In this document: piece after piece, positions 1 through 64,000 of the stretch
How positions within the stretch are numbered: the first letter of the stretch is position 1
Layout of the letters: each line of letters begins with the position of its first letter
IMG/VR virus record: IMGVR_UViG_3300025326_000025
Source: a virus
Strand: one strand, 5' to 3'
Length of the DNA stretch: 64,000 nt
Notes under the pieces: model-generated
Database searches by the model: none
The model's input: the letters and a program-made list of their open reading frames with translations, nothing else
Told to the model about the DNA's origin: nothing
Translations under genes and position numbers: made by a program

Positions 1-102
1 TCCGGAAACCGATATGTTCTTGTAATACCAGACGCATATGGTGTCGGGGGTGAGTGCATAACGGCAACGGACACGGAGACCGAGAGCACCCAGCACCGGG
101 GA

Positions 103-306
103 ATGAGCACCGTCTGGACCCGGAGGGAGAACATCTTCTTCCTCAAGGCGGTCGCCACGGTGCGCGGGGACGAGACGCTCGACGCGACCGTGACGCATGT
201 CCTGGATCACTACCGGTCGTGCGCGCGCGGCCTCGATGTCGACGTCATCGGCGGCAAGAAGCGCCTTGAGGCTCTCAAGCAGTTCCGCCTCGTCTCGGCG
301 GAGTAG
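103..306 (+). CDS. Hypothetical protein (67 aa)
   Basis: Compact helical-looking ORF followed by a hairpin and T-run. Confidence 0.6.
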   Translation: MSTVWTRRENIFFLKAVATVRGDETLDATVTHVLDHYRSCARGLDVDVIGGKKRLEALKQFRLVSAE

Positions 307-336
307 TAGGGTGATCCCTCCGCAATCCCATACCCG

Positions 337-376
337 CCGCGGCTGTCATGGGACACGCCGCGGTGTGGACTTTTTT
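337..376 (+). terminator. Hairpin plus T6 tract
   Basis: CCGCGGC-TGTC-ATGG-GACA-C-GCCGCGG (337-363) followed by TTTTTT (371-376), downstream of ORF 103-306. Confidence 0.5.
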
Positions 377-413
377 CCTCTGCGATGTTTCAAATACAGG
401 TCATACCATATAG

Positions 414-935
414 GTGCGGATGAGCGGCGACGACGCGGACACGGCAAAGCCGGGGATTAGACGAGCCTCCTCATACAGAGGGACCGCTGGACGACCTGAC
501 GAGGTCGGCACGTCCCGGTCCGAGCCGGAATCGGGGGAGGACGCCCAGGTGGGGGTCGCACCCCGGAGCCTCCGAGACGGCGTCGCCGCCCCATATATCC
601 GCGATTTCCGGTGTAATCGTTGCGGTGAACTTTGTCAGCCATTCTATGGTGAGAAGAACACTTGGACTCATGTAGATTGGAGCAAACCCGTTGACCACAA
701 TCCCGAGCCGGATTCGAGGGACATTAACGAGCGCATCCGCGCCCTCGAAGCGGAAGTCAAAGAGGCGAACGTGCAATCCGATTACAACTATCAGCGGTGG
801 CAAGAGGAAACAGCCCGCGCCGAACGCGCCGAGGCCCGCGTCGCGGAACACCATTCCGGCGGATATCCAAGTGTCTGTGAAGATTGCGATGCAACGCACG
901 GACGAAAGGCCCGCGAACGGGAGGAATCGCTTTGA
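414..935 (+). CDS. Zn-finger plus coiled-coil protein
   Basis: CNRCGELC..H and CEDCD motifs; RIRALE...RAERAEARVAE coiled-coil unit. Confidence 0.65.
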   Translation: MRMSGDDADTAKPGIRRASSYRGTAGRPDEVGTSRSEPESGEDAQVGVAPRSLRDGVAAPYIRDFRCNRCGELCQPFYGEKNTWTHVDWSKPVDHNPEPDSRDINERIRALEAEVKEANVQSDYNYQRWQEETARAERAEARVAEHHSGGYPSVCEDCDATHGRKAREREESL

Positions 936-1117
936 ACCGTGAATGGTGGGTCGACTGGATATGCGGCCCTGAACACAGGGGCGGGGGACTAACAATCGCA
1001 TACACAAGACGCGGCGCGCGACGTGAGGCGATTCGCATCGCAGAGTTACATACTATCGAACATGGAGGACACCTTCCGTCCTGTCTCGGGAATTCGAATC
1101 GTGTATATCGGCCGTGA
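932..1117 (+). CDS. Hypothetical protein (61 aa, TTG start)
   Basis: TTG at 932 overlaps the TGA of the upstream gene; GGGAGG upstream. Confidence 0.5.
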   Translation: MNREWWVDWICGPEHRGGGLTIAYTRRGARREAIRIAELHTIEHGGHLPSCLGNSNRVYRP

Positions 1118-1154
1118 ACCGGAGTGGAGGGCCCGCGAACGGGGGGAAGATTGA

Positions 1155-1373
1155 ATGGACGATGAGTACGAACGCCTCAAGACGGCCATCGACCTCTCCG
1201 CCGCGGAAGGCGAGCCGTGGGATGTGTTCTTCGCGCTTCGCGACCAGATCCACGAGGCTCGGCAGAGAGGCGACATTCCGTGGGACGTGGCCGGCGAGTT
1301 ACAATCCCGTCTCGAGGTCGCGTGGGAAACCGGACACGACGACGAGATGGAACGGCGATCGGAGGAGTGCTGA
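1155..1373 (+). CDS. Hypothetical acidic protein (72 aa)
   Basis: Helical-looking ORF; stop overlaps the next ATG. Confidence 0.65.
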   Translation: MDDEYERLKTAIDLSAAEGEPWDVFFALRDQIHEARQRGDIPWDVAGELQSRLEVAWETGHDDEMERRSEEC

Positions 1374-1522
1374 TGTTCTACTGCGAGGCCTGTCGCATCA
1401 AGAGGGATTGGCCGGAAGGGTTTCTGCGATCGTACGGCCCGTGCGAACTCTGCGGGAAGATGGCGAACTGCCATGATGTCCCATCGCGTTTTCTCCCGAT
1501 CCCACAGGAGAGCGCCCGATGA
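1373..1522 (+). CDS. Small Zn-finger protein (49 aa)
   Basis: MFYCEAC...CELC...C; TGATG and ATGA overlaps with both neighbours. Confidence 0.65.
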   Translation: MFYCEACRIKRDWPEGFLRSYGPCELCGKMANCHDVPSRFLPIPQESAR

Positions 1523-2355
1523 CCGACTTCGAGACGTGGCTCATGTCCGAGAGGAATCTGCGTCCAGGGACGGCGCGCCTCTATCGCAGGTGCATGGACG
1601 GCGTCCGACGGATGATCGGCCGCGACCCGCGTCCGGATGACATCAAGACGGTCCGGTCCTCCATCCTCGTGCTGTCGGAGACGTCCCGCCGGAACACGCT
1701 CACGGCCCTCGAGCACTATCTCGCGTACGCTGGCACGCCGGTGGAGATCCCCGACAAACCGAACGGGCGTCGGAGATCCCCCGAGTACCTTTCCGAGGAC
1801 CAGATAGAGAAGTTGTTCTCAACGACCATGTCATTCGAGGAACGCGCCCTTCTCTACACTCTCTACTACGGCGCCCTCCGCATCCAGGAGGCGACGCACC
1901 TCGAGTGGAAGGATGTGACGCCCTGGGAGGGCAGAATCCGCATTCGGAACGGGAAGGGGGGCGGCGATGCCGAGGTGTTTGTCGTGCAACGGTGCGTCGA
2001 CGCCCTACGTGAACTGTGGACATACGAGATTGGTGACGGATGCGTTCACGATTATGTGTTCCATTACATGCGATTTATCGGGGGTCTCCCTGTCCCTATG
2101 CACCCGTGCAAGCCGATGACGAAGCATCGGGCGTACGAGATCGTCGTCCGCACGGGTGAACGCGCAGGGATACCGCTTCATCCACACATGCTCCGTCATT
2201 CGATTGCGACCGCGATGGTGAATCGTGGGTGCCCGCTCCCGTTCCTCCAGGCGCACCTCCGGCACGCGGACCCCGAGTACACCCTGATTTACTATCACTT
2301 GGACCGGCAGGCGCAGAAGAACGCGATTGAGAAGTTCATGCCGGGTGGATCATGA
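1519..2355 (+). CDS. Tyrosine recombinase/integrase (XerC/D-like)
   Basis: Catalytic set R (LRIQE), K (GKGG), H-x-x-R (HMLRH), H (LRHAD, in place of the usual LGH) and Y (TLIYYH). Confidence 0.95.
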   Translation: MTDFETWLMSERNLRPGTARLYRRCMDGVRRMIGRDPRPDDIKTVRSSILVLSETSRRNTLTALEHYLAYAGTPVEIPDKPNGRRRSPEYLSEDQIEKLFSTTMSFEERALLYTLYYGALRIQEATHLEWKDVTPWEGRIRIRNGKGGGDAEVFVVQRCVDALRELWTYEIGDGCVHDYVFHYMRFIGGLPVPMHPCKPMTKHRAYEIVVRTGERAGIPLHPHMLRHSIATAMVNRGCPLPFLQAHLRHADPEYTLIYYHLDRQAQKNAIEKFMPGGS

Positions 2356-2627
2356 GGCCGTTTTGGGACGACAAGATGATCGTCTTCGACGAGATGGGAC
2401 GATGGCGGCCACGTCGGGAGACGCCCATCATCGTCATCCTGTCCGTCCTATGGTCCGTCGCGATGACGCTCCTGTTCCTCTGGATGCTCGTTGCGGCGTC
2501 CGCGCGTGGATGGATCGTGATGCACTACGCGAATCGGTACGGCGAGGGGTTGATCGAGGTCGGTCTCCTAGCCATCGTACTCGGCGTCAACCTCGTCGCC
2601 CTATGGGTCGTCACGCGGAAGCGTTGA
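2352..2627 (+). CDS. Small two-TM membrane protein
   Basis: Two hydrophobic stretches; ATGA overlap with the integrase. Confidence 0.7.
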   Translation: MRPFWDDKMIVFDEMGRWRPRRETPIIVILSVLWSVAMTLLFLWMLVAASARGWIVMHYANRYGEGLIEVGLLAIVLGVNLVALWVVTRKR

Positions 2628-5304
2628 ACACGATCGTCAAGGTCTTGTCCTTCGTCAGGTCCCATCCGACGCTGTCCGTGTAGCGACCCTTCACCTCTCC
2701 AGCTTCCGTGTACTGGACAGAGTACGTGAGGCCGTACGCTGGCTTGTTGAATCGGAGGTACAGATCGGACGTTGTCCCGTTGATCCACCATAGCTGGTCG
2801 ACGTTAGAGGACCGGCGGTTCAGCAGCCACCCCTGGGATTCGAAATCGGTCGAGCCGTACCGATCATTCTCAGGAAGATAGTGGACGTAGAGGTCCGAGA
2901 CCGTGTACCGCTCCTTGATTTCCGCCCACGACGGAGGCCCAAGCGTCTCGATCCCGCGGCGGTTCTGTGTGATGTTCCAGTTGAGCTGCCCGGTCTTCTT
3001 CTTGAGGGCTTCGGCCTGTCCGGCTCCGCCGACGGCATTCAGGAAACCGTAATCCACCCATGTCCGGTCCGCGACCGTTTCGATCGCCGCGAAGCGGTAG
3101 TCCAGTCCGAGTGCACTCGGGTTGTCGAAGACCCCGAATACGGTCTGCACCGGCTCCAAGACTTCGATCAGGTACGGATTCACCTGAACCGCGCGTTCCA
3201 TGAGGCGCCTCCTGTCCCGGGGGATGCCGACTTCCGCGAAGGCCACGTCGAACTCAATGCCCGAGTTCGCCCCCATGTCGGTCCCCGCTTGGACCGCGAA
3301 GTAGTGCGTCCCGTCCTCCTTGAACCACGGAGACGGCGCGACGGAGTCCGATAGCAAGAGCCATTGTCCGGCGTTCCCGGATAGCGCCTGAAACATCTCC
3401 ACGGCACCGTCGTCATGACCGTAGCCGATGTACTCGACACGGTTCTGCTGGGCATTCCCGGAATCTGTGTACTTGCACCGGGCGACGACGAGGTTGAATG
3501 GGATTTGTGTGAATCCGCGCTCGCTCTGCGGGATGTTCGTCGGAATGGCGAATCGCAGGACAGGGCGTTTCTTGTCCGCGCCCGAGTTGGTCGCGAAACG
3601 GAAGAATCCGTCGGACTTCGAGAACGCGTCCCAAGACATGCTTATTGCGTCCGATTCCGACAGGATGTATACGGTCGACGCCTCCCACGCGCTGTCCGTC
3701 ATGTTCAGGCTGTTCCCGGCGCCGTCCACAATATGCGTCGTGAGACGTAGATCCATATGCCTCGGCGTGAAGGTCAACCCCTTGACGAAGATGTTCTGCA
3801 CGGCGAACACCCACCCACTTGCGCCAAGGTTCCTGAAGAACGGGGACGTGGAGGACGATCCCCAATCTCCGACGACGGTTGGACGCGTGAGGCTGGTGTT
3901 AGAAATGGACGTCACACGTGGGGATCCGGTCTTGAACTCATGAATCGATATCTGCTTCAGCAATTCGGATGTCGAGTTGTAGAGAATCCCGTCAATCATC
4001 TGCTCCGGGATGGACGCCAGATTGAACGTGTAGATTGGATGCGCCCGAACAGCCACGGGCAATACGGCCATGATTGTATCGCCGCCCGTACCTATCTGTG
4101 CTGCGGATGCAGAATACTCCGTACCGACGGAACTGAACGTCTCGAAGAAGTCCGAGAAATTGATGAACGAGAACCCAGGGTAACGCGATGCAATCTCGTC
4201 CTGTTGCTGCCTCTCCTTGATCTCCGTGATGACGTCGGCCAAGAGCTTGACCGTCTCCTTCGGAGGGTTGTCGAGCGTCAGGTTCGTCGTCCATCGGTCC
4301 GATGCGATCGCGTGGTTCACCCCAATGACGTTCCCGATGAACGGCGCCGCGAATCCTCTGGCCGCATCCGCAATCGTCACGCGCTTCCCCAGGAGGCTCC
4401 GTGTGTCCGCGGGCACCGTGACGCTCCCCTTGGGGAACGAGACGGTATGCAGCTCGAGCCACGTCTTCGCCCGTTCACGCGCTTGGTCGTAATTCCGCAC
4501 GGTCTGGTCTATGAGCTGCGCGTACGGAGGAGACCCGGTCCTGTAGTAGACCCCGCCGTCGCCGATGATCGTCACGCCGGAGACGTTGTCGGATCCCTCG
4601 AAGGAGATCTCGTCCGCGTTGATGTCCTGCCCATAGGTATACGTCACGCCCGAAGACGGTGCGGCCGTGCCGCGACGGAGAGTGCTCAGGTACACCTCGC
4701 TACCCGAAGGCCGCAAGAACACATCGAACCCGTAGATGTCCGCGATGCCGATGGCCGCGTCCCAGATGGACCGGTTGCCGTGGAATACGAGCGGCGCGTC
4801 CGGCGATCCCGGGTAGATGTCGGATGTGTTCAACGGGTCCCATTGGACGGTCGTCCCGTACAATAGGCCATTCGGGTAGTTGCCCTTGCCGTCCTGCGAC
4901 CATGCGCTCCCGTCTGAGGCGGTCGGCGATCCTGTGAAGATGGCCCCGAAGTCCCTGTCTCGGTGGACCGCATTGTTGAACGATACGTAGGCGTGGTCGA
5001 GCGTCGCGAGGCGCGTCTGAACCGACAGGAGAGAACGTCCGTTCGCGTCGACGCCCGCGGATCGCAGGATGATTGAGCCGCTGTGCAGTCGCGCAAAGGT
5101 CGACCCATCGGTGGATGCCGAGAAGACGACCGACTGTCCGTCGGAGAAGGATGCGGGATTCGTGTACTTTCCGTTCGTGTTCGCGAGATCGAACGTCGCC
5201 ACGGGACGCTCATTCGCCGCTTCGCGAACGTTTGCCGCCGTCATGTCGTGGGATACACTCTCCCCGTCGATGACGAGGCTGTACTTCAATATCTGCGTCG
5301 CCAT
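2611..5304 (-). CDS. Tail tip/hub protein (897 aa)
   Basis: Last gene of the tail block; N-terminal 350 aa resemble hub/GPD-type proteins (QAR-ERAK-WLE, GSVTVP..D..LLGK-V-I), followed by a coiled segment and a beta-rich C-terminus. Confidence 0.65.
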   Translation of the reverse strand: MATQILKYSLVIDGESVSHDMTAANVREAANERPVATFDLANTNGKYTNPASFSDGQSVVFSASTDGSTFARLHSGSIILRSAGVDANGRSLLSVQTRLATLDHAYVSFNNAVHRDRDFGAIFTGSPTASDGSAWSQDGKGNYPNGLLYGTTVQWDPLNTSDIYPGSPDAPLVFHGNRSIWDAAIGIADIYGFDVFLRPSGSEVYLSTLRRGTAAPSSGVTYTYGQDINADEISFEGSDNVSGVTIIGDGGVYYRTGSPPYAQLIDQTVRNYDQARERAKTWLELHTVSFPKGSVTVPADTRSLLGKRVTIADAARGFAAPFIGNVIGVNHAIASDRWTTNLTLDNPPKETVKLLADVITEIKERQQQDEIASRYPGFSFINFSDFFETFSSVGTEYSASAAQIGTGGDTIMAVLPVAVRAHPIYTFNLASIPEQMIDGILYNSTSELLKQISIHEFKTGSPRVTSISNTSLTRPTVVGDWGSSSTSPFFRNLGASGWVFAVQNIFVKGLTFTPRHMDLRLTTHIVDGAGNSLNMTDSAWEASTVYILSESDAISMSWDAFSKSDGFFRFATNSGADKKRPVLRFAIPTNIPQSERGFTQIPFNLVVARCKYTDSGNAQQNRVEYIGYGHDDGAVEMFQALSGNAGQWLLLSDSVAPSPWFKEDGTHYFAVQAGTDMGANSGIEFDVAFAEVGIPRDRRRLMERAVQVNPYLIEVLEPVQTVFGVFDNPSALGLDYRFAAIETVADRTWVDYGFLNAVGGAGQAEALKKKTGQLNWNITQNRRGIETLGPPSWAEIKERYTVSDLYVHYLPENDRYGSTDFESQGWLLNRRSSNVDQLWWINGTTSDLYLRFNKPAYGLTYSVQYTEAGEVKGRYTDSVGWDLTKDKTLTIVFNASA

Positions 5305-5306
5305 CG

Positions 5307-8048
5307 CTACACCTTCTCCTCATCCGCCGGGTTCTTGTCCCGGACTGTCACGTCCATCTCCGCTCCGCAGCCGTGAAGGTAAAGTTGACCGATCCTTACA
5401 AGTCCTGGTTCTCGGCGACGGACGGACTTCTCGGTCAGGGACACCTTCGTCTCGTCGGGCGTCCACGCCTCGAGGACGTTCACGAGGCGCTGGAGGTAAT
5501 AGGCAGCGAGACGTTCCTTCACGAGTCCGGCGGGGGCCGCCGGATCGCGCCATCCGTCCTTGAACAGGATCGTAATCTTGAACGGGTACGTTACGAAGTG
5601 TCCCTCGTAGTCCCTCGAGACGAGGATCCTCGGCTGCACGCCGATGAGGATGCAAGGTGCGACGATGGGTCCGTGGTCGCGCGGAAGCTGGTATATCTTG
5701 AATCTCGGGAAGGAGATGGCGAGGTTGAACAGCGTCATGAGCACCGGATGGGGTTCGTCCGACGCGATGATCGTGTCCGCCATCGGACGGATGTATGTAT
5801 AGGACGAGACGAAGACCCAGTTCGGGTTGTTCCCGTTGTCCGTGCTTCCGATCGCCTGCATCTGCGCCCCGCCGGAGGCATCGGAGTCCTTCGCGTCCAC
5901 GTTCGAGGCGCGCCCCTCGAACCCCTGCGCGTTCAGGAGCCACGGCGTCGGACTGGACGACGACCGCAACGTCAGGACCTTTCCAGCGTCGGCCGAGATG
6001 ACGGATCCGGACGCGAGAGTCCATGTCTTCCCTGCCGTGACCTGCATCGTCACATTCACGGTGGCGACGAGGTCCGCCGTCGTGAAGTCGGACGTGAAGT
6101 CCTTCTGGCCCGCGCCGGTCAGTTCGACGCGGGCGAAGACGTTCTTCGTGCCCGTGCCGCCGATGGTCTGTGTCGAGCTGCCTGAGAGGCGAAGCGTGGC
6201 GGCGAAGGACCAGGAGGCGGAGGTGGAATCGTTCGTGATGTTGCCGGATGATATCCAGAATCCTCCTGCCGAAGATGATATGAATCCAGAGACACCGATA
6301 GTCAGAGTTTGCGTGACTGTTACAAAGAAAGTTCCAGAGATGAGGGAGCCGGATATCGTGATGTTTCCGTTGGCTTGGACATCGGAAAGAAGCGTTATGC
6401 TACCAGAGAAAACGGCGGTTCGTGTAGATGCACTCAGGGATGTGGAAGCATTTGTCTTGAGAGTTTTTCCGACTCCTGAGAAGGTCGTTGTGAGTGCGAA
6501 TGTGATTGTAGAATTTGGACCGGAGACATCGACATTTCCGATGTATGTGATGTTGGTTCCGGAATAGACATTGGATGAAGAGTCATTTATGATGAGATCG
6601 TTGTGTCCAAGATTCGCCTCTCCGGTGAGAGACCCACCATTTCGGACTTCTATATTATATCCAAGATTATCACCACTCGTGAGTACGATGTTGCCACCGT
6701 CTACAAGACCTATTGTTCCGGAAACATTCCGGAGAGTTTCAGAACCGGGAGCTTTAGTATAACTCCCGGTTACTGTAATGTTTCCAAATTCATGAGTGCC
6801 ACCAGACCCCCTGACTTTGAATGTACTTGATACACCAGCCCAAATAGCCGTCGCAGCAGTCATTACAATAAGAGCAGAGGAATCCGAAGAGTCCCAGTTT
6901 CCATTCGTGGTAATGATACTATTGTTTGCTGTTAGCTTGCCTCTCGCACCAATAGTGACTCCACCAGCCGTGATTCCGAGATTCGATGTGCTAGTGTCCA
7001 GCGTGACCGTCCCAGTAGCGTTCGTATTCTTGATGGTCAGGAGACCGCCGATGACGAGGGCATTGGACCCCGCCATCGTATAGGAGAAGGATGTTACCGC
7101 CGCGTTTGGGTCGAATGTGACCGCGCCCCGGAACTCCTGACCACCGACATAGTTCGATGCGGCCCCGAAGGCCATCGTTCGCGCGCCGGTCGAGTTGAAG
7201 GTCATCGAGGCTTGGAAGTCCCAGTTCGGAGATGTAGAGAGGTTCGTCCATGTGCCCTTTGTAGAAAAGGCGCCGCCCGAAGATGCCACAATCCAAGAAT
7301 TGCCGGGCGAGATGATCCCCACATTCCCAACGACAGACACAACCGCTGCAGCACTCATAGTTAAAGCGCCGCCCCGTGTCGTGTCGGCTCCAAGCGTCAA
7401 TCCTCCGCCGACCACAAGGGTGTGATCTCCGACCGAAAGAGTGCATATGGTGGACCCTCCCTGCGCCGTGTGAAACAAGTCCACGGTTATCGTAATATCC
7501 GTCAACAGAGTAAGAGTCGAACCCGTCGGAAGACCAGTCGTAAGGAAAGGAAGGGCGACCGTAGAACTGAGAGAGGAAGTTCCTCGGAATGTCAGACCTG
7601 CTGGTGTCCCTCCCGTAATGTCAACCGCTCCAACAAACAACTGACCCGAAGCCGTCATGAGTCCGGAGGACATGCTTAGCGTGTTGCCCACGATGACGAA
7701 TGTATTCCCACTAGGACTGAATGTGCCTCCGTTGATGATGAGATTAAGAGCTTGGACCATACGTAGATTCACAAGCGGTGACGCAAAAGTGCCAGAAGAT
7801 AGAGTTACAGTTCCCCACGAATTTGAGAAACCTTGGTTCACCGTCGTCGTGACGGTGCTGTTATATCCGGCATTAAAACTGACAGTCGCCAACGCGCTCG
7901 ATGGGTTGATATCCCAGTCGCATGCCGTGTTCGATGTCCCGTCGAATACGATGTCCTCTCCCGATGCGGGCGTGTGCCCCTGCGACCAGTTCCCGGGCGT
8001 GGAGGCCTTTCCATCCGCGGACCCGTTCGTCCAGGTGTTCACGACCAT
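5307..8048 (-). CDS. Beta-helix adhesin-like protein with a C-terminal tail-completion-like domain (913 aa)
   Basis: WT.G....S...NW..G..P..G.D..F start; long G/S/T/N-rich solenoid; last ~165 aa are globular and resemble 28144-28611. Confidence 0.65.
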   Translation of the reverse strand: MVVNTWTNGSADGKASTPGNWSQGHTPASGEDIVFDGTSNTACDWDINPSSALATVSFNAGYNSTVTTTVNQGFSNSWGTVTLSSGTFASPLVNLRMVQALNLIINGGTFSPSGNTFVIVGNTLSMSSGLMTASGQLFVGAVDITGGTPAGLTFRGTSSLSSTVALPFLTTGLPTGSTLTLLTDITITVDLFHTAQGGSTICTLSVGDHTLVVGGGLTLGADTTRGGALTMSAAAVVSVVGNVGIISPGNSWIVASSGGAFSTKGTWTNLSTSPNWDFQASMTFNSTGARTMAFGAASNYVGGQEFRGAVTFDPNAAVTSFSYTMAGSNALVIGGLLTIKNTNATGTVTLDTSTSNLGITAGGVTIGARGKLTANNSIITTNGNWDSSDSSALIVMTAATAIWAGVSSTFKVRGSGGTHEFGNITVTGSYTKAPGSETLRNVSGTIGLVDGGNIVLTSGDNLGYNIEVRNGGSLTGEANLGHNDLIINDSSSNVYSGTNITYIGNVDVSGPNSTITFALTTTFSGVGKTLKTNASTSLSASTRTAVFSGSITLLSDVQANGNITISGSLISGTFFVTVTQTLTIGVSGFISSSAGGFWISSGNITNDSTSASWSFAATLRLSGSSTQTIGGTGTKNVFARVELTGAGQKDFTSDFTTADLVATVNVTMQVTAGKTWTLASGSVISADAGKVLTLRSSSSPTPWLLNAQGFEGRASNVDAKDSDASGGAQMQAIGSTDNGNNPNWVFVSSYTYIRPMADTIIASDEPHPVLMTLFNLAISFPRFKIYQLPRDHGPIVAPCILIGVQPRILVSRDYEGHFVTYPFKITILFKDGWRDPAAPAGLVKERLAAYYLQRLVNVLEAWTPDETKVSLTEKSVRRREPGLVRIGQLYLHGCGAEMDVTVRDKNPADEEKV

Positions 8049-8051
8049 TCG

Positions 8052-8291
8052 TCAGTCCTCCCTGACCGGACGAAGGGCGAGCGCCGCCAGGACGCCGAAG
8101 CATACCGCGATGGCGGACCAGCAGATAATCCACGCGAGCCAGATGTCCGTCTTGATGCCGAAGGGCCACCAGTAGTAGTTCCGACCGAGGGATCCGTACC
8201 AGTAGAAGACCTCATCGGCCGTGACCATCCAGGCCCCGGCGAGGAACGAGACGAGCGACACAAGGTACGTGCGCTTCATGGAGCGTACCAT
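8052..8291 (-). CDS. Small two-TM membrane protein
   Basis: Two hydrophobic, Trp-rich segments; tightly packed between tail genes. Confidence 0.65.
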   Translation of the reverse strand: MVRSMKRTYLVSLVSFLAGAWMVTADEVFYWYGSLGRNYYWWPFGIKTDIWLAWIICWSAIAVCFGVLAALALRPVRED

Positions 8292-8292
8292 T

Positions 8293-11200
8293 CTACTCCT
8301 CCTCCCCCGACATGCTTCGACGCAGGAATGTGAGTCGTTCGAACAGCACGAACGTCTGACCGACGATCTGCTCCGCCGTGACAGCGTCCGTGGCGTTGAT
8401 GAGGTCCGAGAGGATCACGAAGAACAGTCGACCCGCCAGGACGCTGTCCCCCACGCCAACCGCGTCGGAGAGCTGCCGATACAGGATCGCGGACCGGGAC
8501 ACATCGTCCGACACGCTGGCCGAGTCCGACAGAGACCGGAGGATCTGTAAGAACATGATGAGATCGTCCGTCACGGCCAGCGTGTCGGAGAGGGCGCGCG
8601 TGTGCGAGAACGCGGCGAGGGTATGGAGGACGTCCGTTACCACGATGTCATCGGACAGGGGTCTCGTCCCGAGGAAGACACGGTGAAGGTCATCCGATGT
8701 GGCGATGGCATCCGCCAGGAGACGCCCGAAGATGATCTGGAAGGGCCCCGGAGAATCCGTCGCGGCGATGGCATCGGACAGGAATCGCTGGAACAGGAAT
8801 CCCGCCAATATGCCCGGCTCTCCGACGGCGACGGAATCGGAGAGGGCGCGGATGAGATTCGCGATCCGAAGCGGCGAATCGACGACCGGGATGTCATCGG
8901 AGAGCTGCCGGAGATACTGGACGATGGCCGGCGCGAGTTCGTCGGTAGACCCGATTGAGTCGGCCAGGAACCGCCAGAACAGGAGTCCGACGAACACGGT
9001 GTCCGTGACCGAGACGGTGTCCGACATCTGCTGCATGATGTTGAAGAAGTGCGTGAGTTCGTCCGCGACCGGCTGCGTGTCGGCGAGGAAACGCAGGAAG
9101 TCGATGGAGGGCGTCCCGGTCGCGTCCGTCACGGCAATGGAATCGGACGGAAAGGCGAAGAACGACAGGAACCGTAGGATATCGTCCGCCGTGACCGCGA
9201 TGGAATCGGAGAGGATCCGATCTGTGATCCATGCCCGGAGGAGTTCGTCCGTGACGATGATCGAATCGGACGGTGTCCTGAACCAATCCATGATTCTTAG
9301 GATATCGTCCAGAAGGGCGACCGAATCGGAAAGCAGACGACTAAACACATTCCCTCCCGCGCCCGCTGGGTGTACCGCTACGACTGTGGCCGTCCAATCG
9401 TCCGATACGGAGATCGTCCATGATCCGGGATTTTCGGATGCGGCGTTGAGAGTTCTTTGTGCTGCGGCGACGCGGCAGTTCGTCGCGGTGAGACCGGCCG
9501 TGCCGGAATCGGCGCCGAGTGGACTCGAATAGTCCGTCGGGTTCCCCGCCGGGGGAGATGTCTGTTCGCCCTCCCAACCCCCCATCCACAGCCAGAGGTA
9601 GCTTTTCGCGCCGCCCGTTGGCGAAAGCGATCCCGGATTCGGGGCCGCGTCCGTTCCGGTGACGAGCGTGGCGAACTCTGGCGCTTGCGTGGACGGGTTC
9701 TCCGCGCCGCTGATGCGGTAGGCGATGGAGGCGAACTTCGAACTCGTCTGCGTAATTGTGATGGTCGCTCCCTCTGTTCCGTCGGCTTGCCTGTACCAAA
9801 GGGAGATGCGGTCGTTCGATCCATCGGAGTCGTCGTTGAAGAGGTTCGTCCATCCCCCTCCGCTGACGGCATGCGACGTCGTATTGCTGGCGCTTCGATG
9901 AAGGACGAGGAGGAGGTCTCCGGAGACGATTCCACTCGGCAGATTCACCGCGGCATTCGCCGTGGCCGTAGTCCCGTTCGTCGTCGCGGTTGTCTCTACG
10001 ACGGGCGCGCCGCTCAGGACCGCCAAGATGCCAAGATCCTCTACGTCCACGGAGTCCGATAGGTTCCGGAGTGATTCGAGAACGCGTGCGATCGAATCGG
10101 TCACGCTCTGCTCGTCGGACAGCGCCCGAAGTAAGGACAGGGAGGAGACGACAGAATCTGTCGTCGAGACCGAGTCGGACATGTCCCGAAGGGTGTTCCA
10201 GGCGCGCAGGAGGTCGTCCGTGACGACAATCGAGTCGGATTGCGCGCGCTCGGCGATCCATGTCCGGATCATCTCGTCCGTGACCGTCACGGAATCCGAG
10301 GCGTCCCGGAGGAACGCAAGGAGAGCGACCACATCGTCCGTCACGCTCGCCGAGTCCGACAGGGACCGGTCGAATGTGGTACCCCCGGCATTATCCGTGA
10401 AGGCGAGCCAGCCATAGTAATCCTGAGTCCCAGAGTTAAGCCATGTGAGTGTAAACCCATCAGAGTTCAGTCCGGTCAAATCGGCCTCATTGTCTTCTAC
10501 GGGGGTTGGACCGCCGGCCATGAGTTCCAATACCCTGTCCGTGGCATGCAATCTATCTACCACAGTTGGAAGGACCGCGTCTCTCCCAACAATACCAGCA
10601 TATCCTTCTTGTGTGCCATCTGTAGATGTGCCGGCACCAATGCCAAACTCTTGATGGTCCACGATAGAATTTGGGGCGGTGGTTGCAGCGTTAGTCGCAA
10701 ACAGAACGCCTTTGGGCTGGAAAGAAAGACCCGTTAAGGTGTCTGTGGTCCCCGCGGGTTTTTGTCTGGTTCCCGCGTCCCATCGACCTCCCTTCAGACA
10801 AAGGAACATGGCCGTGTAGGAAGTGGTGGGCGCATCGAGAATGCCGAGGGTGAAGCCGTCTGTATCGAAGGTATCGAGATCAAGGAGGGAATCCTGAGCA
10901 CCATTGACAGCGAAACTATGTAATAGGCCATCCGTCCGGAGGACCTTTTGCCAGTCCATCTGGGCTGTCATATTTGCGCCATCGTCAGCGCAAATGCTGG
11001 CGAGCCAAAATTTCGTATTAGAGACGGCGACACCATAGGAGAGCTTTAAATGTGCAGAAAAACTACCGGATGTTGTACTGGGTGTAGCGGCAATGGCGAT
11101 TATCACATCTGGCTGGAACCCGACACCGGTCTTTTGGGTCGATGTTCCAGTAGTGGGGATGGCATGGCTCACGACGTTTGCATCTGTCAGGTCTGCCCCG

Positions 11201-11598
11201 CCGAACGCCAAGTAGTGGAAGATGTCGCCATTGGCATTTGCCGCGCTAGAATACGAGACTACAAATCCATCCGAATTGAAACTGTCCAACGCGACAGTAT
11301 AATCTGTTGCCGTGGTGCTAGATGGAACCCAAAGAAGCTTAGTCGTGTCGAAACCGTCGGCATTGTCCGTCGTACCCACGTTATCGATGTTGATTCCCAT
11401 GGTGCACATGTTCTGCGTCGCCGCACCGCGTCGAGTACCGAGACCAATCGACAGAATTGCATCCCCTTGGAATGACCCTGCGGCTCCCGGCCCGGTGGAC
11501 CAAACCAGAATGGCTATCGGTTGGAAGCCAACGCCACTAATCGTCTGTGGACTGGTGTTGTTCCCCGTCCATGTCCCTTTCTTCACCGAAAGGGCCAT
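8293..11598 (-). CDS. Tail fibre/adhesin protein: GFQP three-repeat domain plus about 22 LSD repeats (1101 aa)
   Basis: Domain and repeats visible in the translation. Confidence 0.75.
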   Translation of the reverse strand: MALSVKKGTWTGNNTSPQTISGVGFQPIAILVWSTGPGAAGSFQGDAILSIGLGTRRGAATQNMCTMGINIDNVGTTDNADGFDTTKLLWVPSSTTATDYTVALDSFNSDGFVVSYSSAANANGDIFHYLAFGGADLTDANVVSHAIPTTGTSTQKTGVGFQPDVIIAIAATPSTTSGSFSAHLKLSYGVAVSNTKFWLASICADDGANMTAQMDWQKVLRTDGLLHSFAVNGAQDSLLDLDTFDTDGFTLGILDAPTTSYTAMFLCLKGGRWDAGTRQKPAGTTDTLTGLSFQPKGVLFATNAATTAPNSIVDHQEFGIGAGTSTDGTQEGYAGIVGRDAVLPTVVDRLHATDRVLELMAGGPTPVEDNEADLTGLNSDGFTLTWLNSGTQDYYGWLAFTDNAGGTTFDRSLSDSASVTDDVVALLAFLRDASDSVTVTDEMIRTWIAERAQSDSIVVTDDLLRAWNTLRDMSDSVSTTDSVVSSLSLLRALSDEQSVTDSIARVLESLRNLSDSVDVEDLGILAVLSGAPVVETTATTNGTTATANAAVNLPSGIVSGDLLLVLHRSASNTTSHAVSGGGWTNLFNDDSDGSNDRISLWYRQADGTEGATITITQTSSKFASIAYRISGAENPSTQAPEFATLVTGTDAAPNPGSLSPTGGAKSYLWLWMGGWEGEQTSPPAGNPTDYSSPLGADSGTAGLTATNCRVAAAQRTLNAASENPGSWTISVSDDWTATVVAVHPAGAGGNVFSRLLSDSVALLDDILRIMDWFRTPSDSIIVTDELLRAWITDRILSDSIAVTADDILRFLSFFAFPSDSIAVTDATGTPSIDFLRFLADTQPVADELTHFFNIMQQMSDTVSVTDTVFVGLLFWRFLADSIGSTDELAPAIVQYLRQLSDDIPVVDSPLRIANLIRALSDSVAVGEPGILAGFLFQRFLSDAIAATDSPGPFQIIFGRLLADAIATSDDLHRVFLGTRPLSDDIVVTDVLHTLAAFSHTRALSDTLAVTDDLIMFLQILRSLSDSASVSDDVSRSAILYRQLSDAVGVGDSVLAGRLFFVILSDLINATDAVTAEQIVGQTFVLFERLTFLRRSMSGEEE
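8385..9340 (-). repeat. About 16 tandem 20-22-aa R-x-L-S-D-(S/T/A/D)-x-x-V-T-D repeats
   Basis: e.g. RLLSDSVALLDDILRIMDWF / RTPSDSIIVTDELLRAWITD / RSLSDSASVSDDVSRSAILY; coordinates approximate. Confidence 0.85.
10039..10368 (-). repeat. Six tandem 20-aa LSD repeats
   Basis: RSLSDSASVTDDVVALLAFL / RDASDSVTVTDEMIRTWIAE / RAQSDSIVVTDDLLRAWNTL and following; coordinates approximate. Confidence 0.85.
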
Positions 11599-12081
11599 CT
11601 AAATTACCTTCACTTCTCGGCAGTAGGTGTTCGAGATTTCGTGCCATTCTTTGTTCGGAATCAACTCACCTGCGAATATGGCAACAGCATCGCTTGGAGC
11701 ATCGGTGGATAGACCGCCTCCCCATGACCCATCCGGGTTGAACCAGTAGTAATCGTAGCCGAATATCTTGTCTGAGAAGTGATACGATCCCGCGCCGTCC
11801 GCGCTGCCCGGGCCACCGACGTAGGTCCGCGTGTAGATGACCTTGATGAACAGGAGGCCGCTGGTAGGGAGTTGCTGCACGGCGGCCTTGATTTGCGCCA
11901 AGGTCTTCCCCTCCATGGCTACATGTCTCTCTACCATGGGTGTGCCGTTGTAGACTAGAAGGGCCTGTTTGACTTCTGTAATCCGGGGACGGTTGTTCTC
12001 TCCGGGTATCCCCAAATCGTGTCCCGTGCCGTCCTCGAAAAGGATACGGCTACCGTCCTCCTGGAGCAGTTGGAACGGCAT
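11599..12081 (-). CDS. Putative virion protein (160 aa)
   Basis: N-terminal LLQEDGSRILFEDG motif common in tail accessory proteins; located in the tail block. Confidence 0.6.
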   Translation of the reverse strand: MPFQLLQEDGSRILFEDGTGHDLGIPGENNRPRITEVKQALLVYNGTPMVERHVAMEGKTLAQIKAAVQQLPTSGLLFIKVIYTRTYVGGPGSADGAGSYHFSDKIFGYDYYWFNPDGSWGGGLSTDAPSDAVAIFAGELIPNKEWHEISNTYCREVKVI

Positions 12082-12141
12082 CGGGCACCCTCAATCGCTC
12101 CCGTAGACTTCCGATATTTTCTTGTCGGGCATTTATCCACC

Positions 12142-12477
12142 TCACGGCGTCACTTCGACCCCGAACAGGTTGAAGGCCAGCGCGGAGGACGTGTCCGTGC
12201 GGACGTCCACGAGATCCCCCGCGTTCAGGGTCATCCCAATGACCGCGATGTACGTGTCGTTCACGGGCACGTTCACGTCGAAGTAGATGTACTGCGCGTT
12301 GGTCGCTGCGGCGCCGTTGATTCGCACGCGCACCCGGAACTTCGCGGCGCCCGCGGTGATGTTGCAGATGGAGATGCTCGAGGAGATGACCTGCGTGCTC
12401 GCCGGGACCGTGTAGAGGTTGTTGTCACTCGTGTTCGCCGGGAGAACTTGCCCAAGGACCTTGTAGGTTTCTGCCAT
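12142..12477 (-). CDS. Small beta-sandwich virion protein (111 aa)
   Basis: LYTVPA..Q.IISSI.ICN...L..GD pattern; GAGGTGA RBS. Confidence 0.7.
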   Translation of the reverse strand: MAETYKVLGQVLPANTSDNNLYTVPASTQVISSSISICNITAGAAKFRVRVRINGAAATNAQYIYFDVNVPVNDTYIAVIGMTLNAGDLVDVRTDTSSALAFNLFGVEVTP

Positions 12478-12486
12478 CTTGTCACC

Positions 12487-12918
12487 TCAGAACATCGACA
12501 CCGTCCATCGAAGGAAGAGGATGTCCGCCGGCTCCAAGACGACTCCGCTGAACGTCACCCGCGCGAGGATGATGTTCGTGGGCGTCCACATCAGGACCGA
12601 CTCCCGGATCGTTGCATTGAGGCCGCTGTGGCTCGAGGAGAAGACGCTCTGCGTCGTCGAGGGTTCGGAGGCGACGTTCGTGAGCGTCTGCACGGGCGCG
12701 ACACAGTCCGCGTCTCCCGCCGCGGGCGCCTGCGGAGACGACCCGATGACCGTTCGTTTGAATCCCTGGTTCGTGTCGAGGCTTACCGTCCCGGACAGGG
12801 ACATGAGCCAGTTGAGGCCCTGATTCACGATGAGGTTATGCGTGGACCGTTCCTCCATGCGGCCGTCGGATCCGACCTTCACGACGCCGACATTGACCTC
12901 TTGAGGGAACGGGAACAT
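12487..12918 (-). CDS. Tail-collar/fibre-base-like protein, paralog 1
   Basis: HNLIVNQG...IGS....P..GD...SSSHSG...R.TFS.V.L...D.L...WTVS. Confidence 0.6.
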   Translation of the reverse strand: MFPFPQEVNVGVVKVGSDGRMEERSTHNLIVNQGLNWLMSLSGTVSLDTNQGFKRTVIGSSPQAPAAGDADCVAPVQTLTNVASEPSTTQSVFSSSHSGLNATIRESVLMWTPTNIILARVTFSGVVLEPADILFLRWTVSMF

Positions 12919-12919
12919 C

Positions 12920-13897
12920 TCACACCTCCACGAACGAGATCGTCGCGCGGACGCTCAGCGTGTCCGTAGGCTGGAGCGTCACGGGCGAGAACGTCGCGCG
13001 GTTCAGTCCTGGCTGTCCGGCGACGGAGGACCCTGCGATACCGAGAGCCATCTCGCTGACGGTCGCCGACAGGCCCGTGTGGCTCGAGGAGGCCACGTAC
13101 CGTCCTGGTGTCCCGGAAGGTTGGAAGGCGTTGGTGACGAAATGCTTCTCGAAGTAGCTCACGGTGACCCGTCCGGTCGTCACGGCGCCGTAGCCGTCCT
13201 CGTTGTTCCCCGAACTCGTGATTGCGACGGTCATCGACGCACGTAGGTCTGCGAGCTGACCGAAGTCAATGTTTCCCGTCAAGATTGCGAGGCTCGTGAT
13301 CTCGTAGGGCGTCGTATCGGAGACGCTGAACACATCGACCGTCTGCGGTCCCGTTGCCACACCGGGAATATAGAGACGGTGGCTCCACGACCCCGCGACG
13401 AACCCAACCCCGGAAACCTTCTGAGCGACGACATTGTAATTCGCGGAGACGGTCTTGAGGACATGGAACGTCGATCCGGGCGGATCGCTAGTGTGGTATA
13501 GGTCCGTCAGGACCTCCGCGGGCGGCTCGAACCCGGAGATGGTCGAGTAGAGATATGTCGCCGTGTTCGCGTCGTTCAGGCGGGCCGCGTGCGTCGCGCC
13601 GGACCCGGCCGTCCGCAGGTTCGCCTGGATGTCCGAGCTGAAGGTCAGCGTGGTGGTCTTGTTGACCACGATCGGGGACTTGACGCCCCCGTCTCCCGCG
13701 GCGGGCGCGGAACTGTCAGATCCCAGCCACGTGATGCCGAAGGGCAGTCCGCTCAGCGTGAGGACGCTCCGGAGCTTGTCGTTGATGATCTGCTTCCCGA
13801 CGGTCATCGCGAGGTTCCGGATGTCCCGGACCTCTTGCATGTGGCCGCTACCGTCGTAGCGTTCGATGTGGACATCTCCGCGCAGGGAAACTGGCAT
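12920..13897 (-). CDS. Tail-collar/fibre-base-like protein, paralog 2 (with ~180-aa insertion)
   Basis: Same N- and C-terminal motifs (RNLAMTVG..., SSSHTG..., FSPVTLQPTDTL) split by an insert. Confidence 0.6.
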   Translation of the reverse strand: MPVSLRGDVHIERYDGSGHMQEVRDIRNLAMTVGKQIINDKLRSVLTLSGLPFGITWLGSDSSAPAAGDGGVKSPIVVNKTTTLTFSSDIQANLRTAGSGATHAARLNDANTATYLYSTISGFEPPAEVLTDLYHTSDPPGSTFHVLKTVSANYNVVAQKVSGVGFVAGSWSHRLYIPGVATGPQTVDVFSVSDTTPYEITSLAILTGNIDFGQLADLRASMTVAITSSGNNEDGYGAVTTGRVTVSYFEKHFVTNAFQPSGTPGRYVASSSHTGLSATVSEMALGIAGSSVAGQPGLNRATFSPVTLQPTDTLSVRATISFVEV

Positions 13898-13911
13898 CTC
13901 CGCTCAACTCT

Positions 13912-13921
13912 TGGTTATTGG
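13912..13921 (-). promoter_or_regulatory. CCANNAACCA motif
   Basis: CCAATAACCA, 15 nt before ATG 13897. Confidence 0.65.
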
Positions 13922-13923
13922 CC

Positions 13924-15645
13924 TCATGGCGACCTCTCCGCGACGGTCATCCGGACGATGTAGACGCCCCTTCGGAGGCGCTCGATCGTGTACCCCTCCA
14001 TCCTCCCGACGAACCGCTCCTGGAGGTTGAAGTACAGGTAGAACAGGATCTCCAGGTCGCGATCGGCGACCGCAAAGGCCTCGAGGGCCGCGGCCATCGC
14101 ATCCCGATCCGACTCGTCGCCGAGGAGCAGACCCGCAACGTCCCACCGCTTCGCCTGGCTGCCGGACCCCTGGATGACGTCTTTGCCAGCCGGCACCCGG
14201 ACGACGTTCGATTTGGACGCCCGTCCGGGTGTCACCTTGCCGGCGTAGAGGAACACGGACTCGGAGCGTCCGTCGAGGTGCAGTTTCAGGATGCTCCCCG
14301 GCAAGACCGAGTTCTTGAGATACTGGACGATGAACACGTCCATGACCGGGATGTCGTCCGACAGTTCCCGGAACAGATTGCGGAACTGCTCGATGATGGC
14401 GCGTATGGAGACGGACTCGTCGGAGAGGCGCTCGTACTCGTTCGATAGATCCAGTTCGTCGATTGTCTCCACGGTCACGGGGACATCGACCTCGGCGACC
14501 ACCTGTCGGAAGAGGTCGTCCACCACGAGGATGTCGTCGGTCGGATACCGGGACGCCTCCATGATCGTAATGGGGTCCACGCCGATGACGAACGTCTCAT
14601 CCGCGAACCGTTCGGCCTTCGGCGCCCCGAACGCACGCGTGATGGGCAGGAGGAAGTGACGGAACGGGTACGCGGGCTTCGCCGCCATGCCGTTGAGGAA
14701 CGTGCGCTTCCAGATGACCGCCTGAGCGGACACCTCGATTGCAGCGCCCTCGATGAATGCGACCACTTGATCTGTGATCTGGATGTTCTTGAGGAAGTCC
14801 CTCTCGGGATTCCAGATGCGGACGAGTTGGTCCGTGACGGAGATCGAATCGGAGGGCCTCCGGTTCAGGCCCGTCTCGATGCGCACGAACGGCAGGACGA
14901 AGAAGCGCGTCGGATAGGCGGGCTTCGCGGCCAAGCCTCCGAAGAACGTCCGGCGCCAGACGATCGTGTTCGACAGGACGGAGACGGGCGGGGGAGGGGG
15001 TACATCCGAGAAGGCGGCCGTGACGCCGATCTCGAGCGTCGTGCGGAAGGAGCGGCGGAGGTTGTCCGTGACGGAGAGGTTCTGCGACAGGAAGCGGTTG
15101 AACGTGCTCCCGACGACCGAGAAGATGAGGTCGTCGTCCACGACGAAGGAGTCGGAGAATAGTCGAGAGTACGTCGTCCCGATGATTCGTGCGTCGACGG
15201 CGTCCGAAAAGGAGATGCCCACTTCCGGCAGGTCCTTCGATGCCGAGAAGATGCGACGTGGCGTGTCCGTGACCACGATCATCTGGGACAGGCGGACGGT
15301 GGTCGTACCGGCTTGGAGGGCCGCAGAGAGGGCATCCGACACATCGATGCTGTCGGATTTCCGGACAACGTATACGAATCGTACGGATCGCGTGACCGAG
15401 TCCGTCCATGACGGTCGGACGTTGATCCCCTTCGTCACGACGAATGTCCGGCGGATACCCGGGTCGTTGACGTCGATGACCTGAGACAGCCGACGGGTCA
15501 GACGTTTCGTCACCCGGACGGGAAAGTCTGAGACGTCGATCGTTTGGGACAGGAAGCGGTTCTTGATGGGCCCGGCGACGAAGGTGTGCCCCTCAATCGC
15601 GCGTATGCTGACCGTCTCGTTCGCAAAGCGCGTGAACAGGGCCAT
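13924..15645 (-). CDS. LSD-repeat protein with a C-terminal GpU/Dit-like domain (573 aa)
   Basis: About 15 LSD-type repeats, two W-R/K-RTF..G.AAKPAYP units; C-terminus similar to 15656-16078. Confidence 0.65.
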   Translation of the reverse strand: MALFTRFANETVSIRAIEGHTFVAGPIKNRFLSQTIDVSDFPVRVTKRLTRRLSQVIDVNDPGIRRTFVVTKGINVRPSWTDSVTRSVRFVYVVRKSDSIDVSDALSAALQAGTTTVRLSQMIVVTDTPRRIFSASKDLPEVGISFSDAVDARIIGTTYSRLFSDSFVVDDDLIFSVVGSTFNRFLSQNLSVTDNLRRSFRTTLEIGVTAAFSDVPPPPPVSVLSNTIVWRRTFFGGLAAKPAYPTRFFVLPFVRIETGLNRRPSDSISVTDQLVRIWNPERDFLKNIQITDQVVAFIEGAAIEVSAQAVIWKRTFLNGMAAKPAYPFRHFLLPITRAFGAPKAERFADETFVIGVDPITIMEASRYPTDDILVVDDLFRQVVAEVDVPVTVETIDELDLSNEYERLSDESVSIRAIIEQFRNLFRELSDDIPVMDVFIVQYLKNSVLPGSILKLHLDGRSESVFLYAGKVTPGRASKSNVVRVPAGKDVIQGSGSQAKRWDVAGLLLGDESDRDAMAAALEAFAVADRDLEILFYLYFNLQERFVGRMEGYTIERLRRGVYIVRMTVAERSP

Positions 15646-15655
15646 CCCGCATCCC

Positions 15656-16078
15656 TCACGGGACGCGGACGAGATCCACGTTCACGTCGAACATTCCCTT
15701 GCCGCGCCTCGCGTCGACCGAGTAATTCAGGATGAAGGCCGAGAACGACTCCTGAACGGCCCCCTCGATCGTCAGACTCACGCTCACGGCGCGCCCCTGC
15801 CAAGAGGCGCTGGTGCTGTGCCAGATGAGGTTGTCCAGCGCGCGCTCCTTCTGCACCTTTCCGGTCGCCCAGCTGCCGAGGGACACGGCAACGAGGCGCT
15901 CCCGCTTCGCGTTCGATCCGGCGGGCTGGAGGACGTCGGACGACGTACCCGGAATCGGGATGATGGAGAGCTTCGCGGACCCCGCCGGGGATAACTCTGT
16001 CGGCAGGAGGACGAGGCCGTTGTTCGGCTCCGAGAACCCGCCGCTACCCGAAATCTGCAGTCGAATGTCTGTCGTCAT
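15656..16078 (-). CDS. GpU/distal-tail-like protein (140 aa)
   Basis: IIPIPG..SDVLQPAGSNAKR aligns with VVRVPAG.DVIQGSGSQAKR in the preceding gene. Confidence 0.55.
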   Translation of the reverse strand: MTTDIRLQISGSGGFSEPNNGLVLLPTELSPAGSAKLSIIPIPGTSSDVLQPAGSNAKRERLVAVSLGSWATGKVQKERALDNLIWHSTSASWQGRAVSVSLTIEGAVQESFSAFILNYSVDARRGKGMFDVNVDLVRVP

Positions 16079-16085
16079 GTGTGGT

Positions 16086-17438
16086 TCACCCTCTCAGGAT
16101 CCTCCCGCCTTTCTTTCCGGAATGCCCGTAGATGAAGCGCGTCGGACCCGAGGTGACGGACGCGACGACCGTGTCGGAAACGGAGATGGAGTCGGAGAGG
16201 CGTTGAAGTGTTGCACCGAGCGGTCCGACCGAGAAGTACCACGCGAACGACTGCGATGGATCGGCATCGTCCATGATGCACGTGAATCCGTCGGAATCGA
16301 GGGACTTGAGATCCATGAGGCCCTCGGTCGTGTCGCTCGTGGACATGTTCGCATAGACTTCATCGTGCTCAAGAATGGTTCCTACTACCGACGTGTCCGC
16401 GTTGTCGTCGTCGTGGCATCCCTGGGCGCCACGATCCGTTGTTCCAGCGAATGCGCCCACGCTCAACTCAAGCCCGGCCGAGACCGTGTCCTCGGTACTC
16501 GCCGCCCTGCAGGCCGACACGATAAGGCCCGCTTTGGGAGCGAACCCGAACCCCGTCTCAACGATGTCCGTCGTCGTGTCCGTCTGCGTCAGGAGGGAAT
16601 CCACCCGGAAGTTCACGCCCCGGAGAGCCAGGTAGAAAAGGGTGACCGTGCCAGCGATATTCTCCGTCCAGTTGAGTCGGAAACCATTCGTGAGCCACGC
16701 TGTCAGAGTGGCCCGCCGCGCGATCGGGTTCGGATCGCTCGGGTCCGTGTCCATCCGGACGAAGATTTCCCCGGAACGGCAGTAGGACGCTGAATCGGTC
16801 AACGCCTGACCGTTCTCCGAGGAACAGGCCCAAACGGCATTCGACGGCGTAGAACCCGCCGCAGCACCGAAACTCGCTCGCGCGTGGACCGTCACCGTCA
16901 GGTCTGCACTTGCGGAATCAAGGATGAGCAGCGCATCGGGCGTGAATCCGAGGCTGGTGAAATCCTCATCTCCCGTCGCTCCGATGGATGAAACAACGGA
17001 TCCCTGTTCTACCTGAAGGTCCGATCCTCCGAGGGCTAGATACGTGACGCGATAGGTATCCACGAACGCGTTATCCGGAACGACCGAGAAGCCGTCCGAG
17101 TTGAAGGAGACGAAATCCAGCAATCCATCGACGACCCCACTCACGTCGATGGCCGATAAGCAGGCGGTCGTGTCCCGATAGCGGTCCGTGTTCGATGTCC
17201 CGGCGCCATCGTCGAGCTGCAATGACCATGTGTACCTCGACGTGGACGACACCGCCCATCCGATCGCCGGCTTCGCGTCCGCACCGCCGACGGAGTCGGA
17301 CGTACCGGTGCGCCCGGTCATGAAGAAGATGACGACTTTGGGCTGGAAGGTGCCCGCGTCGGGGTCCGTCGTGACGACGTCGATCTGGGAAGTGATGGTC
17401 GTCGTGCTGAACGCTCCAACGGCGCGGAAGAACGTCAT
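16086..17438 (-). CDS. Adhesin-like protein: one GFQP three-repeat domain plus terminal LSD unit (450 aa)
   Basis: TFQPKVVIF / GFTPDALLI / GFAPKAGLI repeats; ends RLSDSISVSD...FIYGHSGKKGGRILRG. Confidence 0.7.
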   Translation of the reverse strand: MTFFRAVGAFSTTTITSQIDVVTTDPDAGTFQPKVVIFFMTGRTGTSDSVGGADAKPAIGWAVSSTSRYTWSLQLDDGAGTSNTDRYRDTTACLSAIDVSGVVDGLLDFVSFNSDGFSVVPDNAFVDTYRVTYLALGGSDLQVEQGSVVSSIGATGDEDFTSLGFTPDALLILDSASADLTVTVHARASFGAAAGSTPSNAVWACSSENGQALTDSASYCRSGEIFVRMDTDPSDPNPIARRATLTAWLTNGFRLNWTENIAGTVTLFYLALRGVNFRVDSLLTQTDTTTDIVETGFGFAPKAGLIVSACRAASTEDTVSAGLELSVGAFAGTTDRGAQGCHDDDNADTSVVGTILEHDEVYANMSTSDTTEGLMDLKSLDSDGFTCIMDDADPSQSFAWYFSVGPLGATLQRLSDSISVSDTVVASVTSGPTRFIYGHSGKKGGRILRG

Positions 17439-20125
17439 GCCGGTATCTCCCGAAGGACACGCCCACCGTCAAGGCCCGCCGAGATGTAGATGAACTCAGA
17501 CGGTTCCGTCTCGGAGACGACGTGTGCGGATGCGATTCCCTCCGAAATCGTAATTCCGTCGGACAGACCCCGTACGAACGCGCCGGTCCCAAAGGCGAGG
17601 TATGCGATGATGTCGGCGGTGGCGTCGTTCGTCGTCCACCTGACGGTGAAGCCGTCCGTATCGTAGGATTTCATGTCCCCCGCGGCGAGCACGGACGGGG
17701 TGGATCCGTGGACCGCTGTAATGACGGCCTTCGTCATCGTGTCGTATTGGTCGACCTGCGTCGGCAAGACGGCGTCTCCACCGACCCCGGCGGACGCTCC
17801 CTCTTGGCTCCCGTCCTTCGAGGACGCGGCCCCGATCGCGAAGTTCTCATGCGCCTGAATCGAGTTCGACGATGTCTGATGGGTGTTCGCGAACAGGACC
17901 GCGCTCGGACTGAACCCGATGCCCGTGAAGGCGTCGTCGAGAGGTGCGGCCTCCGTCGCTTTCGCTTGGGTTCCTGCTTTGTATCTCCCGCCCTTCAGCA
18001 GGAGCATGACCCCAATCGTGCTCGCCGTCGCAGGCGCGTCGTTGATGGTCAGCGTCAATCCGTCCGAATCGAAGGAGGCGAGGCTCCAGTTCGCATCTTG
18101 CGCGCCGCCCGTCGTGAACGAGTACATACAGGCGTCCGTACGGAGGATCTTGTTCCAATCCATCGCTCCCGTCGTGGTGACGGCATCGTCGGCGCAGACG
18201 GCCACGCACCATTGGCTCGAGGCAGACGAGGCAGCTCCGAACGACATCGTCATGTGGTCGTTCTGGCCGCTTGCGACATGTGCCGTGTTGGCGTAGAGAA
18301 ACAGCGCGCAATCCGGTCGGAAGCCAGCGCCCGTGATGATCTGATCTGTGCCCGACGTGTTCATCGTCGGAAGGAGGACGATTGCGTCCTCCGCATCGGT
18401 CCCTCCGATGGCGAGCCAGAACAAACGTTCCGTCGCCAGCGCGACGTTGTAGGAGAGGGTGAACCCGTCCGCGTCCATGCTGTCCAGTTGAACGTTATTC
18501 GTGCCGTTCCACCATACCGATTCGTTGCGCGTCGAGTGCATCGTGTTCGTAGTCGACACGTTATCGTCGTTGCGCCACGCAATGCACCCCTGCTGGACGC
18601 TGGCCCCGCGTTTCGTCGCGAACCCGATGGATTCCCGCGTGCTCGCGACCCAGACGTTCCCGTTCGCCAGACCGCGGGATCTCCAGAATATGACCGCCTT
18701 CGGCTGGAAGTCCAGACCCGTGATGTCGTGGAAACCGATGTTGTTGTACTGGTTATCCCGCAGCACGACGGAGCCGTGCTTGACGCGGAGGCTCGGAGGC
18801 GCCGCCTGCCCGCCGTCCCCGATTGCGACATAGGTGACGTACCGCTGGGCGGTGCCGGGTGGGACGAACGGCCCATTCGGACTCGGGACAATCTGCTCCA
18901 CCGTGAATCCGTCGTCGTTCGTAGACGTCCACACGACTTCCTCCTCGATTCCGCCGGCCGTTGGTGGACCTCCCGGAGGCCATTCGGGGTCGATGGAGGC
19001 CCAGCAGCTCGTCGTCTTCGTCGTCGTGGCCGCCGCCATCGGGACCGTGCCGCCATCCGTCTCGTAGTCGAGATTTGCGATCCCCTGGGTGCCGTCCTCA
19101 TCGAAACCTCCGAGGTTAATCCCATAATCGTAGTCCGCGGGTTCCTCGTCGAGTTCGCCAAGGGACGAGTTCGTCGAGAGGAAGGCGACACCGCGCGGCC
19201 TGAAGCCCATGGAGACCGACAGGAGGCTCGGACTGTCCGTCTCGGATGCGACCCCGGGAAGATTGAGTGACCCCACGCGGCCCGAGAACGTGCCCCCGAG
19301 GATTAGCCCCAGGAAGCGCACGGAGGAGGTCGTGACCTTCGTGTGGTTGAGCGTGAACCCATCCGAGTCCCATGATATGAAGTCGGCCTTGTTGTCGCTG
19401 ATGAGATCGGCCTGCGCGCTCCCGTGCTTCGCCGACAGTAGGCATGACGATAGGGTGCTGAAATTCGCGCGGAGCTGCTGGACGTTCGTATTGTCGTTCG
19501 CGCAACAGGCCCACGCCCAGCGTCTCGATGTCGACTCGGCGGACCCCATTCCGAACGACGCGCCCGTCGCGGATCCCGTAGCGGTTTGATTCGTGTTCAG
19601 GAAAATGCCAATCTTCCCTTGGAAGCCCACTCCCGTGTAGGAACGGTTCCCCGTCGCGGTAGGACCGGTGAATCCACCGACGAACGCACCCGATACATCG
19701 CTCCCGCCGATGAAGGTGTAGTGGATGATGATGGCACTCGCCCCGCCGGGATTCTCCGTCCAGTTGACCGTGAACTTGCCGGCGTTACCTCCCGTCCCGA
19801 AGGAATCGAAGTCCGCAACGCTCTCCTGTGTAGGCGTGGAGTCTGAGAACACCTCGATGACGCGATCCGTGAAGTATCCCTTCCCGACGTTCGCCGGATC
19901 GACGCCGTTCTGGACGACATTCGAGATGCAGCCGCGCTGCGAGGGCGACGCCGCGACGCCAACTCCGAGGACCTTGTGGCCGCTCGACTCATCGAATCCG
20001 GACGTTGTCTGATTCGTCCAGAACAGGATGACGGCCTTACCGACGACTCCGCTGCCCGTGTCGATGGTCTGCGTTCCTGTGCCGGCGGGTCGCGTAAAGG
20101 TTCCCTTGACCCACGTCACAGCCAT
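17435..20125 (-). CDS. Adhesin-like protein: two GFQP three-repeat domains plus terminal LSD unit (896 aa)
   Basis: Six repeats; ends RGLSDGITISE...FIYISAGLDGGRVLR. Confidence 0.7.
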   Translation of the reverse strand: MAVTWVKGTFTRPAGTGTQTIDTGSGVVGKAVILFWTNQTTSGFDESSGHKVLGVGVAASPSQRGCISNVVQNGVDPANVGKGYFTDRVIEVFSDSTPTQESVADFDSFGTGGNAGKFTVNWTENPGGASAIIIHYTFIGGSDVSGAFVGGFTGPTATGNRSYTGVGFQGKIGIFLNTNQTATGSATGASFGMGSAESTSRRWAWACCANDNTNVQQLRANFSTLSSCLLSAKHGSAQADLISDNKADFISWDSDGFTLNHTKVTTSSVRFLGLILGGTFSGRVGSLNLPGVASETDSPSLLSVSMGFRPRGVAFLSTNSSLGELDEEPADYDYGINLGGFDEDGTQGIANLDYETDGGTVPMAAATTTKTTSCWASIDPEWPPGGPPTAGGIEEEVVWTSTNDDGFTVEQIVPSPNGPFVPPGTAQRYVTYVAIGDGGQAAPPSLRVKHGSVVLRDNQYNNIGFHDITGLDFQPKAVIFWRSRGLANGNVWVASTRESIGFATKRGASVQQGCIAWRNDDNVSTTNTMHSTRNESVWWNGTNNVQLDSMDADGFTLSYNVALATERLFWLAIGGTDAEDAIVLLPTMNTSGTDQIITGAGFRPDCALFLYANTAHVASGQNDHMTMSFGAASSASSQWCVAVCADDAVTTTGAMDWNKILRTDACMYSFTTGGAQDANWSLASFDSDGLTLTINDAPATASTIGVMLLLKGGRYKAGTQAKATEAAPLDDAFTGIGFSPSAVLFANTHQTSSNSIQAHENFAIGAASSKDGSQEGASAGVGGDAVLPTQVDQYDTMTKAVITAVHGSTPSVLAAGDMKSYDTDGFTVRWTTNDATADIIAYLAFGTGAFVRGLSDGITISEGIASAHVVSETEPSEFIYISAGLDGGRVLREIPA

Positions 20126-20149
20126 CTACGGCATCTCCGCTCGAAGAGA

Positions 20150-20159
20150 TGGTTGATGG
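20150..20159 (-). promoter_or_regulatory. CCANNAACCA motif
   Basis: CCATCAACCA, 25 nt before ATG 20125. Confidence 0.65.
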
Positions 20160-20160
20160 C

Positions 20161-20274
20161 CTAGCGCGCGTGCTTTTCCTTCCGGTGACGGACCCAATCG
20201 CGCCACGGCACCTCGTCGCCGCAGCCGCAGAGGATCGTCCCCGGTTGGACGTTTCCCTTCTTGCTCTTTGTCAT
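20161..20274 (-). CDS. 37-aa C2H2-like microprotein (not in the ORF track)
   Basis: MTKSKKGNVQPGTILCGCGDEVPWRDWVRHRKEKHAR; flanked by two CCATCAACCA motifs. Confidence 0.55.
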   Translation of the reverse strand: MTKSKKGNVQPGTILCGCGDEVPWRDWVRHRKEKHAR

Positions 20275-20306
20275 CTAGTTCGTAGCATGGAGGGATCTCC
20301 GGACGA

Positions 20307-20316
20307 TGGTTGATGG
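20307..20316 (-). promoter_or_regulatory. CCANNAACCA motif sharing its CCA with tRNA-Asn
   Basis: CCATCAACCA, 33 nt before ATG 20274. Confidence 0.6.
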
Positions 20317-20388
20317 CGCAGCCGCGCGGAATCGAACCGCGACCTTCGGCTTAACAGGCCGATGCACGCACCCTCGTGCTACGGCTGC
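20314..20388 (-). tRNA. tRNA-Asn(GUU)
   Basis: GCAGCCG/CGGCTGC acceptor, TCGGC-CTGTTAA-GCCGA anticodon arm, GGTTCGATTCC T-arm; CCA encoded. Confidence 0.92.
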
Positions 20389-20391
20389 GTG

Positions 20392-20464
20392 TGGGACGGG
20401 CCCGGTTCGAACGGGCATCTTCGGTTCTGGAGACCGACCGGCTACCGATTGCCGACACCGTCCC
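20392..20464 (-). tRNA. tRNA-Trp(CCA), intronless
   Basis: GGGACGG/CCGTCCC acceptor, TCGGT-CTCCAGA-ACCGA, TTCGAAC T-loop. Confidence 0.88.
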
Positions 20465-20465
20465 A

Positions 20466-20536
20466 GGCCACAGGCGCGAGTCGAACGCGCGTCTCGGGGA
20501 CCACAACCCCGCGTCCTTCCGTTAGACGACCGTGGC
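20466..20536 (-). tRNA. tRNA-His(GUG), no encoded G-1
   Basis: GCCACGG/CTGTGGC acceptor, C73, CGGGG-TTGTGGT-CCCCG; base -1 is T. Confidence 0.9.
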
Positions 20537-20537
20537 A

Positions 20538-20608
20538 TAGTGCCGCCCTGAATCGAACAAGGATTTCCGGGTCCAGGGCCCGGCGTCTTTCCGTTAGACG
20601 ACGGCACT
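20538..20608 (-). tRNA. tRNA-Gln(CUG), atypical C33
   Basis: A1-U72 (archaeal Gln hallmark), CCGGG-CCCTGGA-CCCGG. Confidence 0.85.
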
Positions 20609-20609
20609 A

Positions 20610-20680
20610 TGGGCCATGACGGAGTCGAACCGCCTCGTCCGAGTTCCAGGCTCGGGATGCTGCCGTTACATCAAAGGCCC
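20610..20680 (-). tRNA. tRNA-Pro(UGG)-like, atypical C33 and A37
   Basis: GGGCCTT/ATGGCCC (U6.U67 mismatch), CCGAG-CCTGGAA-CTCGG, GGTTCGACTCC. Confidence 0.75.
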
Positions 20681-20688
20681 CTTCGCGA

Positions 20689-20762
20689 AGCCACCGGAGG
20701 GAATCGAACCCCCGTCCTCCCGCTTACAGGGCGGGTACTCGGCCAACGTGAGCTTCGGTGGC
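20689..20762 (-). tRNA. tRNA-Thr(UGU), atypical C33 and A8
   Basis: GCCACCG/CGGTGGC with U73, CCCGC-CCTGTAA-GCGGG, GGTTCGATTCC. Confidence 0.83.
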
Positions 20763-20765
20763 ATG

Positions 20766-20838
20766 TGGAGACGCCCGGAATCGGACCGGGATCATCGGAT
20801 CTTCAGTCCGGCGCTCTACCAGATTGAGCTACGTCTCC
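20766..20838 (-). tRNA. tRNA-Phe(GAA), T-loop TCCGATT
   Basis: GGAGACG/CGTCTCC, TAGCTCAATCTGGTAGAGC D-arm, loop CTGAAGA; C55 and C27.A43 deviations. Confidence 0.85.
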
Positions 20839-20843
20839 GCGGA

Positions 20844-20915
20844 TGGAGCCGGAGGGAGTCGAACCCTCACCACCTACTTGCAAGGCAGGTATGCTTCCGT
20901 TAGCACCACGGTCCC
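20844..20915 (-). tRNA. tRNA-Ala(UGC)
   Basis: G3.U70 identity pair, loop CTTGCAA, GGTTCGACTCC; A4.C69 mismatch. Confidence 0.88.
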
Positions 20916-20924
20916 ACGGCGGCC

Positions 20925-21161
20925 CTACAGGCCGCAGCGCGCGCGTACGCCGTACGCCTTGGCTTGGTCCGGGAGATCCGGGCAGGCGGCGTGGGCCCAC
21001 CCTGGCGGCGTTGCAGGAGGGGTTGGCGGGGGCGTCGTGGGCGGGGGCACGATTGGCGGTGCGGGCGCCTGGGACGTGAGCAGGACATACGCTACGTAGG
21101 CGATCAGGGCGGCGATTGCCACGGCGGCAACGACGAGCACGATGCGTTCGCGTCGGTACAT
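20925..21161 (-). CDS. Membrane-anchored Pro-rich small protein (78 aa)
   Basis: MYRRER, then a TM helix, then a PPPTTPPP linker and two Cys; start reassigned to ATG 21161. Confidence 0.65.
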   Translation of the reverse strand: MYRRERIVLVVAAVAIAALIAYVAYVLLTSQAPAPPIVPPPTTPPPTPPATPPGWAHAACPDLPDQAKAYGVRARCGL

Positions 21162-21184
21162 GGAACACCCCGAGGTTCGAGGAA

Positions 21185-22015
21185 CTATTTGAAGTTCATG
21201 TCGTGGTTCGTGGCTGCGCGCTGTTTCGCATACAGGACGAACGGGTCCGGATCGCGGATCATTCGGTAGCCGAGATTGGCGGCCGCGCTGTTCACGCGGG
21301 CGTCGCGTTCCGCCTGCGCCGTCCGCCACGGGCCGTGACCCCCCGCGCCATCCAGCTCGAGGATGACCGCGAGATCGCGGACGGTCCCGTCACGCACACC
21401 GGGAACGCCTTCAACGACCTGCTGGAACCGGAAGCCGAGGCGCGTCGCCGGGTCCGAGATGACATGGGCGAGCCATACCCTCTCGTTGGACGTCGGGCGG
21501 CGGGCGAGCGAGGCTGCGAGCTTGCGATGGAACGCGGGGTCTTTGTGCCGTTCCTTCATCGAACGGCTCACGCCGTCGTGGCGGGACCGGATAAAGACGG
21601 GATTGGCGTTGTGGACCTTCATCCGGTCGCTGGCGGCCTTGTCCCACGATGGGTCAAATCGGAGCCGCGTCATCGTTCTGCGTGATCTTTGTTTGGCTGC
21701 CGCCGCGAACGCAGGGTTCTTGTGTAATCGTTTCATTCGACGACTCGATGCCTCGCGTCTTTTCTTCACGAAGTCGGGATCCGCGTTCAGTCTGTTTATC
21801 GTTCGCCGGGCCGATTCGGACTGTATCATGCGTCTTCGCGGATCTTCGCTCCAAGCCTCCGACATGGATCGACCGATTCCCGCCTTCTTGACCCATTTGT
21901 ACACGGCGCTCAATGACACGCCGACGGAATCGGACACCGATTCTAGACTCTTTCCGGACGCGTAGAGTTCGAGCGCTCTGTTTCTTATTCCGTCTGAGTA
22001 GGCACGGCGTGTCAT
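21185..22015 (-). CDS. Free-standing homing-endonuclease-like protein (HTH + basic NUMOD-like repeats + DUF559/Vsr-like nuclease)
   Basis: N-terminal HTH (ALELYASG.SLESVS..VGVS..AVYKWV); repeated S..MK..H.DP.F units; C-terminal PTSNE...FRFQ...D.AVILELDG..H...RD. Confidence 0.7.
   Translation of the reverse strand: MTRRAYSDGIRNRALELYASGKSLESVSDSVGVSLSAVYKWVKKAGIGRSMSEAWSEDPRRRMIQSESARRTINRLNADPDFVKKRREASSRRMKRLHKNPAFAAAAKQRSRRTMTRLRFDPSWDKAASDRMKVHNANPVFIRSRHDGVSRSMKERHKDPAFHRKLAASLARRPTSNERVWLAHVISDPATRLGFRFQQVVEGVPGVRDGTVRDLAVILELDGAGGHGPWRTAQAERDARVNSAAANLGYRMIRDPDPFVLYAKQRAATNHDMNFK
21204..21213 (-). promoter_or_regulatory. CCANNAACCA motif
   Basis: CCACGAACCA upstream of 21161 and the tRNA array. 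Confidence 0.6.
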
Positions 22016-22039
22016 CGTCCCCGCAATGGCGACGAAGGT

Positions 22040-22048
22040 ATGTAAAAC
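22040..22048 (-). promoter_or_regulatory. TATA-like box of the endonuclease gene
   Basis: TTTTACATA ending about 25 nt upstream of ATG 22015. Confidence 0.45.
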
Positions 22049-22054
22049 TATCCG

Positions 22055-22540
22055 TCACGTAAAGGAGACAGTATATACAATATTCAAAGTGTCCGCCGTG
22101 CTCAGGACGATCTGCGAGAACGTCCCGGCGCACAGGAACAGGTCCGACACCGTGTTGTAGAGCCACGCGCTCGAGATGGACGCGGCGATCCCCGTGTGCG
22201 AGGACGAGGCCTGGTACACGCCCGTCGAATTGAAGGCGAACGTGTTCGACTGCGTGTGCTTCGGTCCGACCGGTCCGCCTTCCGGCGTCGCGGAGTCCGA
22301 CGCGATCACCGTCCAGGCGAATCCTTCGCGGCCCGTGAGACCCGTCTTCCCGGACAGGGTCGTGAGCTGGTTCTTGCCCTCGTTCTGCACCGCGTTCCGG
22401 ACGTCACGGATTTCCACGACGCCCGCGCGAGCGATCCCACCGTGGAGCGGACACGCGGCCCCCGGGCATACGACCTCGGCGTGAATGTCGCCGCGGAAGC
22501 GGATGACGTTGTCCAACGAGGGACTGAATGCACTCGACAT
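22055..22540 (-). CDS. Tail-collar/fibre-base-like protein, paralog 3
   Basis: RNAVQNEG...SSSHTG...FSQIVLSTADTLNIVYTVSF. Confidence 0.6.
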   Translation of the reverse strand: MSSAFSPSLDNVIRFRGDIHAEVVCPGAACPLHGGIARAGVVEIRDVRNAVQNEGKNQLTTLSGKTGLTGREGFAWTVIASDSATPEGGPVGPKHTQSNTFAFNSTGVYQASSSHTGIAASISSAWLYNTVSDLFLCAGTFSQIVLSTADTLNIVYTVSFT

Positions 22541-22561
22541 GGCGTTCCCTACCTCACCCTT

Positions 22562-22571
22562 TGGTTCATGG
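22562..22571 (-). promoter_or_regulatory. CCANNAACCA motif
   Basis: CCATGAACCA, 22 nt before ATG 22540. Confidence 0.65.
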
Positions 22572-22576
22572 TGGCC

Positions 22577-24763
22577 TCACAGGCCGAACCGCGCCAGTTC
22601 CTTGCTGATGTCGTCCCTCGAGGCGTCGTAGAAGTTGAAGTTCAATGTACCGCCGTGCATCCCGCCGGAGATTGTCGTCCCGGCGGCAACGGCTCCGGCG
22701 CCCCCCATCCCCAAGCGGAACCCGAGGATCCCACGGTTCTCCTCGGCCGTGAGGACGCGTTCGCCGCGATGGAGCATGAACGCCCCCGTCTCGGTCACGA
22801 AATCCGTGCCCATCTGCAACGACCGATTCTCGCTCGATGTGAGCAAAGCGCGGAAAGCATCCGGGAAGGCCGACAAATTATGCAAACCCGATAGAAGTGC
22901 ATCGAAGCTCCTTCTCGAGTCTAGGTTGGCGAGGACATCCATGAGTTCACGGTTCTCCTCGGCCGTGAGGACGCGTTCGCCGAGGTGCAGGCGATACATC
23001 CCGGTCTCCTCGACGAAGGGCGTGCCCTCTTGGAAGCTCTTTCCGGCGGTGGCAGCGATGTATGTCCCGACACCAGCGAGAGCGGCAGCCATGATGGCGA
23101 TGGCTGGGATTGTGCCCACGAATAGGGTCCGGCCCGATATCTCCGCGAGGGCCACGGCGAATTGCGCGGCTGCGAGGCCCCACGCGGCCGCTGTCAGGAC
23201 CGAATAGAGGGCCGCCTGTTCCTTGCTCGTCGCGCTCATCGCGGCCATCATCAAGGCTACGCCGCTGACGGCCGCGCCGACGCCGACCATCGCGGCACGC
23301 ATGGCGACCGCGCGCCGGTTCAGGGTGTTGAACCAGTTGTCGACGTCGCCCATCGTAGGTACGAGCTGCGTCGCCATCATCAGTCGGAGTTTTCCGAACG
23401 CCGCGACCATATCCAGGATCGTCTTAATCGGCAGGATCCTGTTGAACAGGGCGAACAGGATGATCATGTTCTGGACCGGCTGTGGGAGAGAGAGGAACGC
23501 CTTCACGAGTCCGAGGAATACCTGCGAAAAGGCGTTCCACACGGGGAGCATGTTCACGACGATGCGCAGGAGACCTTGGAGGAGTTCCAAGAGTTGCGGG
23601 AGGTTCGCCGCGAAGTCCCGGATGACGGTCACGAGGATCTCCCGGAACACCGGCGCCGACGCCGTGATGATGTCCTTGAGTTCCGTGAGTACATCCGAAA
23701 GGGCCTCAACGACTTCCGGTGTTCGGATGCCCCCCACGAAGGTCTGAACGACCTGCTGCCATTGCGACTGTAGCGTGTCCGCCGTCTCTCCCGCAACCTC
23801 CGCGAGTGCTCCCTGAGAGTTCGTGATTGCGTCGATGGACCCGGGTAGGCGGTCGGCGTTGAGGAGAAGGAACGCGAGGGCACGTGCGCCCCTACGCTCC
23901 ATGAAGCCGAAGAACTCCGCGAGCTGATCGACGTCGATCGAGACATCAAGACGGTCAAACGCCTCTACGAGCGCCAACAGGTTCAGGCGTCCGTCCTCGA
24001 TGATGTTCACGCCGAGGCCGAGGGAGTCGGCCCATGCCTGTGCCTGGTCCGCGTTCTGGATGAGGCTCACGATCATCTGGTCGATGCCACGCGCCGAGAT
24101 CCCGGCCTGCTGCCCGGCGTTCACGAGCTGCACCATGAGGGCCAAGAACTCCTCCATGGTTCCGCCCGCGAGCTGAATCGTCCCCGCGGCGAATCCGAAG
24201 GCCCGGCCGAAGTCCTCGACGTCCAAGAGCGAGATGTTCGCCGCCACCTGGAGCTTGTCGAACACCTCGACGGCCGTGAGACCCTGTGCGGCGAACGCGG
24301 TCGTCGCGACGACGTATGCCCGGGCGGCCGTCTCCCACGAGATCCCGTTCGCCAGGACAGCTTGCGTGGCGACGTCGATGATGTCGATGATCTCGCGGCC
24401 TGTGAGGCCGGCCTTGGCGAGGATGAGTGCACCCTGCGCAATCTCGTCTCCGGCGACGCCCCACGACGCAGCCGCGACGTTGATGGCGTCGTTCAGCTCC
24501 CACATCTGAGTTTCCGTCAAGCCCCCGATGACGGCCGTCTGGCGCAGGGCGAACTCGTAGTTGCGGAGGGCCCCGATGGCGATTCCGACGACGGCCGCCT
24601 GCCCGGCGAAGGCGATGCCCCCCGCGATCGCGACCCGCCGGGCGGTGTCTCCGATGCCTCCGGTGATCGTCGCCATGGACGCACGCCATTGGGCCTGGAA
24701 CCGCGCGAGTTCGGCCTCCGCTTGGGAAGCGTCCGCCGTGATGAAGATATCCGCCTCGGCCAT
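22577..24763 (-). CDS. Tape measure protein (TP901-type core, 728 aa)
   Basis: A-S-W-G-V..E.A.G...LAKAG, LQVAAN.S..D...G, AGQQAG...RG motifs; Ala-rich helical; TM-like central part. Confidence 0.9.
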   Translation of the reverse strand: MAEADIFITADASQAEAELARFQAQWRASMATITGGIGDTARRVAIAGGIAFAGQAAVVGIAIGALRNYEFALRQTAVIGGLTETQMWELNDAINVAAASWGVAGDEIAQGALILAKAGLTGREIIDIIDVATQAVLANGISWETAARAYVVATTAFAAQGLTAVEVFDKLQVAANISLLDVEDFGRAFGFAAGTIQLAGGTMEEFLALMVQLVNAGQQAGISARGIDQMIVSLIQNADQAQAWADSLGLGVNIIEDGRLNLLALVEAFDRLDVSIDVDQLAEFFGFMERRGARALAFLLLNADRLPGSIDAITNSQGALAEVAGETADTLQSQWQQVVQTFVGGIRTPEVVEALSDVLTELKDIITASAPVFREILVTVIRDFAANLPQLLELLQGLLRIVVNMLPVWNAFSQVFLGLVKAFLSLPQPVQNMIILFALFNRILPIKTILDMVAAFGKLRLMMATQLVPTMGDVDNWFNTLNRRAVAMRAAMVGVGAAVSGVALMMAAMSATSKEQAALYSVLTAAAWGLAAAQFAVALAEISGRTLFVGTIPAIAIMAAALAGVGTYIAATAGKSFQEGTPFVEETGMYRLHLGERVLTAEENRELMDVLANLDSRRSFDALLSGLHNLSAFPDAFRALLTSSENRSLQMGTDFVTETGAFMLHRGERVLTAEENRGILGFRLGMGGAGAVAAGTTISGGMHGGTLNFNFYDASRDDISKELARFGL
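22732..22982. repeat. 35-bp exact direct repeat inside the tape measure C-terminus
   Basis: CACGGTTCTCCTCGGCCGTGAGGACGCGTTCGCCG at 22732-22766 and 22948-22982 (encodes GERVLTAEENR twice). Confidence 0.9.
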
Positions 24764-24777
24764 CTCAGCTCACACGG

Positions 24778-24787
24778 TGGTTCGTGG
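24778..24787 (-). promoter_or_regulatory. CCANNAACCA motif
   Basis: CCACGAACCA, 15 nt before the tape measure ATG. Confidence 0.68.
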
Positions 24788-24799
24788 CGGTCGTTACCA

Positions 24800-24812
24800 T
24801 TAAGTAGTTGCC
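24800..24812 (+). promoter_or_regulatory. TATA-GTTGCC promoter of the inverted cassette
   Basis: TTAAGTAGTTGCC about 23 nt before GTG 24829. Confidence 0.7.
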
Positions 24813-24828
24813 CGCGTTTACCGAGAAC

Positions 24829-25026
24829 GTGGCCGACTCGGATGCGGTCGTTCTCGTCTTGGCGGTCCTCGGTTTGATCCTCGTCTTGTTCGCGGTCGGG
24901 CCGCTTCTCCTTCTCTGGTGCATCTACACGATTCTCGGGATGCCCATCCAACTGAGCCTTGAACGTTACGTCGCGGCGCTCCTCCTCATCCTATTCTTCG
25001 GCGTCAGTTTCCTCAAGAGCAAGTGA
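24829..25026 (+). CDS. Small two-TM membrane protein
   Basis: Highly hydrophobic; probable leaderless GTG start. Confidence 0.6.
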   Translation: MADSDAVVLVLAVLGLILVLFAVGPLLLLWCIYTILGMPIQLSLERYVAALLLILFFGVSFLKSK

Positions 25027-25031
25027 TTCGC

Positions 25032-25697
25032 ATGAACGTGAAACAGATAACGGTGGATCAGCAGACGGCGCAACGTGAGTACGAGGCCTACCGCGAGGCT
25101 CTCAAGACGAAGAAGGACGCGTTCCTGCACGACCTGAAGGTCGCGTACGGGCACATGCGGCACGGCCGGTCCGTCCTGGATGTGTGGCAAGCCTTCGCAG
25201 ATACCGGGCTCGACGCGAACGGCGACCCGAAGATCGCAATCGCGCGGGCGGACTGGCGCGAGGTCCGTTTCCGGAAGTTCAACGAACCCTACGGCTGGTG
25301 GACGGACATCGGCTTCCAAGGCATCTTCTCCGACAAGGATCGGACGCCGCATCCGTCTTGGAACGGAAGGACACGTCAGATTGTCGATATGGCGGCGAAG
25401 GACGATGTCACCGTTCCGAAGGGCACATGGAGATATCCCACGGAGGTCACGGTCGTGAACGGTCGTCCTCTGCGCGAGAGATTAAGGACGATCGTCCCGG
25501 TCGTACCGGCGCGCTTCCTCCCGAACCACGCCCTCGCGAACTACCACATCCTGTGGGAGGTCGAGAAGTGGGATGTCGTGACGCCGCCGCGGGATCCATT
25601 CCTGCTCAAGCGCGTCAGCCCGAACATCTTCGTCGTCCTCGCCGGTTGGGACCTGACGCCCGTCGAGCGCGCGGTCCTGCGTGGGCGGATCGCCTAG
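25032..25697 (+). CDS. Hypothetical protein (221 aa), antisense to the tail operon
   Basis: Globular-looking ORF with C-terminal PRDPFLL...FVVLAGWD; converges on 25694. Confidence 0.8.
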   Translation: MNVKQITVDQQTAQREYEAYREALKTKKDAFLHDLKVAYGHMRHGRSVLDVWQAFADTGLDANGDPKIAIARADWREVRFRKFNEPYGWWTDIGFQGIFSDKDRTPHPSWNGRTRQIVDMAAKDDVTVPKGTWRYPTEVTVVNGRPLRERLRTIVPVVPARFLPNHALANYHILWEVEKWDVVTPPRDPFLLKRVSPNIFVVLAGWDLTPVERAVLRGRIA

Positions 25698-26611
25698 ATG
25701 ATGCTTCCCCATACCCGGTAGCGAATCCGACGACGCACGGCTTTCCGTGTCAGGCCGTACTGACCGAGCATGTAGTTCCGTACGAACGTCTCGGACGATC
25801 GAGACGTCCACGTTCCCTTGAACACACTCCGGATGTCCCCCGCGAGCGCGACGTACCGGAGCAACTGGTTCGGCGGCACGAGGAGCCACGCCCAGAACCC
25901 GAATCCTGGAAGGAGAGACGCCTTCACGCGCCCGACGTCCGACTCGAACCGCTGCGGCGGGATTCCGTACTTCTTGGGCTTCCGGAGCATGTCCCGCTTC
26001 ACCGCGATCCACGCGCGCATGAGATTGTCGATCTGATCCCTCGAGTCCTCGATGCCGTCCGCGACGAAGGAACGCTGCGGCACGTGGGGATTCAGGCCGA
26101 GTTCGTGGACGGCCACGTAGGGAGCATTCTCGAAGGACCTCGGATCCAGCACAATCTGCATCCCGAGGCGCGTCCGGACCACGTACACGCGCAAGCGATC
26201 CTCGACGTCCCCTCGGAGGGTGAGCCACCATTGGAGTTCCGCACGCGGACCGAGGCCGTACGGCGTCCCCTCCCGGATCTTACGCAGGATGGTCGATGTC
26301 GCGAGTTCGGGCCAGCGTACCGGCCCCGTGTAGTACGCCTTCCGGATGTTCTCCTCGATGATGTCGGCAATCATCTTTCCGATGAGGGGCCACTCCCTGT
26401 CCATCGTCGCGCGCATGGCCTGGAGCGACGGGGAGACATCCTCCGTGATGATGACACGATATCGGACAAGTTCCTTGAGACGACCGCCGAGACGGCGGCG
26501 CATCTCCTCCCCGACGAACGCCTGACGCCCGAAGAAGGAGATCCCCCCGCCCCCGAGGACGGGGAAATCCTCTCCGGGAGGACCAAGACGACCGAGATTC
26601 GGAGCCGCCAT
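25694..26611 (-). CDS. Virion morphogenesis (Mu gpG/HK97 gp10-like) tail-completion protein
   Basis: WPELATSTILRK and PYVAVHELG motifs. Confidence 0.7.
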   Translation of the reverse strand: MAAPNLGRLGPPGEDFPVLGGGGISFFGRQAFVGEEMRRRLGGRLKELVRYRVIITEDVSPSLQAMRATMDREWPLIGKMIADIIEENIRKAYYTGPVRWPELATSTILRKIREGTPYGLGPRAELQWWLTLRGDVEDRLRVYVVRTRLGMQIVLDPRSFENAPYVAVHELGLNPHVPQRSFVADGIEDSRDQIDNLMRAWIAVKRDMLRKPKKYGIPPQRFESDVGRVKASLLPGFGFWAWLLVPPNQLLRYVALAGDIRSVFKGTWTSRSSETFVRNYMLGQYGLTRKAVRRRIRYRVWGSII

Positions 26612-26626
26612 GTCATCACATGGTTC

Positions 26627-26932
26627 TTAGGGAGACTCTTCCTCGACCTTCCCGGGACGCTGCACGGGACCGCCGTAGAGCTTCGCCAACTCATCGTAAT
26701 AGGCCTCGATGGCCGGCACGGAATCGGGGTTGTCCTTGACCATCTTGTGGAGGCTCTCGTCATCCGCAGGCGGCGGATTCGCCAAGATGTCCATCCGCGC
26801 CAGGATGATCGCCGAGGCGTACAGATCGTGGACCGGGTGCTTCCGCATGTCCTCGAGGGTCCAGCCGTGCTGCAAGAGCTTGCCCGTCACTCGGACGGCA
26901 ACCCGAGAGTCGCGAGCGAAGGCAAAAAATCC
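26627..26932 (-). CDS. Frameshift extension of the tail assembly chaperone (GT product)
   Basis: Open -1 frame entered at GGATTTTTTG; TLEDMRKHPVHDLYASAIILAR is typical of T-domain helices. Confidence 0.7.
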   Translation of the reverse strand, partial: GFFAFARDSRVAVRVTGKLLQHGWTLEDMRKHPVHDLYASAIILARMDILANPPPADDESLHKMVKDNPDSVPAIEAYYDELAKLYGGPVQRPGKVEEESP

Positions 26933-27390
26933 GCTACATCCCTCTGCATGTGGTTCAGGATGAACCCCGACGTGATGATCGTGAAGTCCGGGTACTCGGC
27001 CTTGAGGCGTCTCCACACGTCTTCCGTGAGGCGGTACTTCTCGAGGATAGGGCCGTGGCAGCAGGAGTTGTTGCAGATGCCGATGCGCATGGCCTTGGAG
27101 ACCATCGCCCAGCACTTCGATTCCTGCGCACTCCACATGGCCTTCACGAACACATTCGCATCCGCATCCTCGATCCTCTTCTTCTCGGAGCGGTCCATCT
27201 GGGGTTCCTCGCCCGATTCGAGGATGGCGTAGTGCACCTTCACAGGTCCGAGGGCGTGATGCTTTACGGTGACGACATGCACCTGTTTCGAGAAAGCCAG
27301 GAGACGATCAAAGATGTTCTGGTCGTCCTCGTCCTTCTTCGCGATTTCAGGCGGAATCGTAATCGGGGTGTCGACTTCGTCGCTTACCAT
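26887..27390 (-). CDS. Tail assembly chaperone (G)
   Basis: Acidic 167-aa protein downstream of the tail tube, with a slippery site near its 3' end. Confidence 0.75.
   Translation of the reverse strand: MVSDEVDTPITIPPEIAKKDEDDQNIFDRLLAFSKQVHVVTVKHHALGPVKVHYAILESGEEPQMDRSEKKRIEDADANVFVKAMWSAQESKCWAMVSKAMRIGICNNSCCHGPILEKYRLTEDVWRRLKAEYPDFTIITSGFILNHMQRDVADFLPSLATLGLPSE
26923..26932 (-). other. Programmed -1 ribosomal frameshift site
   Basis: G GAT TTT TTG contains the overlapping heptamers GGAUUUU and UUUUUUG, 12 codons before the stop of the G ORF. Confidence 0.75.
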
Positions 27391-27407
27391 CGCATCACTT
27401 CGGAGAG

Positions 27408-27417
27408 TGGTTGTTGG
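27408..27417 (-). promoter_or_regulatory. CCANNAACCA motif
   Basis: CCAACAACCA, 18 nt before the chaperone ATG. Confidence 0.68.
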
Positions 27418-27418
27418 C

Positions 27419-27472
27419 CTAGCGTTTCTTCGGACGCTTACGTTTCTTCTTTGGCGGGTAGCCGTATGCCAT
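27419..27472 (-). CDS. 17-aa highly basic peptide (not in the ORF track)
   Basis: GAGGGT RBS then ATG: MAYGYPPKKKRKRPKKR*; fills most of the gap between tail tube and chaperone. Confidence 0.55.
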   Translation of the reverse strand: MAYGYPPKKKRKRPKKR

Positions 27473-27478
27473 TGACCC

Positions 27479-28117
27479 TCACAGTTCTGTGTCGGCTGTC
27501 ACGGTGAAGTACGGCTGCTGGCGGATGTCGAACATCTCGCAGCGGAACGTGATGACTTCCCGGATCGTCTTGTTGGGCGCCGGTCGGGCGCTCCACTCCG
27601 AGATCCCGGAGTTGCGCATCGTGACCCAGACATGTCCGGACCCCGTCGCGCTGGACACCTGGAAATACACGCGATAGCCGGAGTCGGTTGTGAGCTGGGC
27701 TGTCGAATTGAAGATGGCCCCGTCCTGTTGGCCGCGGTCCGCCTCGTGGAACATCATCGCGTACCCTTCCTGGTCCGCGAGACGCGTAACCGTAATCTCC
27801 CCCACCTCGCGGACGGCGATGTGGTCGATTGTCGTTCGGCCGAGAAGCTCGAGGTCCTCGTACTCTTTCCCGAGACGCCCCGTGTCGATGCCCTCGACGT
27901 TCGTGATACGCCGCGCCCGAGCTAGAACGGATCCCGTGGCATCGCTCTCCGTGCCGGCCCAAGACGACGCCCGGAGGGGCGGCGCGATGAAGTTCGCGAT
28001 CAGGCTCGCGGTCGTCCAGTTCGCGACCGACAGGGACCCGACGGACTGGGAAATCCCGCTGAGCGTGTGTTCCGTCGAGATGAACACCTTGCTAAACTTG
28101 CCCTGGTAGAAGACCAT
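27479..28117 (-). CDS. Major tail tube protein (probable)
   Basis: Position before the chaperone; beta-rich with GEITVTRL and REVITF.C patterns. Confidence 0.7.
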   Translation of the reverse strand: MVFYQGKFSKVFISTEHTLSGISQSVGSLSVANWTTASLIANFIAPPLRASSWAGTESDATGSVLARARRITNVEGIDTGRLGKEYEDLELLGRTTIDHIAVREVGEITVTRLADQEGYAMMFHEADRGQQDGAIFNSTAQLTTDSGYRVYFQVSSATGSGHVWVTMRNSGISEWSARPAPNKTIREVITFRCEMFDIRQQPYFTVTADTEL

Positions 28118-28133
28118 GGCCTACCTCAGACGT

Positions 28134-28143
28134 TGGTTGATGG
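28134..28143 (-). promoter_or_regulatory. CCANNAACCA motif
   Basis: CCATCAACCA, 17 nt before the tail tube ATG. Confidence 0.68.
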
Positions 28144-28611
28144 TTAATACTGCACCGTATCGAGGCGCACGTTGTACTCCACCCGGAGACGCACGATGCA
28201 CCCGAATAGGTACGGCTGGTCCGCGGGTTCCATGTTCGACTCCCCGGTCGGTTCGTCGTTCGAGCAGTAATCCGGAAGGTCCGAGGATCCCATGACGGTC
28301 AGGAGTTGCGCGAGATACCAGTCCGCGAGTTCGACGCGCGACAGGACGGTCGCCTCGACGGTCTTCCGGTGACCCTCCTTGAACACGAGGCTCGCCTCGA
28401 CCGTCACCGTGTCGACGCGGACGTCGTCCCCGATCGTGTAGTCCACGACATCGGGTTCCTTGATGAGCAAAAGGATAAGGGGGGGCGTGTACGCCTTGTT
28501 CCGGTCGTACAGAGGCTCAAGGCGGAATCCCTCGAAGACCTTGTTCACCCCGATTTGCGTCTGGATGGTCGCCGCCACGGCTTCCCGGATCTCGTTGATG
28601 GGGTCGGCCAT
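28144..28611 (-). CDS. Tail terminator/completion protein (probable)
   Basis: 155-aa acidic protein directly upstream of the tail tube; P.ILL....P...V.VEA pattern. Confidence 0.6.
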   Translation of the reverse strand: MADPINEIREAVAATIQTQIGVNKVFEGFRLEPLYDRNKAYTPPLILLLIKEPDVVDYTIGDDVRVDTVTVEASLVFKEGHRKTVEATVLSRVELADWYLAQLLTVMGSSDLPDYCSNDEPTGESNMEPADQPYLFGCIVRLRVEYNVRLDTVQY

Positions 28612-28626
28612 GGCGGGGCACCCCGC

Positions 28627-28938
28627 CTACGTCCAACCCAGACGTCGCGAGACGGCCTGCGCCGCCATCTGGACGAAGATCACGAGCAGGGGATAGAATC
28701 CCGGCCCGAGATACTCCTCAACCGCCAGAGCGTCCGGCAGGTCGAGTGCGCCCGCGATTCCGCCGACGACGACCGCCAACAGCATCGTGGTCAGGAACTT
28801 CGCGCTCTCGAACCTCTCGGGGTTGCCTGTGTCCGGATCGACGGCCCGGAGCCACCCGAGGAAGGCGTAGATGCCCGCCGTTCCTGCGCTGATGACGATC
28901 GCCTGTAGGATGGTCGCTAGGTCTAGCATTTCCACCAT
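28627..28938 (-). CDS. Holin-like three-TM protein
   Basis: TM - E.F...KF..T...VVGG - TM pattern; start reassigned to ATG 28938. Confidence 0.55.
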   Translation of the reverse strand: MVEMLDLATILQAIVISAGTAGIYAFLGWLRAVDPDTGNPERFESAKFLTTMLLAVVVGGIAGALDLPDALAVEEYLGPGFYPLLVIFVQMAAQAVSRRLGWT

Positions 28939-28956
28939 ACGGGTTTCCTCGGACGG

Positions 28957-28966
28957 TGGTTCGTGG
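28957..28966 (-). promoter_or_regulatory. CCANNAACCA motif
   Basis: CCACGAACCA, 19 nt before the holin-like ATG. Confidence 0.65.
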
Positions 28967-29401
28967 TTACCAACCCGCCTCGTCCTTATATTTACACCTA
29001 TCCACGAGCGGGACCGAGAAAGACCAATAGAACAGAGCCGCGGCGAAGATGAAACGAAGGATGGCGATTCCATCGGTCGGGTTGAACGGGAGGTATTCAG
29101 CGGCGATTGCGAGGACCTGCGCGACGCCGACAGCGGCGATAGCGACCTTTAGGCGGACGTCGACGTACATCCTGCCCTTCGTATGAAACATGACGATGAA
29201 TGCGAACAGGACGGACGCCAGGGCGAGGAGGAAGGACGCGACGATGTGCGGCGGACTTCCGACGAACGGTCGACCGACGATTGCTCCCAGGACGGCGATG
29301 AGAAGGTAATTCGTGCGGAGTCCGTTCTCGTACATCGCAATCATCAAGTCGCGTTGCGAGAACTTCTTCGGGGGAAGCCTCTTGCCTGGACCCAGCATCA
29401 T
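28967..29401 (-). CDS. Multi-TM membrane protein
   Basis: About four hydrophobic helices; start at 29401 or 29413. Confidence 0.65.
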   Translation of the reverse strand: MMLGPGKRLPPKKFSQRDLMIAMYENGLRTNYLLIAVLGAIVGRPFVGSPPHIVASFLLALASVLFAFIVMFHTKGRMYVDVRLKVAIAAVGVAQVLAIAAEYLPFNPTDGIAILRFIFAAALFYWSFSVPLVDRCKYKDEAGW

Positions 29402-29405
29402 AAGC

Positions 29406-29415
29406 TGGTTCATGG
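29406..29415 (-). promoter_or_regulatory. CCANNAACCA motif
   Basis: CCATGAACCA just upstream of 29401. Confidence 0.5.
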
Positions 29416-29421
29416 CGCGTG

Positions 29422-30729
29422 CTAACGCTGTGCGAGTACCCGGATGGCCCGGAGGGACGATTTCTCCCGCGGCATACGGTACTTCTCGAGGTTGTCGAAC
29501 AGGTCCTTCCACATGGGGAGGACCGTCCCGTCCCAATCGTACTGCTGCACGGCGAAGTCACGGGCGGCCTTCCCCATCCTTTTCGCATCCTCCGGGGTCT
29601 TGTAGATTCGCGCCAGCTTGTCCGCCGCGTCCTGCACGTCGGCCAGGGCCCACAACCCCCCCGTGGCGTGCATCTCGACGGCCTGCACCTTCGCGAGGAG
29701 GCCGCGTTTCTGCGTGATCGTAATCTGGTTGACCTTCGTGCCGTCCTCCCCCGTGACAATCTTCGATTCCTCGTCCGCGTAGAACTCCTTCGGGGTCGTC
29801 CAGGCTGTCGCGACGCTCGGAAGGCCGCACGCCATGGCCTCCATCATGGGGATGCCGAATCCCTCCCCACCCGTCAGGAGCAGGTGCGCATCCGCCGCGG
29901 CGTAGAGATCCCGGAGTTCGTCCTCGGAGATCCACAGGTCCGCCAGCATCTTCGCGTTCATATTCGTGAAGAACACGCTGTCCTCGATTGACAACATCCT
30001 CATGAGGTTCGGGATGTCCCACCCCGTCTGATCCTGCGGCAGGCAATGCAGAAGGAGCTTCGCGTTCGGAGCCGTGGAGTGCTTGAAGATGGCGAAGGCT
30101 TGGAGCGTGCGATCGAGGCGTTTCCGAATCTGGTTGTGCGCGACGCTCAGGACGAGGAAGTCATCCGGCTGAATCATCCCTCCCCCGGCGATGCGCTGCC
30201 GGAGCTTGCGTCGCTCATCGTAGTCCACGACGGGTCGGAACACCTTCGTGTCGACGCCGTGCGGGACGTACTTCCCCCAATCGACGCCGATCGACTCGAT
30301 GAGCTTCTTCCCGAACTTCGAGAACGCGATGGGCACGTCCGTCCGGAGGATGCTGTCGGCCCAGAACGGCACGCAGTTCTCCGTGTCGAACGTGATATGA
30401 CGGATGTACGGATGGTCCCCGGACTTGATCCACGGGTGCTCGAGGAGATAGTGGGCGCACCAGATGTCGATGAGACTCCAGACGATGTCCGGCTTGTACT
30501 TCTCGATGTACCACGGGACGATGTCGGCCCCCCACCGGTCCTGTCCGATCGGGAGCACCGTGATCCTCTCCCCCAGCTCGCGCGGTCGGATGGGCGTCCC
30601 TCGGTAGTCCTGATGCACCGCGTACACGTCGTATCCCCAAGAGTCGAGTGCCTGCGCGACGCGCCTCGTGACGTTCGCGAATCCCGTAACTGCGGTTATG
30701 CCGTGACTCAGCATCAGTACGCTCGTCAT
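29422..30729 (-). CDS. Glycosyltransferase, GT-B/GT4 family
   Basis: TGF..V.R, V.HGVD...F, RKR, EGFGIPMME (E-x7-E), A.G.P. Confidence 0.9.
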   Translation of the reverse strand: MTSVLMLSHGITAVTGFANVTRRVAQALDSWGYDVYAVHQDYRGTPIRPRELGERITVLPIGQDRWGADIVPWYIEKYKPDIVWSLIDIWCAHYLLEHPWIKSGDHPYIRHITFDTENCVPFWADSILRTDVPIAFSKFGKKLIESIGVDWGKYVPHGVDTKVFRPVVDYDERRKLRQRIAGGGMIQPDDFLVLSVAHNQIRKRLDRTLQAFAIFKHSTAPNAKLLLHCLPQDQTGWDIPNLMRMLSIEDSVFFTNMNAKMLADLWISEDELRDLYAAADAHLLLTGGEGFGIPMMEAMACGLPSVATAWTTPKEFYADEESKIVTGEDGTKVNQITITQKRGLLAKVQAVEMHATGGLWALADVQDAADKLARIYKTPEDAKRMGKAARDFAVQQYDWDGTVLPMWKDLFDNLEKYRMPREKSSLRAIRVLAQR

Positions 30730-31004
30730 GGGGACAGCACTCCGCGCGCGCACGTGATGCGGTCGTAAGCGAGGGATGTCTCCATACCCTCGAGGTCGTA
30801 GAGAGCTAGATGGGTGTGTTCATGTCCCAGAGTATCCTCGATGCACTCGGCGGCATGCCCGATGAGAAGGATCCTCCGCCGCGTCGGGTGCGTCATCGCC
30901 ACGAGATTCATTCCCATGCGCCGATGCTCAATCCACCGGTCGAGAGCGGCGTTGAGGTCGCCCGGGTCCATCCGGTCCGACAGGACATTCACCGTGACGG
31001 TCAC
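30726..31004 (-). CDS. Minimal zincin-like HExxH protein (92 aa)
   Basis: DTLGHEHTHLAL. Confidence 0.55.
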   Translation of the reverse strand: MTVTVNVLSDRMDPGDLNAALDRWIEHRRMGMNLVAMTHPTRRRILLIGHAAECIEDTLGHEHTHLALYDLEGMETSLAYDRITCARGVLSP

Positions 31005-31468
31005 AGGGCCTTCACCTCGACGTCGCAGCAGGAGGTATCGCCGTACATCTTGTGGGCCGTGAGGACGATGACCTGATTGTCATCGCGCCAGATGATGCCC
31101 GTCATCGCGTCCAATACGCTACGGATGGCCTTGTCGAGGTCCGGACGCACGGTGGGCCACGTGCGCTTCTTCGGCACGCTTGGCGGCTTCTGGAACGCGA
31201 ATCCCAGTTCCACGATGACGGCCGTCCCCCTCGGGAATACGGGCAATTCCGGTTGCTCCGACTTCATGAGGAGACGGACCGCCTCGAGCGCCCGGTCCTG
31301 GACGTTCGTGTTCCAGGAGACGAGCTTCTCGCCGCCGACGGACGTGATATGGGCTCTCCCGGTCTTCTTGTTCACGAAAGCCCGGGTCGACCCCTTCGGG
31401 ACCGGCGTGCCGAATACCCGGAATCGGAGTCCTTCAAGTCGCAGTTTCTCGGCCGTCTCGTCGTCCAT
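31001..31468 (-). CDS. rusA: RusA family Holliday junction resolvase
   Basis: G.PVPKG, PDLDK..RSVLDAMTG..W.DD.QV..L.A.K.Y. Confidence 0.92.
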   Translation of the reverse strand: MDDETAEKLRLEGLRFRVFGTPVPKGSTRAFVNKKTGRAHITSVGGEKLVSWNTNVQDRALEAVRLLMKSEQPELPVFPRGTAVIVELGFAFQKPPSVPKKRTWPTVRPDLDKAIRSVLDAMTGIIWRDDNQVIVLTAHKMYGDTSCCDVEVKAL

Positions 31469-31494
31469 CTCATCTCCACCTATTCACTTTTGGA

Positions 31495-31518
31495 TAGCAT
31501 TATTCACCGATAATGCTA
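31495..31518. promoter_or_regulatory. Perfect 9-bp inverted repeat (operator or terminator)
   Basis: TAGCATTAT-TCACCG-ATAATGCTA in the AT-rich gap upstream of rusA. Confidence 0.55.
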
Positions 31519-31519
31519 A

Positions 31520-31693
31520 TCAAACGATGATCCAGTTCCCTCCGAACGTGTTCGCGGTGAGCACGATGTCCCTCTCGTTCCCGTGGAACACGACCATGTG
31601 CGGGTTCGATGACGTCAGGAGGTCGTACCCCGTCCCCATGGCGGTCTTCGTCTGACCGTTGTCCGTCCATACGAGCTTGAAGGGCCTGCCCAT
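31520..31693 (-). CDS. Hypothetical protein (57 aa, not in the ORF track)
   Basis: MGRPFKLVWTDNGQTK...GGNWIIV; packed against its neighbours. Confidence 0.55.
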   Translation of the reverse strand: MGRPFKLVWTDNGQTKTAMGTGYDLLTSSNPHMVVFHGNERDIVLTANTFGGNWIIV

Positions 31694-31694
31694 G

Positions 31695-31829
31695 TCACCA
31701 CACCGTGACGGGACGCGGATAAGCGATGATCTGTTGCGGCGGCCCGTGGTACTGGCAGTACATGTGCGGTCCCGTGTGGCAACACGTCCCTGCGCAGATG
31801 CAGCACATCGATGATGGACCCGGAATCAT
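31695..31829 (-). CDS. Cys/His-rich microprotein (44 aa, not in the ORF track)
   Basis: MIPGPSSMCCICAGTCCHTGPHMYCQYH...; ATGA overlap with upstream gene. Confidence 0.55.
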   Translation of the reverse strand: MIPGPSSMCCICAGTCCHTGPHMYCQYHGPPQQIIAYPRPVTVW

Positions 31830-32266
31830 CCCTCGTCTCCCTCAGCACCTCTGGACTTTCGCTTTGTCTTCCCGCGAGTATCGGGAATGTTGATTGACGT
31901 GAATGGGCCCATTTCTTTCAAGGCGTCGAGGGCCATGAGGTCCGCGTCCAGGACATCTCCACCAGGAAACTTGACAATCTCCGTGAAACGGGGTGTGGGA
32001 ACCGGCCTCCCATCCGAATCGTACTTCCCGGATTCTGAGGGGGCCACCTGTCGGTCGAATGCGGCTTGGAACGTCTCCGCGTTCTCCCCATCGCGGCTCG
32101 CATACGCCACGACGGAGGCCCACGTACCCGGGGGTAGAACGACGGAGGGTCCGAGGTTGCCGCGATCCGCGTTGGGCATCTGCCCGTCCAATGTGACCAT
32201 GATTCGCACGGATCCGTCCGCGAGCCTCTCGAACCACCACCCGCTGTGCGCATGGAACACGGTCAC
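31826..32266 (-). CDS. Hypothetical protein (146 aa)
   Basis: GTGA overlap with the upstream gene; FH..SGWWFERL.DGSV pattern. Confidence 0.6.
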   Translation of the reverse strand: MTVFHAHSGWWFERLADGSVRIMVTLDGQMPNADRGNLGPSVVLPPGTWASVVAYASRDGENAETFQAAFDRQVAPSESGKYDSDGRPVPTPRFTEIVKFPGGDVLDADLMALDALKEMGPFTSINIPDTRGKTKRKSRGAEGDEG

Positions 32267-32712
32267 ACGTCCGAGTAGTCCACGATGTCGGTCGACGGGT
32301 TCGCAATCATGACGTCGCTCGCGGCCCGACGGCTTTCGATGTTTCTAGGAGGTACGATATCCACCGCGCGGTCGCCGATCTGGATGCCGTAGTTCATGAG
32401 AAGCATATTCCGCGCGACCTCCCAATGCCGGTTCACGGGTCGTCCCGTTTCCGGATCGATGTGCCACGCGTCTTTCTTCTGGTCTCCGAGGTATCCTGCG
32501 AACTCCGAGATGATGGCGTCCTTCACGGTATCTCCACTCGTCGGGGAGGAGTCCGTCCACGAGACGCTCGCCGAGACGCCGGAGTTCGTGAGGGTCGTCA
32601 GTCCGAACGGTCCGTAGATGTCCTTGATGCTCTGGGACGAGAAGAAATCCGGATCGCCGCTGACCGTGGAAAAGCCTGTCGAGTCGTAAAACAACTGGAC
32701 GATGTTCGGCAT
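32263..32712 (-). CDS. Putative head-tail adaptor (149 aa)
   Basis: Position between capsid and tail genes; preceded by the CCANNAACCA motif. Confidence 0.5.
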   Translation of the reverse strand: MPNIVQLFYDSTGFSTVSGDPDFFSSQSIKDIYGPFGLTTLTNSGVSASVSWTDSSPTSGDTVKDAIISEFAGYLGDQKKDAWHIDPETGRPVNRHWEVARNMLLMNYGIQIGDRAVDIVPPRNIESRRAASDVMIANPSTDIVDYSDV

Positions 32713-32728
32713 CTCATCCTCGGGGTTA

Positions 32729-32738
32729 TGGTTCTTGG
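32729..32738 (-). promoter_or_regulatory. CCANNAACCA motif
   Basis: CCAAGAACCA, 17 nt before ATG 32712. Confidence 0.65.
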
Positions 32739-32745
32739 CGGGTCA

Positions 32746-33027
32746 CTACGACTCCGGTCGGCCGCTGTACGACTTCGTGGTGTCGTGTCGGTGTCGTTTG
32801 AGTTTCTCAATCTCGTCGAGGGCCTCCTCGAGGCCGTTCGCGAGATGCTGCAATGCCTGCGATGTGTCGTACCGGGTGGAACAGAGCGCCGATCGAAGTT
32901 GCTCCACGGATGGTTTCTCCGGAAGGTGCTTCCTTTCGGCATCGTCCTCCGTACCGTAGTATTCCGGCTCGTCGTTCTCCAGGTCGTTCGCCCACGATTG
33001 CGCTTCGTCTACTTCTTCTTGTGCCAT
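32746..33027 (-). CDS. Acidic coiled-coil protein (93 aa)
   Basis: Start reassigned to MAQEEVDE, downstream of a TATA-GTTGCC promoter. Confidence 0.6.
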   Translation of the reverse strand: MAQEEVDEAQSWANDLENDEPEYYGTEDDAERKHLPEKPSVEQLRSALCSTRYDTSQALQHLANGLEEALDEIEKLKRHRHDTTKSYSGRPES

Positions 33028-33075
33028 ACCAGACACTCTCCGCCGCGAGAACATCGCGGTGAACGTCGTAAAGCC

Positions 33076-33090
33076 CGGCAACTATAAGAA
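33076..33090 (-). promoter_or_regulatory. TATA-GTTGCC promoter
   Basis: TTCTTATAGTTGCCG. Confidence 0.7.
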
Positions 33091-33096
33091 GGATGT

Positions 33097-33160
33097 GCCC
33101 GAGGAGGAGCGACCGGAGACCCACTTTTCCAGAGAAGTAACTCCGGCCTACACTACGGGC
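33097..33160 (-). ncRNA. Y-RNA-like structured RNA 2 (64 nt, minimal form)
   Basis: GCCC-GTAGTGTAG-G-CCGGAG-TTACTTCT-N14-CTCCGG-TCG-CTCC-TCCTC-GGGC; own promoter at 33176-33190. Confidence 0.75.
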
Positions 33161-33175
33161 GAACCGCGTAGAGCA

Positions 33176-33197
33176 CGGCAACTACTTAACGGTTGCG
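33176..33197 (-). promoter_or_regulatory. TATA-GTTGCC promoter with near-palindromic flanks, driving RNA 2
   Basis: CGCAAC-CGTTAAGTA-GTTGCC-G; TATA ends about 23 nt before the RNA 5' end. Confidence 0.72.
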
Positions 33198-33418
33198 TCC
33201 GCGTCGAACTCGGGACTGTCGGCGGAGATGGACGCGGTCTTCGGGTCGTACCCGTACTTCTTCGCGAGAACATCCATGTACTGCCGAACCTGTCCCCATG
33301 CGTCCCGAGCCGTGTTCTGCCACGATGGTCCATAGACGAGTACGGGCGTCGTCTGAGCATCGCGATAGAGGCCGATGAGTTTCGCATGTTCTTCTTCGGT
33401 GAGGCGGACGTGCTTCAT
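33182..33418 (-). CDS. Hypothetical protein (78 aa), translationally coupled to Ro60
   Basis: ATGA overlap with the TROVE stop; MKHVRLTEEEHAKL... Confidence 0.65.
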   Translation of the reverse strand: MKHVRLTEEEHAKLIGLYRDAQTTPVLVYGPSWQNTARDAWGQVRQYMDVLAKKYGYDPKTASISADSPEFDADATVK

Positions 33419-34995
33419 TCCGTCTCCGTCCCGGCGTCCTTCTTGTAGCTGCGTTCGCCCGCCTTCCGGATTGCCTCGAATACGACGCCCGGATCCTTCG
33501 TCTTCTCGTACGCGTCGAAGAAGCCCAAGACGCGGTCGGACCATCCAGCGAGCATGCACACGCCTCCCTCGGGGAACTGCGCCGTCCCGTACCCAGCGAG
33601 GTCGATCGAGTACAGGTAGGGCGTCTTGCCGATCTTCGAGACGTAGCGGTGGTACGACTCCGCAAGACTGTTCCCACGTGCCCCTACGCTCGAGTACATG
33701 GACGCGAACCTCGAGGTGACCTCGCTGTCGTAGCATTGCATGTCGCTGAAGATGACAATCCGGTCCACCGAGATGCCGTTCTCCGTGAGGTAGTCGATCG
33801 CCAGGAAGGCGTTCGTCGCCATCCCCACGTCCGTCGCACGGTATCTCTCGACGGCTTGCAGCAGGGATCCCGATTTCATCGTCGGGACCACCGCGAAATC
33901 CTCGGCGAACACGGACGTGATCGCCTTGTCGCAGATGTGCGTCGAGAGAGCCTGGAGGACGTTCGCCACGTCCTTCATCGACACGGAGGACTTGGCGCTG
34001 ACGTTCGCGTCCATGGAGTGACTGTTGTCCGAGGACAGGAAGGTCGTTCCGGCGAGGCGCGGGACGTTCACCACGCTGAGCCGCATCGCCGTCTCGAGGG
34101 CGTCCAACACCTCCGCAGACTGCGTGACGCTCTGGATCTCCCGGTAGGCCGAGAAGAACCGGAACGGGAACTGCTTCGACTTCCGGACGGCCTCCGGGTC
34201 CGTGAGGACCTTGAGGACCGGCGTGAGGTCGACGCCCTTCTGGATGAAGTTCCGGAGATTCCGCAGGAGTGCCATGTAACCCATGTTCGGGATGGCGGCC
34301 TCCCAGTTCTCCTTCGTGCTTCCTTTCGTGGAGATCGTGACCTCCCACGTGTACGGAGGCGTCAGGGTGCGTTCGAGGACCTGCTTGTAGAGGGCCGCGC
34401 GTTCCGGCATCTTCGGCTTCGGGTGCGTGATGCGCAGGACATCCCGGAGCTTGACTTCCCCGTCCCGGTCGTACTTCGCGAAGCCGTACGCGCCGAAGTT
34501 GTCGAAGGCGTCCGCGAGGCCGCGCTTGAGGGCGTTGCTCATCATGCCGGCCTTCGCGTGGTTCCCGATGTCCCCGAAGGCCTTCTTCCAAGTCGCCACG
34601 AGTTCCGTGAGCTGATCCGCGCGCGTGACGACCTTGGGTACGGTCGAGCGAACGAACGTTCGCGTCTCGGGATACCGGCACGCCTCAACGAGGAGGACGA
34701 GTGGGATGGTGCGAAGGTAGAGTTCCCGGCGCGCGTACACGGCGAGATCCAGGACGAACTGAGGATCCTCCTTCGCGACGACGCCGATGAGCCGCCGGAT
34801 CTCGTCATCACCCTGCGCCGTGGCGTCGTAGAACTTCGGCTCCCCGACGAGGGCCGTCGCGACGCGCGTGTAGAGTTCCATCTTCGGCTGCATCGCGAAG
34901 GCGAGTCCGCCCTCCTCATTCACCGTCGCGTCCGGTCTGTCCTGCACACTACGACGTGCCGTCGCCTTGGGGTTCTGTCGTGCCATGCTCATCAC
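33415..34995 (-). CDS. rsr: Ro60/TROVE domain ribonucleoprotein (Rsr ortholog)
   Basis: NEEGG.AF, LYLRTIP..LL, AKYDR...V.LRDVLRI.HPKP, TWEV.IS..G, YMALLRNLRN, SKQFPFRF..AY; vWA part D.S.SM...IFSDMQ; start between 34986 and 34995. Confidence 0.95.
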   Translation of the reverse strand: MMSMARQNPKATARRSVQDRPDATVNEEGGLAFAMQPKMELYTRVATALVGEPKFYDATAQGDDEIRRLIGVVAKEDPQFVLDLAVYARRELYLRTIPLVLLVEACRYPETRTFVRSTVPKVVTRADQLTELVATWKKAFGDIGNHAKAGMMSNALKRGLADAFDNFGAYGFAKYDRDGEVKLRDVLRITHPKPKMPERAALYKQVLERTLTPPYTWEVTISTKGSTKENWEAAIPNMGYMALLRNLRNFIQKGVDLTPVLKVLTDPEAVRKSKQFPFRFFSAYREIQSVTQSAEVLDALETAMRLSVVNVPRLAGTTFLSSDNSHSMDANVSAKSSVSMKDVANVLQALSTHICDKAITSVFAEDFAVVPTMKSGSLLQAVERYRATDVGMATNAFLAIDYLTENGISVDRIVIFSDMQCYDSEVTSRFASMYSSVGARGNSLAESYHRYVSKIGKTPYLYSIDLAGYGTAQFPEGGVCMLAGWSDRVLGFFDAYEKTKDPGVVFEAIRKAGERSYKKDAGTETE

Positions 34996-35016
34996 ATCTG
35001 GACGTTTCCGTCCCCC

Positions 35017-35030
35017 TGCAATTTAGAAGG
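35017..35030 (-). promoter_or_regulatory. TATA-like box for Ro60
   Basis: CCTTCTAAATTGCA about 26 nt upstream of GTG 34995. Confidence 0.45.
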
Positions 35031-35031
35031 G

Positions 35032-35119
35032 GGGCGAGGATGGTCGAGAACGGGTATTTGCCGGGGTTTCACCGACACCCTGTTAAAGCACAGAAGTATC
35101 CGTTCTCTACACTACGCCC
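35032..35119 (-). ncRNA. Y-RNA-like structured RNA 1 (88 nt, with two-hairpin insert)
   Basis: GGGC-GTAGTGTAG-A-GAACGG-ATACTTCT-N38-CCGTTC-TCG-ACCA-TCCTC-GCCC; same core as RNA 2 with compensatory changes. Confidence 0.78.
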
Positions 35120-35140
35120 GCGAGAGGTAATACATGATGG

Positions 35141-35149
35141 GTATTTAAT
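35141..35149 (-). promoter_or_regulatory. TATA box for RNA 1
   Basis: ATTAAATAC ending about 22 nt upstream of the RNA 5' end. Confidence 0.6.
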
Positions 35150-35186
35150 CGTGCCGACGCCGCGTAGCGTCTGTTGCCGGTGTGTG

Positions 35187-35912
35187 TCACTCCCATTGCC
35201 AGATGACGTACCGCTGCGGCGGGAATCCCGTCAGCGCGAACAGGAGCGGGTCCCGGATGGCCGGACGGGACAGGATCGCGATAAACTCGGGCGTGGCGAC
35301 CTCATACGCCGGGGCGCCGGCCTCTCGCAGCACGTCCACGATCTCGACGGGGACGTCCCTCTGCATGATGTAGTCTTGCAGGCCGTAGACGTACATCGGA
35401 ATGATGCGATCTACGTCCCCGATGAGGCGGGCGTGTATGTGGTGAACCCACCGCGCATTTTCGGGCAGTTCCGCGCACGCCAAGTTGCACACTTCGACGG
35501 TCTCGGCGCGAGGGAACTTTTCCCGTATGGCTTCCAGGGATGCGAGGTTCTGCGATCGGTGGTTCAGGGATGTCAGGAGGTTCAAGGCCGTGTTGGGGCC
35601 GCCGCCAAGATTCGATCCACTCCCGACAGCAACCCAGTCGTTCCTGACCGGAGGTGTGATTGCGGCGTCCATTCCAGTCACGACCTTGACGAACTCCCGC
35701 CTCTCGTCGTCCGTCATGTCGCGCCACTTCCGGACGATGGAGGACTCCGGCGCGATGAACGTTGGGACGTTCCCCGTGTTCAGAATGCGCCTCGTGATGC
35801 AGACGCCATCCTCGATGCGCAGCTCGATATCGACCCGCGGCGGAGTCGGCTTCTTTACGTTCGGAACGACCGCGGGGCCCACGACTTCCGCCACCTTTCT
35901 CCGTCGGAGCAT
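35187..35912 (-). CDS. Hypothetical protein (241 aa)
   Basis: Leaderless start after a TATA-GTTGCC promoter; C-terminal IRDPLLF...YVIWQWE. Confidence 0.75.
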   Translation of the reverse strand: MLRRRKVAEVVGPAVVPNVKKPTPPRVDIELRIEDGVCITRRILNTGNVPTFIAPESSIVRKWRDMTDDERREFVKVVTGMDAAITPPVRNDWVAVGSGSNLGGGPNTALNLLTSLNHRSQNLASLEAIREKFPRAETVEVCNLACAELPENARWVHHIHARLIGDVDRIIPMYVYGLQDYIMQRDVPVEIVDVLREAGAPAYEVATPEFIAILSRPAIRDPLLFALTGFPPQRYVIWQWE

Positions 35913-35927
35913 GCCGCCTGTAACCGT

Positions 35928-35944
35928 CGGCAACTACAAGAAAG
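35928..35944 (-). promoter_or_regulatory. TATA-GTTGCC promoter
   Basis: CTTTCTTGTAGTTGCCG about 23 nt before ATG 35912. Confidence 0.65.
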
Positions 35945-35955
35945 CATCGGTGGAC

Positions 35956-35995
35956 GGCCCTCGTCCCTCGCCTACCTCGTGGGACTCACGGGGCC
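35956..35995 (-). terminator. GC-rich hairpin after the capsid gene
   Basis: GGCCC...GGGCC outer stem with GTCCC/GGGAC inner pairing, followed by CTTTCTT. Confidence 0.35.
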
Positions 35996-36042
35996 ATGCT
36001 CGAAACAGAAAGGATTCGAAAGGAGGTGGGGGGACGGGATGC

Positions 36043-37068
36043 TCAGATCCCGTCCACGAGCAGGAGCGCCTTCGGCGTCTTGAGGGCCGTCACGCGCTCG
36101 CTCCACGCCTGGTACACGGTCACGTGATCCTCGTCGCGCGTGTACTGGTTCGTGTTGAACGGTCCCGCGCGCCCGAACTGCGGGTCGAACGACTCGTAGA
36201 TCGTCGCGGCCTTTGCGCTCCGGTCGAATCCGAGGGCCTTGTTCGACTGCACGACGCCGGCCGAGTTCATGAACGAGAAGTCCACCGGGGTCAGGGTCAC
36301 TCCGAAGATGACCGGCACGGCGACGCCGGGCACGAACGGGGACTGCTGCCAGACGGTGTTCGTCTTGTTGATGAGCCGCTCGGCGACGTAGGTGTGTTCC
36401 TCGACGTCGACGAACAAGTCCGTGAGCCGGTACGGGTAGCGCGCGCCGTCGGAGTTCGTCTGCTTCGCGACGACGAGCTTCATCCGCAGGATGTCCTTAA
36501 TCGGGTCGGACGCCGTCTGATCCCACGCGTTCGCGGACGCCTGGTTGATCTCCAGGAACTTGCGTTTCTTCTCGTACCCGACGCCCGACGCGGTCGCACT
36601 CGGGTAGAGGTTCTGGAGGCCCGCGTCCGCGTCGATCGCGGCGGTCCCGACGGCCCAGTCGTTCGTCACATCGGCCGCGGTCTTGTTGTTCACGTACTCC
36701 GCGAGCCATGCGGCGAAGAGTTGCTGTCCGCGAACGACCTCGTCGATGTCCTTCGTGTACCGACGGACATCCGGGCCGTACTCGATCGCCATGCCGAACC
36801 CGGTCAGGGTCGCATACTTGCGGTCGAGGCGGGTCTGAATCTTGACGGTCGCGAACTCTCCTTCCGACGTCCGCGGGGCCGGGAATGCCTTGTCCGGGTG
36901 CGTGTACGCGGTGAACTTGTCGGCGAAGTAGGCCACCGTCGGGGCGTCCGCCGCGACGTGCGGGAACATGCCCTCGAAGATGAGTCGTGGTCCGACGAGT
37001 TCGCGCAGCTCGGCATCCTGGAACTCCTTCCGCAGGAGGTCGTGGACGGTCAGTATGATGTCAGGCAT
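36043..37068 (-). CDS. Major capsid protein (HK97 fold, probable)
   Basis: 341 aa downstream of protease-scaffold and decoration genes; EGEF.TV, G.AIEY, DPI.DI....L, C-terminal P.AL..V.G. Confidence 0.85.
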   Translation of the reverse strand: MPDIILTVHDLLRKEFQDAELRELVGPRLIFEGMFPHVAADAPTVAYFADKFTAYTHPDKAFPAPRTSEGEFATVKIQTRLDRKYATLTGFGMAIEYGPDVRRYTKDIDEVVRGQQLFAAWLAEYVNNKTAADVTNDWAVGTAAIDADAGLQNLYPSATASGVGYEKKRKFLEINQASANAWDQTASDPIKDILRMKLVVAKQTNSDGARYPYRLTDLFVDVEEHTYVAERLINKTNTVWQQSPFVPGVAVPVIFGVTLTPVDFSFMNSAGVVQSNKALGFDRSAKAATIYESFDPQFGRAGPFNTNQYTRDEDHVTVYQAWSERVTALKTPKALLLVDGI

Positions 37069-37073
37069 TCAAA

Positions 37074-37625
37074 TCACCCCACAATGAGGACGGCGTGTAG
37101 ACCCGCCGCACTCGAACTGTCGAGCAGCATCCCGTATGGCCGAGCCGGGCCAATGGAGTCCGTCGCCGGGACGGACGTGGTCGTCCAGTCCGAACCCGTG
37201 TTGCTGAATCCGACGAGGGTGCCTGCCACGACGGCCTCGCGCACCTTGACGCGCCGGATGACCTTGCCGGTGAGCCACTCGACCGTGGCCTTCCGCATGT
37301 CGTCTCGGCTGGAGAGGGTGATGGGTGCCGTGGACGTCGGATCGATGCCCTGCGGGAATCCGAGAGGTTCCTCGATGACGCGCCCGACGGGCTTCTGGTC
37401 CGAGTGGGGCCGCGCGAAGATTGTGAGGTTCCCCTGGGACGACGCGGTCCATGGCTGGACGTAGTCGCCCGCGGCAATCTTGAGGGAGTACGTGCCGTAC
37501 GGCCCGAACTTCTCGCCGGACGGTCCCGTGACCGCCGAGATGGGCGTGAAGACACCTTCGTAGAGGGCGCCGGACTGCTGCAGGCCCTTTCCGATGTCTG
37601 CCGGGTTCGTGATGACGGATGGCAT
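37074..37625 (-). CDS. Capsid decoration/cement protein (probable)
   Basis: Between scaffold and capsid; KIAAGDYV, AVVAGTLV...G..L pattern. Confidence 0.65.
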   Translation of the reverse strand: MPSVITNPADIGKGLQQSGALYEGVFTPISAVTGPSGEKFGPYGTYSLKIAAGDYVQPWTASSQGNLTIFARPHSDQKPVGRVIEEPLGFPQGIDPTSTAPITLSSRDDMRKATVEWLTGKVIRRVKVREAVVAGTLVGFSNTGSDWTTTSVPATDSIGPARPYGMLLDSSSAAGLHAVLIVG

Positions 37626-37642
37626 GGTTTTTCACACTCCTT

Positions 37643-39556
37643 CTAGGCGGGCTTGTTCTCCAGCGGTCCCATCCCCAAGAGCGCGGCCTTGTACGCCTTC
37701 AGGGCCGCAATCTGTTCGGGTGTGAGATCGGGTTCGTCGGACCCCGCGACGAAACGTGCGAGGTTGACCTCTCCGGACGCGGCCGGGATGATGAGGTCGT
37801 CGCGAGGCTTCGTGGCCTGTGCGCCGGAGTGGGATGTCTTCCCGCTCTTGACGCCAGACGCGATGACCCGGAGTTGCTCCAGGGAGAACTGCTCGAACTC
37901 CTTGACATCCACGTCCATTTTCTTGAGCGCCAAGAGTTCGGAGTAGCGTTCCTGCTTGAGGCGGTCCTCGCGGAACTTCGCGAGATCGTCACGTTCCTTC
38001 TGCGCGGCCTCGAGTTGCGCCCGCAGCGCCACGATCGTCTGTTCATCGGACATGAGAGTCCCTTCGGACGGTGGTTTCTGGTTTCCCGCCAGAAGGGCCG
38101 CCTTCTCCGCCTCGAGGGCGTCGAGTTTGGCCTTCATTTCGGCGATGACCGTCGCGTTGTCTTCTGTCATATTTGCCTCGGACGGTGGTTCGTGGTTTCC
38201 GTCGGGCGATGGCATGACGGTCCATTCCCATCCCGTCCCGCTCCCGTCGGACGGGATGCTGATGAACGAACTGTCGGCGGCGATCGTTGCGGAGGTGTTC
38301 CCCGGAGTACCGCTTGTCGACGCGAAGATGATGTTTCCTGTGGCGGTGTTGGTCGCGCCGACGGACTTCGCCTCGGATGGCTTCTCCTTCGAGTAGGACA
38401 TCGTCGTGTACCAGGACAACCCGCCTTTCTTTCCGCTCGCGTTGAATCCGGCGGACTCGATGTCGACGTCGTGCGCCCGAAGGCACGCAGTCGCCTCCTC
38501 GAGGTGCACGCGGAGGCATCCTTCCAGACCCCCCTCCATGTCTCCGTGGTAGGCGGCCTCGGCACCCGATACCTCGACCCCGTGCTTCTTCGCCCGTCGA
38601 ACGAGGCATGCGTGGATCTTCGCCTTCGCCGCGGGGCCGAAGTTCGAGTTCTTAAGACGTGCGAGGCCGTTCCGGGCATGCGCCGCGTCGTGCGCGGGGA
38701 AGCTCCGACCGGGTCCGCAGAAGGCCGAATCCGGCAGGGCGTTCCGCGTCTTTGCCGTCAACTTGGCACCCAAGGCGACACCGGATGCCTCGAGTCCGGA
38801 ATCCCAGTATGGGCCTTCCTGTCGCCAGAGTTCCGCGGCGAAGTCGTCGTCGTCCAGCTCGTATTCAATCGTTCCGCCGCAGCAGCCCTCATCCTCGTCT
38901 GGATTGTCCATAATCTCACCCATTTTGTAGCCGACAACATAACAGTTGTCAGGAGAACAGGCAGGCACGGACGGGGTCACGACGAACGTGTTCCCCATGC
39001 CGATCGCGTCGACAATCTCTGTCCCGGAGAGTTCCTTCACGACCGCCTCGACGGACGTGAACACATCGGGCATGAGGCGGTCGAGGATGGCCTTCATGTT
39101 CGATTCAATCTTGATGCGGAGGACGAGTTCGTCCTTCAGGTCGTTGTCGATGTCGGACACGGTCGCTGCGACGACGGTTCCGTCGAGTTCGGTGTCGTGA
39201 TAATGGTTGATTCCTACCTTCGTCCCGACCCACGTCCCGGCGATCTTCCGGAGTGTCCCGGGGCGCCATGTGACCATGATGACATCGCCGTCGGCCATGC
39301 GCATGTAGACGGGCGAACCGTCCTCGGCCGCGACGACCGTGATGATGCCGTCGTTATCGGGATCCAGGACGAAGTCTCCGAAGTCCTCCCCGACGACCGC
39401 GTTCTCTCCGGACGTGCCGACGACGCGCGAATAGCAAATGGCTACCTTCTGGGCCTTCGTGTACGGCTTTCCGGTGCGCTTGTTCTTCCCGGTGACCTGT
39501 TCCGTGCACCGGTCCATCTTACCCCAGAGGTTCTTGGGCACGTTCGAGTACGGCAT
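37643..39556 (-). CDS. Prohead protease-scaffold fusion (ChaB-like N-terminus, protease, DUF6582-like insert, coiled-coil scaffold)
   Basis: MPY..VP..LW...AICY start; VGINH and FTSVE protease-like motifs; L....RNALPDSAF.GP.RSFP.HD..HAR..LAR; C-terminal coiled coil. Confidence 0.8.
   Translation of the reverse strand: MPYSNVPKNLWGKMDRCTEQVTGKNKRTGKPYTKAQKVAICYSRVVGTSGENAVVGEDFGDFVLDPDNDGIITVVAAEDGSPVYMRMADGDVIMVTWRPGTLRKIAGTWVGTKVGINHYHDTELDGTVVAATVSDIDNDLKDELVLRIKIESNMKAILDRLMPDVFTSVEAVVKELSGTEIVDAIGMGNTFVVTPSVPACSPDNCYVVGYKMGEIMDNPDEDEGCCGGTIEYELDDDDFAAELWRQEGPYWDSGLEASGVALGAKLTAKTRNALPDSAFCGPGRSFPAHDAAHARNGLARLKNSNFGPAAKAKIHACLVRRAKKHGVEVSGAEAAYHGDMEGGLEGCLRVHLEEATACLRAHDVDIESAGFNASGKKGGLSWYTTMSYSKEKPSEAKSVGATNTATGNIIFASTSGTPGNTSATIAADSSFISIPSDGSGTGWEWTVMPSPDGNHEPPSEANMTEDNATVIAEMKAKLDALEAEKAALLAGNQKPPSEGTLMSDEQTIVALRAQLEAAQKERDDLAKFREDRLKQERYSELLALKKMDVDVKEFEQFSLEQLRVIASGVKSGKTSHSGAQATKPRDDLIIPAASGEVNLARFVAGSDEPDLTPEQIAALKAYKAALLGMGPLENKPA
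38072..38081 (-). promoter_or_regulatory. CCANNAACCA motif, intragenic
   Basis: CCAGAAACCA, 19 nt before in-frame ATG 38053. Confidence 0.68.
38186..38195 (-). promoter_or_regulatory. CCANNAACCA motif, intragenic
   Basis: CCACGAACCA, 16 nt before in-frame ATG 38170. Confidence 0.68.
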
Positions 39557-39578
39557 ACGGTCGGACGATGGTTGCGGG

Positions 39579-39995
39579 TTACGTCACTCCAGTCGGCGGT
39601 TCGGTCGGGAGCCACATGGCGTCCCGGCGCTGCGCGGACGGTCGCCTCTTGATGACGTACTCGTAGGCCGCGTCCATCGTCGGCAGGACGCCAGTATTGA
39701 ATAGATACCACGCCATCGTCAGAGGCGATCGTTCGACGCCGGCACCGCAATGCACGAGGACCTCCTCGCCAATGGCGACGAGACCGTGGATGACGGTCAT
39801 CGCCAAGTCGAGCTGCCCGAGGTCGGCGCGGACCTCTCCACCCTCGTTCCGTAGAATGGGGATGTGTATCGTCCCCGGACGATCCGCGTGGTACGGAGAG
39901 CACATCTCGAGGACGCAGATCCGGATGACCTCGGGCGGGGCCTTCGCGGCGTCCTCCATGCTCCCGAGATAGAGTCCTGGCAGAATCTCGTCCAC
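39579..39995 (-). CDS. Dual-specificity (Cx5R) phosphatase
   Basis: EILPGLYLGS and VHCGAGVERS P-loop. Confidence 0.92.
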   Translation of the reverse strand: MDEILPGLYLGSMEDAAKAPPEVIRICVLEMCSPYHADRPGTIHIPILRNEGGEVRADLGQLDLAMTVIHGLVAIGEEVLVHCGAGVERSPLTMAWYLFNTGVLPTMDAAYEYVIKRRPSAQRRDAMWLPTEPPTGVT

Positions 39996-39996
39996 G

Positions 39997-40641
39997 TCAA
40001 TCCTCCGATTCTCGTGTCCACGGATAGATGGTGAACCGACGGAACTCGCCGATGCGCCACAGGATGCTCAAAGAACACGCAGCGAGGGCGACGGCGAGGG
40101 TCGTGAACCACGCTTCCAAGCCCGGGTACACGAGGCTAATGTTCCATGCGGCATGCACGGCCGACATCCCGATCCACCCGAAGACGTTAATCGTCATTCC
40201 AGTCGACGTGCCGACCTTGTGGACGCGCTTCGTCGCCTTCGTGATGCCGACCGCTAGGATGAAGAACAGGACATGACCGCCATACACGAACCGGATGAGG
40301 AGCGTCGACCAGAACCAGACGCCCCACACGGTCCCGATGCTCACGCCGAAGAGGATGGCCTCGGCCTCCGCCGAGAGAGCATAGAAGACGGATTCGATCA
40401 GGGACGCGACGATGACAATCTCCAGGGCATACCAGAACCGGAAGTTCCGCAGGACGAGATAGACAAGCATCCCCTCGATGAAGAAAGCACTCAGGATGTA
40501 CGCAATCCACGCCTTCTCGATGTCCCACATCGGGAAGTAACCGGCGACGAGAGGATTCCACAGCAGCGCGAGCAAAGCCATAGTCAGGGCGATGAGCACG
40601 GCCATGATCGAGGCTCTCACCGTCTCATGTCTCACGAGCAT
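39997..40641 (-). CDS. PrsW-like intramembrane metalloprotease
   Basis: Multi-TM with IEG, LIES, GH and HAAWN residues in PrsW-like order. Confidence 0.6.
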   Translation of the reverse strand: MLVRHETVRASIMAVLIALTMALLALLWNPLVAGYFPMWDIEKAWIAYILSAFFIEGMLVYLVLRNFRFWYALEIVIVASLIESVFYALSAEAEAILFGVSIGTVWGVWFWSTLLIRFVYGGHVLFFILAVGITKATKRVHKVGTSTGMTINVFGWIGMSAVHAAWNISLVYPGLEAWFTTLAVALAACSLSILWRIGEFRRFTIYPWTRESED

Positions 40642-40870
40642 CCCTCAAGATGTTGTGGACGAAGGCGTAGACCAGAGCCGGGAATACGGCTGCGAGCATG
40701 ACGAGTTCGAAGGGACCTTCTCCCTCGAGGTTCCAGACGAGATACGATATCCAGTATCGCCCGCCGTAGATCCATCCCTTCACGATTGATGAGAGGATGA
40801 TGATGAACGCGGCCAGGGACACCGATTGCGCGACGATACGAACGGCCTTTCCTGCGCCGGAGAGAGTCAC
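40625..40870 (-). CDS. Small two-TM membrane protein
   Basis: GTGA overlap with the portal stop; hydrophobic. Confidence 0.65.
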   Translation of the reverse strand: MTLSGAGKAVRIVAQSVSLAAFIIILSSIVKGWIYGGRYWISYLVWNLEGEGPFELVMLAAVFPALVYAFVHNILRDARET

Positions 40871-42204
40871 AGGGATTCCTTCGTGGCGCTCGTCGGAGCG
40901 GGAAGTTGCAGTTTCGGCGTCTTCGCGGCGATCGGGTCAAACACCGTCGTCCCCGCGTCCACGATGTCGAGCATGTCCGTCAGGAACTCCTTCGAGACGA
41001 GGCCGCGCTCGTAGAGGCGCATGAGGGACACGGACCGGCGTTCCCAGTCGCGGTCGTCCATATCGAACACGATGTCGACGTCGGAATCCGCGATCTTCGT
41101 GAGGAGGGTGCGTCGGAGGTCGTGCGCGATCTGCCCGCGGACGCGGGCGATCATGTGCGAGGACAGTTCCTTCTCCTCTTCGAGGATTGCGCGGTTCGCA
41201 CCCTGTTGCAGGAAGTACCCGAGGGCGAACCCGAAGTTCATGAGGACGACCGAGATGATGGGCGTCAGGAGTGCCATGACTGGAAGGAGGTTCGCTCCGC
41301 CGCCTCCCCCGCCGAGGGATCCGACGACGCCGATGTCGTGGCGCGAGTCCGTCACGATGTTCGACGTGGCGCTGTGGACGTTCTTGAACTTCAGGGACCA
41401 CTCCTTGATGGCCGCGGACTTCTCCGCGTCCGTCGCGAATCCCTCTGTGTCGATCTTCGCCAGCAGGGGAGCGTACGCGATGCGCTTGAGGGCCGCCGGG
41501 ATATCCTTGCTCGACTGGTCAAGTGCCGAGAACAGGAGGATGTTCGGCCGGAACAGACTCATCCCGTACGGCGATCGGGGCCACTCCTTGAGACGAAGAT
41601 GGATGAGGTTCTCGGACCGGAGAGGGATGCGCTTCATCTCCGGCGTGGCGTGATAGGTGTCGTGCGCGATGTATCGACGATCCTGCGTGTACTCAATGAC
41701 CCCGTCCGTCATGAACATCCGGATTGACTCGAAATCGATGATGCGCGTGCCGACGACCTCGCCTCCTCGCATGGCGACGTCCCCACCGCCGTTGCCGAGT
41801 ACGACCGCCTGTCGGACCATGATGGGGAGTTTGTGACGGGTGTCGTCCATCTCGAAGAACTCCTCGACCTTCTTGACCGCCCGCGGCTTTCCCTCGAAGT
41901 GGAAATCGTTCGCGAAGATCTCGTTGACGAGGTACTCCGACACCATGTACGCCCACGGGTTCGAGAGGTACATGCGCGAGTAGTCCCGGTAGAACACGGG
42001 CTCGTCATACTGCCAGATGCTCTTGTGCATCTCGAAATCGTACGGGTCGTAATCCTCGAGGACCGTCTTGTCCTCTCGGAAGGTCGTGTACGGCAGGAGG
42101 CTCGCGAAGGCAGGCGGGACGGCGGTCGTCTGCGGCGGACGTGCCCGGAGTTCGTAACCGCGCATGAGACGGAAGGAATCTTCGAGAAGGGGGTCGCGTG
42201 CCAT
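40867..42204 (-). CDS. Portal protein
   Basis: 445 aa between terminase and protease; QAVVLGNG, ENLIHLR....R.PYG.S.F.P. Confidence 0.88.
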   Translation of the reverse strand: MARDPLLEDSFRLMRGYELRARPPQTTAVPPAFASLLPYTTFREDKTVLEDYDPYDFEMHKSIWQYDEPVFYRDYSRMYLSNPWAYMVSEYLVNEIFANDFHFEGKPRAVKKVEEFFEMDDTRHKLPIMVRQAVVLGNGGGDVAMRGGEVVGTRIIDFESIRMFMTDGVIEYTQDRRYIAHDTYHATPEMKRIPLRSENLIHLRLKEWPRSPYGMSLFRPNILLFSALDQSSKDIPAALKRIAYAPLLAKIDTEGFATDAEKSAAIKEWSLKFKNVHSATSNIVTDSRHDIGVVGSLGGGGGGANLLPVMALLTPIISVVLMNFGFALGYFLQQGANRAILEEEKELSSHMIARVRGQIAHDLRRTLLTKIADSDVDIVFDMDDRDWERRSVSLMRLYERGLVSKEFLTDMLDIVDAGTTVFDPIAAKTPKLQLPAPTSATKESL

Positions 42205-42208
42205 GTCG

Positions 42209-42769
42209 TCACTCCGTTGGTTCGTGGCCTTCTCCCGACCCAGGAGGTTTCAGGGTCGCCTTCGCAACGCGGTAGGCTTCGCGCATCGCCCGGAGATTCG
42301 CGCAGATGGCGATGCGATAGGCGACGGACGCCGCGGATTCGGGATGGGACGCCAAGATGTTCCGGTAGATACGTTCGGCGTCTTCCTCGTCCTTCTTCGA
42401 TTCCGACTCGGGCCTCGCGCCCGCACGTATGAGGAGTGCATGTAAGGCAGGCAGGATCTCCTTGTCGGGTATCGCGGAGAATGACCCCCGCAGGGCCCCG
42501 CCTACCCTTGTCTCGAACCATTCCGAGAATCCTTCGACCTCTGCGGTTTCCGATATCGGCGCGGGTTCGTCTGGTTCTTGATCCGGCAAGGCTGCCTGTA
42601 TGATTTCCGGCGTCTTCGTGACAGGACCGTTGTCATTTTCCCTGCGAGTCTTACGCGCCCGGGTGGATTTCGGGACGGCGACGGTGGCCGTGTCCTCGTC
42701 TCCGCGTATGATGGCGGCGATCTTCTCGAGGCGATCCGCCAACTTCCGGGCGTCCTCGTCTAACGTCAA
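42209..42769 (-). CDS. Hypothetical protein (186 aa)
   Basis: Packed ORF with start/stop overlaps. Confidence 0.6.
   Translation of the reverse strand: MTLDEDARKLADRLEKIAAIIRGDEDTATVAVPKSTRARKTRRENDNGPVTKTPEIIQAALPDQEPDEPAPISETAEVEGFSEWFETRVGGALRGSFSAIPDKEILPALHALLIRAGARPESESKKDEEDAERIYRNILASHPESAASVAYRIAICANLRAMREAYRVAKATLKPPGSGEGHEPTE
42218..42227 (-). promoter_or_regulatory. CCANNAACCA motif
   Basis: CCACGAACCA, 14 nt before the portal ATG. Confidence 0.68.
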
Positions 42770-43551
42770 AACAGTCTCTCCATACGCTCCTCCGCGGCCA
42801 TCCTGCGGATCCTCGTCGCGAGTTCGCTCGGCGATAGGTGGTCCGATGCTTTGTCCAAGATTTCGAGAGACTCCATGCGGCTGTCCTCGATCTCCGTCGT
42901 CTCTCGCGCGGGGTGGTATTCCGGCACGTCCTCGACGAACAGTTTACCGTCTCCGTCTTGCATCGTTCCGACATACACGACATCGAGTATTTTTCGTTCG
43001 AGAGAGACGATCCGGTTCTCGGCGTACTCGATGAACGCCCCCGCCTCCTCGGACGATCGGAAACGCCCGATGCGTCTCGTCTTTCCGCGTAGCACGACGG
43101 AGACGTTGATGTGCCTGCCTGCGTCTGTCTCCACATGTCTCACATGCCACCGACGCGGGTAAACTTTCTTCCCGACATATCGTACGACGTACCCGTACTT
43201 CGTCCCGTAGTTTCGTAGAGCCCAATGATTCGGGTCCTTCCGGAACCATTGGACCATTTGCCGTATCGTCTCGTACGGTATCCCGGTGATCCTCGCCAGA
43301 CCGCCGTACGTCTGTTCGTCGAGGCGTTCGTGCCCGCCTTCCTTGGAACACTTCTCGCAGGTCCTCTCTTGACACTTCGCGCACTTCGGCTTGGAACGGG
43401 ATGTGTGACGGCCGCACGGTTCGGCATGTCGGTCGTGACCGTTTCGCGTCTCGGGGCAGCACTTGTCGCACGCTCCGTTGCGGTGCTCCCAGATGCACGC
43501 CAGGAGCGCCACGCAATCGCTTTCCAGATCCCGCTTGTTCGCCTTGTGCAT
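42766..43551 (-). CDS. Zn-finger + HTH + AP2-like DNA-binding protein (261 aa)
   Basis: Multiple CxxC pairs; GLARITGIPYETIRQMV helix-turn-helix; V.LRG...RIGRF.S.EEA; start reassigned to 43551. Confidence 0.6.
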   Translation of the reverse strand: MHKANKRDLESDCVALLACIWEHRNGACDKCCPETRNGHDRHAEPCGRHTSRSKPKCAKCQERTCEKCSKEGGHERLDEQTYGGLARITGIPYETIRQMVQWFRKDPNHWALRNYGTKYGYVVRYVGKKVYPRRWHVRHVETDAGRHINVSVVLRGKTRRIGRFRSSEEAGAFIEYAENRIVSLERKILDVVYVGTMQDGDGKLFVEDVPEYHPARETTEIEDSRMESLEILDKASDHLSPSELATRIRRMAAEERMERLF

Positions 43552-43925
43552 CACTTCACCTTTGCCGGCTGCATGCGGAACTCGATCCGCCATACGGAAG
43601 GATTGTCCGCCCATTCCTTCCCCGGTCGTCCGCCGTAGAGATCCTGCCAGATACGGATGAAATCGGACAGGGACCCGAGGCCCTCCTTGTGCGCCTCCGC
43701 GTCATCCATGTCACGGAGATGGACGGACCGGCAGTCGACGACGATGAGGTTCGCGAAGCCCGGCCACCGGCTAGGGACACGTTTTCCGTCCGGAATCTTC
43801 GCGCGGAGAAGCGTGCCGACATGGCGTGGTGAGAACCGGCGCGTGACGGTTTTGGTGGGCCATTTCGTCCCGAGGATGTGGGGGACGAACTCGGCGCGGA
43901 ACGGCATCGAGAACCGTACTGTCAT
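43551..43925 (-). CDS. ASCH domain protein
   Basis: ILG....KTVTRR, L.DMDD.EA.KEG....F...W...Y, VW.IEF. Confidence 0.85.
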   Translation of the reverse strand: MTVRFSMPFRAEFVPHILGTKWPTKTVTRRFSPRHVGTLLRAKIPDGKRVPSRWPGFANLIVVDCRSVHLRDMDDAEAHKEGLGSLSDFIRIWQDLYGGRPGKEWADNPSVWRIEFRMQPAKVK

Positions 43926-44173
43926 GCCGTCGCCCCCAAGAAGCCGTGATGCGGGCAGATACATTCGTCGTTCTCCAGAATCACGGTGTCGTTCGGACCG
44001 AGGTTGTGACCGGGCATAACGCGTTGCTCCATCTCCGGATGATTGCATCCGAGGCAGAATACGGATTCCGGAGGCGCTCCATGCCAAGACCAGTACCAGA
44101 ACCAACTCTCGTCAGGACGCATGTGGACGTGTCGGTTCCCGGCGGCGACCCATTCCGGAACCTTCTCGTCCAT
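43922..44173 (-). CDS. Cys/His/Trp-rich hypothetical protein (83 aa)
   Basis: Start/stop overlaps on both sides. Confidence 0.55.
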   Translation of the reverse strand: MDEKVPEWVAAGNRHVHMRPDESWFWYWSWHGAPPESVFCLGCNHPEMEQRVMPGHNLGPNDTVILENDECICPHHGFLGATA

Positions 44174-45309
44174 CAAAGAGCCTCCAATTCTTTCTTGGCG
44201 ATCTCCGCGGCGTGGCGCCATGTCCACTTCTCGCGGATGTCCTTCGCCGCCTGTTCGCCCTTCGCCTTCGTCTCGTCGCGATTCTCGAAGGCGTATCGCA
44301 TGAGGAATCGGAGATGTCCGATGTCCGGATCGTGCCACTTCGCGTCCGGAACGTAGCTGAAGAATATCTTGTCGTCCACGTCCACGAGTCCCAGGTCCTT
44401 CACGATGAACGCGTTCGCAGGCGTCACGAAATCGGCGAGGGACGTCGTGTTCGGGACGATCGGGCACGTCCCGCACGCCATGGCCTCCATGGCCGGCAGT
44501 CCCCACCCCTCCCCGCGCGTCGGCAGGACGAACGCGTCCGCCGTGCGGTACATGCGCGGCATCAGCGGCTCCGCGAACTGCTGGAGGAAGACGATGTTCG
44601 CGTGCCTCGGGAGGTTCAGTTGGAACACCCTCTCATACGGGTCGAACTGGACGAACGGATTGAACCATTGAAGCCACAGCTCGACCTTCTCGTCCGGCTT
44701 GAACTCGTCGGCGAAGGCCTGGATCAGGAAATCCGTGTTCTTCCTCTTCTCCCACTTGCCGACGTAGAGGAACTTGAACGTGTCGTCGCGGACCTTCTCC
44801 TCCTTGCCGAACGGTTCCGCCTCCGGCTTGTAGAGTTCGGTGTCGGCGCCTCCGGGGACCACGGAGATTGGGCGGTTCACGCCCGACGACTTGAGCATCT
44901 TCGCCCCCCAGTTCGAGGGAGTCCACACGCGGTCCATCTGGTTGAGGATCCCGGCCCAGAATGCGGGCACGCGGTCGACCTCGAACATCGTGTACCCGAT
45001 CCGCGGCGTGCCGGGCGCGAAGGCCATGATGCGCGGGAAGGCGGACGACATGCGTACGCACGGGACGGATAGGTCGACTGCCTCTGCAGCACGGTTCAGG
45101 ATCTCGATGAGTTTCGGACTGAGTGTCTTCGGGTCTGGCGTGTCATCCGCGATGCCGACGACGTCCACGCCGAGTGCGTCGAGTGCGGTCACGAGGCCAC
45201 GGGCGAAGACGGAGTATCCGGTGAATCCGCCGTATGGGGACACGAAATTGACTTTCATGGTAGCAATCTCCCGAGCGCGAACCCGAGGACGAACAGTTGT
45301 CTCAGCCAT
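44173..45309 (-). CDS. Glycosyltransferase, GT-B/GT4 family
   Basis: TGYS...R, YTMFE, VP.G.D...Y.P, F.FLYVGKWE.RK, RGEGWGLP.MEAMACG; start at 45309 or 45258. Confidence 0.92.
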   Translation of the reverse strand: MAETTVRPRVRAREIATMKVNFVSPYGGFTGYSVFARGLVTALDALGVDVVGIADDTPDPKTLSPKLIEILNRAAEAVDLSVPCVRMSSAFPRIMAFAPGTPRIGYTMFEVDRVPAFWAGILNQMDRVWTPSNWGAKMLKSSGVNRPISVVPGGADTELYKPEAEPFGKEEKVRDDTFKFLYVGKWEKRKNTDFLIQAFADEFKPDEKVELWLQWFNPFVQFDPYERVFQLNLPRHANIVFLQQFAEPLMPRMYRTADAFVLPTRGEGWGLPAMEAMACGTCPIVPNTTSLADFVTPANAFIVKDLGLVDVDDKIFFSYVPDAKWHDPDIGHLRFLMRYAFENRDETKAKGEQAAKDIREKWTWRHAAEIAKKELEAL

Positions 45310-45313
45310 CGTG

Positions 45314-45544
45314 TCATTCCTGACCCTCCCCGAATCTCGGAATCCTTCCCTCCGGGTACGAATCCGGAGCAATCAGTTCCACACGGAATCGTTCGACGCG
45401 CCGCCTCCACCACCATCCGTGTCCGCTTTTCAGGAATGTCACCCAGTAGAGACAGTCCTCGTGGTAGTGCGCGCCTCTCCATTCACACCACGAATATCCA
45501 AGGATGTCTTCGTTGCAGTACACACATCTCCGAATCTCTACCAT
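45314..45544 (-). CDS. Small Zn-finger protein (76 aa)
   Basis: CVYC...HYHEDC; overlaps the terminase stop. Confidence 0.6.
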   Translation of the reverse strand: MVEIRRCVYCNEDILGYSWCEWRGAHYHEDCLYWVTFLKSGHGWWWRRRVERFRVELIAPDSYPEGRIPRFGEGQE

Positions 45545-47190
45545 CCAGCCACCTCCATCGACGCGCGCGTCTTCGGTCTCGCGCGGATGAACAGGGAGAG
45601 CATGGCCGAGGCTACGGCAAGGTCCTTGAATCCGTTCTTTGGCTGGCGGAGGACCGTCAGGCCGTTCTTCGTCGTCTCGGCTTGGAGCTGATTGTGCTGC
45701 ATGATCCAGTCCGACAGGAACGGCTCCTGTTCCGGGACGTGGATCATGCGATTCACGAGGGCGACCTTGTGGTTCTTGTGCATGAAATCGTTCGATACGT
45801 CGGACCCGCGGAACCCGTAGCGGTCCTCCTCCGCGTTCTCGTCCTTCCAGAGGCGAGCCTTCGGGATCGCGTTCTCGCCCTTCGTGAGCATCTCGATGAA
45901 GACGTCTTGCTGGGACGTCGCGTCGCAGATGAGGGTATGCCCGCGCAGGATCGCGAAGACGAGCTTGACGTATTCCACTTGGGCGGTGTATTCGACGCCC
46001 GTCGGGTATATCCGTCTCCAGAACAGATAGTACAGGTGGCCGCCACGGATCTCGCCCGCGAGGATCTCCGTGCGGTCGTGCGCCTTCGCCCAGTCCACCG
46101 CCATGACGACGTGGAGATTGGGACCCGGCGGAACCGGCATCTTGCTGTCGCCCGGATACACCGTGGACCCGCGTATGAAGTGCAACGGCACCTGCGGCGG
46201 TCGGTCCACGCACGCGTTCATGATCCCGCGGTCGTAGAACCGCCCGGACCTCGGCGGGAACGTCGCGTTGAGGTACATGTCGATCTCGTCGGGCGTCATC
46301 CCGCGCATGTCCCGCCGGATGTCCCTCTCTCGGAGGATGCCTTCATCCACGGCGGTCTTCCAGTCGATCGTGAACGTCGCGAGTACACGCTTCGCTCCGC
46401 ACTTCCGACATATCGTATCGTCCGGCGCGTACGGGTTCCCGCAGTCCTCGCATTGGTTCCATTCCTCCCATGTTAGGTCGAACTCTGGATTCGTCCGCAA
46501 GTCAGGCGTACCGATTCCGATGAAGTCCTTGCGGCTGAACGTGTCCCAGAGATACGGGTTGATGACGCCGGCCCAGATGGAACGCGGGGTCTCCTGAACC
46601 TCGTCGATAATCACGCCGTCTCCCATCTCCCCGAGATTCCATCGCCCTTCGGACGAAACGCCGATTGACCGGTTCTCGATCTCGGAGCCGTTCCCGAGAC
46701 GAATCCGCGTCGCCGTGTTCATCGTGTTCGAAAAGGGTTCGATGTAGTGCCCTTTGAACCACGGCATGTCGACGTACTTCCGGATCATCCGGAACATATA
46801 GTCTTGTCCGTGCGTCGGGACGAACACGATCTTCCGGGCGTTGTCCTTCCTGACAGCCCGGTGGAGCGTCTTGGCCGACACGAACGTGGTCTTTCCGACC
46901 TTCCGAGCGCAGAGACCGAGTGCTCGTTCCACGTCGTCGATGCGACGGTCGACGCGCACCTGCCACGGACTCAGCACGACCGGGTCGCCAGATGTGTTGT
47001 CGCAGGACACGGCCGTCCACGCTGGGAAGTCCTCGATGAGCCATCCATACAGTTCGTCCTCGTCGGAGGCTTTGATAACGTAGTCGAGAACGCGCTTGTA
47101 GATGTCGTAGCGACAGCGGAACAGCGGCTCCGTCGGACTCCGCTTTACCATCTCACGAATTGCCCCGATCCTCTTTTCGCTGAGAAGCAT
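45538..47190 (-). CDS. terL: Terminase large subunit
   Basis: Walker A ARKVGKTT, Walker B VIIDEVQE, GTP motif C, nuclease AVDWA..HD.T and KD...A; internal Zn ribbon CEDC...CRKC. Confidence 0.93.
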   Translation of the reverse strand: MLLSEKRIGAIREMVKRSPTEPLFRCRYDIYKRVLDYVIKASDEDELYGWLIEDFPAWTAVSCDNTSGDPVVLSPWQVRVDRRIDDVERALGLCARKVGKTTFVSAKTLHRAVRKDNARKIVFVPTHGQDYMFRMIRKYVDMPWFKGHYIEPFSNTMNTATRIRLGNGSEIENRSIGVSSEGRWNLGEMGDGVIIDEVQETPRSIWAGVINPYLWDTFSRKDFIGIGTPDLRTNPEFDLTWEEWNQCEDCGNPYAPDDTICRKCGAKRVLATFTIDWKTAVDEGILRERDIRRDMRGMTPDEIDMYLNATFPPRSGRFYDRGIMNACVDRPPQVPLHFIRGSTVYPGDSKMPVPPGPNLHVVMAVDWAKAHDRTEILAGEIRGGHLYYLFWRRIYPTGVEYTAQVEYVKLVFAILRGHTLICDATSQQDVFIEMLTKGENAIPKARLWKDENAEEDRYGFRGSDVSNDFMHKNHKVALVNRMIHVPEQEPFLSDWIMQHNQLQAETTKNGLTVLRQPKNGFKDLAVASAMLSLFIRARPKTRASMEVAGW

Positions 47191-47740
47191 CCTCAGCCAC
47201 CTCCACGGGTTCGACGTCCAGCACGGGGACGTCGATGATTGTCGCCTTCTCCTCCTTCTTCTTCGTCTCGAACTCGATGCGCAACGTGCCCTCATCCTTC
47301 GACGCCTCGAGTGCGAACGACTTCAATCGGTCGAAGAAATCGGACTTCGTGCGCGTCGCGCGGACGGACTGCATCGCGTCCAGGATCGTCTTGCGGTAGC
47401 GCATGATGGCGTCCACGGTCCGCGGGTCAAGCTTGTTCGGGTCTATCGTCTTCGTCGCGTTGTCCCACCGTTCGACGAACCATGCGATGATTGCCATCTG
47501 GACGTACTCCGTCCGGGTCCATGCGCCATCCGTGTCGGCGACGAGTTCCTCGACAATCGTCTGAATCTGCGACCGCTGTTCGTTCGTGAGGGTCGCGAGG
47601 AACAGATGCTTGTCCTTCATCTTGTCGAACTGCTTGATCGCGGACGCGACGACCGGTAGCGTCGCATTCTTCTTGCGGTACTCGCGTTGGTACGCACGCA
47701 TGTCCGCTGTCTTCTTCGGAGGCTTCACATCGTCGGGCAT
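47153..47740 (-). CDS. Terminase small subunit (probable)
   Basis: Basic N-terminus and helical body, directly upstream of terL. Confidence 0.55.
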   Translation of the reverse strand: MPDDVKPPKKTADMRAYQREYRKKNATLPVVASAIKQFDKMKDKHLFLATLTNEQRSQIQTIVEELVADTDGAWTRTEYVQMAIIAWFVERWDNATKTIDPNKLDPRTVDAIMRYRKTILDAMQSVRATRTKSDFFDRLKSFALEASKDEGTLRIEFETKKKEEKATIIDVPVLDVEPVEVAEDASQRKEDRGNS

Positions 47741-47741
47741 G

Positions 47742-47990
47742 TCACCTCGGACGTTCCCGTTGCTTACGCAGGAAGTCTTGAACGGCATCGGCGTCGGATG
47801 CGTCCGCCGGGTCCAAGCCGCGTTCGGCGAGCAAACGGGCGAAGGCGTCGGAGGCCGTCTTGGACTCCAAGTACCCCGTCTGAATCTCAATCGTCTCGAA
47901 CGCCTCTCGGACCAGGTCGACGAAGGTCTTCGTCACGCGTCCCGTCGTCGGATCACGGACCCAATCCGGAATCCAACCCGTCCCGGACAT
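47742..47990 (-). CDS. Hypothetical protein (82 aa)
   Basis: Start overlaps the upstream stop. Confidence 0.6.
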   Translation of the reverse strand: MSGTGWIPDWVRDPTTGRVTKTFVDLVREAFETIEIQTGYLESKTASDAFARLLAERGLDPADASDADAVQDFLRKQRERPR

Positions 47991-48298
47991 CACATCTTCT
48001 CCCTTGCCCGGATTGTCTCGTTGACGCCGACCGTGTAGACCTTGTGCCCGTCCTCGTCTCGTACTTCCAATGTCGAACCGGACGGCGGTGGCGCCGACGG
48101 TGGTCGCGGCCCACGTAACTCGAACATGACCTCGCAGACGAACGAACCCTCGATGGAGGCGATGGCGAATCGCTCTCGAATATCGGACAAGACCTCCGCA
48201 ATGGCGGCATCCAGTTCGTCCTTCGTGCACTCGATTTCCGACACGGCGATGCGGAGACCGGCGTCCGAGAAGTCCTGCGTCACGACGGAATGCGCCAT
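47990..48298 (-). CDS. Hypothetical protein (102 aa)
   Basis: Leaderless start 25 nt after a TATA-GTTGCC promoter. Confidence 0.65.
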   Translation of the reverse strand: MAHSVVTQDFSDAGLRIAVSEIECTKDELDAAIAEVLSDIRERFAIASIEGSFVCEVMFELRGPRPPSAPPPSGSTLEVRDEDGHKVYTVGVNETIRAREKM

Positions 48299-48315
48299 AT
48301 AAACGTCGTAGCCAT

Positions 48316-48337
48316 CGGCAACTATTTAGAGGTTGCC
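48316..48337 (-). promoter_or_regulatory. Palindromic TATA-GTTGCC promoter/operator
   Basis: GGCAAC-CTCTAAATA-GTTGCC-G. Confidence 0.75.
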
Positions 48338-48344
48338 CACCCGG

Positions 48345-49292
48345 TCACGGTTCTAGGATGGACTGAATCTCGTCCCAGAAGCGTCCGGGGATCTTCCGTA
48401 GCTCCGTCCGGACGGCTTCCGGATCGTTCCAATCCCACGGGTACGAGAAGTAGCCGAGACGGTCGTTCCGAACCATCTTCGCGCCGCACAGGTAGGCCTC
48501 GATTGCAGCCATCGGACCCGTGTCGTCCCATTGGCTCAGCATCATCCAATGCGTCGTGCGGTTCAGGAGTGCAACGAGCGAGTCGTGGTCGAGCTGGCCG
48601 AGCAGATGGACGTTTCGCACCAGTTCGAGGCGTCGTATCACCTCCGCCGGTCCTCCGCCGACGATGACGAACCGCATGTCCGGATGGAGGACGGCTTGCT
48701 GGGCGAGTTCGAGGGGGCCCTTGTGAGGGAACAGGTTCCCGTGGAACATGACCATGTTCGGATCCCGCTCCAAGCCGCGGTTCGGCCACGCGTCCGGGTC
48801 GATCCACGACGGATTCAAGATGGAGTTATCCGCGACTGTCCCGAGTATCTTCCGATACCAGTCCTTTTGCATCGGACAGGTGAAGAAGATGCGCTCCGCG
48901 CCTTGGAGGAACTCCTTGTACCAGCCGTCCGCGACGCATTCGGCGCAGTCGTTCTCACAGTTCTTGAGGTGCGTCTTGCAGAAACCCCAGTCGAACTCCA
49001 TCTTGACGTACGGCACGTCCTCCGTGATGGAGACGATGACATCTCGAGACCATCGGGCGATGTTCGTGAACACGACGACATCCGCCGCGTCCGTCCGGTC
49101 CTTGGTGCGCGCGAGGAGATCTTCTGGGGTCGCGGTGGTCCCATCTTCCATCCTCGACATGGCATCGATCGAGACGAACTCCACATCGATTCCGTCGGGC
49201 ACTCGAACGGCGAGTTCTTTCTGTGTTATTTCCATGCCGCCGTAGCCGCGCTCCTCGAATAGATGGTCGGTGACGAACACGACGCGCTTCAA
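48345..49292 (-). CDS. Glycosyltransferase, GT-B family
   Basis: YGGME, F.G.LFPHKG, W.DTGP.A.IEA.LCG. Confidence 0.8.
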   Translation of the reverse strand: MKRVVFVTDHLFEERGYGGMEITQKELAVRVPDGIDVEFVSIDAMSRMEDGTTATPEDLLARTKDRTDAADVVVFTNIARWSRDVIVSITEDVPYVKMEFDWGFCKTHLKNCENDCAECVADGWYKEFLQGAERIFFTCPMQKDWYRKILGTVADNSILNPSWIDPDAWPNRGLERDPNMVMFHGNLFPHKGPLELAQQAVLHPDMRFVIVGGGPAEVIRRLELVRNVHLLGQLDHDSLVALLNRTTHWMMLSQWDDTGPMAAIEAYLCGAKMVRNDRLGYFSYPWDWNDPEAVRTELRKIPGRFWDEIQSILEP

Positions 49293-49528
49293 CGTTCCAC
49301 CTTACCATGTGGATTCGGAACGTACACCGGGCATCGACTGACGCCTGCCGCGATGCCGGTCTCACGACAGACGGCGTACAGGAGAGCGGCGATGCGGCAG
49401 TTCGCCTCCGGATCGTGCGGCTTGAAGTAGACGCATGTGAAACACAGGCATCTCTCCCTCCGCATCTGGTCGTATTCGACGTCTGTCTGAACCTTCTGAC
49501 CGTAGTGCTCTTGCTCCTCAATCGTCAC
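49289..49528 (-). CDS. Cys-rich small protein (79 aa)
   Basis: CLCFTC...C...C...C; ATGA overlap. Confidence 0.65.
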   Translation of the reverse strand: MTIEEQEHYGQKVQTDVEYDQMRRERCLCFTCVYFKPHDPEANCRIAALLYAVCRETGIAAGVSRCPVYVPNPHGKVER

Positions 49529-49558
49529 AATCCCACCTCACTTGTAACGCGACGCGTT

Positions 49559-49708
49559 TCATGCTGGACACTCCGGATAATGCCGCACACTAGACCACGA
49601 CGGTATGCCATCTACGGTTACGATCGAGCCTTCACCATTCGGCACGATCTTGCCGCACTTGAAACAGAGCAGTTCCGGCGACGAATAGTTCCTACTTGTA
49701 TCCATCAT
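49559..49708 (-). CDS. Small Zn-finger protein (49 aa)
   Basis: CFKC...HYPEC. Confidence 0.5.
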   Translation of the reverse strand: MMDTSRNYSSPELLCFKCGKIVPNGEGSIVTVDGIPSWSSVRHYPECPA

Positions 49709-50264
49709 AGAACCCACAGCTCGAACAGATGTGCCCTTCGCTCCCACAGTCGTAGATGGCTTTCGACCCCGGGACCTTCTTCGCGCCATCCGGGAACGAA
49801 CTATATTCTTCGATGCTCTTGCTGGGATCGTTGCAGACCGGGCAGTCCATTTCGTATTCGCGGCTCCCGCATCCTTCGCAGCCGTGCTCAGCGAGATGTT
49901 TTCGTTCCATCGCATCGTTCTCCTCCGCCTCCTTGGCGCCGTGGTCGTGCGGATCACATTGCGCACAGCACAGTCCGTCCTCTCCCTGCCCGCATGTCCG
50001 ACATCTCCCGGTGACGTACCATGACCCATCGGACCTGGTCGTCTTGGAATAGGGCGGCCCAAGAACGAATCGATGTTTTGTCCTGATGTTGGTCAGCGGA
50101 CCGACACGACCGCAAGTGCATCCCTCGTGGAAGTGCAATCCCACCTCGCACCATGTCCGGTCCGGCTCCGTCTCCGGACCGAGAAGTCTCCCGACGAGTT
50201 CCATGTATGCGGACGGGGTCAGTTCACGACGGATCTTCCGAGCGAGTTCGAAGATGTTGATCAT
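49692..50264 (-). CDS. Multi-Zn-finger protein (190 aa)
   Basis: Five CxxC pairs plus additional Cys/His. Confidence 0.6.
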   Translation of the reverse strand: MINIFELARKIRRELTPSAYMELVGRLLGPETEPDRTWCEVGLHFHEGCTCGRVGPLTNIRTKHRFVLGPPYSKTTRSDGSWYVTGRCRTCGQGEDGLCCAQCDPHDHGAKEAEENDAMERKHLAEHGCEGCGSREYEMDCPVCNDPSKSIEEYSSFPDGAKKVPGSKAIYDCGSEGHICSSCGFYDGYK

Positions 50265-50338
50265 AATGCTCTCCTGAAGTTAATCCGGACTGCGCGCGCG
50301 GCGCTCCTTGCCCCACTCCCGCTTCGCGTCCTCTTCGG

Positions 50339-50452
50339 TCATACGAACTCCGGGCACTCGCAATCGGGCGCGGAGCATTGACCGTCCGGGCCGTCGTGAA
50401 AAGATTCGCCGTGGTAGCAATCGTTCCTTTTGCAGAAGTCCTCGTCAGTCAT
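50339..50452 (-). CDS. 37-aa Cys/His microprotein (not in the ORF track)
   Basis: MTDEDFCKRNDCYHGESFHDGPDGQCSAPDCECPEFV; ATGA overlap with upstream gene. Confidence 0.55.
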   Translation of the reverse strand: MTDEDFCKRNDCYHGESFHDGPDGQCSAPDCECPEFV

Positions 50453-50706
50453 GGATGGTGAGCCTCCGGCTCGATTCTACGTAGGCCGAGAACGTCATCC
50501 CGGCCCCGTAGTTCAGAAGTCGCGCCTTCGCCTTCCCTGCGGCGTGTGAGTCCAGCGAGTTTGAAAAACGTCGGATCATCCTCATCGTCCAACTTGACTG
50601 GGAGCCACTCCTGTTCAACGAATACCGGAGGTCCGAGAGCCGTCATACGCTTTCCCGCGTCGTACCATCCATCGCGTATCTGGAATCGCACGCCCTTCCA
50701 CCTCAT
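50449..50706 (-). CDS. Hypothetical protein (85 aa)
   Basis: ATGA overlaps on both sides. Confidence 0.55.
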   Translation of the reverse strand: MRWKGVRFQIRDGWYDAGKRMTALGPPVFVEQEWLPVKLDDEDDPTFFKLAGLTRRREGEGATSELRGRDDVLGLRRIEPEAHHP

Positions 50707-50891
50707 ATCCCCAACCTCCGGAGTGCCTGCGTCAACCGCGTGAATGTCAGATAGGACCGTATCGGGTGGCGGATGGCCTTCAGGAAGATTTCCTTGTCAT
50801 CGATCGCCAGCCAAATCAGGAACACGGGCCACAGATTCCGTAGGAACCTTCCAGGGTACTTCGGCATCAGATTCCAAGCCTCCCGTGCCAT
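50703..50891 (-). CDS. Amphipathic small protein (62 aa)
   Basis: MAREAWNLMPKYPGRF...; overlaps the end of the radical SAM gene. Confidence 0.5.
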   Translation of the reverse strand: MAREAWNLMPKYPGRFLRNLWPVFLIWLAIDDKEIFLKAIRHPIRSYLTFTRLTQALRRLGI

Positions 50892-52333
50892 CTCGGATCC
50901 AGTCCCGCGCGAAGACGGTCCTTGTGCTTCTCGATGCGTCGCAGGAGATCCACGCGTGCGTCTTCGGCCTTCCACGACTTGTAGTATTCGGGCGTGCGGC
51001 CGTTCCCGATTGCGTAGTTGAAGATGAGGAACGCGTCCATTCGCTCGTCGCGTCCGTACTCCTCCGTCCAGTACCCGACCTCGAGGTGCTCCCCGAAGAA
51101 CGCATTGTCCATGATCTTCGGATCCCGGTAGCCCTCACGCTGGGCGATGGCGGCGATCTGCGTACCCTCCATCACCTGCAGGATGCTGAAGGTCCCGAAT
51201 CCCTTCGTCCCGCCCTCCGTGATGTCCATCAGCTTGTTCAGCGTGACGAGGTCCTTCTCGAACGTCGAATCTGGCAAGCCGACGATCGTGTGACCGAAGA
51301 ACGGCATCTTGCGCTCGACGCAGAGACGCAGCGTCGCCTCGATCTCCTCGACCGTCTCGCCCTTCGTCACGCGCTTGAACACGGACGGCTCGAGGCTCTC
51401 GACGCCGAAGGACACCTGCCCGCATCCGCTCTCAAGGAGAAGATCGTTGAACTCCGCGTCGTAGAAGTCCGCCCGGAGGCCGTTTGGGCACCGCCACGGG
51501 AGGTCCTTCGGAACCTTGTCATCCGCCTTGAGCTGGATGATTCCCTGGCAGAAGGACTTCGCGTGTTCCGGCGCGACGCCCTTCTTCCGGCCGATGTTGA
51601 ACTCGTCATCGACGACCTCGAACTGGCGGAACCGGTGGAGTTTCCACATGGACGATATTTCGTCCATGCAGTTCTCGACGGACCGGTGACGCCATGCCCT
51701 GCCGGAGACGCGCTGGACTTCGCAGAACGAGCACAAGTACGGACATCCGCGGCTCGTCACGATCGGCCAGACAAGGTGCCCGCGGCGCCATCCGTCCTGG
51801 ATGTTCTCGAACGAGTCGAAGTCGCTGTAGTCGGGGAACGGCAGGTCGTCGAGCGACGTCCGCCTGGAGACGTGGTCGGGCCAGTATTCCGCCTCCCCCG
51901 GGACGAAAATGTCCACCTCGGGGTTCTCCGCGAGGAGACGCTCCTTCGCGGCCTTGGACGTGTCGTCGAAGACCCACGGAAGGCCACGGAGGGTCGGGTC
52001 GTCCGTCTCCATCCGGTCCGTGACATGCGCGCCGCCCCACAGGATCTTCGTGTCGGCGCGGACGCCGAGGTCCTTGGCTTTCCGGTCGAAGGCCCGCGTA
52101 ATCTCCTGGCTGCGCGCGTATGTCACCGTCTTGACCGTGACGCCGAAGTGCGATGTCTTCCCGGCGAGTCGGACGTGCCGATCAAGCGGGTACTCGCGCT
52201 TCGCGTAGTCGATCGTGCGAACCGTCTTTCCAAGTTCCTTCCAGGCGGCGTTCAGCATGGCTAGGCCGTTGTGGGGGACGCTCGTCTCGAACACCTGCAT
52301 CGGGTCGACGGTAACGAAGTCGTATATGGTCAT
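50867..52333 (-). CDS. B12-binding radical SAM enzyme (class B methyltransferase-like)
   Basis: GGAHVT..., PGEAE, LPFPD, TSRGCPYLCSFC (CxxxCxxC), DDEFN, FGVES. Confidence 0.92.
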   Translation of the reverse strand: MTIYDFVTVDPMQVFETSVPHNGLAMLNAAWKELGKTVRTIDYAKREYPLDRHVRLAGKTSHFGVTVKTVTYARSQEITRAFDRKAKDLGVRADTKILWGGAHVTDRMETDDPTLRGLPWVFDDTSKAAKERLLAENPEVDIFVPGEAEYWPDHVSRRTSLDDLPFPDYSDFDSFENIQDGWRRGHLVWPIVTSRGCPYLCSFCEVQRVSGRAWRHRSVENCMDEISSMWKLHRFRQFEVVDDEFNIGRKKGVAPEHAKSFCQGIIQLKADDKVPKDLPWRCPNGLRADFYDAEFNDLLLESGCGQVSFGVESLEPSVFKRVTKGETVEEIEATLRLCVERKMPFFGHTIVGLPDSTFEKDLVTLNKLMDITEGGTKGFGTFSILQVMEGTQIAAIAQREGYRDPKIMDNAFFGEHLEVGYWTEEYGRDERMDAFLIFNYAIGNGRTPEYYKSWKAEDARVDLLRRIEKHKDRLRAGLDPRWHGRLGI

Positions 52334-52336
52334 GTT

Positions 52337-53089
52337 TCACGTTTCTGTAACATATTTCCGGAGGTCCACTAGGTCCTCCTTCTCGTTCACGTTGAAGTAC
52401 GGCGCGTCGAACGGCACGACATAGACCGTGAGACCCTCGTCGACCGCGAGCTGGAACAGGTCCACCCAGTTAGGATGATCCGCGACATCCACCGCGCGGT
52501 TCGCGACCTCCTTCCGGACGATTGCGAGTCCTGTTCCGGCAATCGGTCCCGCCGGTCTCTCCTGCCAGATGAACTTCGGCTTCTCGATGAAACGGTGCGC
52601 GCGGACCGCCTGATGGTAGGAGATGAGATTCATCGGCGCGCCGAGGACCGTGTACGTCTTACGGACCATGGAACTGTCGCGGACGGCGAACAGCATCGCC
52701 GCGGCGCCGAGAGCCCGGCTACGTTCCCAAGCGGACGCGAACTCCCGGACGGCCTCGAGGTCGTACCACTCGTCCCCGAAGCACATGGCGACATCCTGAT
52801 TGAACGGAGCGAGGGACGCCAAATCGGCGAGAATCCCGCGTGGTTCACCACAAACAACGCTGACCGGCGCAAGACCCGGCGACTCTCCGTCCTTCATTCC
52901 GTCGATGATGTTGTCGCAGACGTCGTGGTTTCCGCCGGACAGAACGGTCACTTCATCGGACCCCACAGCCATAAGCGCCTCGACACCGTAGGTATACAGG
53001 GGTCGTCCGCCGACGTCGACCATCGGTTTCGACGTTGGATCCGCGCCGAGACGAACGCCCTTTCCTCCGGCGGACAGGACGCCGATCAC
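52337..53089 (-). CDS. Sugar-phosphate nucleotidyltransferase (GT-A/RmlA-like)
   Basis: LSAGGKGVRL...KPMVDVGGRP, FGD, FIEKP, YFNVN..ED. Confidence 0.9.
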   Translation of the reverse strand: MIGVLSAGGKGVRLGADPTSKPMVDVGGRPLYTYGVEALMAVGSDEVTVLSGGNHDVCDNIIDGMKDGESPGLAPVSVVCGEPRGILADLASLAPFNQDVAMCFGDEWYDLEAVREFASAWERSRALGAAAMLFAVRDSSMVRKTYTVLGAPMNLISYHQAVRAHRFIEKPKFIWQERPAGPIAGTGLAIVRKEVANRAVDVADHPNWVDLFQLAVDEGLTVYVVPFDAPYFNVNEKEDLVDLRKYVTET

Positions 53090-53106
53090 GAACAGTCCGT
53101 AGCCGT

Positions 53107-53128
53107 CGGCAACTATAAAGAACTTGCC
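53107..53128 (-). promoter_or_regulatory. Near-palindromic TATA-GTTGCC promoter
   Basis: GGCAAG-TTCTTTATA-GTTGCC-G, 25 nt before GTG 53089. Confidence 0.75.
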
Positions 53129-53452
53129 TCAGCGCACGAGGAGGTCCTCGACGCCGCGATTGCCAGGAACGGGTCCGCCCTTCAGATACCTAAGTGCGGA
53201 GCCGAGATCCCATCCAGAACCTTCTTGTTCGCGGTACGCCCGGACGAGCACCGCTAGAAGGCCTCCGACGGACCCGGCTTGCATATACATGACAATCTCG
53301 TCAAGGACGGCCGCGTCCTCCTCACACATCTCGACGTTGATGTTCGACCACGACGATCTCACCGAGGCGGAAACCGAGTTGCCCCCATCGCCTTCCAAAG
53401 GTATGCCCCGCAGTAACCTTTCGGTTACGAGGGCGCATGCACGCATGGGCAT
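53129..53452 (-). CDS. Hypothetical protein (107 aa)
   Basis: Fills the gap; plausible composition; start uncertain. Confidence 0.45.
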   Translation of the reverse strand: MPMRACALVTERLLRGIPLEGDGGNSVSASVRSSWSNINVEMCEEDAAVLDEIVMYMQAGSVGGLLAVLVRAYREQEGSGWDLGSALRYLKGGPVPGNRGVEDLLVR

Positions 53453-53483
53453 ATAATGGTAGCGCCCGGATATCCGGATGTTC

Positions 53484-53789
53484 TCACGACGGCTCGCGCG
53501 ACGCGCGCCAGAGCATGATGGCGTTCCATCCGACCGGGAAGAAGGACACGGACGCGGCGAGGGACCACAGGATCTCGCTGTCCTGCGAGAACGCCATGAC
53601 GGCGAGGAACCACGCCGCAGACGCCTTCGCGACCTGGAGTCCTTTGAATCCCCATCGGTCGATGAGGAACCTGCCGATCGGGTTCAGTTCCCTCCCGCCG
53701 TACTTCGTCAGGGCGATGCGCGTCGTGAGTGCGTCGAGCATCTGCCCGGAGAACATGAGGATTGCCCAGACCTCGGGCGGAAGGAACAC
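53484..53789 (-). CDS. DUF5658-like membrane protein
   Basis: LDALTT..AL..YGG.ELNPI followed by TM helices. Confidence 0.75.
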   Translation of the reverse strand: MFLPPEVWAILMFSGQMLDALTTRIALTKYGGRELNPIGRFLIDRWGFKGLQVAKASAAWFLAVMAFSQDSEILWSLAASVSFFPVGWNAIMLWRASREPS

Positions 53790-53790
53790 G

Positions 53791-54522
53791 CTACCCCTCG
53801 TTCTCGATCCTCGGAGCTAGGATGTACGTCCCGGAGATGGCTTGCGCGCCTTCCCCGAACGAGAAGTCCGCGTACACGGGGTAGTCCTGACCAACGCGAA
53901 TTGTGAGGCGCGTCCCGTCGGGGAGAGCGTTCGCGAAGGCCGATACGTAGTCGATGGGAAGAAGGGTGCGGACGGCGGTCTTCGTCTCGACGCCGTAGAC
54001 GTGATGCTCCACGGTGTCCGCGTCGCCCTCCGCCTCGAACACGACATCCGGCGGATTCGTCCGGATGGCGATGCAATCCGACACGAGACTGGACGCCTTG
54101 ATGGCGATCCGTATCTCGTCCGGGCTCACCTGGAACGTCTCGGGGAGCTTCACGTTCGGGACCTTCGGATCGGGGAAGGCCTTGTTGTCGATGACGCCCA
54201 TCTTCCGACGCGTGTTCCCCACCTTGGCTTGTATGCGCCCGTCCACGATTTCGGCCTCGAAGGAACCGTCCCCCTGCAATGACAGGACCTCGGACATCTT
54301 GTCGAGGTCCAAGCCAATCTCCTCCTTGTCAAGGGCCGAATACGTGTCGAAGGAGGCCCGCGGGATCGCCATGTCGATGAGACACACATGCGCCGGGTCC
54401 ACGACACGGATGCGCGCGCCGTCTGGGTCGAACGTGAACTTCGCCTCGTCGACCGCGCACGAGAGTATCTTCACGACGGACGCGAGGCGTTTCCGGTCAA
54501 TCTTGAACTTCATATCGATCAC
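53791..54522 (-). CDS. pcn: PCNA sliding clamp
   Basis: VDEAKF....G.....VDP.HV.LI, EIG.DL..., G..YP, YILAPRIE C-terminus. Confidence 0.96.
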   Translation of the reverse strand: MIDMKFKIDRKRLASVVKILSCAVDEAKFTFDPDGARIRVVDPAHVCLIDMAIPRASFDTYSALDKEEIGLDLDKMSEVLSLQGDGSFEAEIVDGRIQAKVGNTRRKMGVIDNKAFPDPKVPNVKLPETFQVSPDEIRIAIKASSLVSDCIAIRTNPPDVVFEAEGDADTVEHHVYGVETKTAVRTLLPIDYVSAFANALPDGTRLTIRVGQDYPVYADFSFGEGAQAISGTYILAPRIENEG

Positions 54523-54722
54523 TTCTCGAGGGTCGACTGTGGATTGACTACGGTCAGCGCCACGGTCCCGCCAGCCGTGAACCCCTGGAACGGCTCCCCG
54601 CCGACGATGCCGGCCTTGTAGCCGCTGCCTTCCATGACGAGACGATACTTCGTCTCCTGTCCTTCCGGCGTGTCCACAATCTCCTCGACGAGCTTCTTTA
54701 TCTCAAGGCTCGGAATCTTCAT
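54519..54722 (-). CDS. Hypothetical protein (67 aa)
   Basis: First gene after a TATA-GTTGCC promoter; GTGA overlap with PCNA. Confidence 0.7.
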   Translation of the reverse strand: MKIPSLEIKKLVEEIVDTPEGQETKYRLVMEGSGYKAGIVGGEPFQGFTAGGTVALTVVNPQSTLEK

Positions 54723-54741
54723 GGTTTACCTCGGAGTGCGT

Positions 54742-54755
54742 GGCAACTATTTAGA
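54742..54755 (-). promoter_or_regulatory. TATA-GTTGCC promoter
   Basis: TCTAAATAGTTGCC. Confidence 0.72.
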
Positions 54756-55418
54756 CGTATCGGGCTCGTCCCAGTCCACCCAGTCCATCTCCCGGACGGA
54801 AAGGAGCCAATCCTCTAGAAGATGCGGCTCTGGGGGGTCGTCCGGAAGACGCGACAGTTCGTGGGCGATCTTCATCTTCAAGATGAGCACGGATACCTCC
54901 TCCGGCGTCGTAACGGACGTCGCTTTGAACTCGATCCGTCCCTCCATCAAGAGCGTGATGCCCATCTGGACGGTTCGCGCGATGATGTTCAGGCGCTTGA
55001 CCGATGTGTCCTTACCGGTCGCGATGTACTTCTCGACGTTCTTCCGCGCGAGTCCTTGCAGACTTCCGTAGCACCGCTTCGAGAAGTTTCGTTCGGAGAT
55101 GCGGCGCAAGCTCGCGAGGAGATCGCGGCTGTCGTTGTCCGTCGTCAGGACGATTGGTGAGAACACGCCCCATAGATGATTCACGTTCCCGTCGAGGACC
55201 TGCTCGACGACGCGCCCAATCTCGTGCGTCTGGATGTCGTACTTCATCGTGTCGGACGAATCGACACGGTTCGCGAACCTCGGAATACCTCGCCCGAGAA
55301 GGAGGTGGCGTGTCGGAACTTGAACGGCCTCGTACACGTCGATGTCCGATCCCTCGTGATTCATCCCCCAAAGATGGGATCCAACCGATGTCTTCCACAG
55401 AACTTTCACGGCCATCAT
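54747..55418 (-). CDS. Pol-beta superfamily nucleotidyltransferase (RlaP/YcgL-like)
   Basis: VGSHLWG....GSDIDV (GS-x10-DxD), HE.G......L.GN.N....VFSP. Confidence 0.85.
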   Translation of the reverse strand: MMAVKVLWKTSVGSHLWGMNHEGSDIDVYEAVQVPTRHLLLGRGIPRFANRVDSSDTMKYDIQTHEIGRVVEQVLDGNVNHLWGVFSPIVLTTDNDSRDLLASLRRISERNFSKRCYGSLQGLARKNVEKYIATGKDTSVKRLNIIARTVQMGITLLMEGRIEFKATSVTTPEEVSVLILKMKIAHELSRLPDDPPEPHLLEDWLLSVREMDWVDWDEPDTSK

Positions 55419-56290
55419 GTTATCTTCCTCGGAAACTCATGGTGTACTTTCCCGTCAAGCATGCCGCATCCCCACGTGGAGCGGCACTCCGGATGTCCAC
55501 ACGTTCCGTGCCGATTCCCGCCCGTCTGTTTGAAGAAGAACGGCACGCCCGCGACGGCGCATTGGTGACGGATGGAACGGAACCACGCTGGGTCGGTCGG
55601 GCGAGGATGCGGGTCGGATTCGCCGCCCGCGATGATCCACTCGATGTCGCGGAGAAGACTGCCTAGATACACGGCGTCGGCGTTCACTCGCACTCCGGTC
55701 GCGAACTCTACCATCCAGTCTCCAAGTCTCCTGCTGAAATCAATCGGCCCCAACAGCGGCTCGCACGACAGGAAGTGCACGACCGCCGGTACGGCGACGA
55801 GTTGTGGAATGCGTATCTCCGCATACTTCTGATTCTCGACGCTCGTGCCGAGCCAGACGTTCGGCCACGGCCATCCCCGAAGCGCATGCGGTTCTGCGCC
55901 AATCGGCTGCGCCCACTCATGCACACCACAAGTAAAGCACGTCTGCGGCAGATGCTCCGCAATCCACTCCGGCCTCTTCGTCAGGATGAGGAACGTATGC
56001 TGAGGACAGGACCGGATGACCTCCCACCATTCGTCCCTCCATTGGTCACACGTCGGATGGAAGAAATCCCCCATGCTCAGGGTGAAGATCCGCTTCGGTT
56101 CCTTCCAGAGGCGCGGGTCCTGCTTCGGCTTCCCGCGCCATTTCGTCTCCCGTACGACCGTGAAGGGAAGGCCCCATCGCTCCATCAGGCGTTCCGCGTA
56201 ACAGTTCGTGCAGCCGCGACTCACCTTGTTGCACCCCCACGCGGGGTTCCACGTACCGTCGGACCATTCGATCGCGGTGTGTTCACCCAT
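55415..56290 (-). CDS. DUF5131 (phage Gp37/Gp68) protein
   Basis: T.IEW.D.TWNP..GC.KVS.GC.NCYAE, SMGD.FH, LTKRP, NVWLGTSVE, SCEPLLG, W.I.GGES, VPFFFKQ. Confidence 0.93.
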   Translation of the reverse strand: MGEHTAIEWSDGTWNPAWGCNKVSRGCTNCYAERLMERWGLPFTVVRETKWRGKPKQDPRLWKEPKRIFTLSMGDFFHPTCDQWRDEWWEVIRSCPQHTFLILTKRPEWIAEHLPQTCFTCGVHEWAQPIGAEPHALRGWPWPNVWLGTSVENQKYAEIRIPQLVAVPAVVHFLSCEPLLGPIDFSRRLGDWMVEFATGVRVNADAVYLGSLLRDIEWIIAGGESDPHPRPTDPAWFRSIRHQCAVAGVPFFFKQTGGNRHGTCGHPECRSTWGCGMLDGKVHHEFPRKIT

Positions 56291-56301
56291 CGCCTCACCC
56301 G

Positions 56302-56574
56302 CTATCGCGGCACTCCGAGGTCCTTCGCGAACCAGATGGCGGTCCGGTTCTCCCAAGCTATCTGCTCGGCCTGTACGATGAACTGAGGCTTGTCGTGCGT
56401 CTCCATCGCGTCCCGGATGGCGTGGCGGAGGATGCTCACGACGATCAGCATCTCGAACCCCGTCCATCCCTGCTTCGCGCACGCGTTCGCGAACTCCGAG
56501 ACGGCCGCAATCAGCGGCGTGGCGTTACGTTGGTCGCCGACTCTCTCCGGGGCCCGTGGGACCTTGATCTTCAT
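56302..56574 (-). CDS. Hypothetical protein (90 aa)
   Basis: Helical ORF packed between neighbours. Confidence 0.6.
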   Translation of the reverse strand: MKIKVPRAPERVGDQRNATPLIAAVSEFANACAKQGWTGFEMLIVVSILRHAIRDAMETHDKPQFIVQAEQIAWENRTAIWFAKDLGVPR

Positions 56575-57624
56575 TCAATCTTCCTCCCGTTCGCGGGCCT
56601 CTCCGCATGAAAGACCGCGATGGCGATGCCAAGATGCTCCCGGAGTCAATACCTCCGTTCTCCGAATCCATTCTTCACGGACTAACGGACCCCATCCATC
56701 CATCTCAGCGTTGTACCGAATCCGGACATGTTCGATAAGTTCCGCGACGCGGGCCTCGGCTTCGAGACGCCCTCCGTGGTCGTACCCCCAAGCCTCAGCC
56801 ATCTTGTGTAACTCGGCCTCGGCGCGTTCGGCGCGGGCTTTCCATGTTTCACGCTCTTTTCTTACCCGTTCCGTTACCGCCAATTGTGTGTTAGACCCCG
56901 CTTCGAGGGCGCGGATGCGCTCTTGTCCAACCTCTTCCCACGAATGCCATATGTCACGGACTCCGTCGAAATGCATGTGCGGGCCTTCATGACCGATTTC
57001 GCTCCTTCCACAGAGAGCGCCGCATTTCGGGCAGGCGGCGGGGTTCGCGGTCTCATGTTCAAGGTCCGGCAAGGCTCCGAAACCGGATTGAAGGATGAAT
57101 CTCCGTGCCCACGCAAGATCAGATTCCAGTTCCGCGGCAAGGGCCTCGGCGCGTTCGGCGCGGGTTATGTATTCTAATTCCCACTTCTTGATATTCTCGC
57201 GGACCGATTCTCTAAGCGGAGCGGATTCGCGATATCGCGCGAGTTCCGTTTCGAGGGCGCGGATACGCTCACCATGGGCGTAGACCTGTGTCCGCTTGGG
57301 GAAGTAGCCGCGGTGATGGACGAGGCCGCAGAAAGGGCAGGCGGCGGGATACGCGGCGGCGGGAGTCAAACCCACTCCGGGTGCGGACCCGGGCCTACCC
57401 GTCGGCTCGCCGGGCCTATCGCCGCTATCGCGCCCGCCGCCAGCCCTTCGTGGAACGAAGTCCATTGGAACCACCTTCTTGCAGTCGTGGCAATATGCCT
57501 CGCCGCTCTCGTCGTAGCCCCAATCCAGATGTGGACACTCGCGCCAGCCGCCCTTCTCACGGACAATCTTGCGTCCGATGATTGCCTTGAGACGCCCGAT
57601 GCCGAGTTTCTTCTCGATCGTCAT
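56575..57624 (-). CDS. Mosaic Zn-finger/coiled-coil protein (349 aa)
   Basis: Three CxxC/H modules alternating with two RIRALE...RAERAEA units; start reassigned to 57624. Confidence 0.65.
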   Translation of the reverse strand: MTIEKKLGIGRLKAIIGRKIVREKGGWRECPHLDWGYDESGEAYCHDCKKVVPMDFVPRRAGGGRDSGDRPGEPTGRPGSAPGVGLTPAAAYPAACPFCGLVHHRGYFPKRTQVYAHGERIRALETELARYRESAPLRESVRENIKKWELEYITRAERAEALAAELESDLAWARRFILQSGFGALPDLEHETANPAACPKCGALCGRSEIGHEGPHMHFDGVRDIWHSWEEVGQERIRALEAGSNTQLAVTERVRKERETWKARAERAEAELHKMAEAWGYDHGGRLEAEARVAELIEHVRIRYNAEMDGWGPLVREEWIRRTEVLTPGASWHRHRGLSCGEAREREED

Positions 57625-57800
57625 CGTGACAACACCATGCACTTGAAGTGCGTGTATTTCGATGTGATGAGCCCACCGGGCAACAACCGCTTCTCCCGAA
57701 GCATGAGTACGGCCTCGCCCCAGTCCTCGCACACGGAACACCGCGCTATGCCGCCATACGGGACGATGCTGTTGTCCAACCGGAGTGCGTCGAGCGTCAA
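57621..57800 (-). CDS. Small Zn-finger protein (59 aa, TTG start)
   Basis: GGAGG RBS, TTGA overlap; CSVC...HFKC. Confidence 0.5.
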   Translation of the reverse strand: MTLDALRLDNSIVPYGGIARCSVCEDWGEAVLMLREKRLLPGGLITSKYTHFKCMVLSR

Positions 57801-58267
57801 CCTTTCCTCCCGTCTGATCGTGCCCTCCAGACGCGTCGGATCCACGCCTCCTCGTCGAACTCGGAGTGAAACCCGGGAGGTAGGAGTTTCGCGAAGAGTT
57901 CGAGATAGTGCGAGAGGCCCTCCTCCGTCGGTATTCCCGGGATGTCGTCCACGACGGATTGCATCTCTCGGACGCAATCGGAGCAGAACCACGCGTCGGG
58001 ATTCGTTCGTCCGCACTTCGGGCATCCCTCATTATGGAGATGCGGTCGTGGAGTACCGGCGCGGATCGCCCATCGTTCTTCGCGGGCGAGCGTGTCCTCA
58101 TGCCGATGGAGCAGACGACGGAAGTTGTCTTCAAGCTCTCGGATAGCTTGCTCCCCGAGACGGGAGAGTTCGACCCACTCGTCGTACGTCGGGGGTTCAT
58201 CCCGTTGACGCATGCCAACCGCACGAATGAAATAGAGATCCGCAGGATTCGATGCTCCGCCACTCAC
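57797..58267 (-). CDS. Zn-ribbon hypothetical protein (156 aa)
   Basis: GTGA overlap; CPKC...CSDC. Confidence 0.55.
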   Translation of the reverse strand: MSGGASNPADLYFIRAVGMRQRDEPPTYDEWVELSRLGEQAIRELEDNFRRLLHRHEDTLAREERWAIRAGTPRPHLHNEGCPKCGRTNPDAWFCSDCVREMQSVVDDIPGIPTEEGLSHYLELFAKLLPPGFHSEFDEEAWIRRVWRARSDGRKG

Positions 58268-58698
58268 TTGACCACGACCGTCATCCCGCGCTTCTGGCAC
58301 TCGGCCACGAACGCCGCGACATCGTCGTTCGGGAGGCGGATGTGCCACCGATCCGTGCCGACCTCCCAGCGATGATTCTCCTGGGACTTCAGGAAGTCCC
58401 TGTGGTCCCTCGTCGGGCCGGAGACGACGCAAGAGGTGATGAGCGGGGTGGATGATTTCGGCGTCGCCTTGCTCGGACCCGATGTCTGCGGCGTCGGCCC
58501 GGACGCGGCCTTCGCCGGCGGGTTCTTGACGTAGTCCTCCCGGAAGTAGACGTACGGCTTGATGATGTGCTGCGCGATGGCGGGCCAGAACGGCGATTCG
58601 ATTGGCTTGTCGAAGGTTTCGGCGACCCACGCAATCTTCTTTCGAACCTCGTCGCGCCACGCGGCGAGGATCTCCATCTCGAGTGCTCGGTCGGTCAT
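58264..58698 (-). CDS. Hypothetical protein with Pro/Ser linker (144 aa)
   Basis: Two globular parts joined by a low-complexity linker; ATGA overlap. Confidence 0.65.
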   Translation of the reverse strand: MTDRALEMEILAAWRDEVRKKIAWVAETFDKPIESPFWPAIAQHIIKPYVYFREDYVKNPPAKAASGPTPQTSGPSKATPKSSTPLITSCVVSGPTRDHRDFLKSQENHRWEVGTDRWHIRLPNDDVAAFVAECQKRGMTVVVK

Positions 58699-58919
58699 TT
58701 CTTACCCACTCCCAGATGCTTCTCGAGGATCCGGATGATGAACGCACTCCGCGATATCTCGGCCGCTGCTGCCGCCAGGTCGATCATGTCCTTGAGTTCT
58801 GGCGGGACGCGGAGGCTGAGCATCGGGGACGAGTGCGGATAATCCCGGTTCTTTTTCTTCCGGTTGCGTCGCAACCCTTTCGGCGTCTCGAACGGCAACG
58901 ATATCGCGCCTTCGGGCAT
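58695..58919 (-). CDS. Ribbon-helix-helix (Arc/CopG-like) DNA-binding protein (74 aa)
   Basis: MLSLRVPPELKDMIDLAA...EISRSAFIIRILEKHL. Confidence 0.8.
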   Translation of the reverse strand: MPEGAISLPFETPKGLRRNRKKKNRDYPHSSPMLSLRVPPELKDMIDLAAAAAEISRSAFIIRILEKHLGVGKK

Positions 58920-58937
58920 GAGTCTGGTAATACGAAC

Positions 58938-58952
58938 GCGGCTACTTAAAGG
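58938..58952 (-). promoter_or_regulatory. TATA promoter of the RHH gene (variant downstream element)
   Basis: CCTTTAAGTAGCCGC, 24 nt before ATG 58919. Confidence 0.6.
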
Positions 58953-58959
58953 CGTCGGG

Positions 58960-59160
58960 TCATACCCGGCGGTCACCGCCCTGACCTTTTTGCGCCTTGT
59001 ATTGGGACTGCTCGAGGTCGAGCTGTAAGTCCTCCGATGGCTTCACGTCGAACACCGCGCCCGCATCGAAGGAGAGCTTCGTCTCTCCCTTCTTCTTGCG
59101 CTTCTTCTGTTCCACCTGTTTCACGAACATCAGATTGCCGCCTTCGGCTTTGCGAGCCAT
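58960..59160 (-). CDS. Basic hypothetical protein (66 aa)
   Basis: K-rich; GETKLSF..pattern resembles small AbrB-like proteins (weak). Confidence 0.5.
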   Translation of the reverse strand: MARKAEGGNLMFVKQVEQKKRKKKGETKLSFDAGAVFDVKPSEDLQLDLEQSQYKAQKGQGGDRRV

Positions 59161-59399
59161 GGTACGCGGATCTGCCCGACGAGGTCCCGCCACTCCGCCG
59201 GCATCGGCTTCCCGGCGTCATCGCGCCGGAACCAGTCGACGACCTCGTCGACGCGCACATCACGACCCGAGAACCGTATGAGCATGCCGTTGCGCACATT
59301 GACCGCGGCGTTCGCGGCAATCTCGTTCTCGAATATGGCCGCGTACGGCGTCTGAGACATCCACCAGAGAACGAGGTAGTACGTCTTGCGCGCGGTCAT
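59130..59399 (-). CDS. Hypothetical protein (89 aa)
   Basis: ATGA overlap with the upstream gene. Confidence 0.55.
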   Translation of the reverse strand: MTARKTYYLVLWWMSQTPYAAIFENEIAANAAVNVRNGMLIRFSGRDVRVDEVVDWFRRDDAGKPMPAEWRDLVGQIRVPWLAKPKAAI

Positions 59400-59989
59400 A
59401 GGACCACGGCGGTGATCGTGAGGCTGTACTCCGCGTTGTTCACGGAGAACCTCGCGAGGATATACAGTCCGAACCACCGAAGGGCGAGCGGGTCGATCAT
59501 GAAATCTTGGGATACCGCGGTCCACGAGGACCCGGCGTGAGTCCACACGAGCGGATAGGATCCGAGGACGAGCATCGGGTATCCGTCTTGGACGATGATC
59601 CGGCCGCCGCCGGACACGAAGATGAGACCGCCGGGACCCACGATGATTCCGCCGTACGTGAGCGTCTGTCCTGCGGTCACGCGCACCTGGTCCCCGAGAT
59701 AGCCCGTGACGTTCTGGAGGAAGTCCGAACCGATCGCCGTGAGGTTGAACTCGAGGTGGTACGTGAGGATGCGGTCCCCGACATTGCTGCCTACGCGGAA
59801 GTCGAACCGCGTCTCCGTGCCGTTGATGAGCAGGAGGGACTCGTCGCCGGGTTCGAACGCGAGGGAAAGCGGCGCCTGCACGGCGGGTCCGCGCGCCTGG
59901 ATGAAGATGTACCAGATTCCCACGGCCGCCGCGGAGAGCAAGACGACCGCCAAGACGACGGCCAAGAGCTGATGCCGGTCGAGCCTCAT
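59396..59989 (-). CDS. Membrane-anchored extracellular protein (197 aa)
   Basis: N-terminal TM helix followed by a beta-rich domain. Confidence 0.7.
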   Translation of the reverse strand: MRLDRHQLLAVVLAVVLLSAAAVGIWYIFIQARGPAVQAPLSLAFEPGDESLLLINGTETRFDFRVGSNVGDRILTYHLEFNLTAIGSDFLQNVTGYLGDQVRVTAGQTLTYGGIIVGPGGLIFVSGGGRIIVQDGYPMLVLGSYPLVWTHAGSSWTAVSQDFMIDPLALRWFGLYILARFSVNNAEYSLTITAVVL

Positions 59990-59999
59990 GTCTATCTCC

Positions 60000-61478
60000 C
60001 TATGTGGTTCGTGTTTCGCTCGATGATTCCAGGGGGAACCATCCTCGGATCCTGGCGCGAGCGATTTCGACGTACTCCGATTCCTTCTCGACCCCGACCG
60101 CAGAGAATCCTTCGAGCTGCGCGGCGATGAGGGTCGTGCCGCTTCCCGCGAACGGGTCGATGATCGTGCCGGCGGGCGGCGTGACGAGGCGCACGAGGTA
60201 GCGCATGAGGTCCATCGGTTTTACCGTCGGATGGGTGTTGCGGTATGCTGGGCGATCGAACGACGAAGGCTCGAACTCCGGTTCCGGACAGACACACGGA
60301 TTCCCGCTGACCTTCCACCGGCCGCACTTCTTGCACTTGAGTCCTGGCTGGCCGCGTCCCGCCATCGGCGTCGTACGTTCGCGGATGGGGAGAGATTCGA
60401 GTCCTCTCTCACGTTCGTCGCGGTCTGCTTTCGCGCAGTAGAAGAATCGTGAGGCGCCGCCGGAATCGCCGTAGGAAAGCATCGGCGTTCCCACCGCGCG
60501 GCTCTCCTTGCCATACGCATTGCCCTTGTATCCCATCGCGGAATTTCTCTTGAACGCTCCCTCTCCAGACTTCAACTCGCCCGTCTGTGCATCGAGTTGC
60601 CGCGCGGCCTCCTCATCTAGAAGCACGTTCGCGGGCCAACGTCCGAGCGTGTTCTGAACCAGGTTCGGCTTCTGCGTCGAGTCCCATCCGCCATCGTAGA
60701 TGCGGGCCGCCGTAGTACCCCCCCAGTTCCCATCGCCCGCGAGCCCCGAAATCCGCGTCGCGTCGATGTTCAGTCCACCTACACCCCACTTAAGGACGTT
60801 CTCCGCGACGGTCCCGTCGAGCGGCTTGCGGGCGAGAATAATCGGTTCGTACGCGGGTTTGAGGGCCGTGCCCCAGCCGGACCATGCCGCGGATTCGTCC
60901 GTCGCGGGGCCTGTGATATCAGAGAAGTCTGCACTCGGTAGGTTCGCCGCTGCGTGAAATCTGCCTCCTCGAAAGTCGACCCTTGGATTCGCACCACGCC
61001 CTGTCAGTTTCCCGACGATTGGGCGCTCCGCACCGAGATGTCTGTCGATCGCCTTCGACACATCGAGGGACTTTGGGAATCCACTCCCATAGAGCCAAAC
61101 GACGGTGTCGCGAATCTCAAACCCCGCGTCCTCGAGGGCGCATACGAGTCGGTGGGATGTCCGCGTGCCGCCGAACGCGAGAAGGTGCGCACCTGGCTTG
61201 AGAACTCGGAGGATCTCGTCGGCCCATCGTTGATGCCATGCTTGCATCTCGGGTAAATATCGTCGGACTCTCTCGAAGGATGGTTTGTTTCCATCCGCGA
61301 ACCCTCCGATGTTACCGGGTCTCGGGATTGGACTTGCCTTCGTGATTCCTAAACGGTCCCACTCCTTCCCCATGAACTCCAACCCATACGGCGGATCCGT
61401 CACGCACGCGTCGAAGTGGTTGTCTGGAAACGACTTGAGAAGATCGAGGCAGTCCCCCAGTCGGATGTCAATGGTCAT
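60000..61478 (-). CDS. DNA adenine/cytosine-N4 methyltransferase (beta class)
   Basis: GDCL..L, TDPPY, RVLKPG, W.YGSGFPK, HPTVKP..L..YL, DPFAGSGTT. Confidence 0.95.
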   Translation of the reverse strand: MTIDIRLGDCLDLLKSFPDNHFDACVTDPPYGLEFMGKEWDRLGITKASPIPRPGNIGGFADGNKPSFERVRRYLPEMQAWHQRWADEILRVLKPGAHLLAFGGTRTSHRLVCALEDAGFEIRDTVVWLYGSGFPKSLDVSKAIDRHLGAERPIVGKLTGRGANPRVDFRGGRFHAAANLPSADFSDITGPATDESAAWSGWGTALKPAYEPIILARKPLDGTVAENVLKWGVGGLNIDATRISGLAGDGNWGGTTAARIYDGGWDSTQKPNLVQNTLGRWPANVLLDEEAARQLDAQTGELKSGEGAFKRNSAMGYKGNAYGKESRAVGTPMLSYGDSGGASRFFYCAKADRDERERGLESLPIRERTTPMAGRGQPGLKCKKCGRWKVSGNPCVCPEPEFEPSSFDRPAYRNTHPTVKPMDLMRYLVRLVTPPAGTIIDPFAGSGTTLIAAQLEGFSAVGVEKESEYVEIARARIRGWFPLESSSETRTT

Positions 61479-61795
61479 CCGGACGCCGTATCCGATAGTA
61501 TGTTATCGTCCGTCCGTGTCGGGAGGAAGTTCGGGTGAACATGCGGCATCGGCTGACCGCAGCCGCGAACCGGGCATCCGCGCGGCTTGATCTTCGCGGC
61601 GCTTCGCTGGAGGACCACCTGGTCTGGATACAGAACGACCTCCCACGGCGTCGGGAACTTAGCCGACTTTCCGTGTACGCCGCGCGCTCGGATGACGGCG
61701 ACGTCCCCGTCATGGGGCACGATTTCCTCAACGCGGAACACGACAATGATCTCGTCGCCGATATCGAGTTGCTTCCCGTTCCGGTCCTTCGCCAT
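61475..61795 (-). CDS. KOW/SH3-like small protein with C-terminal Zn finger, paralog A
   Basis: DRNGKQLDIGDEIIVVFRV; CPVRGC...H.H. Confidence 0.7.
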   Translation of the reverse strand: MAKDRNGKQLDIGDEIIVVFRVEEIVPHDGDVAVIRARGVHGKSAKFPTPWEVVLYPDQVVLQRSAAKIKPRGCPVRGCGQPMPHVHPNFLPTRTDDNILSDTASG

Positions 61796-61811
61796 GTTTC
61801 CCGCGTAGTGC

Positions 61812-61836
61812 TCGGCAACTATTTAGAAGTTGCCGA
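61812..61836 (-). promoter_or_regulatory. Perfect palindromic TATA-GTTGCC promoter/operator
   Basis: TCGGCAAC-TTCTAAATA-GTTGCCGA, 25 nt before ATG 61795. Confidence 0.8.
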
Positions 61837-62644
61837 CACGCGGCGTCTTGATTTCCTCGTGGTTCGGGCAGTCCTTCGGGTGCCACGACCGCTCAGCAAT
61901 CGCCATGTCGATGAGCCACCACTTGCCGTTCATATCCTCGGCGAAGTCGACGCTCCACTTCGGGTGGTCGGGACAGGCACGACCCGCTAGGAGTGCCATA
62001 TTCCATGCGTTCCACGCGGGAAGATGGGTATCCGATAGCGTCTCTATCTTCCGAAGTCCGTCGAGCCGTTCTCGCCAGTCCTCCGGAGGATTGTCGGCCG
62101 GTTCGAAGCGCACCGCGTCCTCCGGCCAGTAGAAGTGTGAACACCAGAGCCGTTCGCCTTCTACGAAGAATCGGAACTCTCGCGCGATGCGCGTACCGCC
62201 GAAGGCTGTGAAGGCGCTGTTCAGATGGAGCCACTCTCGGACAAGGATTGCTGCCGGGAAGCGTTCCCCAACGAGGTCATGCTCCATCTCGTGATTGATC
62301 GTGCGCGCGACTACGCGCGCGACCTCTTCTTCCGTGTCGGCACGGTAGGATTCCGGTCCTTCGTGCTTCGCGCTCCCCTTGTCCGTGCGGATGAACACGG
62401 GAAAGCCGAAGGACCGCGCGGCTCCGAGGATTATCTGATGCTGCGCCGACGCCGATTTGATGGCTTCCTTCTTGTCGCCCGTATCGTCCTCCCATGCGCC
62501 GAGCGAGAGCCATACGAGATCCGGATCAATCTCTATGGTCTCCGTCCTTGGTACGGGTAGCCCGGCGTCCGTGATGCGGGGGAGCCAGTACAACGCGCTG
62601 TTGTATTTCTCCGTATTCGGGTCCATCCCGAGGTCGAGCGTCAT
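61823..62644 (-). CDS. ATP-grasp protein (R2K-like clade, 273 aa)
   Basis: FPVFIRT...SAKH, VREWL, REFR.FV, WSVDF....G.WWLIDM; start reassigned to 62644. Confidence 0.8.
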   Translation of the reverse strand: MTLDLGMDPNTEKYNSALYWLPRITDAGLPVPRTETIEIDPDLVWLSLGAWEDDTGDKKEAIKSASAQHQIILGAARSFGFPVFIRTDKGSAKHEGPESYRADTEEEVARVVARTINHEMEHDLVGERFPAAILVREWLHLNSAFTAFGGTRIAREFRFFVEGERLWCSHFYWPEDAVRFEPADNPPEDWRERLDGLRKIETLSDTHLPAWNAWNMALLAGRACPDHPKWSVDFAEDMNGKWWLIDMAIAERSWHPKDCPNHEEIKTPRVGNF

Positions 62645-63309
62645 AGATGCTCGTGGACCTCCCGTAGGGTGATGAGGCTCCAGAGGTAATCCCACGCGAA
62701 GTAGGACGCCTGCGCGTCGTACCCGGCGTCGTGCCACGTCTTCTTGCTCCCGGCCACTCGCATGTCCGTCCGGATCCGGTCCTCCGCGTGTCGCTTCGCC
62801 GCGGACTTCAACGCCGTCCACGAGAATCGGGACGCCTTCGCGAGCGTGAAACACACGCTGTTCAGGTCCGCGGAACGGTAGGAGAAGTATTTCGCAGACT
62901 CCGGGAGGTAGTGCCGGATGTACGGCATATCGAAGATCCCGACGTTCCATCCGATCGCGATGGCCTTCTTCCGCTCGACGCCCCACTCCTCGAGCCACAC
63001 GACGAGATTCTGGTCCACGATCTCCGGGCGCGGCCCGGCGCGTATCCTCTCGGCCGTGAACCCGTTCACCTCCATCGCTTCCTCCATCTCGTTCCAAGTG
63101 TCGTAGCCGATGTCCGAGACGAACAGTTGCGGACGTGGGTCCGGACCGGTGGACGAGGAAAGCCAAGACCCGGATGTGTAAACGCCGATCTGGATGAGCT
63201 GATGCTCAATCGGGGACCGATTACCCGTCATCTCGCCATCGAGCCCGAGGAACCATTCTCCGCCCATGTGATCGGTCCTGTGAAGCGCGGTATGATCGGC
63301 ACCCTTCAT
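62641..63309 (-). CDS. DEDDh 3'-5' exonuclease-like protein
   Basis: LDGEMTG, IGWNV.IFD..YI, DL.S, HDAGYDA. Confidence 0.85.
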   Translation of the reverse strand: MKGADHTALHRTDHMGGEWFLGLDGEMTGNRSPIEHQLIQIGVYTSGSWLSSSTGPDPRPQLFVSDIGYDTWNEMEEAMEVNGFTAERIRAGPRPEIVDQNLVVWLEEWGVERKKAIAIGWNVGIFDMPYIRHYLPESAKYFSYRSADLNSVCFTLAKASRFSWTALKSAAKRHAEDRIRTDMRVAGSKKTWHDAGYDAQASYFAWDYLWSLITLREVHEHL

Positions 63310-63566
63310 GCCGTCGGCGTCGATTCTTGCGTGGCGGGTGCCGGTCCCGCGGGCTTCGGCGTCGGCGCCTTTCGCTGGAGGATCGTGCGGAACGATTCCA
63401 CAAAGATCACGAGCGGTTGGATGGTCTCGACGACTCCCTGGTTCTTCTCTTGGTTGTGAACCGTCTCGAGTGTTACGCGGGTCTCACCAAGTTCGCTGAC
63501 GCGAAACTGTACCACAACTTCGTCGCCCACGCCGAGTTCTTTCTTGTTCCTGTCAAAGACGGGCAT
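63306..63566 (-). CDS. KOW/SH3-like small protein, paralog B (86 aa)
   Basis: FDRNKKELGVGDEVVVQFRV; start reassigned to 63566. Confidence 0.7.
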   Translation of the reverse strand: MPVFDRNKKELGVGDEVVVQFRVSELGETRVTLETVHNQEKNQGVVETIQPLVIFVESFRTILQRKAPTPKPAGPAPATQESTPTA

Positions 63567-63584
63567 GTCTCGGTGGTAATACAT

Positions 63585-63599
63585 GGCAACTACATGAAC
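63585..63599 (-). promoter_or_regulatory. TATA-like GTTGCC promoter
   Basis: GTTCATGTAGTTGCC, 25 nt before ATG 63566. Confidence 0.6.
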
Positions 63600-64000
63600 G
63601 CTTCGGTAAACCAAATGGTCACGCTGACGTGCGCGCGCATGACGACGGGCCAGAGAGGGTTCCAGCGACGGGCTCCGTAGACGAGGACGAGGGCATCTCC
63701 CGGCTCCAGCGTCATCGGATTCGGCGCGTAGTCCATATGTACCGCATGCGGGCCGGTCGGGTCCCGATAGTGATCCCAGTTCGTGAGTGCGAGGACGGAT
63801 CCGTCCGACGCCCTCGAGAGGGTGAACCAGAAATCGCCCCTCCCGCCGATGTCCATCCCGAGCCAGACCTGCACCTGCCAGATGTCTAGGACGGCGCCCG
63901 AGTCGTTCGTCCACCGCTTTACGAGATTCCGGGGTTCCGACCAGCCGAACCGCTGCGCCGGGAACGGACCCGTGTCGATGACTTGGACGCCGCGGAGGTT
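63590..64000 (-). CDS. Partial beta-rich protein (5' end beyond the window)
   Basis: Frame open to the window edge. Confidence 0.65.
   Translation of the reverse strand, partial: NLRGVQVIDTGPFPAQRFGWSEPRNLVKRWTNDSGAVLDIWQVQVWLGMDIGGRGDFWFTLSRASDGSVLALTNWDHYRDPTGPHAVHMDYAPNPMTLEPGDALVLVYGARRWNPLWPVVMRAHVSVTIWFTEAFM

Follow-up and report, generated by a model that had tools for sequence, protein, structure and literature searches.

The Ro60 locus and its two flanking RNA elements

In the 64-kb window, which is the whole stretch of viral DNA analyzed here, a Ro60 gene (positions 33415–34995, minus strand) lies between two structured RNA elements on the same strand. Its product is a predicted Ro60 protein, with a TROVE HEAT-repeat ring and a C-terminal vWA domain carrying a MIDAS motif (DNSHS, of the form DxSxS). 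The likely start codon is the ATG at 34984–34986 (MARQNP), which is also the start in the related locus L014. In the comparison with Pfam, TROVE matched with an E-value of 5e-29, and vWA_Ro60 scored 24.7 bits, which is under its cut-off of 27.7. The best relative of solved structure was the Ro60 of Thermus phage phiLo (9KOP/9L5Y; E 5e-37, residues 24–497). The gene is coupled through an ATGA overlap to an ORF of 78 aa (33182–33418, minus strand), which has no Pfam match. At the same place, relatives have a different small ORF (22–28% identity), possibly RHH-like by its sequence, and L014 has none; the 78-aa ORF was thus ruled out as a conserved partner of the system. The sequence-only reading had placed the RNA elements on either side of Ro60 and this coupled ORF, and the arrangement was confirmed: the TROVE gene is between them and the ORF overlaps its stop codon.

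The first element, W_A (35032–35119, minus strand, 88 nt), is upstream of the Ro60 gene. Its outer stem P1 pairs nt 1–5 with 84–88 and is followed by a bulged U6, the pairs A7-U83 and G8-C82, the mismatch U9.C81, and the wobble G10.U80. The inner stem P2 pairs nt 13–20 with 67–74, AUACUUC occupies nt 21–27, and the distal part forms hairpins at nt 27–40 and 44–60, the second of which has a UGAAACC loop. The second element, W_B (33097–33160, minus strand, 64 nt), has the same handle; its P2 (GGCCGGAG/CUCCGGUC) includes one G.U pair, and its distal part is reduced to a 23-nt loop or short hairpin with GGAAAA inside. Comparison of the two copies showed identical motifs on fully compensatory stems, namely GGGCG/CGCCC in W_A versus GCCCG/CGGGC in W_B for the outer stem and GAGAACGG/CCGUUCUC versus GGCCGGAG/CUCCGGUC for the inner stem. 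In other words, the common scaffold and the compensatory changes reported earlier were both seen at these positions, with complementarity kept in each copy, and the true stem lengths of 5 and 8 bp are slightly longer than had been claimed. Because the G.U wobble is conserved, the strand of the handle is fixed; the G.U pair in P2 of W_B would read A.C on the opposite strand.

Across the 64 kb there are exactly two occurrences of the pattern GTAGTGTAG-N7-WTACTTCT, versus none in 100 shuffles. MFE folding recovered both stems, with z-scores of -3.2 for W_A and -2.0 for W_B. When the window was searched with the covariance models R1 and R2 with filters off, only these two copies were found: W_A scored 86.5 bits (E 2e-22) with R1 and 67.4 bits (E 7.5e-17) with R2, and W_B scored 62.8 bits (E 1.4e-15) and 58.8 bits (E 2e-14), respectively. 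R2 consists mostly of sequences from other loci, with W_A and W_B contributing 2 of its 67 members. Neither element has a T or D arm in the folds examined. A D-arm-like pairing (GUGU/AUAC) around the 5′ strand of P2 was considered and judged incompatible with the strongly covarying P2.

Promoters and the repeat around W_B

A TATA-like box upstream of each element on the Ro60 strand had been proposed, and boxes were found at 22 and 21 nt. The W_A box (ATTAAATA, 35142–35149, minus strand) begins a promoter-like region (35120–35149) and lies 22 nt before the first paired base; a TAC follows at 35127–35129, 7 nt ahead of the first base of the RNA. This layout, with a box and then TAC approximately 10 nt before the start, is that of the TAGTTGCC promoters of the window. 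The W_B box (TTAAGTAG, 33182–33189, minus strand) lies 21 nt before the first paired base in a promoter-like region (33161–33189), where it overlaps the stop codon of the 78-aa ORF and is followed by TTGCCGTGCTCTACGCGGTTC. The W_B box recurs 24–30 nt ahead of start codons at eight other sites in the window, and the box-plus-TAC spacing of both RNAs equals that at eight leaderless genes of the window.

A 24-nt direct repeat, absent from the earlier account, surrounds W_B. Copy 1 (33161–33184, minus strand) lies within the W_B promoter-like region, copy 2 (33061–33084, minus strand) is the promoter of the next gene (ATG at 33052–33054), and the two frame a 100-nt unit containing W_B (two matches versus zero expected). 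The repeat is, as judged from its sequence context, a duplicated promoter. On the other side of the locus, the spacer between W_A and Ro60 (34996–35031, minus strand) contains the hairpins CCCCC..GGGGG and GGACG-GAAA-CGUCC and a TCTAAATT stretch, and could be a terminator, a processing site, or a second promoter; a similar hairpin follows the upstream copy in L014.

Covariation of the handle and its linkage to TROVE genes

A covariance model built from seven copies picked out the module next to TROVE/Ro60 genes in contigs of phages, bacteria, and archaea. In the shared handle, a 5-bp stem is followed by a bulged pyrimidine, two covarying pairs, a Y.Y mismatch, and a G.U that is conserved; beyond the GYGNAG loop motif come the 8-bp stem and then UACUUC, which is near-invariant. 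In the aligned set of 67 sequences, 97.1% of the pairing cells were complementary, versus 65.2% in shuffled sequences and 38–54% when the partners were slid, these counts being somewhat inflated since the alignments were fitted to the structure of the model. Compensatory change on both sides was observed at 15 of the 16 pairs (13 of 13 on the first set), including all 8 pairs of P2. The two added pairs also covaried (AU in 56 sequences and GC in 7; GC in 58 and CG in 6), and the G.U wobble was retained in 62 of the 67. The consensus of the loop strand was G-Y-A-G-Y-G-N-A-G, with the variants CGAA, CGUA, and CGCA; in the window, the 5′ motif is GUAGUGUAG, with the core UGUA (W_A nt 9–12). The invariance of these motifs is partly built in, since the pattern used to fetch many of the loci included GTAGTGTAG and TACTTC; loci fetched by protein also showed both motifs, with variants GCAGCG, GUACUG, and AUCCUUC. 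The "conserved internal loop" of the sequence-only reading is in part a bulged helix with two covarying pairs and a G.U wobble.

The linkage between the module and TROVE genes was tight across independent loci. All 13 TROVE loci of viral contigs that were fetched by protein alone had a model match on the gene strand; for 10 of them this was with R1 at E ≤0.033, and for the others with R2. When viral contigs were scanned with the RNA motif pattern, at least 120 loci were returned; among 120 of these, 16 had an R1 match, 14 of which had a TROVE gene, whereas none of the 104 loci without an R1 match had one. These approximately 104 chance pattern matches, with neither model match nor TROVE gene, served as the negative control. 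Copies were also found at 9 of 12 TROVE loci in genome contigs, and an archaeal genome of the phylum matched by the window tRNAs (see below) had four copies upstream of its TROVE gene. The relatives L014 and L016 (73% protein identity) have two and four copies, respectively, with different stems, and nearly all of these have a similar upstream box; the fourth copy in L016 (4847–4935) is divergent and has a T arm. More distant relatives (L154, L156, and L158; 57–60% identity) have four to five copies each, and in L154 and L158 the order is 20–24 tRNAs, then Y-like RNAs, then TROVE. Elsewhere, the module occurs in arrays of three to six copies, upstream or downstream of the gene and also among tRNA genes. 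Among cultured archaeal viruses, TROVE is carried only by HGTV-1, whose element matched the models weakly (E 0.03–0.07).

Comparison with known Y RNAs

In a search of the window with Rfam, both at the gathering score and at E ≤10, no Y RNA family matched W_A or W_B. The longer relatives, on the other hand, carry a T arm, a closed acceptor stem, UA, and a D arm on the same handle. This full set of YrlA-type arms was found at L154, L156, L158, and L009 (by element, in L154_1, L156_2, and L156_3), and a T arm was present in 17 of the 67 aligned members. The YrlA family RF02553 matched L156 at 3579–3696 (54.6 bits, E 2e-11, under the gathering score of 69) and also at 3362–3475; both of these elements are R1 matches as well. 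The Rfam comparison that had been called for thus gave matches below the gathering score to the long relatives and none to the window copies.

YrlA RNAs (RF02553; PMC4201824; Wang et al. 2018, 10.1101/312249) resemble the window RNAs in lying beside Ro60 on the same strand, in the terminal stem formed from the 5′ and 3′ ends, and in a purine-rich 5′ motif. In YrlA as described by Chen et al. 2014 (PMC4201824), GNCGAA(N)G lies close to the 5′ end, and YUAY comes after the stem. The handle has GYGNAG instead; place and context agree but the strict motif does not, and the YUAY that directly follows the inner, anticodon-like stem of YrlA corresponds to AUAC and UUAC directly after P2 in the window, where UAC is near-invariant. 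In contrast to YrlA, W_A and W_B lack T, D, and acceptor arms and gave no RF02553 match at E ≤10, their loop is UGUA instead of CGAA, and their host is probably archaeal; the YrlA survey of Chen et al. 2014 was limited to bacteria and bacteriophages (PMC4201824).

By description, the window RNAs also resemble Salmonella YrlB and Yrl1 and Yrl2 of phage phiLo, which are short and Ro60-bound and likewise lack a tRNA-like domain while keeping the stem-bulge-stem, there with a CGAA-type motif. In phiLo, the phage itself encodes the RNAs, upstream of its Ro60 gene, and binding to Ro60 was shown by EMSA and cryo-EM (PMC12135203). In Yrl2, CGAA lies at nt 10–13 of the stem-bulge-stem and its mutation weakens binding, with C-to-U and A-to-U changes lowering affinity 3–4 fold (PMC12135203). 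The phiLo system differs in using host PNPase, and its description does not include an invariant UACUUC (PMC12135203). Metazoan Y RNAs and Deinococcus Yrn1 (RF00019, RF01053) share the plan, in which Ro60 binds an end-formed bulged helix, mainly on its 5′ strand, and further factors are recruited through a distal module; however, no sequence or model match to them was detected, and the helix there is GGUCCGA/UUGACU.

Ro60/TROVE genes have been recorded on archaeal mobile elements, including archaeal tRNA clusters (PMC6333295), the HGTV-1 annotation (NC_021328), Asgard Nidhogg viruses (10.1101/2021.07.29.454249), and Borgs (PMC11208441). All these records concern the protein only, with a partner RNA in none, whereas the RNAs of the window are defined and modelled. 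TROVE genes on such elements often stand beside tRNA arrays, exactly the arrangement seen in L154 and L158. A literature search found no published Y RNA from archaea or archaeal viruses. The earlier suggestion that no archaeal-virus example had been described does not extend to Ro60 genes, which were already on record in archaeal viruses and elements. The proposal that archaeal viruses have a Y RNA class of their own was not borne out, since the handle is common to phages of many bacteria (it was found in CcrColossus, crAss001, Bacillus phage G, and Gordonia phages) and to bacterial MAGs. Because the same module bears T, acceptor, and D arms and an RF02553 match in the longer relatives, the window RNAs are placed in the YrlA lineage; as far as their sequences indicate, they are minimal, YrlB-like members of it and not a new RNA class.

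Two other accounts of the elements have to be weighed against this assignment. They might be cis-acting leader and trailer parts of the Ro60 mRNA, involved in autoregulation, attenuation, or processing, rather than free trans-acting RNAs. W_A ends 36 nt ahead of the Ro60 start, and the interval contains two hairpins. In L014, no clear TATA box separates the upstream copy from the gene, so that co-transcription is possible, and the Salmonella Y RNAs lie within an rsr-yrlBA-rtcBA operon (PMC7790460). However, W_B is downstream of the second ORF and has its own duplicated promoter, the module elsewhere forms multicopy arrays on either side of the gene and among tRNA genes, and the long members are complete YrlA-type RNAs. 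Even co-transcription followed by processing would still yield free Y RNAs, and we consider a purely cis-acting role improbable. It seems very improbable that the elements have nothing to do with Ro60 and are instead tRNA-like relics or tRNA genes in decay. It is true that a short stem followed by GUAGUGUAG resembles the succession of acceptor stem, U8-A9, and D stem, that tRNA 5′ ends look alike (tRNA-Pro starts GGGCCCGUAGUGUAAC), and that the loci are rich in tRNA genes, with a T arm in the divergent L016 copy. But ARAGORN and the Rfam tRNA model call neither element, a cloverleaf is lacking, what would be the D loop pairs through P2 with a remote 3′ strand, with compensatory change at every pair, and the occurrence of the module follows TROVE genes, not tRNA arrays. 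An ancestral tRNA origin, as Chen 2014 proposed for Y RNAs (PMC4201824), is possible for the window RNAs.

Host of the virus

The source is a tailed virus from soil that probably infects archaea. The DNA of the window is present in soil, sediment, and groundwater metagenomes and not in brine; given this habitat and the weak match to the HGTV-1 element, a haloarchaeal host was unsupported. The box/TA spacing without a leader in the window fits archaeal rather than bacterial sigma-70 promoter geometry. The tRNA array matched approximately 20 of 301 genomes of one archaeal phylum at E ≤1e-8 (the best at 86% over the whole tRNA), versus 1 of 301 Chloroflexota and 0 of 301 Myxococcota as controls. 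A relative with 56% identity over the aligned part was found in a MAG titled Methanobacteriota archaeon, although the binning of short contigs into MAGs can err; R1 had no match in this MAG, where the TROVE contig ends at the gene. Among the viral proteins, the capsid had no match and the terminase only four relatives, with no cultured relative found. DNA comparison with cultured phages gave short TROVE-coding matches only, and no CRISPR spacer matched the window.

Alternatively, the RNAs might be Y-like as described but belong to a bacteriophage of a GC-rich soil bacterium, and the habitats in which the DNA was found would suit such a virus. The closest TROVE genes of cultured origin are in phages of bacteria (31% identity), the Ro60 relatives at 40–50% identity are mostly from bacterial MAGs (e.g., Patescibacteria and Cyanobacteria), and the handle is common in bacteriophages. 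Against this, the conserved box 24–30 nt before start codons, with TA approximately 10 nt upstream and no leader, the tRNA similarity with its near-empty controls, the archaeal MAG among the nearest named relatives (56–60% identity), and the TTTAAGTAG box ahead of the TROVE locus of HGTV-1 all point the other way, and we regard a bacterial host as unlikely. Because of the archaeal-type TATA boxes and leaderless promoters, the tRNA matches, and the relatives in archaeal MAGs, these sequence features make an archaeal host likely. The term "archaeal virus" in the sequence-only reading is accordingly kept as probable on promoter geometry, tRNA similarity, and archaeal-MAG relatives.

Proposed role and significance

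Taken together, W_A and W_B are probably separately promoted small noncoding RNAs that serve the Ro60 encoded between them as partners of the Y RNA type, and the linkage to TROVE genes supports the earlier proposal of such a partnership. No RNA sequencing run was found to contain this DNA, and in metatranscriptome contigs (four soil/rhizosphere sets), only scraps of 35–40 nt with approximately 80% likeness, inside the coding region, were found. The Ro60 ring would bind the bulged helix on the 5′ strand, where the handle would have its equivalent of the CGAA/GNCGAA motif recognized by phiLo and other Ro60 proteins; the UGUA loop of W_A departs from the canonical CGAA. The bound RNA may gate the ring cavity, tether Ro60 to a host RNA-processing enzyme during infection, or both. 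The host would most likely be a soil archaeon, in which case the effector would probably be other than PNPase; to our knowledge, archaea lack PNPase. In the window copies, which may represent minimal forms, the T, acceptor, and D arms would have given way to one or two plain hairpins. More tentatively, we speculate that these may be the first defined Y RNAs working in an archaeal cell, where a viral Ro60 with minimal Y RNAs of 64 to 88 nt might engage an archaeal RNA-decay or tRNA-repair enzyme (e.g., the exosome, aCPSF/RNase J, or RtcB) and not PNPase, and that UACUUC might be a second, undescribed contact for Ro60 or the effector in both phage and archaeal systems.

Much is known about the Y RNAs of animals and of a few bacteria, and the binding of phage-encoded examples to their own Ro60 was demonstrated only recently. 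TROVE genes have been noted several times in archaea and their viruses, and we found no report of a Y RNA there. The findings extend a known system and do not reveal a new one. They provide a compact, covariation-backed model of the predicted Ro60-binding handle, which lies outside Rfam coverage and reveals unannotated Y-like RNAs beside TROVE in crAss001, Bacillus phage G, and Gordonia phages. The 64-nt RNA is a natural minimal form that suits binding and structural work. Furthermore, this locus and its relatives offer candidate archaeal Y RNAs, through which the role of the Ro60-Y RNA particle could be approached in cells presumed to be without PNPase.

Two structured RNA elements bracket the Ro60 gene

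The Ro60 homologue is a 526-aa ORF at 33415-34995 (- strand) that matched Pfam TROVE with an E-value of 5e-29; its vWA match reached 24.7 bits, under the Pfam cut-off of 27.7, and the translation contains a DNSHS MIDAS motif. Its best solved relative is the Ro60 of the Thermus phage phiLo (E-value 5e-37, residues 24-497). A 78-aa ORF, to which Pfam assigned no family, overlaps the Ro60 stop codon (ATGA). The window is part of a tailed virus, as its genes for a tape measure, a large terminase, and a major head protein show; it also has an array of eight tRNAs, and no close cultured relative of the virus was found in comparisons of DNA similarity, capsid protein, and terminase.

The sequence-only reading had placed two RNA elements on either side of this gene, and both are there exactly as described: W_A at 35032-35119 and W_B at 33097-33160 (both - strand). 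The pattern GTAGTGTAG-N7-WTACTTCT occurs at two sites in the window, which are W_A and W_B, and at none in 100 shuffled sequences. In the predicted folds, an outer stem of 5 bp and an inner stem of 8 bp are recovered in both elements (z-scores, -3.2 for W_A and -2.0 for W_B). The distal part of W_A forms two hairpins, one with a UGAAACC loop, and that of W_B consists of 23 nt including GGAAAA. The conserved G.U wobble of the family described below, together with a G.U inside the inner stem of W_B, assigns both elements to the - strand. No Rfam family matched either of them even at E ≤ 10, the Y RNA families proposed for comparison included.

A TATA-like box upstream of each element, on the strand of Ro60, had also been noted and is present. 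A 24-nt direct repeat, TAGTTGCCG.GCT.TACG..GTTC (33161-33184 and 33061-33084, - strand), lies on both sides of W_B. Eight other sites in the window have the same box at 24-30 nt before a start codon, with TAAA, TTAAG, or CTTA ahead of it, TAC approximately 10 nt before each such start, and no leader. This promoter class, TA(A/T)A-TAGTTGCC ... TAC, occurs at 63592, 61821, 54749, 53115, 48324, 35936, 33184, and 33084 (-) and at 24805 (+); its spacing to the start codons implies leaderless mRNAs, and W_B uses a duplicated copy of it. The promoter-like region of W_A has ATTAAATA and TAC at the same spacing as in the leaderless-gene promoters of the window. A box approximately 26 nt upstream, TA at approximately -10/-11, and leaderless starts fit archaeal promoters as seen in haloarchaeal transcription-start maps. 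The architecture supports the independent transcription of both putative RNAs; transcription of W_A may read through into Ro60. Between W_A and the Ro60 start (34996-35031, -) are two small hairpins and a TCTAAATT stretch, which may be a terminator, a processing site, or a second promoter; a similar hairpin is present at L014, one of the two closest Ro60 loci.

The elements belong to a conserved, covarying RNA family

The two closest relatives of the window Ro60, L014 and L016 (73% identity), are from other metagenomes and have similar elements around their Ro60 genes, one upstream and one downstream in L014 and two upstream and two downstream in L016, the last of which is divergent. Their motifs are those of the window, the stems are quite different yet complementary, and a TAAGTAG-like box lies approximately 22-24 nt upstream of nearly all copies. 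The divergent fourth copy (L016:4847-4935; R1 E-value 0.04) keeps GUCCGUAGUGUAG and AUACUUC, followed by a T-arm-like hairpin (CGGGUUCGACUCCCG), and has no obvious 3' strand of the inner stem.

A covariance model built from seven copies (R1) was run on loci gathered independently. Among 13 TROVE loci of viral contigs fetched by protein similarity alone, R1 matched 10 at E ≤ 0.033, all on the strand of the gene, and the other three were matched by R2, a broader model of 67 sequences including W_A and W_B; the covarying RNA near TROVE genes for which the sequence-only reading proposed a model search was recovered at all 13. When loci were fetched by motif only, 16 of 120 had an R1 match, and a TROVE gene was present in 14 of these 16 as against none of the remaining 104. 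Of 12 TROVE loci taken from genome contigs of bacteria and archaea, 9 also had copies. With filters off, R1 and R2 found W_A and W_B as the sole copies in the 64 kb. In the 67-match alignment, standard pairs occupied 97.1% of cells, compared with 65.2% in shuffles and 38-54% with slid partners, and 15 of 16 pairs had changes on both sides; these figures are flattered by the fitting of the alignment to the model, but the margin is still large. W_A and W_B are copies of a conserved, covarying RNA.

The consensus of the 67 members defines a conserved module, here called the handle. It starts with an outer stem (P1) of 4-5 bp of free sequence, followed by G and a bulged Y, two more covarying pairs (A-U to G-C, 56/7; G-C to C-G, 58/6), a Y.Y mismatch, and the G.U wobble, which 62 of 67 sequences keep. 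A loop N-A leads to the 8-bp inner stem (P2), whose 5' strand is directly followed by near-invariant W-UACUUC (AUCCUUC in some relatives); the variable distal part, the P2 3' strand, C-G-N-Y-Y-N-U-Y-C-U-C, and the P1 3' strand complete it. By the consensus pairing, the segment previously read as a conserved internal loop is for the most part a bulged helix. UACUUC is nearly invariant in bacterial and archaeal systems alike; this, although partly built in by how the loci were found, argues that the motif contacts Ro60 or folds back on the handle rather than binding a host-specific effector.

Relationship to YrlA and to the RNAs of other phages

A T arm is present in 17 of the 67 members, and several have the complete set: UACUUC is followed by a T arm, a closed acceptor stem-loop, UA, and a D arm before the P2 3' strand begins. 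Together these arms make up the circularly permuted tRNA-like domain by which YrlA is defined (Chen et al. 2014, PMC4201824; Wang et al. 2018, 10.1101/312249). The window's own clade includes such full forms: its relatives L154, L156, and L158 (57-60% identity) have four or five copies immediately upstream of the gene, and in two of these loci an array of 20-24 tRNAs precedes the copies. The Rfam YrlA model (RF02553) matched L156:3579-3696 with 54.6 bits (E-value 2e-11; gathering score 69) and also L156:3362-3475, and both elements were matched by R1. Two features of YrlA are conserved outside the tRNA-like domain (Chen et al. 2014, PMC4201824): GNCGAA(N)G, close to the 5' end, and YUAY, which starts after the inner stem. 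Their positional counterparts in this family are G-Y-G-N-A-G and the UAC of UACUUC. In phiLo Yrl2, CGAA occupies nt 10-13 of a stem-bulge-stem, and single changes there reduce Ro60 binding 3-4 fold (PMC12135203); W_A instead has UGUA at nt 9-12. W_A and W_B lack the defining tRNA-like domain and are not YrlA proper; in this they are comparable to Salmonella YrlB and phiLo Yrl1/Yrl2, and they have the structural and contextual features of Y RNAs. We conclude that of the YrlA architecture they retain the putative Ro60-binding handle but not the tRNA-like domain, which places them in the YrlA lineage; as Y RNA-like partners of Ro60 they are candidates whose expression and binding are predicted.

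Similar elements were observed in other phages. Y-like RNAs of the Caulobacter phage CcrColossus were reported earlier, as cited in PMC12135203; we found four R1 and three RF02553 matches upstream of its Ro60 gene, the latter under the gathering score and in three other elements, giving at least seven with a tRNA-Gln among them (L138:2715-3753). In the Bacteroides phage crAss001 (MH675552), the 900 nt immediately downstream of the TROVE gene gp96 carry no annotation and are filled by three R2 matches (L140:4521-5235; E-values 7e-10, 2e-3, and 1e-4), probably Y-like RNAs. In Gordonia phage Neville (MH651182; L141:2507-2972), R2 matched at four positions upstream of the Ro-like gene; these overlap tiny hypothetical CDSs 88-90, which may be mis-calls over Y-like RNA genes.

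Host of the virus

The proposal that this is an archaeal virus is favored by the promoter architecture. In addition, at E ≤ 1e-8 the tRNA array had matches in approximately 20 of the 301 genomes sampled from one archaeal phylum (at best 86% over a whole tRNA-Thr), whereas the controls yielded 1 of 301 for Chloroflexota and 0 of 301 for Myxococcota. Among the nearest named relatives is one on a contig from a MAG titled Methanobacteriota archaeon (56% identity within the aligned part), with the caveat that MAG bins can be wrong. Another is in an archaeal genome (G317) of the same phylum as MAG EA_23, in which four handle-bearing RNAs lie directly upstream of TROVE (L160:3026-3441, -; R2 E-values 1e-10 to 6e-6). 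On the other side, no CRISPR spacer match was obtained, and most of the more distant relatives are bacterial. Taken together, the host is likely to be an archaeon. TROVE genes occur in only 2 of 401 sampled genomes of that phylum, a rarity that fits mobile-element cargo. The window DNA was found in soil, sediment, and groundwater metagenomes and hence gives no sign of a hypersaline origin.

Two of the loci introduced above (L154:790-3986 and L158:11-3970; 60% identity) carry 20-24 tRNA genes, of which some are oversized and may contain introns. Next come four Y-like RNAs, including one with the complete YrlA-type domain, then TROVE and a small, possibly RHH-like ORF, a layout that matches the archaeal tRNA-cluster/TROVE association reported earlier (PMC6333295). 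In the cultured haloarchaeal virus HGTV-1 (NC_021328), a TTTAAGTAG box and a divergent stem-GCGA-stem-AUACUUC element with weak model scores (E-values 0.03-0.07) lie just upstream of the TROVE gene (L137:4806-4931).

Implications for Ro60 function

In bacteria and phages, the pairing of Ro60 with neighboring Y RNAs is well known, and short forms without the tRNA-like domain are already known. TROVE genes without a named RNA partner have been described in archaeal tRNA clusters (PMC6333295), Asgard viruses (10.1101/2021.07.29.454249), and Borgs (PMC11208441), and are annotated in HGTV-1 (NC_021328); a search of the full-text literature, which did not include the main review, turned up no account of a Y RNA from archaea or their viruses. 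The present locus adds candidate archaeal Y RNAs and a handle model absent from Rfam.

Two promoter-equipped, structured, covarying RNAs flank the Ro60 gene, and elsewhere the same handle carries YrlA domains. By analogy with Xenopus, Deinococcus, Salmonella, and phiLo, the Ro60 ring would bind the bulged helix, chiefly its purine-rich 5' strand, and the bound RNA would block or gate the Ro60 cavity and could tether Ro60 to another enzyme. To our knowledge, archaea have no PNPase, and the partner in an archaeal host would therefore differ from this enzyme. In phiLo, the partner is the host PNPase (PMC12135203). Because tRNA arrays frequently adjoin these loci and the HGTV-1 TROVE gene is annotated in the company of RtcB and a nucleotidyltransferase, we speculate that the system may serve tRNA or RNA repair, or may protect against the nucleases of the host in the course of infection.

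Follow-up and report, generated by a model that had tools for sequence, protein, structure and literature searches.

The window analysed here, the whole 64,000-nucleotide stretch of IMG/VR virus record IMGVR_UViG_3300025326_000025, carries a gene for a Ro60-like protein with a short, structured RNA sequence on either side of it. Particles of Ro60 and Y RNA have been studied in depth in animals and a few bacteria. The viral RNA partners of Ro60 are poorly catalogued, and the published passages that were searched hold no archaeal example. The locus therefore raises the question of whether the two sequences, RNA 1 and RNA 2, are partner RNAs of the virus's own Ro60, and of what is to be made of the extra piece found in the larger one, which a preliminary description had read as resembling the elbow of a tRNA.

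RNA 1 (88 nt, 35032–35119) and RNA 2 (64 nt, 33097–33160) were delimited from the sequence, a covariance model and the predicted fold. Both lie on the minus strand, as does the TROVE/Ro60 gene between them. RNA 1 is upstream, its 3′ end 36 nt from the Ro60 start codon, and RNA 2 starts 254 nt downstream of the TROVE open reading frame. Read from 5′ to 3′, the two have a common plan, in which a 4-bp terminal stem is followed by GUAGUGUAG, a 7-bp helix, the motif WUACUUC(U) and a variable part, and then by the 3′ strand of the helix, CG-N4-UCCUC and the 3′ strand of the terminal stem. The layout is GGGC / GUAGUGUAG / AGAACGG / AUACUUCU / 38-nt insert / CCGUUCU / CGACCAUCCUC / GCCC in RNA 1, and GCCC / GUAGUGUAG / GCCGGAG / UUACUUCU / 14-nt loop / CUCCGGU / CGCUCCUCCUC / GGGC in RNA 2. 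The helices differ throughout, both in the terminal stem (GGGC/GCCC versus GCCC/GGGC) and in the inner one (AGAACGG versus GCCGGAG). The common 24-nt 5′ motif occurs exactly twice in the 64-kb window, where no occurrence is expected.

The minimum free energy of the whole RNA 1 fold is −34.5 kcal/mol (z −3.16; 1 of 200 shuffles as good) and that of the whole RNA 2 fold is −26.1 kcal/mol (z −2.0; 8 of 200 as good). Because the whole RNAs fold better than shuffled sequences, the scaffold lies beyond chance. Rfam scans, at the gathering threshold and at E ≤ 10, returned no match on either RNA. A match to the Gurken model close to RNA 2 (E 8.9) was rejected as a chance hairpin in the promoter region of RNA 2. 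Two more small hairpins lie in the interval between RNA 1 and the Ro60 start (35001–35031, minus strand): CCCCCC...GGGGG overlaps the 3′ end of RNA 1, and GACG-GAAA-CGUC sits 6 nt before the Ro60 GTG. These could play a part in termination, processing or translation control.

The part that the two RNAs have in common, hereafter the handle, was modelled from relatives. A covariance model (R1), built from 13 minimal-form relatives with the window left out, found exactly two sites on the two strands of the window, RNA 1 (38.1 bits, E 2.5e-7) and RNA 2 (33.7 bits, E 2.9e-6), each over the full length of the model. At loci selected for Ro60 it found 97 sites, 96 of which are on the Ro60 strand. Across the 59 sequences aligned to the covariance model, 96% pairing is seen in the inner 7-bp helix, and each of its seven pairs shows changes in both partners. 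The two helices together give a covariation score of 0.739, compared with 0.222 for shuffles (0 of 500 as good) and no more than 0.295 when partners are slid. The outer terminal stem is 57% paired in a fixed-register count of the 59 sequences, a value that is diluted because the register varies by about one base; MAFFT alignments likewise do not place this stem in one register, and give a 3′ loop of 10–13 nt. In a test that takes in this outer stem as well, with 3′ strands swapped between partners, perfect pairing (12/12) fell from 37% of elements with their own strands to 3.2%. Within the handle, the columns GUAG and UACUU are invariant.

Loci for comparison came from Ro60 protein searches of viral contigs, metagenomes (the closest relatives being 58–64% identical) and species genomes. 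The pattern GTAG-N6-9-WTACTTY occurs 157 times in the Ro60 loci and motif-scan loci, with the species-genome loci not counted. Among the closest relatives shown, all copies of the motif but one are on the Ro60 strand, often in arrays, and two loci (L015 and L022) have four or five copies upstream of Ro60. More than 100 loci from viruses, metagenomes and MAGs, together with cultured phages, have the scaffold next to a Ro60 gene, an association that is largely by design because most loci were chosen by Ro60 homology; only a scan for the motif alone is independent. That scan of viral contigs gave 25 loci, and a TROVE gene lies alongside in eight of them, including every well-formed scaffold. We estimate that the remaining motif-only loci are few enough to be chance matches of a 16-base pattern.

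The cultured phages broaden this picture. In Xanthomonas phage Olaya (L162 2000–2453), a minimal copy (48.8 bits) and two tRNA-like ones lie upstream of the TROVE gene, and Caulobacter phage CcrColossus (L159 1214–2347) has several copies next to its own. Weak candidates are found next to the TROVE genes of crAss001 (L158 4020–4101) and of the haloarchaeal virus HGTV-1 (L157 2350–2425), the latter keeping the helix and AUACUUC without GUAG. No such RNAs are annotated in the stretches by TROVE in the records of these four viruses, which for HGTV-1 means a 6.4-kb stretch around the gene. Judged by these matches, the handle family is mostly virus-borne and is not confined to uncultured or archaeal viruses.

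The best explanation for what is observed, a covarying scaffold that lies on the Ro60 strand and accompanies Ro60 genes, is, we believe with good confidence, that RNA 1 and RNA 2 are Y-like partner RNAs of the virus's own Ro60, which share a handle and carry a swappable slot above it. We infer that they bind Ro60 and are transcribed separately, and they may differ in function. The handle, in which the 5′ and 3′ ends pair below a conserved internal loop (GUAGUGUAG opposite CG-N4-UCCUC), the 7-bp helix and single-stranded WUACUUC, is likely to be the Ro60-binding module. The slot would be a cassette whose content in relatives ranges from almost nothing through one or two plain hairpins and a lone T arm to a full tRNA-like module. 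RNA 1 would then be a mid-sized form, with a weak first hairpin and a stable second hairpin of a tetraloop-hairpin class, and RNA 2 a minimal form, the bare handle. By analogy with bacterial Y RNAs (PMC4201824; 10.1101/312249), both may sit on Ro60 and control access to its ring, with the apical part of RNA 1 offering a surface for another factor. The earlier suggestion of two ribonucleoproteins, one with a tethering RNA and one with a gate-only RNA, is a reasonable extrapolation from Y RNA biology.

The Ro60/TROVE gene itself (33415–34995, minus strand) encodes 526 amino acids from a GTG, with an ATG at 34986. Its product matches the Pfam TROVE model (5e-29); the match to vWA_Ro60 (2.6e-5, 24.7 bits) falls below the 27.7-bit cut-off of that model. 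There are 1217 homologues at E ≤ 1e-50, of which two proteins (P0002 and P0003) are 73% identical to that of the window. The gene is followed by a 78-codon open reading frame (33182–33418, minus strand) whose ATG overlaps the Ro60 stop (ATGA). Its product had no Pfam match, and the frame appears to be translationally coupled to Ro60. Two other loci (L024 and L122) also have a small open reading frame just after Ro60, with an N-terminus that looks ribbon-helix-helix-like by eye. About 2 kb downstream of the Ro60 block lies a gene for a RusA-family Holliday junction resolvase (PF05866, 1e-14; 31001–31468, minus strand).

Some 26 nt upstream of each RNA there seems to be a separate archaeal-type TATA box. 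For RNA 1 this is TTAAATA (35142–35148, minus strand), centred about 26 nt from the 5′ end, and the block between the box and the RNA is conserved upstream of its positional orthologues in L015, L022 and L024. For RNA 2 it is part of TTAAGTAGTTGCCG (33176–33189, minus strand), about 26 nt upstream, which joins a TATA-like heptamer (TTAAGTA, 33189–33183) to a virus-specific motif and overlaps the stop codon of the 78-codon frame. The window has 11 occurrences of that motif, TWWRTAGTTGCCG, where 2.0 are expected; most are on the coding strand and just upstream of genes, and the sites include 33076–33088, 33176–33188, 35928–35940, 48316–48328, 53107–53119 and 61813–61825. A direct repeat (33058–33101 and 33158–33201) amounts to two copies of it, 100 nt apart, the downstream one preceding the next gene. 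TWWRTAGTTGCCG is likely to be a virus-specific promoter made up of a TATA-like box and a conserved downstream block. Archaeal promoters have a TATA box at this distance, and the boxes before RNA 1 and RNA 2 are accordingly putative promoters.

The main rival for RNA 1 starts from its position: with just 36 nt separating its 3′ end from the Ro60 start codon, it might belong to the mRNA leader, acting in cis as an operator through which Ro60 controls its own expression, with RNA 2 a 3′ element of a transcript spanning Ro60 and the 78-codon frame. The shared strand and the two small hairpins in the intervening sequence agree with this, and there is a precedent for co-transcription in Mycobacterium smegmatis, where YrlA and YrlB come from one precursor upstream of rsr (PMC4201824). 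However, the relatives have arrays of two to seven copies, either up- or downstream of Ro60, in which each unit has a covarying terminal stem of its own, and such self-closed units are typical of excised small RNAs. Moreover, the promoter-like motif that this virus has before protein genes also stands ahead of RNA 2, and the tRNA-like versions cannot be simple operators. We regard a leader element as unlikely, and continue with RNA 1 and RNA 2 as Y-like partners of Ro60.

What distinguishes the two RNAs is the slot above the handle, and its content in relatives proved varied. Among 86 distinct elements that were parsed, the largest class has a T arm within an insert of at least 70 nt (tRNA-like, 37/86) and six have a T arm only; a further 21 have other inserts of 26–69 nt, the class of RNA 1, 17 are minimal (≤25 nt), the class of RNA 2, and five have other inserts of at least 70 nt. 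Inspected members of the tRNA-like class have a T arm, an acceptor-like hairpin and a D arm, in that order, and in the long-form relatives the T and D arms run in the tRNA sense on the Ro60 strand. Minimal and T-containing forms are mixed in 9 of the 20 multi-element loci. The most extensive example shown here, L009 4694–5650 (IMGVR_UViG_3300017971_000194), has seven tandem RNAs sharing the handle directly downstream of Ro60, two minimal forms and then five with different tRNA-like modules. As the slot may hold nothing, hairpins or a tRNA-like module, the pairing of a minimal with a larger form is a general pattern. The proposal that the window encodes two isoforms thus stands as regards the shared scaffold, the differing apical parts and the recurrence of such pairs at these loci and in phages, but not as regards an elbow-like insert.

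Two further features of these loci were seen in passing. A tRNA-shaped sequence lies inside the Y-like array at L015 2060–2131, with equivalents in L014 and L022; its T arm is canonical (GCGGUUCGAUUCCGC) and its acceptor-like stem is 7 bp long. Furthermore, the loops of minimal forms (including that of the window, 33119–33132) and the starts of long inserts often show YUGGA(A/U) or UGAAA soon after WUACUUC. This element, which is absent from RNA 1, may be a further conserved part of the handle.

The variable insert of RNA 1 (38 nt, 35054–35091, minus strand) was defined from the sequence and falls in an insert state of the covariance-model alignment. RNAfold places two hairpins here, H1 (CUGU-GCUUUA-ACAG, 35080–35093, minus strand), whose 5′ CU is the last two bases of the conserved WUACUUCU, and H2 (UGUCGG-UGAAACC-CCGGCA, 35059–35077, minus strand), which has 6 bp including one U.G pair and is followed by AAUAC. 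Both are present in the minimum free energy and the centroid structures of the whole RNA. In RNA 2, the same slot is 14 nt long and purine-rich (CUGGAAAAGUGGGU, 33132–33119). The letters and the fold therefore agree with the preliminary description in so far as it set two hairpins in RNA 1 against a 14-nt loop in RNA 2. The insert (35050–35096) folds no better than its shuffles (z −0.72; 39 of 200 as good), and the bare 38 nt give z +0.16. Since the hairpins are unremarkable on energy alone, any significance must come from comparison with relatives.

In that comparison the two hairpins fared differently. Neither an orthologue of H1 nor covariation in it was found in the relatives; its CUUUAAC recurs in the first hairpin of two distant forms that have two hairpins (L098 and L116), which is a hint only. 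H2 has an orthologue in a single locus, L024, whose Ro60 is 54% identical and where the stem UGUCGGG/CCCGGCA is capped by a GAAA tetraloop. Support for H2 as a predicted element comes solely from this comparison with relatives, and H1 has no independent support. A scan of viral contigs for TGTCGGNGAAAC(N)CCGGCA gave 16 matches, all of them unrelated and apparently coding, and none in a Y-like context. That the stem is kept identical in L024 hints at sequence-specific recognition. More generally, 14 of the 27 mid-sized inserts have a hairpin with a GAAA, UUCG or GUAA tetraloop nearest the 3′ helix strand. These 14 hairpins have a stem of 3–9 bp and then a tail of 0–19 nt (0–6 nt in 12 of them), and their stems vary by lineage (GCCC/GGGC, ACCC/GGGU, GGUGC/GCACC and GUCGGG/CCCGGC).

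Could H2 instead be a T-loop-like element, so that RNA 1 would mimic a tRNA elbow and recruit tRNA-binding or RNA-repair factors, with RNA 2 as the gate-only ligand? With U at position 1, a purine at 4, A at 5 and a G-C closure, the loop UGAAACC is compatible with a minimal T-loop motif, and real T arms occupy the same slot in the long forms of relatives. In L022 the positional orthologue of RNA 1 includes a true T arm, CGGG-UUCAAAC-CCCG, with a UUCG hairpin after it, and the loss of one base (UUC to UG) would convert a loop of this type into that of the window. The positional orthologue in L015, directly upstream of Ro60, likewise combines a T arm with a V hairpin before it and a UUCG hairpin after it. 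Because these orthologues carry true T arms, the lineage of RNA 1 probably lost or replaced one.

The details of H2 nevertheless point away from a T loop. The family has 38 hairpins that fit a T-loop pattern with a 5-bp stem. Their loops all read UUC(R)A; the UGAAACC of the window is the single outlier, with only U1, A4 and A5 in common with a T loop. UGAAA and the G-C closure do fit the letters of a five-base T loop. This minimal pattern is common by chance, as roughly 1 random loop in 16 would have U1 and A5; the structure that RNAfold favours here is a bulged AAAC loop. The sole orthologue of H2, in L024, has the same stem with a 4-nt GAAA loop, so the loop of H2 is not conserved as a 7-nt U..RA T loop. 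The 38-nt insert has no D arm and no GG partner, and without a D arm there is nothing with which an elbow could be built; ARAGORN and the Rfam tRNA and YrlA models were silent at RNA 1 and RNA 2, and neither has a T or a D arm. Lastly, H2 sits exactly where the tetraloop hairpins with covarying stems are found in the mid-sized inserts, and therefore belongs with that class of plain, stable hairpins. We consider an elbow mimic very unlikely; the evidence says that the extra piece of RNA 1 is an ordinary hairpin pair, as far as sequence and predicted fold can tell.

That one or both copies are decayed, non-functional remnants of once tRNA-like Y RNAs is the least probable reading of all, for although RNA 1 is without the T/AS/D module of its closest relatives (L014–L021 and L057) and comparison lends nothing to H1, both copies keep every conserved scaffold position and have perfect or near-perfect helices of differing sequence, minimal and mid-sized forms recur in many lineages, and the H2 stem is identical in L024 despite 54% Ro60 identity.

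Read as Y-like partners of Ro60, the two RNAs are best compared with the bacterial and phage YrlA RNAs (RF02553; PMC4201824; 10.1101/312249), which likewise lie beside a Ro60/TROVE gene, within about 2 kb and on the same strand, and have paired ends, a conserved motif in the 5′ strand and then a variable module. The permuted tRNA mimic of YrlA (T arm, acceptor-like hairpin, D arm) is the same module that is found in relatives of this virus. The Rfam YrlA model scores the long forms of L009 at 36–37 bits (E ~3e-6), against a gathering score of 69 bits, and its 5′ consensus 'CgaAUGCuu' aligns to 'CGGAUACUU' in relatives, that is, to the helix and AUACUU. Given that the model matches long-form relatives, the handle family is related to published YrlA. 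There was no match to it at E ≤ 10 between positions 33000 and 37000 of the window, and a search of control genomes for canonical YrlA gave none above the cut-off.

The differences from YrlA are equally clear. [quoted passage not shown] Three parts of the handle, the 5′ GUAGYGUAG, the 3′ CG-N-UUCUC and the outer terminal stem, lie outside the Rfam YrlA model, and the host of this virus, unlike those of YrlA, is probably archaeal. By these sequence comparisons RNA 1 and RNA 2 are not YrlA proper, and are members of a handle-defined, mostly virus-borne relative of it. Rfam does not cover the non-tRNA forms of this family.

Chen et al. (2014, PMC4201824) reported that bacterial species have two or more Y RNAs each, of which one resembles tRNA and another is a simple hairpin. 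The second of these, YrlB or Yrn2 in Salmonella, Mycobacterium and Deinococcus (PMC4201824), is a smaller Ro60-bound RNA near the Ro60 gene that has no full tRNA mimic, and it provides a published precedent, likened here by architecture, for one elaborate and one simple Y RNA per Ro60. RNA 2 differs from YrlB in its 14-nt purine-rich loop and in sharing the whole of its handle with RNA 1. Metazoan Y RNAs are modular in the same way, with an end-formed Ro60-binding stem and a variable loop for other factors, and several Y RNA species are available to one Ro60, as here. However, their Ro60 site, GGUCCGA in a bulged helix, has no similarity in the window RNAs, which are not transcribed by Pol III and whose genes adjoin that of Ro60. 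In broad terms, both window RNAs have the defining trait of a Y RNA, a stem of paired ends with a conserved predicted protein-binding region, below a variable module.

An archaeal host is plausible for this virus. It has a PCNA-type sliding clamp (PF00705, 3e-7; 53791–54522, minus strand); the closest Ro60 from a species genome (56% identical) is on a contig binned with a Methanobacteriota MAG; and among the phage and virus matches listed (40 of 108, a spread sample), the TROVE protein of HGTV-1 has the lowest E-value (5e-58). Other archaeal elements that, like this one, carry a TROVE protein are HGTV-1, the Asgard 'Nidhogg' viruses (10.1101/2021.07.29.454249) and Borgs (PMC11208441), and the Nidhogg and Borg passages searched describe the protein only, with no partner RNA. 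Adjoining the PCNA gene, about 20 kb from Ro60, is a gene for an RlaP-family nucleotidyltransferase (PF10127, 1.7e-14; 54747–55418, minus strand), a family described as working with RNA ligases in RNA repair (PMC7824862). This fits a role of the Ro60 module in RNA repair or RNA quality control. Next to the PCNA and RlaP genes there is also a DUF5131 gene (55415–56482).

The picture of one minimal and one larger RNA is sound, and is not new in principle, as it follows the published YrlA/YrlB and Yrn1/Yrn2 pattern (PMC4201824). The locus itself is a compact pair of RNAs with a common handle that differ only apically, and so amounts to a natural experiment on the handle (Ro60 binding) versus the variable part (partner choice or gating). 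Its wider value lies in the family more than in the pair, with the handle found beside Ro60 in more than 100 loci, including cultured phages that have no RNA annotated in the stretches examined. We would raise, as a tentative and rather doubtful possibility, that the handle (GUAGYGUAG ... WUACUUC ... CG-N-UUCUC) marks a large, undescribed, virus-borne branch of Y RNAs with a swappable apical cassette, and that in archaeal viruses, where PNPase is not known to occur, forms without a tRNA mimic, like RNA 1, use the sequence-conserved H2 to tether Ro60 to a partner from the archaeon or the virus. If that were true, no earlier Y RNA would have been linked to the Archaea, and RNA 2, at 64 nt, would be a naturally occurring minimal ligand of Ro60.

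Follow-up and report, generated by a model that had tools for sequence, protein, structure and literature searches.

The head-protease gene of this tailed virus most likely gives rise to one or two shorter scaffold proteins besides its full-length 637-aa product. At the boundary between the predicted protease and scaffold parts of the reading frame, we find an in-frame internal start codon equipped with its own putative initiation signal. We consider it probable that the gene is of the nested kind represented by lambda C/Nu3 and by gp17/gp17.5 of Haloferax tailed virus 1 (HFTV1), its short products being predicted here. Nested protease/scaffold genes set a ratio in capsid assembly, with few protease and many scaffold molecules. 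The first-pass annotation of the window (the whole 64,000-nt stretch of DNA analysed) had proposed such an arrangement with two internal starts. The predicted fold, the helical C-terminus, the start signals and the conservation all agree with the nested reading, and both starts may be used, although one close relative (L002) has the downstream start alone.

Architecture of the 637-aa gene

The gene encodes, in order, an N-terminal 47-aa module, a prohead-protease domain, a DUF6582/ChaB-like module, a variable linker and a helical, scaffold-like C-terminus (Table 1). Full-length relatives of the protein are P0001 (59% identity) and P0002 (52%). The neighbourhood is syntenic in relatives, running through an ~440-aa gene, small genes, the protease-scaffold gene, a 157-183-aa gene and the gene for the major capsid protein (MCP). 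By tblastn, the MCP matches an archaeal-virus protein labelled "major head protein, HK97-like fold", and the host of the virus is probably archaeal. Viral and metagenome scans for related loci recovered just the widespread N-terminal 47-aa module and no new close relatives.

Table 1. Positions of the protease-scaffold gene, its parts, its putative start signals and neighbouring genes in the window.
Feature	Coordinates	Strand	Basis or remark
Full-length protease-scaffold gene, 637 aa	37643..39556	minus	ORF and full-length relatives
Prohead (assemblin/HK97-type) protease domain, aa 64-195 (predicted)	38972..39367	minus	AF2 model and structure comparison
DUF6582/ChaB-like module (phrog_16160), aa 262-332	38561..38773	minus	phrog_16160 E 1.5e-13, aa 264-316
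Candidate nested ORF 1, ATG 38170 (M463, MTEDNATVIAE), 175 aa	37643..38170	minus	opens predicted helix aa 460-491
Candidate nested ORF 2, ATG 38053 (M502, MSDEQTIVAL), 136 aa	37643..38053	minus	opens predicted helix aa 504-546
Upstream element, core CCACGAACCA (38186-38195), then ccgtccGAGG	38176..38197	minus	22 nt identical to holin-like leader
Downstream element, core CCAGAAACCA (38072-38081), then ccgtccGAAGGG	38064..38083	minus	exact core kept in L001 and L002
Degenerate motif copy AACCCGCAACCATCGTCCGA at the gene's own start	39561..39580	minus	ends 4 nt before ATG 39556; GAC replaces GAGG
Leader of 103-aa membrane ("holin-like") gene, same 22-mer	28947..28968	minus	intergenic
183-aa gene between scaffold and MCP, strong SD (AAGGAG)	37074..37625	minus	position conserved in relatives
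Major capsid protein (HK97-like), strong SD (GGGGTGA)	36043..37068	minus	phrog_1650 E 1.9e-6

The protease label, initially an assumption, agrees with the predicted fold but finds no match among Pfam families. The AF2 model of the domain (pLDDT mostly 70-88) superimposes on T4 gp21 (5jbl_A) with Z 10.7 and an rmsd of 3.0 over 128 aa in an exhaustive VIA-align search, and the same comparison yields Z 6.7 for the VZV protease and Z 5.1 for the HCMV protease. BFVD returned 42 matches at E<=1e-3, many of them labelled prohead or capsid maturation proteases, and in the alignment of relatives H118 is invariant and S168 nearly so. The fold itself is assigned to residues 68-195. The 637-aa protein itself matched no Pfam family, and neither it nor its close relatives reached E<=0.1 with the prohead protease families (Peptidase_S78, S77, U35 and similar). 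Foldseek, run on the PDB with the complete 460-aa model, returned no significant match, T4 gp21 standing at rank 19, and a profile search of PDB sequences yielded nothing but coiled-coil noise, with no sequence match. Structure prediction thus supports the assignment of the N-terminal domain as a prohead maturation protease with putative catalytic activity. The adjoining DUF6582/ChaB-like segment is the source of most of the best matches listed among 688 representative-library matches, and relatives of the protein match Pfam DUF6582 or ChaB.

The C-terminal part consists of long predicted helices (aa 460-491 and 504-546) separated by a disordered linker, and the MCP gene follows two genes downstream, an order conserved in relatives. 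The prediction of this part as a scaffold-like domain next to the capsid gene is supported, with a putative role in MCP binding; a complex prediction of the MCP with aa 502-637 scored 0.01 and gives no verdict either way. Both in-frame ATGs noted in the first pass are present in the ORF, with predicted products of 175 and 136 aa. They had been described as opening coiled-coil segments; each does mark the N-terminal boundary of a long predicted helix, which is the description we retain.

Of 55 gene starts, 31 are preceded at 3-11 nt by an SD-like 4-mer, against just 31 of 264 internal in-frame ATGs, and six of the eight candidate internal starts in this virus and its relatives have such an element (M463, L001 M452, L002 M475, L024 M331, L025 M332 and L026 M305). 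The remaining two, M502 and L001 M491, have weak SD-like strings only (GAAGGG and GAGAG). All eight read M-[S/T/A], a pattern found at 22% of internal Met and 45% of annotated starts. When 100 nt of RNA spanning each of seven start sites were folded, the z-scores ranged between -1.0 and +1.2 and the sites had no structure in common, which leaves a hairpin-based start mechanism unsupported.

A motif shared with late-gene starts

Upstream of both internal ATGs lies the composite motif CCANNAACCA-ccgtccGA(G/A)G. The 20-mer from which it was first recognized, AACCA(C/G)(G/A)AACCACCGTCCGA, is indeed present twice inside the ORF (38197-38178 and 38083-38064). Its reported distance of 16-19 nt from the ATG is approximate, the 20-mer ending 7 and 10 nt away and the 10-nt core CCANNAACCA 15 and 18 nt away. 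Its reported identity with the leader of the holin-like gene is real but extends over 22 nt rather than 20 (38197-38176 = 28968-28947). That leader is truly intergenic, opening with the stop codon (TAA) of the ORF before it and leading into an ATG at 28938. The gene's own start carries an imperfect copy, and the L001 ortholog begins with the same imperfect form, CCTCCAACCActgtccGAC, followed by 2 nt and the ATG.

Exact copies of CCANNAACCA number 14 in the window, all of them on the minus strand, against an expectation of ~0.5 and a maximum of 4 in 200 shuffles. This strand-biased count places the motif beyond chance. A 13-mer search gave three exact copies and one with a single mismatch, directly before the gene's own ATG; at <=2 mismatches it gave 11 matches against 3.75 expected. 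One-mismatch copies of CCANNAACCA number 13 per strand, the background level, and the exact core alone is informative, bar the one-mismatch copies before starts 39556, 59989 and 26611. Twelve of the 14 exact copies lie at or near gene junctions. At eight junction sites (seven exact and the gene's one-mismatch copy) the motif begins 0-7 nt after the upstream stop codon, and its end at junctions is usually 13-24 nt before the next ATG. The only copies deep inside an ORF are the two in the protease-scaffold gene, each with an in-frame ATG at the canonical distance. The element flagging the two internal ATGs is the one found at bona fide late-gene starts.

The signal is most likely an extended ribosome-binding region on late polycistronic mRNA, acting at the RNA level. 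In such a scheme, CCANNAACCA, ~6 nt, GAG(G), 5-8 nt and ATG would together select the internal starts, the same array being found at cistron junctions ahead of some dozen late genes. By reasoning we reject base pairing between the core and the 16S rRNA 3' tail: since the core lies 5' of the SD, its partner would need to be 3' of the anti-SD, and there the rRNA comes to an end. A stronger form of this proposal, tentative and somewhat doubtful, is that late-gene initiation in this lineage has CCANNAACCA-N6-GAG(G) as its dedicated signal, read on RNA or DNA by a virus-encoded or virus-modified factor and sufficient for a new start within an ORF. If so, the duplicated copies of the signal would permit two scaffold isoforms and fix how much protease is made relative to scaffold, and the signal would be the first sequence-defined internal-start signal in an archaeal virus, the HFTV1 study having sought one and found none.

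Nesting could also operate on transcripts, in the style of herpesvirus UL26/UL26.5. Here CCANNAACCA-N6-GAG would be a late promoter or RNA-processing site, and 3'-coterminal mRNAs for the scaffold, the 183-aa gene and the MCP would start, or be processed, within the protease ORF, an explanation that we judge unlikely. The motif is restricted to the morphogenesis block (13.9-42.2 kb) and to the coding strand, early genes having TAAATAGTTGCC ~20 nt before the ATG in its place, and two copies (21213 and 20316) flank a tRNA array with no ORF behind them. The late-only distribution and these two ORF-less copies fit a transcriptional or RNA-processing signal as well as, or better than, a ribosome-binding one. 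The spacing of GAG is likewise fixed relative to the motif core and not to the ATG, and internal transcripts would also boost the abundant downstream head proteins. However, no consistent TATA-like box occurs within 50 nt upstream of the motif (an A/T run is seen at 3/15 sites, at differing distances), nor is there one at a fixed distance upstream of it for a promoter inside the protease ORF, where a non-canonical late promoter may nevertheless lie. By the established geometry of archaeal promoters, a core that replaced the TATA box and ended 13-24 nt from the ATG would have transcription begin on the ATG or past it, which counts against a promoter. Moreover, the placement of the motif directly after the stop codon at eight junctions is typical of intercistronic translation signals, and GAG(G) has the spacing of an SD element, 5-8 nt upstream of most ATGs.

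Conservation and duplication of the start region

Conservation in relatives, proposed at the outset as a check, bears out the downstream start in particular. M502 is invariant in the alignment of three close relatives, and together with the motif it is kept in both L001 and L002. M463 is kept in one of them: L001 retains its equivalent (M452) with the motif and GAGG, and the upstream unit is entirely absent from L002, so that a second isoform appears dispensable. In L001, motif copies occupy orthologous sites before the ~440-aa gene and the protease gene, at both internal sites and before one more gene. The distant relatives L024, L025 and L026 share 23-26% identity over the C-terminal part and have one Met each, with an SD-like 4-mer 8 nt upstream; in the alignment this Met is one column off M502 in L024 and L025, and further upstream, before an extra helix, in L026. 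M502 is probably the conserved, ancestral scaffold start.

The motif is also preserved at the level of codons. The Pro codon within it is CCA in all five internal copies from three viruses, CCA making up 11-15% of Pro codons, and the preceding codon is Lys AAA or Glu GAA (3-18% of Lys and 25-34% of Glu codons, respectively). Gene-wide codon identity at identical residues is 0.57, and the linker around the motif is otherwise variable, with indels. Maintenance of the motif through rare codons indicates that selection acts on nucleotides.

These observations bear on the possibility, which we regard as quite improbable, that the full-length protein is the sole product and that the protease itself releases or trims the scaffold, the leader likeness being irrelevant to expression. 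P2 gpO provides a precedent, a fused protease-scaffold made as a single product that undergoes autoproteolysis without an internal start (bioRxiv 10.64898/2026.09.13.751334). The GN(Q/H)(K/E)PPSE repeat would then be a linker or cleavage site; it lies in disordered linkers, the usual place of cleavage sites, and the conserved peptide GN(Q/H)(K/E)P could have such a protein-level role. P0099 and P0120, relatives that lack the DUF6582 module, have no Met at the equivalent place in the alignment, which counts against the nested reading. Nor did aa 463-637 or the C-terminal alignment, used as queries, recover a real stand-alone scaffold homologue. The sole match, P0038, is a gene-call artefact, a 99%-identical fragment on an 826-bp contig that begins 31 nt before M463. 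A protein-level role, however, accounts neither for the rare synonymous codons conserved within the motif nor for the 22-nt identity with a non-coding leader. Against it also stand the retention of a Met with an SD-like element in lineages at 23-26% C-terminal identity and the absence of motif copies from other ORFs.

The two internal copies are a 38-codon tandem duplication, a point overlooked in the first-pass annotation, and being duplicated they represent a single origin rather than independent occurrences. Weak homology is seen between the helices downstream of them (Smith-Waterman score 35 against 21 +/- 4 for shuffles). That the repeat is a mere remnant of this duplication, with the leader similarity due to chance or functionless gene conversion, is highly improbable: the common origin of the two copies and the weak homology of their helices would fit, but the leader is far better conserved than those helices, is kept in L001 and L002 at ~52-59% protein identity, and belongs to a motif whose 14 copies all share one strand, ~0.5 being expected.

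We therefore return to the nested reading. The full-length protease-scaffold would begin at a weak-looking site (39556) that lacks GAGG and has an imperfect copy of the motif, and initiation would take place inside the ORF at M502 and probably at M463. The resulting protease-free scaffolds, of 136 and 175 aa, would have a common capsid-binding C-terminus, with the short scaffold expected in excess over the full-length form. Two starts would have arisen when the start region and first helix were duplicated before divergence from L001. The further suggestion that two isoforms tune capsid size has no support and is pure speculation.

Comparison with known nested genes

The nested protease/scaffold layout is a known viral scheme that tailed phages have in common with herpesviruses and, as reported in 2026, with one archaeal virus; the present case would add a duplicated start and a virus-specific sequence tag. 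In lambda C/Nu3, as in Mu I/Z, protease and scaffold genes are nested in frame, with an internal ribosome-binding site. Like lambda C/Nu3, the present gene joins in a single frame, shortly before the capsid gene, a predicted N-terminal prohead protease to a predicted C-terminal scaffold, and it has an internal ATG with an SD-like element at the domain boundary; by analogy, protease-free scaffold would be made in excess. It differs in having no detectable sequence similarity and a probably archaeal host, in its extra DUF6582/ChaB-like and N-terminal 47-aa modules, and in its two tandem candidate internal starts and the virus-specific CCANNAACCA upstream of them.

Herpesvirus nested products come from separate promoters and transcripts. 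Herpesvirus UL26/UL26.5 and cytomegalovirus UL80 likewise fuse an assemblin-fold protease to a scaffold, but in our virus no canonical promoter is seen, and host and gene context differ. UL80 yields four in-frame, 3'-coterminal products (Welch et al. 1991, J Virol 65:4091, as cited in PMC4032930), so that, on that citation, more than one nested isoform has precedent. With P2 gpO the gene shares the fusion of protease and scaffold in one ORF; unlike P2 gpO, it has a conserved internal ATG and signal, which argues for the nested scheme.

A further parallel is HFTV1, where Ribo-seq with harringtonine and proteomics identified a scaffold start inside the gene for the prohead protease (gp17/gp17.5) (bioRxiv 10.64898/2026.09.13.751334). 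As in HFTV1, a probably archaeal tailed virus here has a prohead protease gene with a predicted in-frame internal scaffold start. A tblastn search of the phage collection with the 637-aa protein gave no HFTV1 match, and the scheme would thus extend to a second archaeal-virus lineage without detectable sequence similarity to HFTV1. The HFTV1 study describes one internal start, with no upstream ribosome-binding motif or RNA structure (bioRxiv 10.64898/2026.09.13.751334), whereas the starts here are marked by a defined motif and an SD-like element. The present gene may show how duplication of a start region can give two isoforms, and it would tie internal start choice to a short, countable signal common to other late genes. 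Such a signal makes the question raised by HFTV1, how internal starts are chosen in archaea, testable by reporters and mutations.

Candidate internal starts behind a start-associated motif

The 637-aa ORF contains two in-frame ATG codons, M463 and M502, each lying behind a motif copy and with predicted products of 175 and 136 aa; ORF, ATGs and motif copies are all confirmed as described in the first-pass annotation. The two copies are 20-mers of the form AACCA(C/G)(G/A)AACCACCGTCCGA, whose 10-nt core, CCANNAACCA, ends 15 nt (M463) and 18 nt (M502) before the ATG rather than 16-19 nt, as first given. The identity between the first copy and the intergenic leader of a 103-aa membrane-protein gene, the holin-like gene of that annotation, is exact and covers 22 nt instead of 20 bp.

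CCANNAACCA is a real start-associated signal. The minus strand of the window has 14 copies and the plus strand none, against about 0.5 expected and at most 4 in any of 200 shuffles; its one-mismatch copies (13 per strand) are at background level. Twelve exact copies are located at gene junctions or close to them. At eight junction sites, comprising seven exact copies and a one-mismatch copy placed directly before the ATG of the 637-aa gene itself, the motif begins 0-7 nt past the preceding stop codon. The junction copies usually end 13-24 nt before the next ATG and, in most copies, GAG(G) (GAA in a few) follows the core by about 6-7 nt, mostly 5-8 nt ahead of the ATG. The only copies deep inside an ORF are the two in the 637-aa gene, whose stop codon is 439 and 553 nt away, and each has an in-frame ATG behind it with the canonical spacing.

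Two exact copies, neither followed by a long ORF, flank an array of eight tRNAs, a hint of a possible second role for the motif at the boundaries of transcripts or of processing. One of them, at 20316, overlaps the 3' end (CCA) of tRNA-Asn. In the tail region, the leaders of a 325-aa and an 896-aa gene share GAGCGGAGATGCC after the motif, and the first ATG of the latter leader opens a two-codon mini-ORF (ATG CCG TAG) abutting the real ATG.

Features of the window and their coordinates
Feature	Position	Strand	Remarks
Leader of 325-aa gene	13897-13911	minus	
Leader of 896-aa gene	20125-20149	minus	
tRNA-flanking CCANNAACCA copies	20307-20316, 21204-21213	minus	
tRNAs			eight
Tape-measure protein	22577-24763		
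Leader of 103-aa membrane-protein gene	28968-28947		22 nt shared
Major capsid protein (MCP)	36043-37068		HK97-like
637-aa ORF	37643-39556	minus	
M502, in-frame ATG	38053	minus	predicted product 136 aa
20-mer before M502	38083-38064		
M463, in-frame ATG	38170	minus	predicted product 175 aa
20-mer before M463	38197-38178		
DUF6582/ChaB-like module	38561-38773 (aa 262-332)		phrog_16160; conserved LPDSAF, buried His-Asp motif; between protease and scaffold
N-terminal module	39416-39556 (aa 1-47)		MPYSNVPK.LW.KMD.C
One-mismatch motif copy at own start	39580-39561		core CCCGCAACCA
Dual-specificity phosphatase	39579-39995	minus	DSPc, E 2.5e-11
Large terminase	45538-47295		
PCNA homologue	53791-54522	minus	PF00705, E 3e-7

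Domain architecture of the 637-aa protein

A Pfam search of the protein gave no match, and its sole PHROGs match, phrog_16160, covers aa 264-316 within the DUF6582/ChaB-like module. This module is also the source of most of the best matches listed among 688 in the representative library, often proteins that also bear a head protease. The AF2 model, obtained with ten relatives as input, has a pLDDT of mostly 70-88 over aa 64-195. An exhaustive structural search with it ranks the T4 capsid assembly protease gp21 first (Z 10.7, rmsd 3.0, 128 of 165 residues), followed by the varicella-zoster (Z 6.7) and cytomegalovirus (Z 5.1) proteases. Of the 42 matches that Foldseek returned against predicted viral structures at E<=1e-3, many bear the name of a prohead or capsid maturation protease. 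The catalytic arrangement of the prohead-protease fold is a His followed by a Ser some 50 residues later; among relatives at 18-64% identity, H118 is invariant and S168 nearly so.

For the C-terminal 198 residues, the prediction gives two long helices (aa 460-491 and 504-546) and two shorter helices, with a GNQKPPSEGTL linker between the long helices that is predicted to be disordered. Each candidate Met marks the N-terminal edge of a long predicted helix; the coiled coils described earlier are borne out as predicted helices. The gene order of the head module (a ~440-aa gene, small genes, the 637-aa gene, a 157-183-aa gene, MCP) is kept across the family. The natural reading is that the gene encodes a protease-scaffold fusion.

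The N-terminal 47-aa module also opens head-module proteins at loci L003-L023, its carriers being many unrelated uncultured viral contigs, and in distant relatives phrog_32268 matches its position. In more distant viral contigs (L005, 3001-5031; also L006 and L007), a 676-aa protein combines this module with a DUF6582-like segment and further domains, followed by a 480-aa capsid-like gene, and may represent a second lineage of composite head proteins. The phosphatase gene directly upstream of the 637-aa gene, an unusual neighbour within a head module, is conserved next to the protease in L001 (9595-10077).

Conservation and duplication of the candidate starts

The searched collections hold only two close relatives, the proteins of L001 (P0001, 59% identity) and L002 (P0002, 52%). 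In L001 both units are present, their cores exact and their ATGs kept, with GAGG before the first ATG and GAGAG before the second; L002 has the second unit alone, with CCAAGAACCA, GAGG and ATG. Conservation, proposed earlier as a check, therefore holds in both relatives for the second unit and in one for the first. L001 also has the motif ahead of the orthologous ~440-aa gene and an imperfect version of it ahead of the protease gene.

The core encodes N-(Q/H)-(K/E)-P. CCA specifies this Pro in all five internal copies, although these viruses use it for only 11-15% of their Pro codons, and the preceding codon is AAA (3-18% of Lys codons) or GAA (25-34% of Glu codons). Because such codons are kept in an otherwise variable linker with many indels, against a gene-wide codon identity of 0.57 at identical residues, the comparison points to selection on the nucleotides of the internal motif rather than on the peptide.

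Three distant relatives (L024, L025 and L026; GC 44-52%) have the same architecture of protease, DUF6582 and scaffold parts, with 23-26% identity over the C-terminal part. CCANNAACCA was not found at the equivalent place in them; each has one Met at the start of the helical part (MSEN, MAEN, MSDD), and exactly 8 nt ahead of it lies an SD-like 4-mer. Within the window, 31 of 55 gene starts have such a 4-mer ahead of them, versus 31 of 264 internal in-frame ATGs. Met is followed by S, T or A in all eight candidate starts, as against 22% of internal Met residues. No equivalent Met is present in P0099 and P0120, relatives without the DUF6582 module.

A distance of 114 nt (38 codons) separates the two units, their leaders are nearly identical, and the helices after the two Mets are weakly similar (Smith-Waterman 35 versus 21 +/- 4 for shuffles, p ~0.007). 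Since both units occur in L001, each closer to its ortholog than to its paralog, the two starts stem from one duplication older than the split of the window virus and L001, and both leaders have been retained since. One internal start would be sufficient, as L002 shows.

Proposed initiation mechanism and known systems

The window is a tailed-virus genome segment (GC ~62%) with nearly all genes on the minus strand. In several early-region genes (starts 48298, 53089, 54722 and 61795, minus), TAAATAGTTGCC lies about 20 nt ahead of the ATG, an arrangement compatible with archaeal TATA promoters and with transcripts that are leaderless or have short leaders; CCANNAACCA is absent from these genes. 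Together with the PCNA gene, these TATA-like boxes suggest an archaeal host.

Based on the above data, we favour a mechanism in which the motif would act as an RNA-level extended ribosome-binding signal on a polycistronic late mRNA, because it lies at tight stop-start junctions, its GAG(G)-to-ATG spacing is SD-like and no consistent TATA-like box was found upstream of its copies. Alternatively, it could be a late-promoter or RNA-processing element, giving a layout that resembles herpesvirus UL26/UL26.5. Its limitation to late genes, the fixed core-to-GAG distance and the two copies around the tRNA array keep this alternative alive. The sequences around the starts showed no conserved RNA structure.

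At the protease gene's own start, the core is imperfect (CCTCCAACCA in L001, 9981-10000), GAC replaces GAGG in both viruses and the ATG comes just 2-4 nt on. Such a start would agree with a full-length protease that is initiated weakly and a scaffold that is initiated more strongly, and it may be weak by design. The use of at least one internal start is, in our view, rather probable; that of both is conceivable, at slightly less than even chance. The nested-scaffold reading is sound in its sequence observation and supported in part as an interpretation, and the suggestion that two isoforms tune capsid size found no support.

Nested protease/scaffold genes are established in lambda (C/Nu3) and HSV-1 (UL26/UL26.5). 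In the archaeal Haloferax tailed virus 1 (HFTV1), Ribo-seq and proteomics demonstrated a nested gene, gp17/gp17.5, whose internal start showed neither a ribosome-binding motif nor a structure (2026 preprint, bioRxiv 10.64898/2026.09.13.751334). More than one nested isoform is not unprecedented either, since four nested in-frame products are known from cytomegalovirus (Welch et al. 1991, as cited in PMC4032930). Unlike the HFTV1 start, the candidate internal starts described here are tagged by CCANNAACCA. What appears to be novel is the combination of a different, probably archaeal, virus lineage with a tandemly duplicated internal start and a lineage-specific sequence tag.
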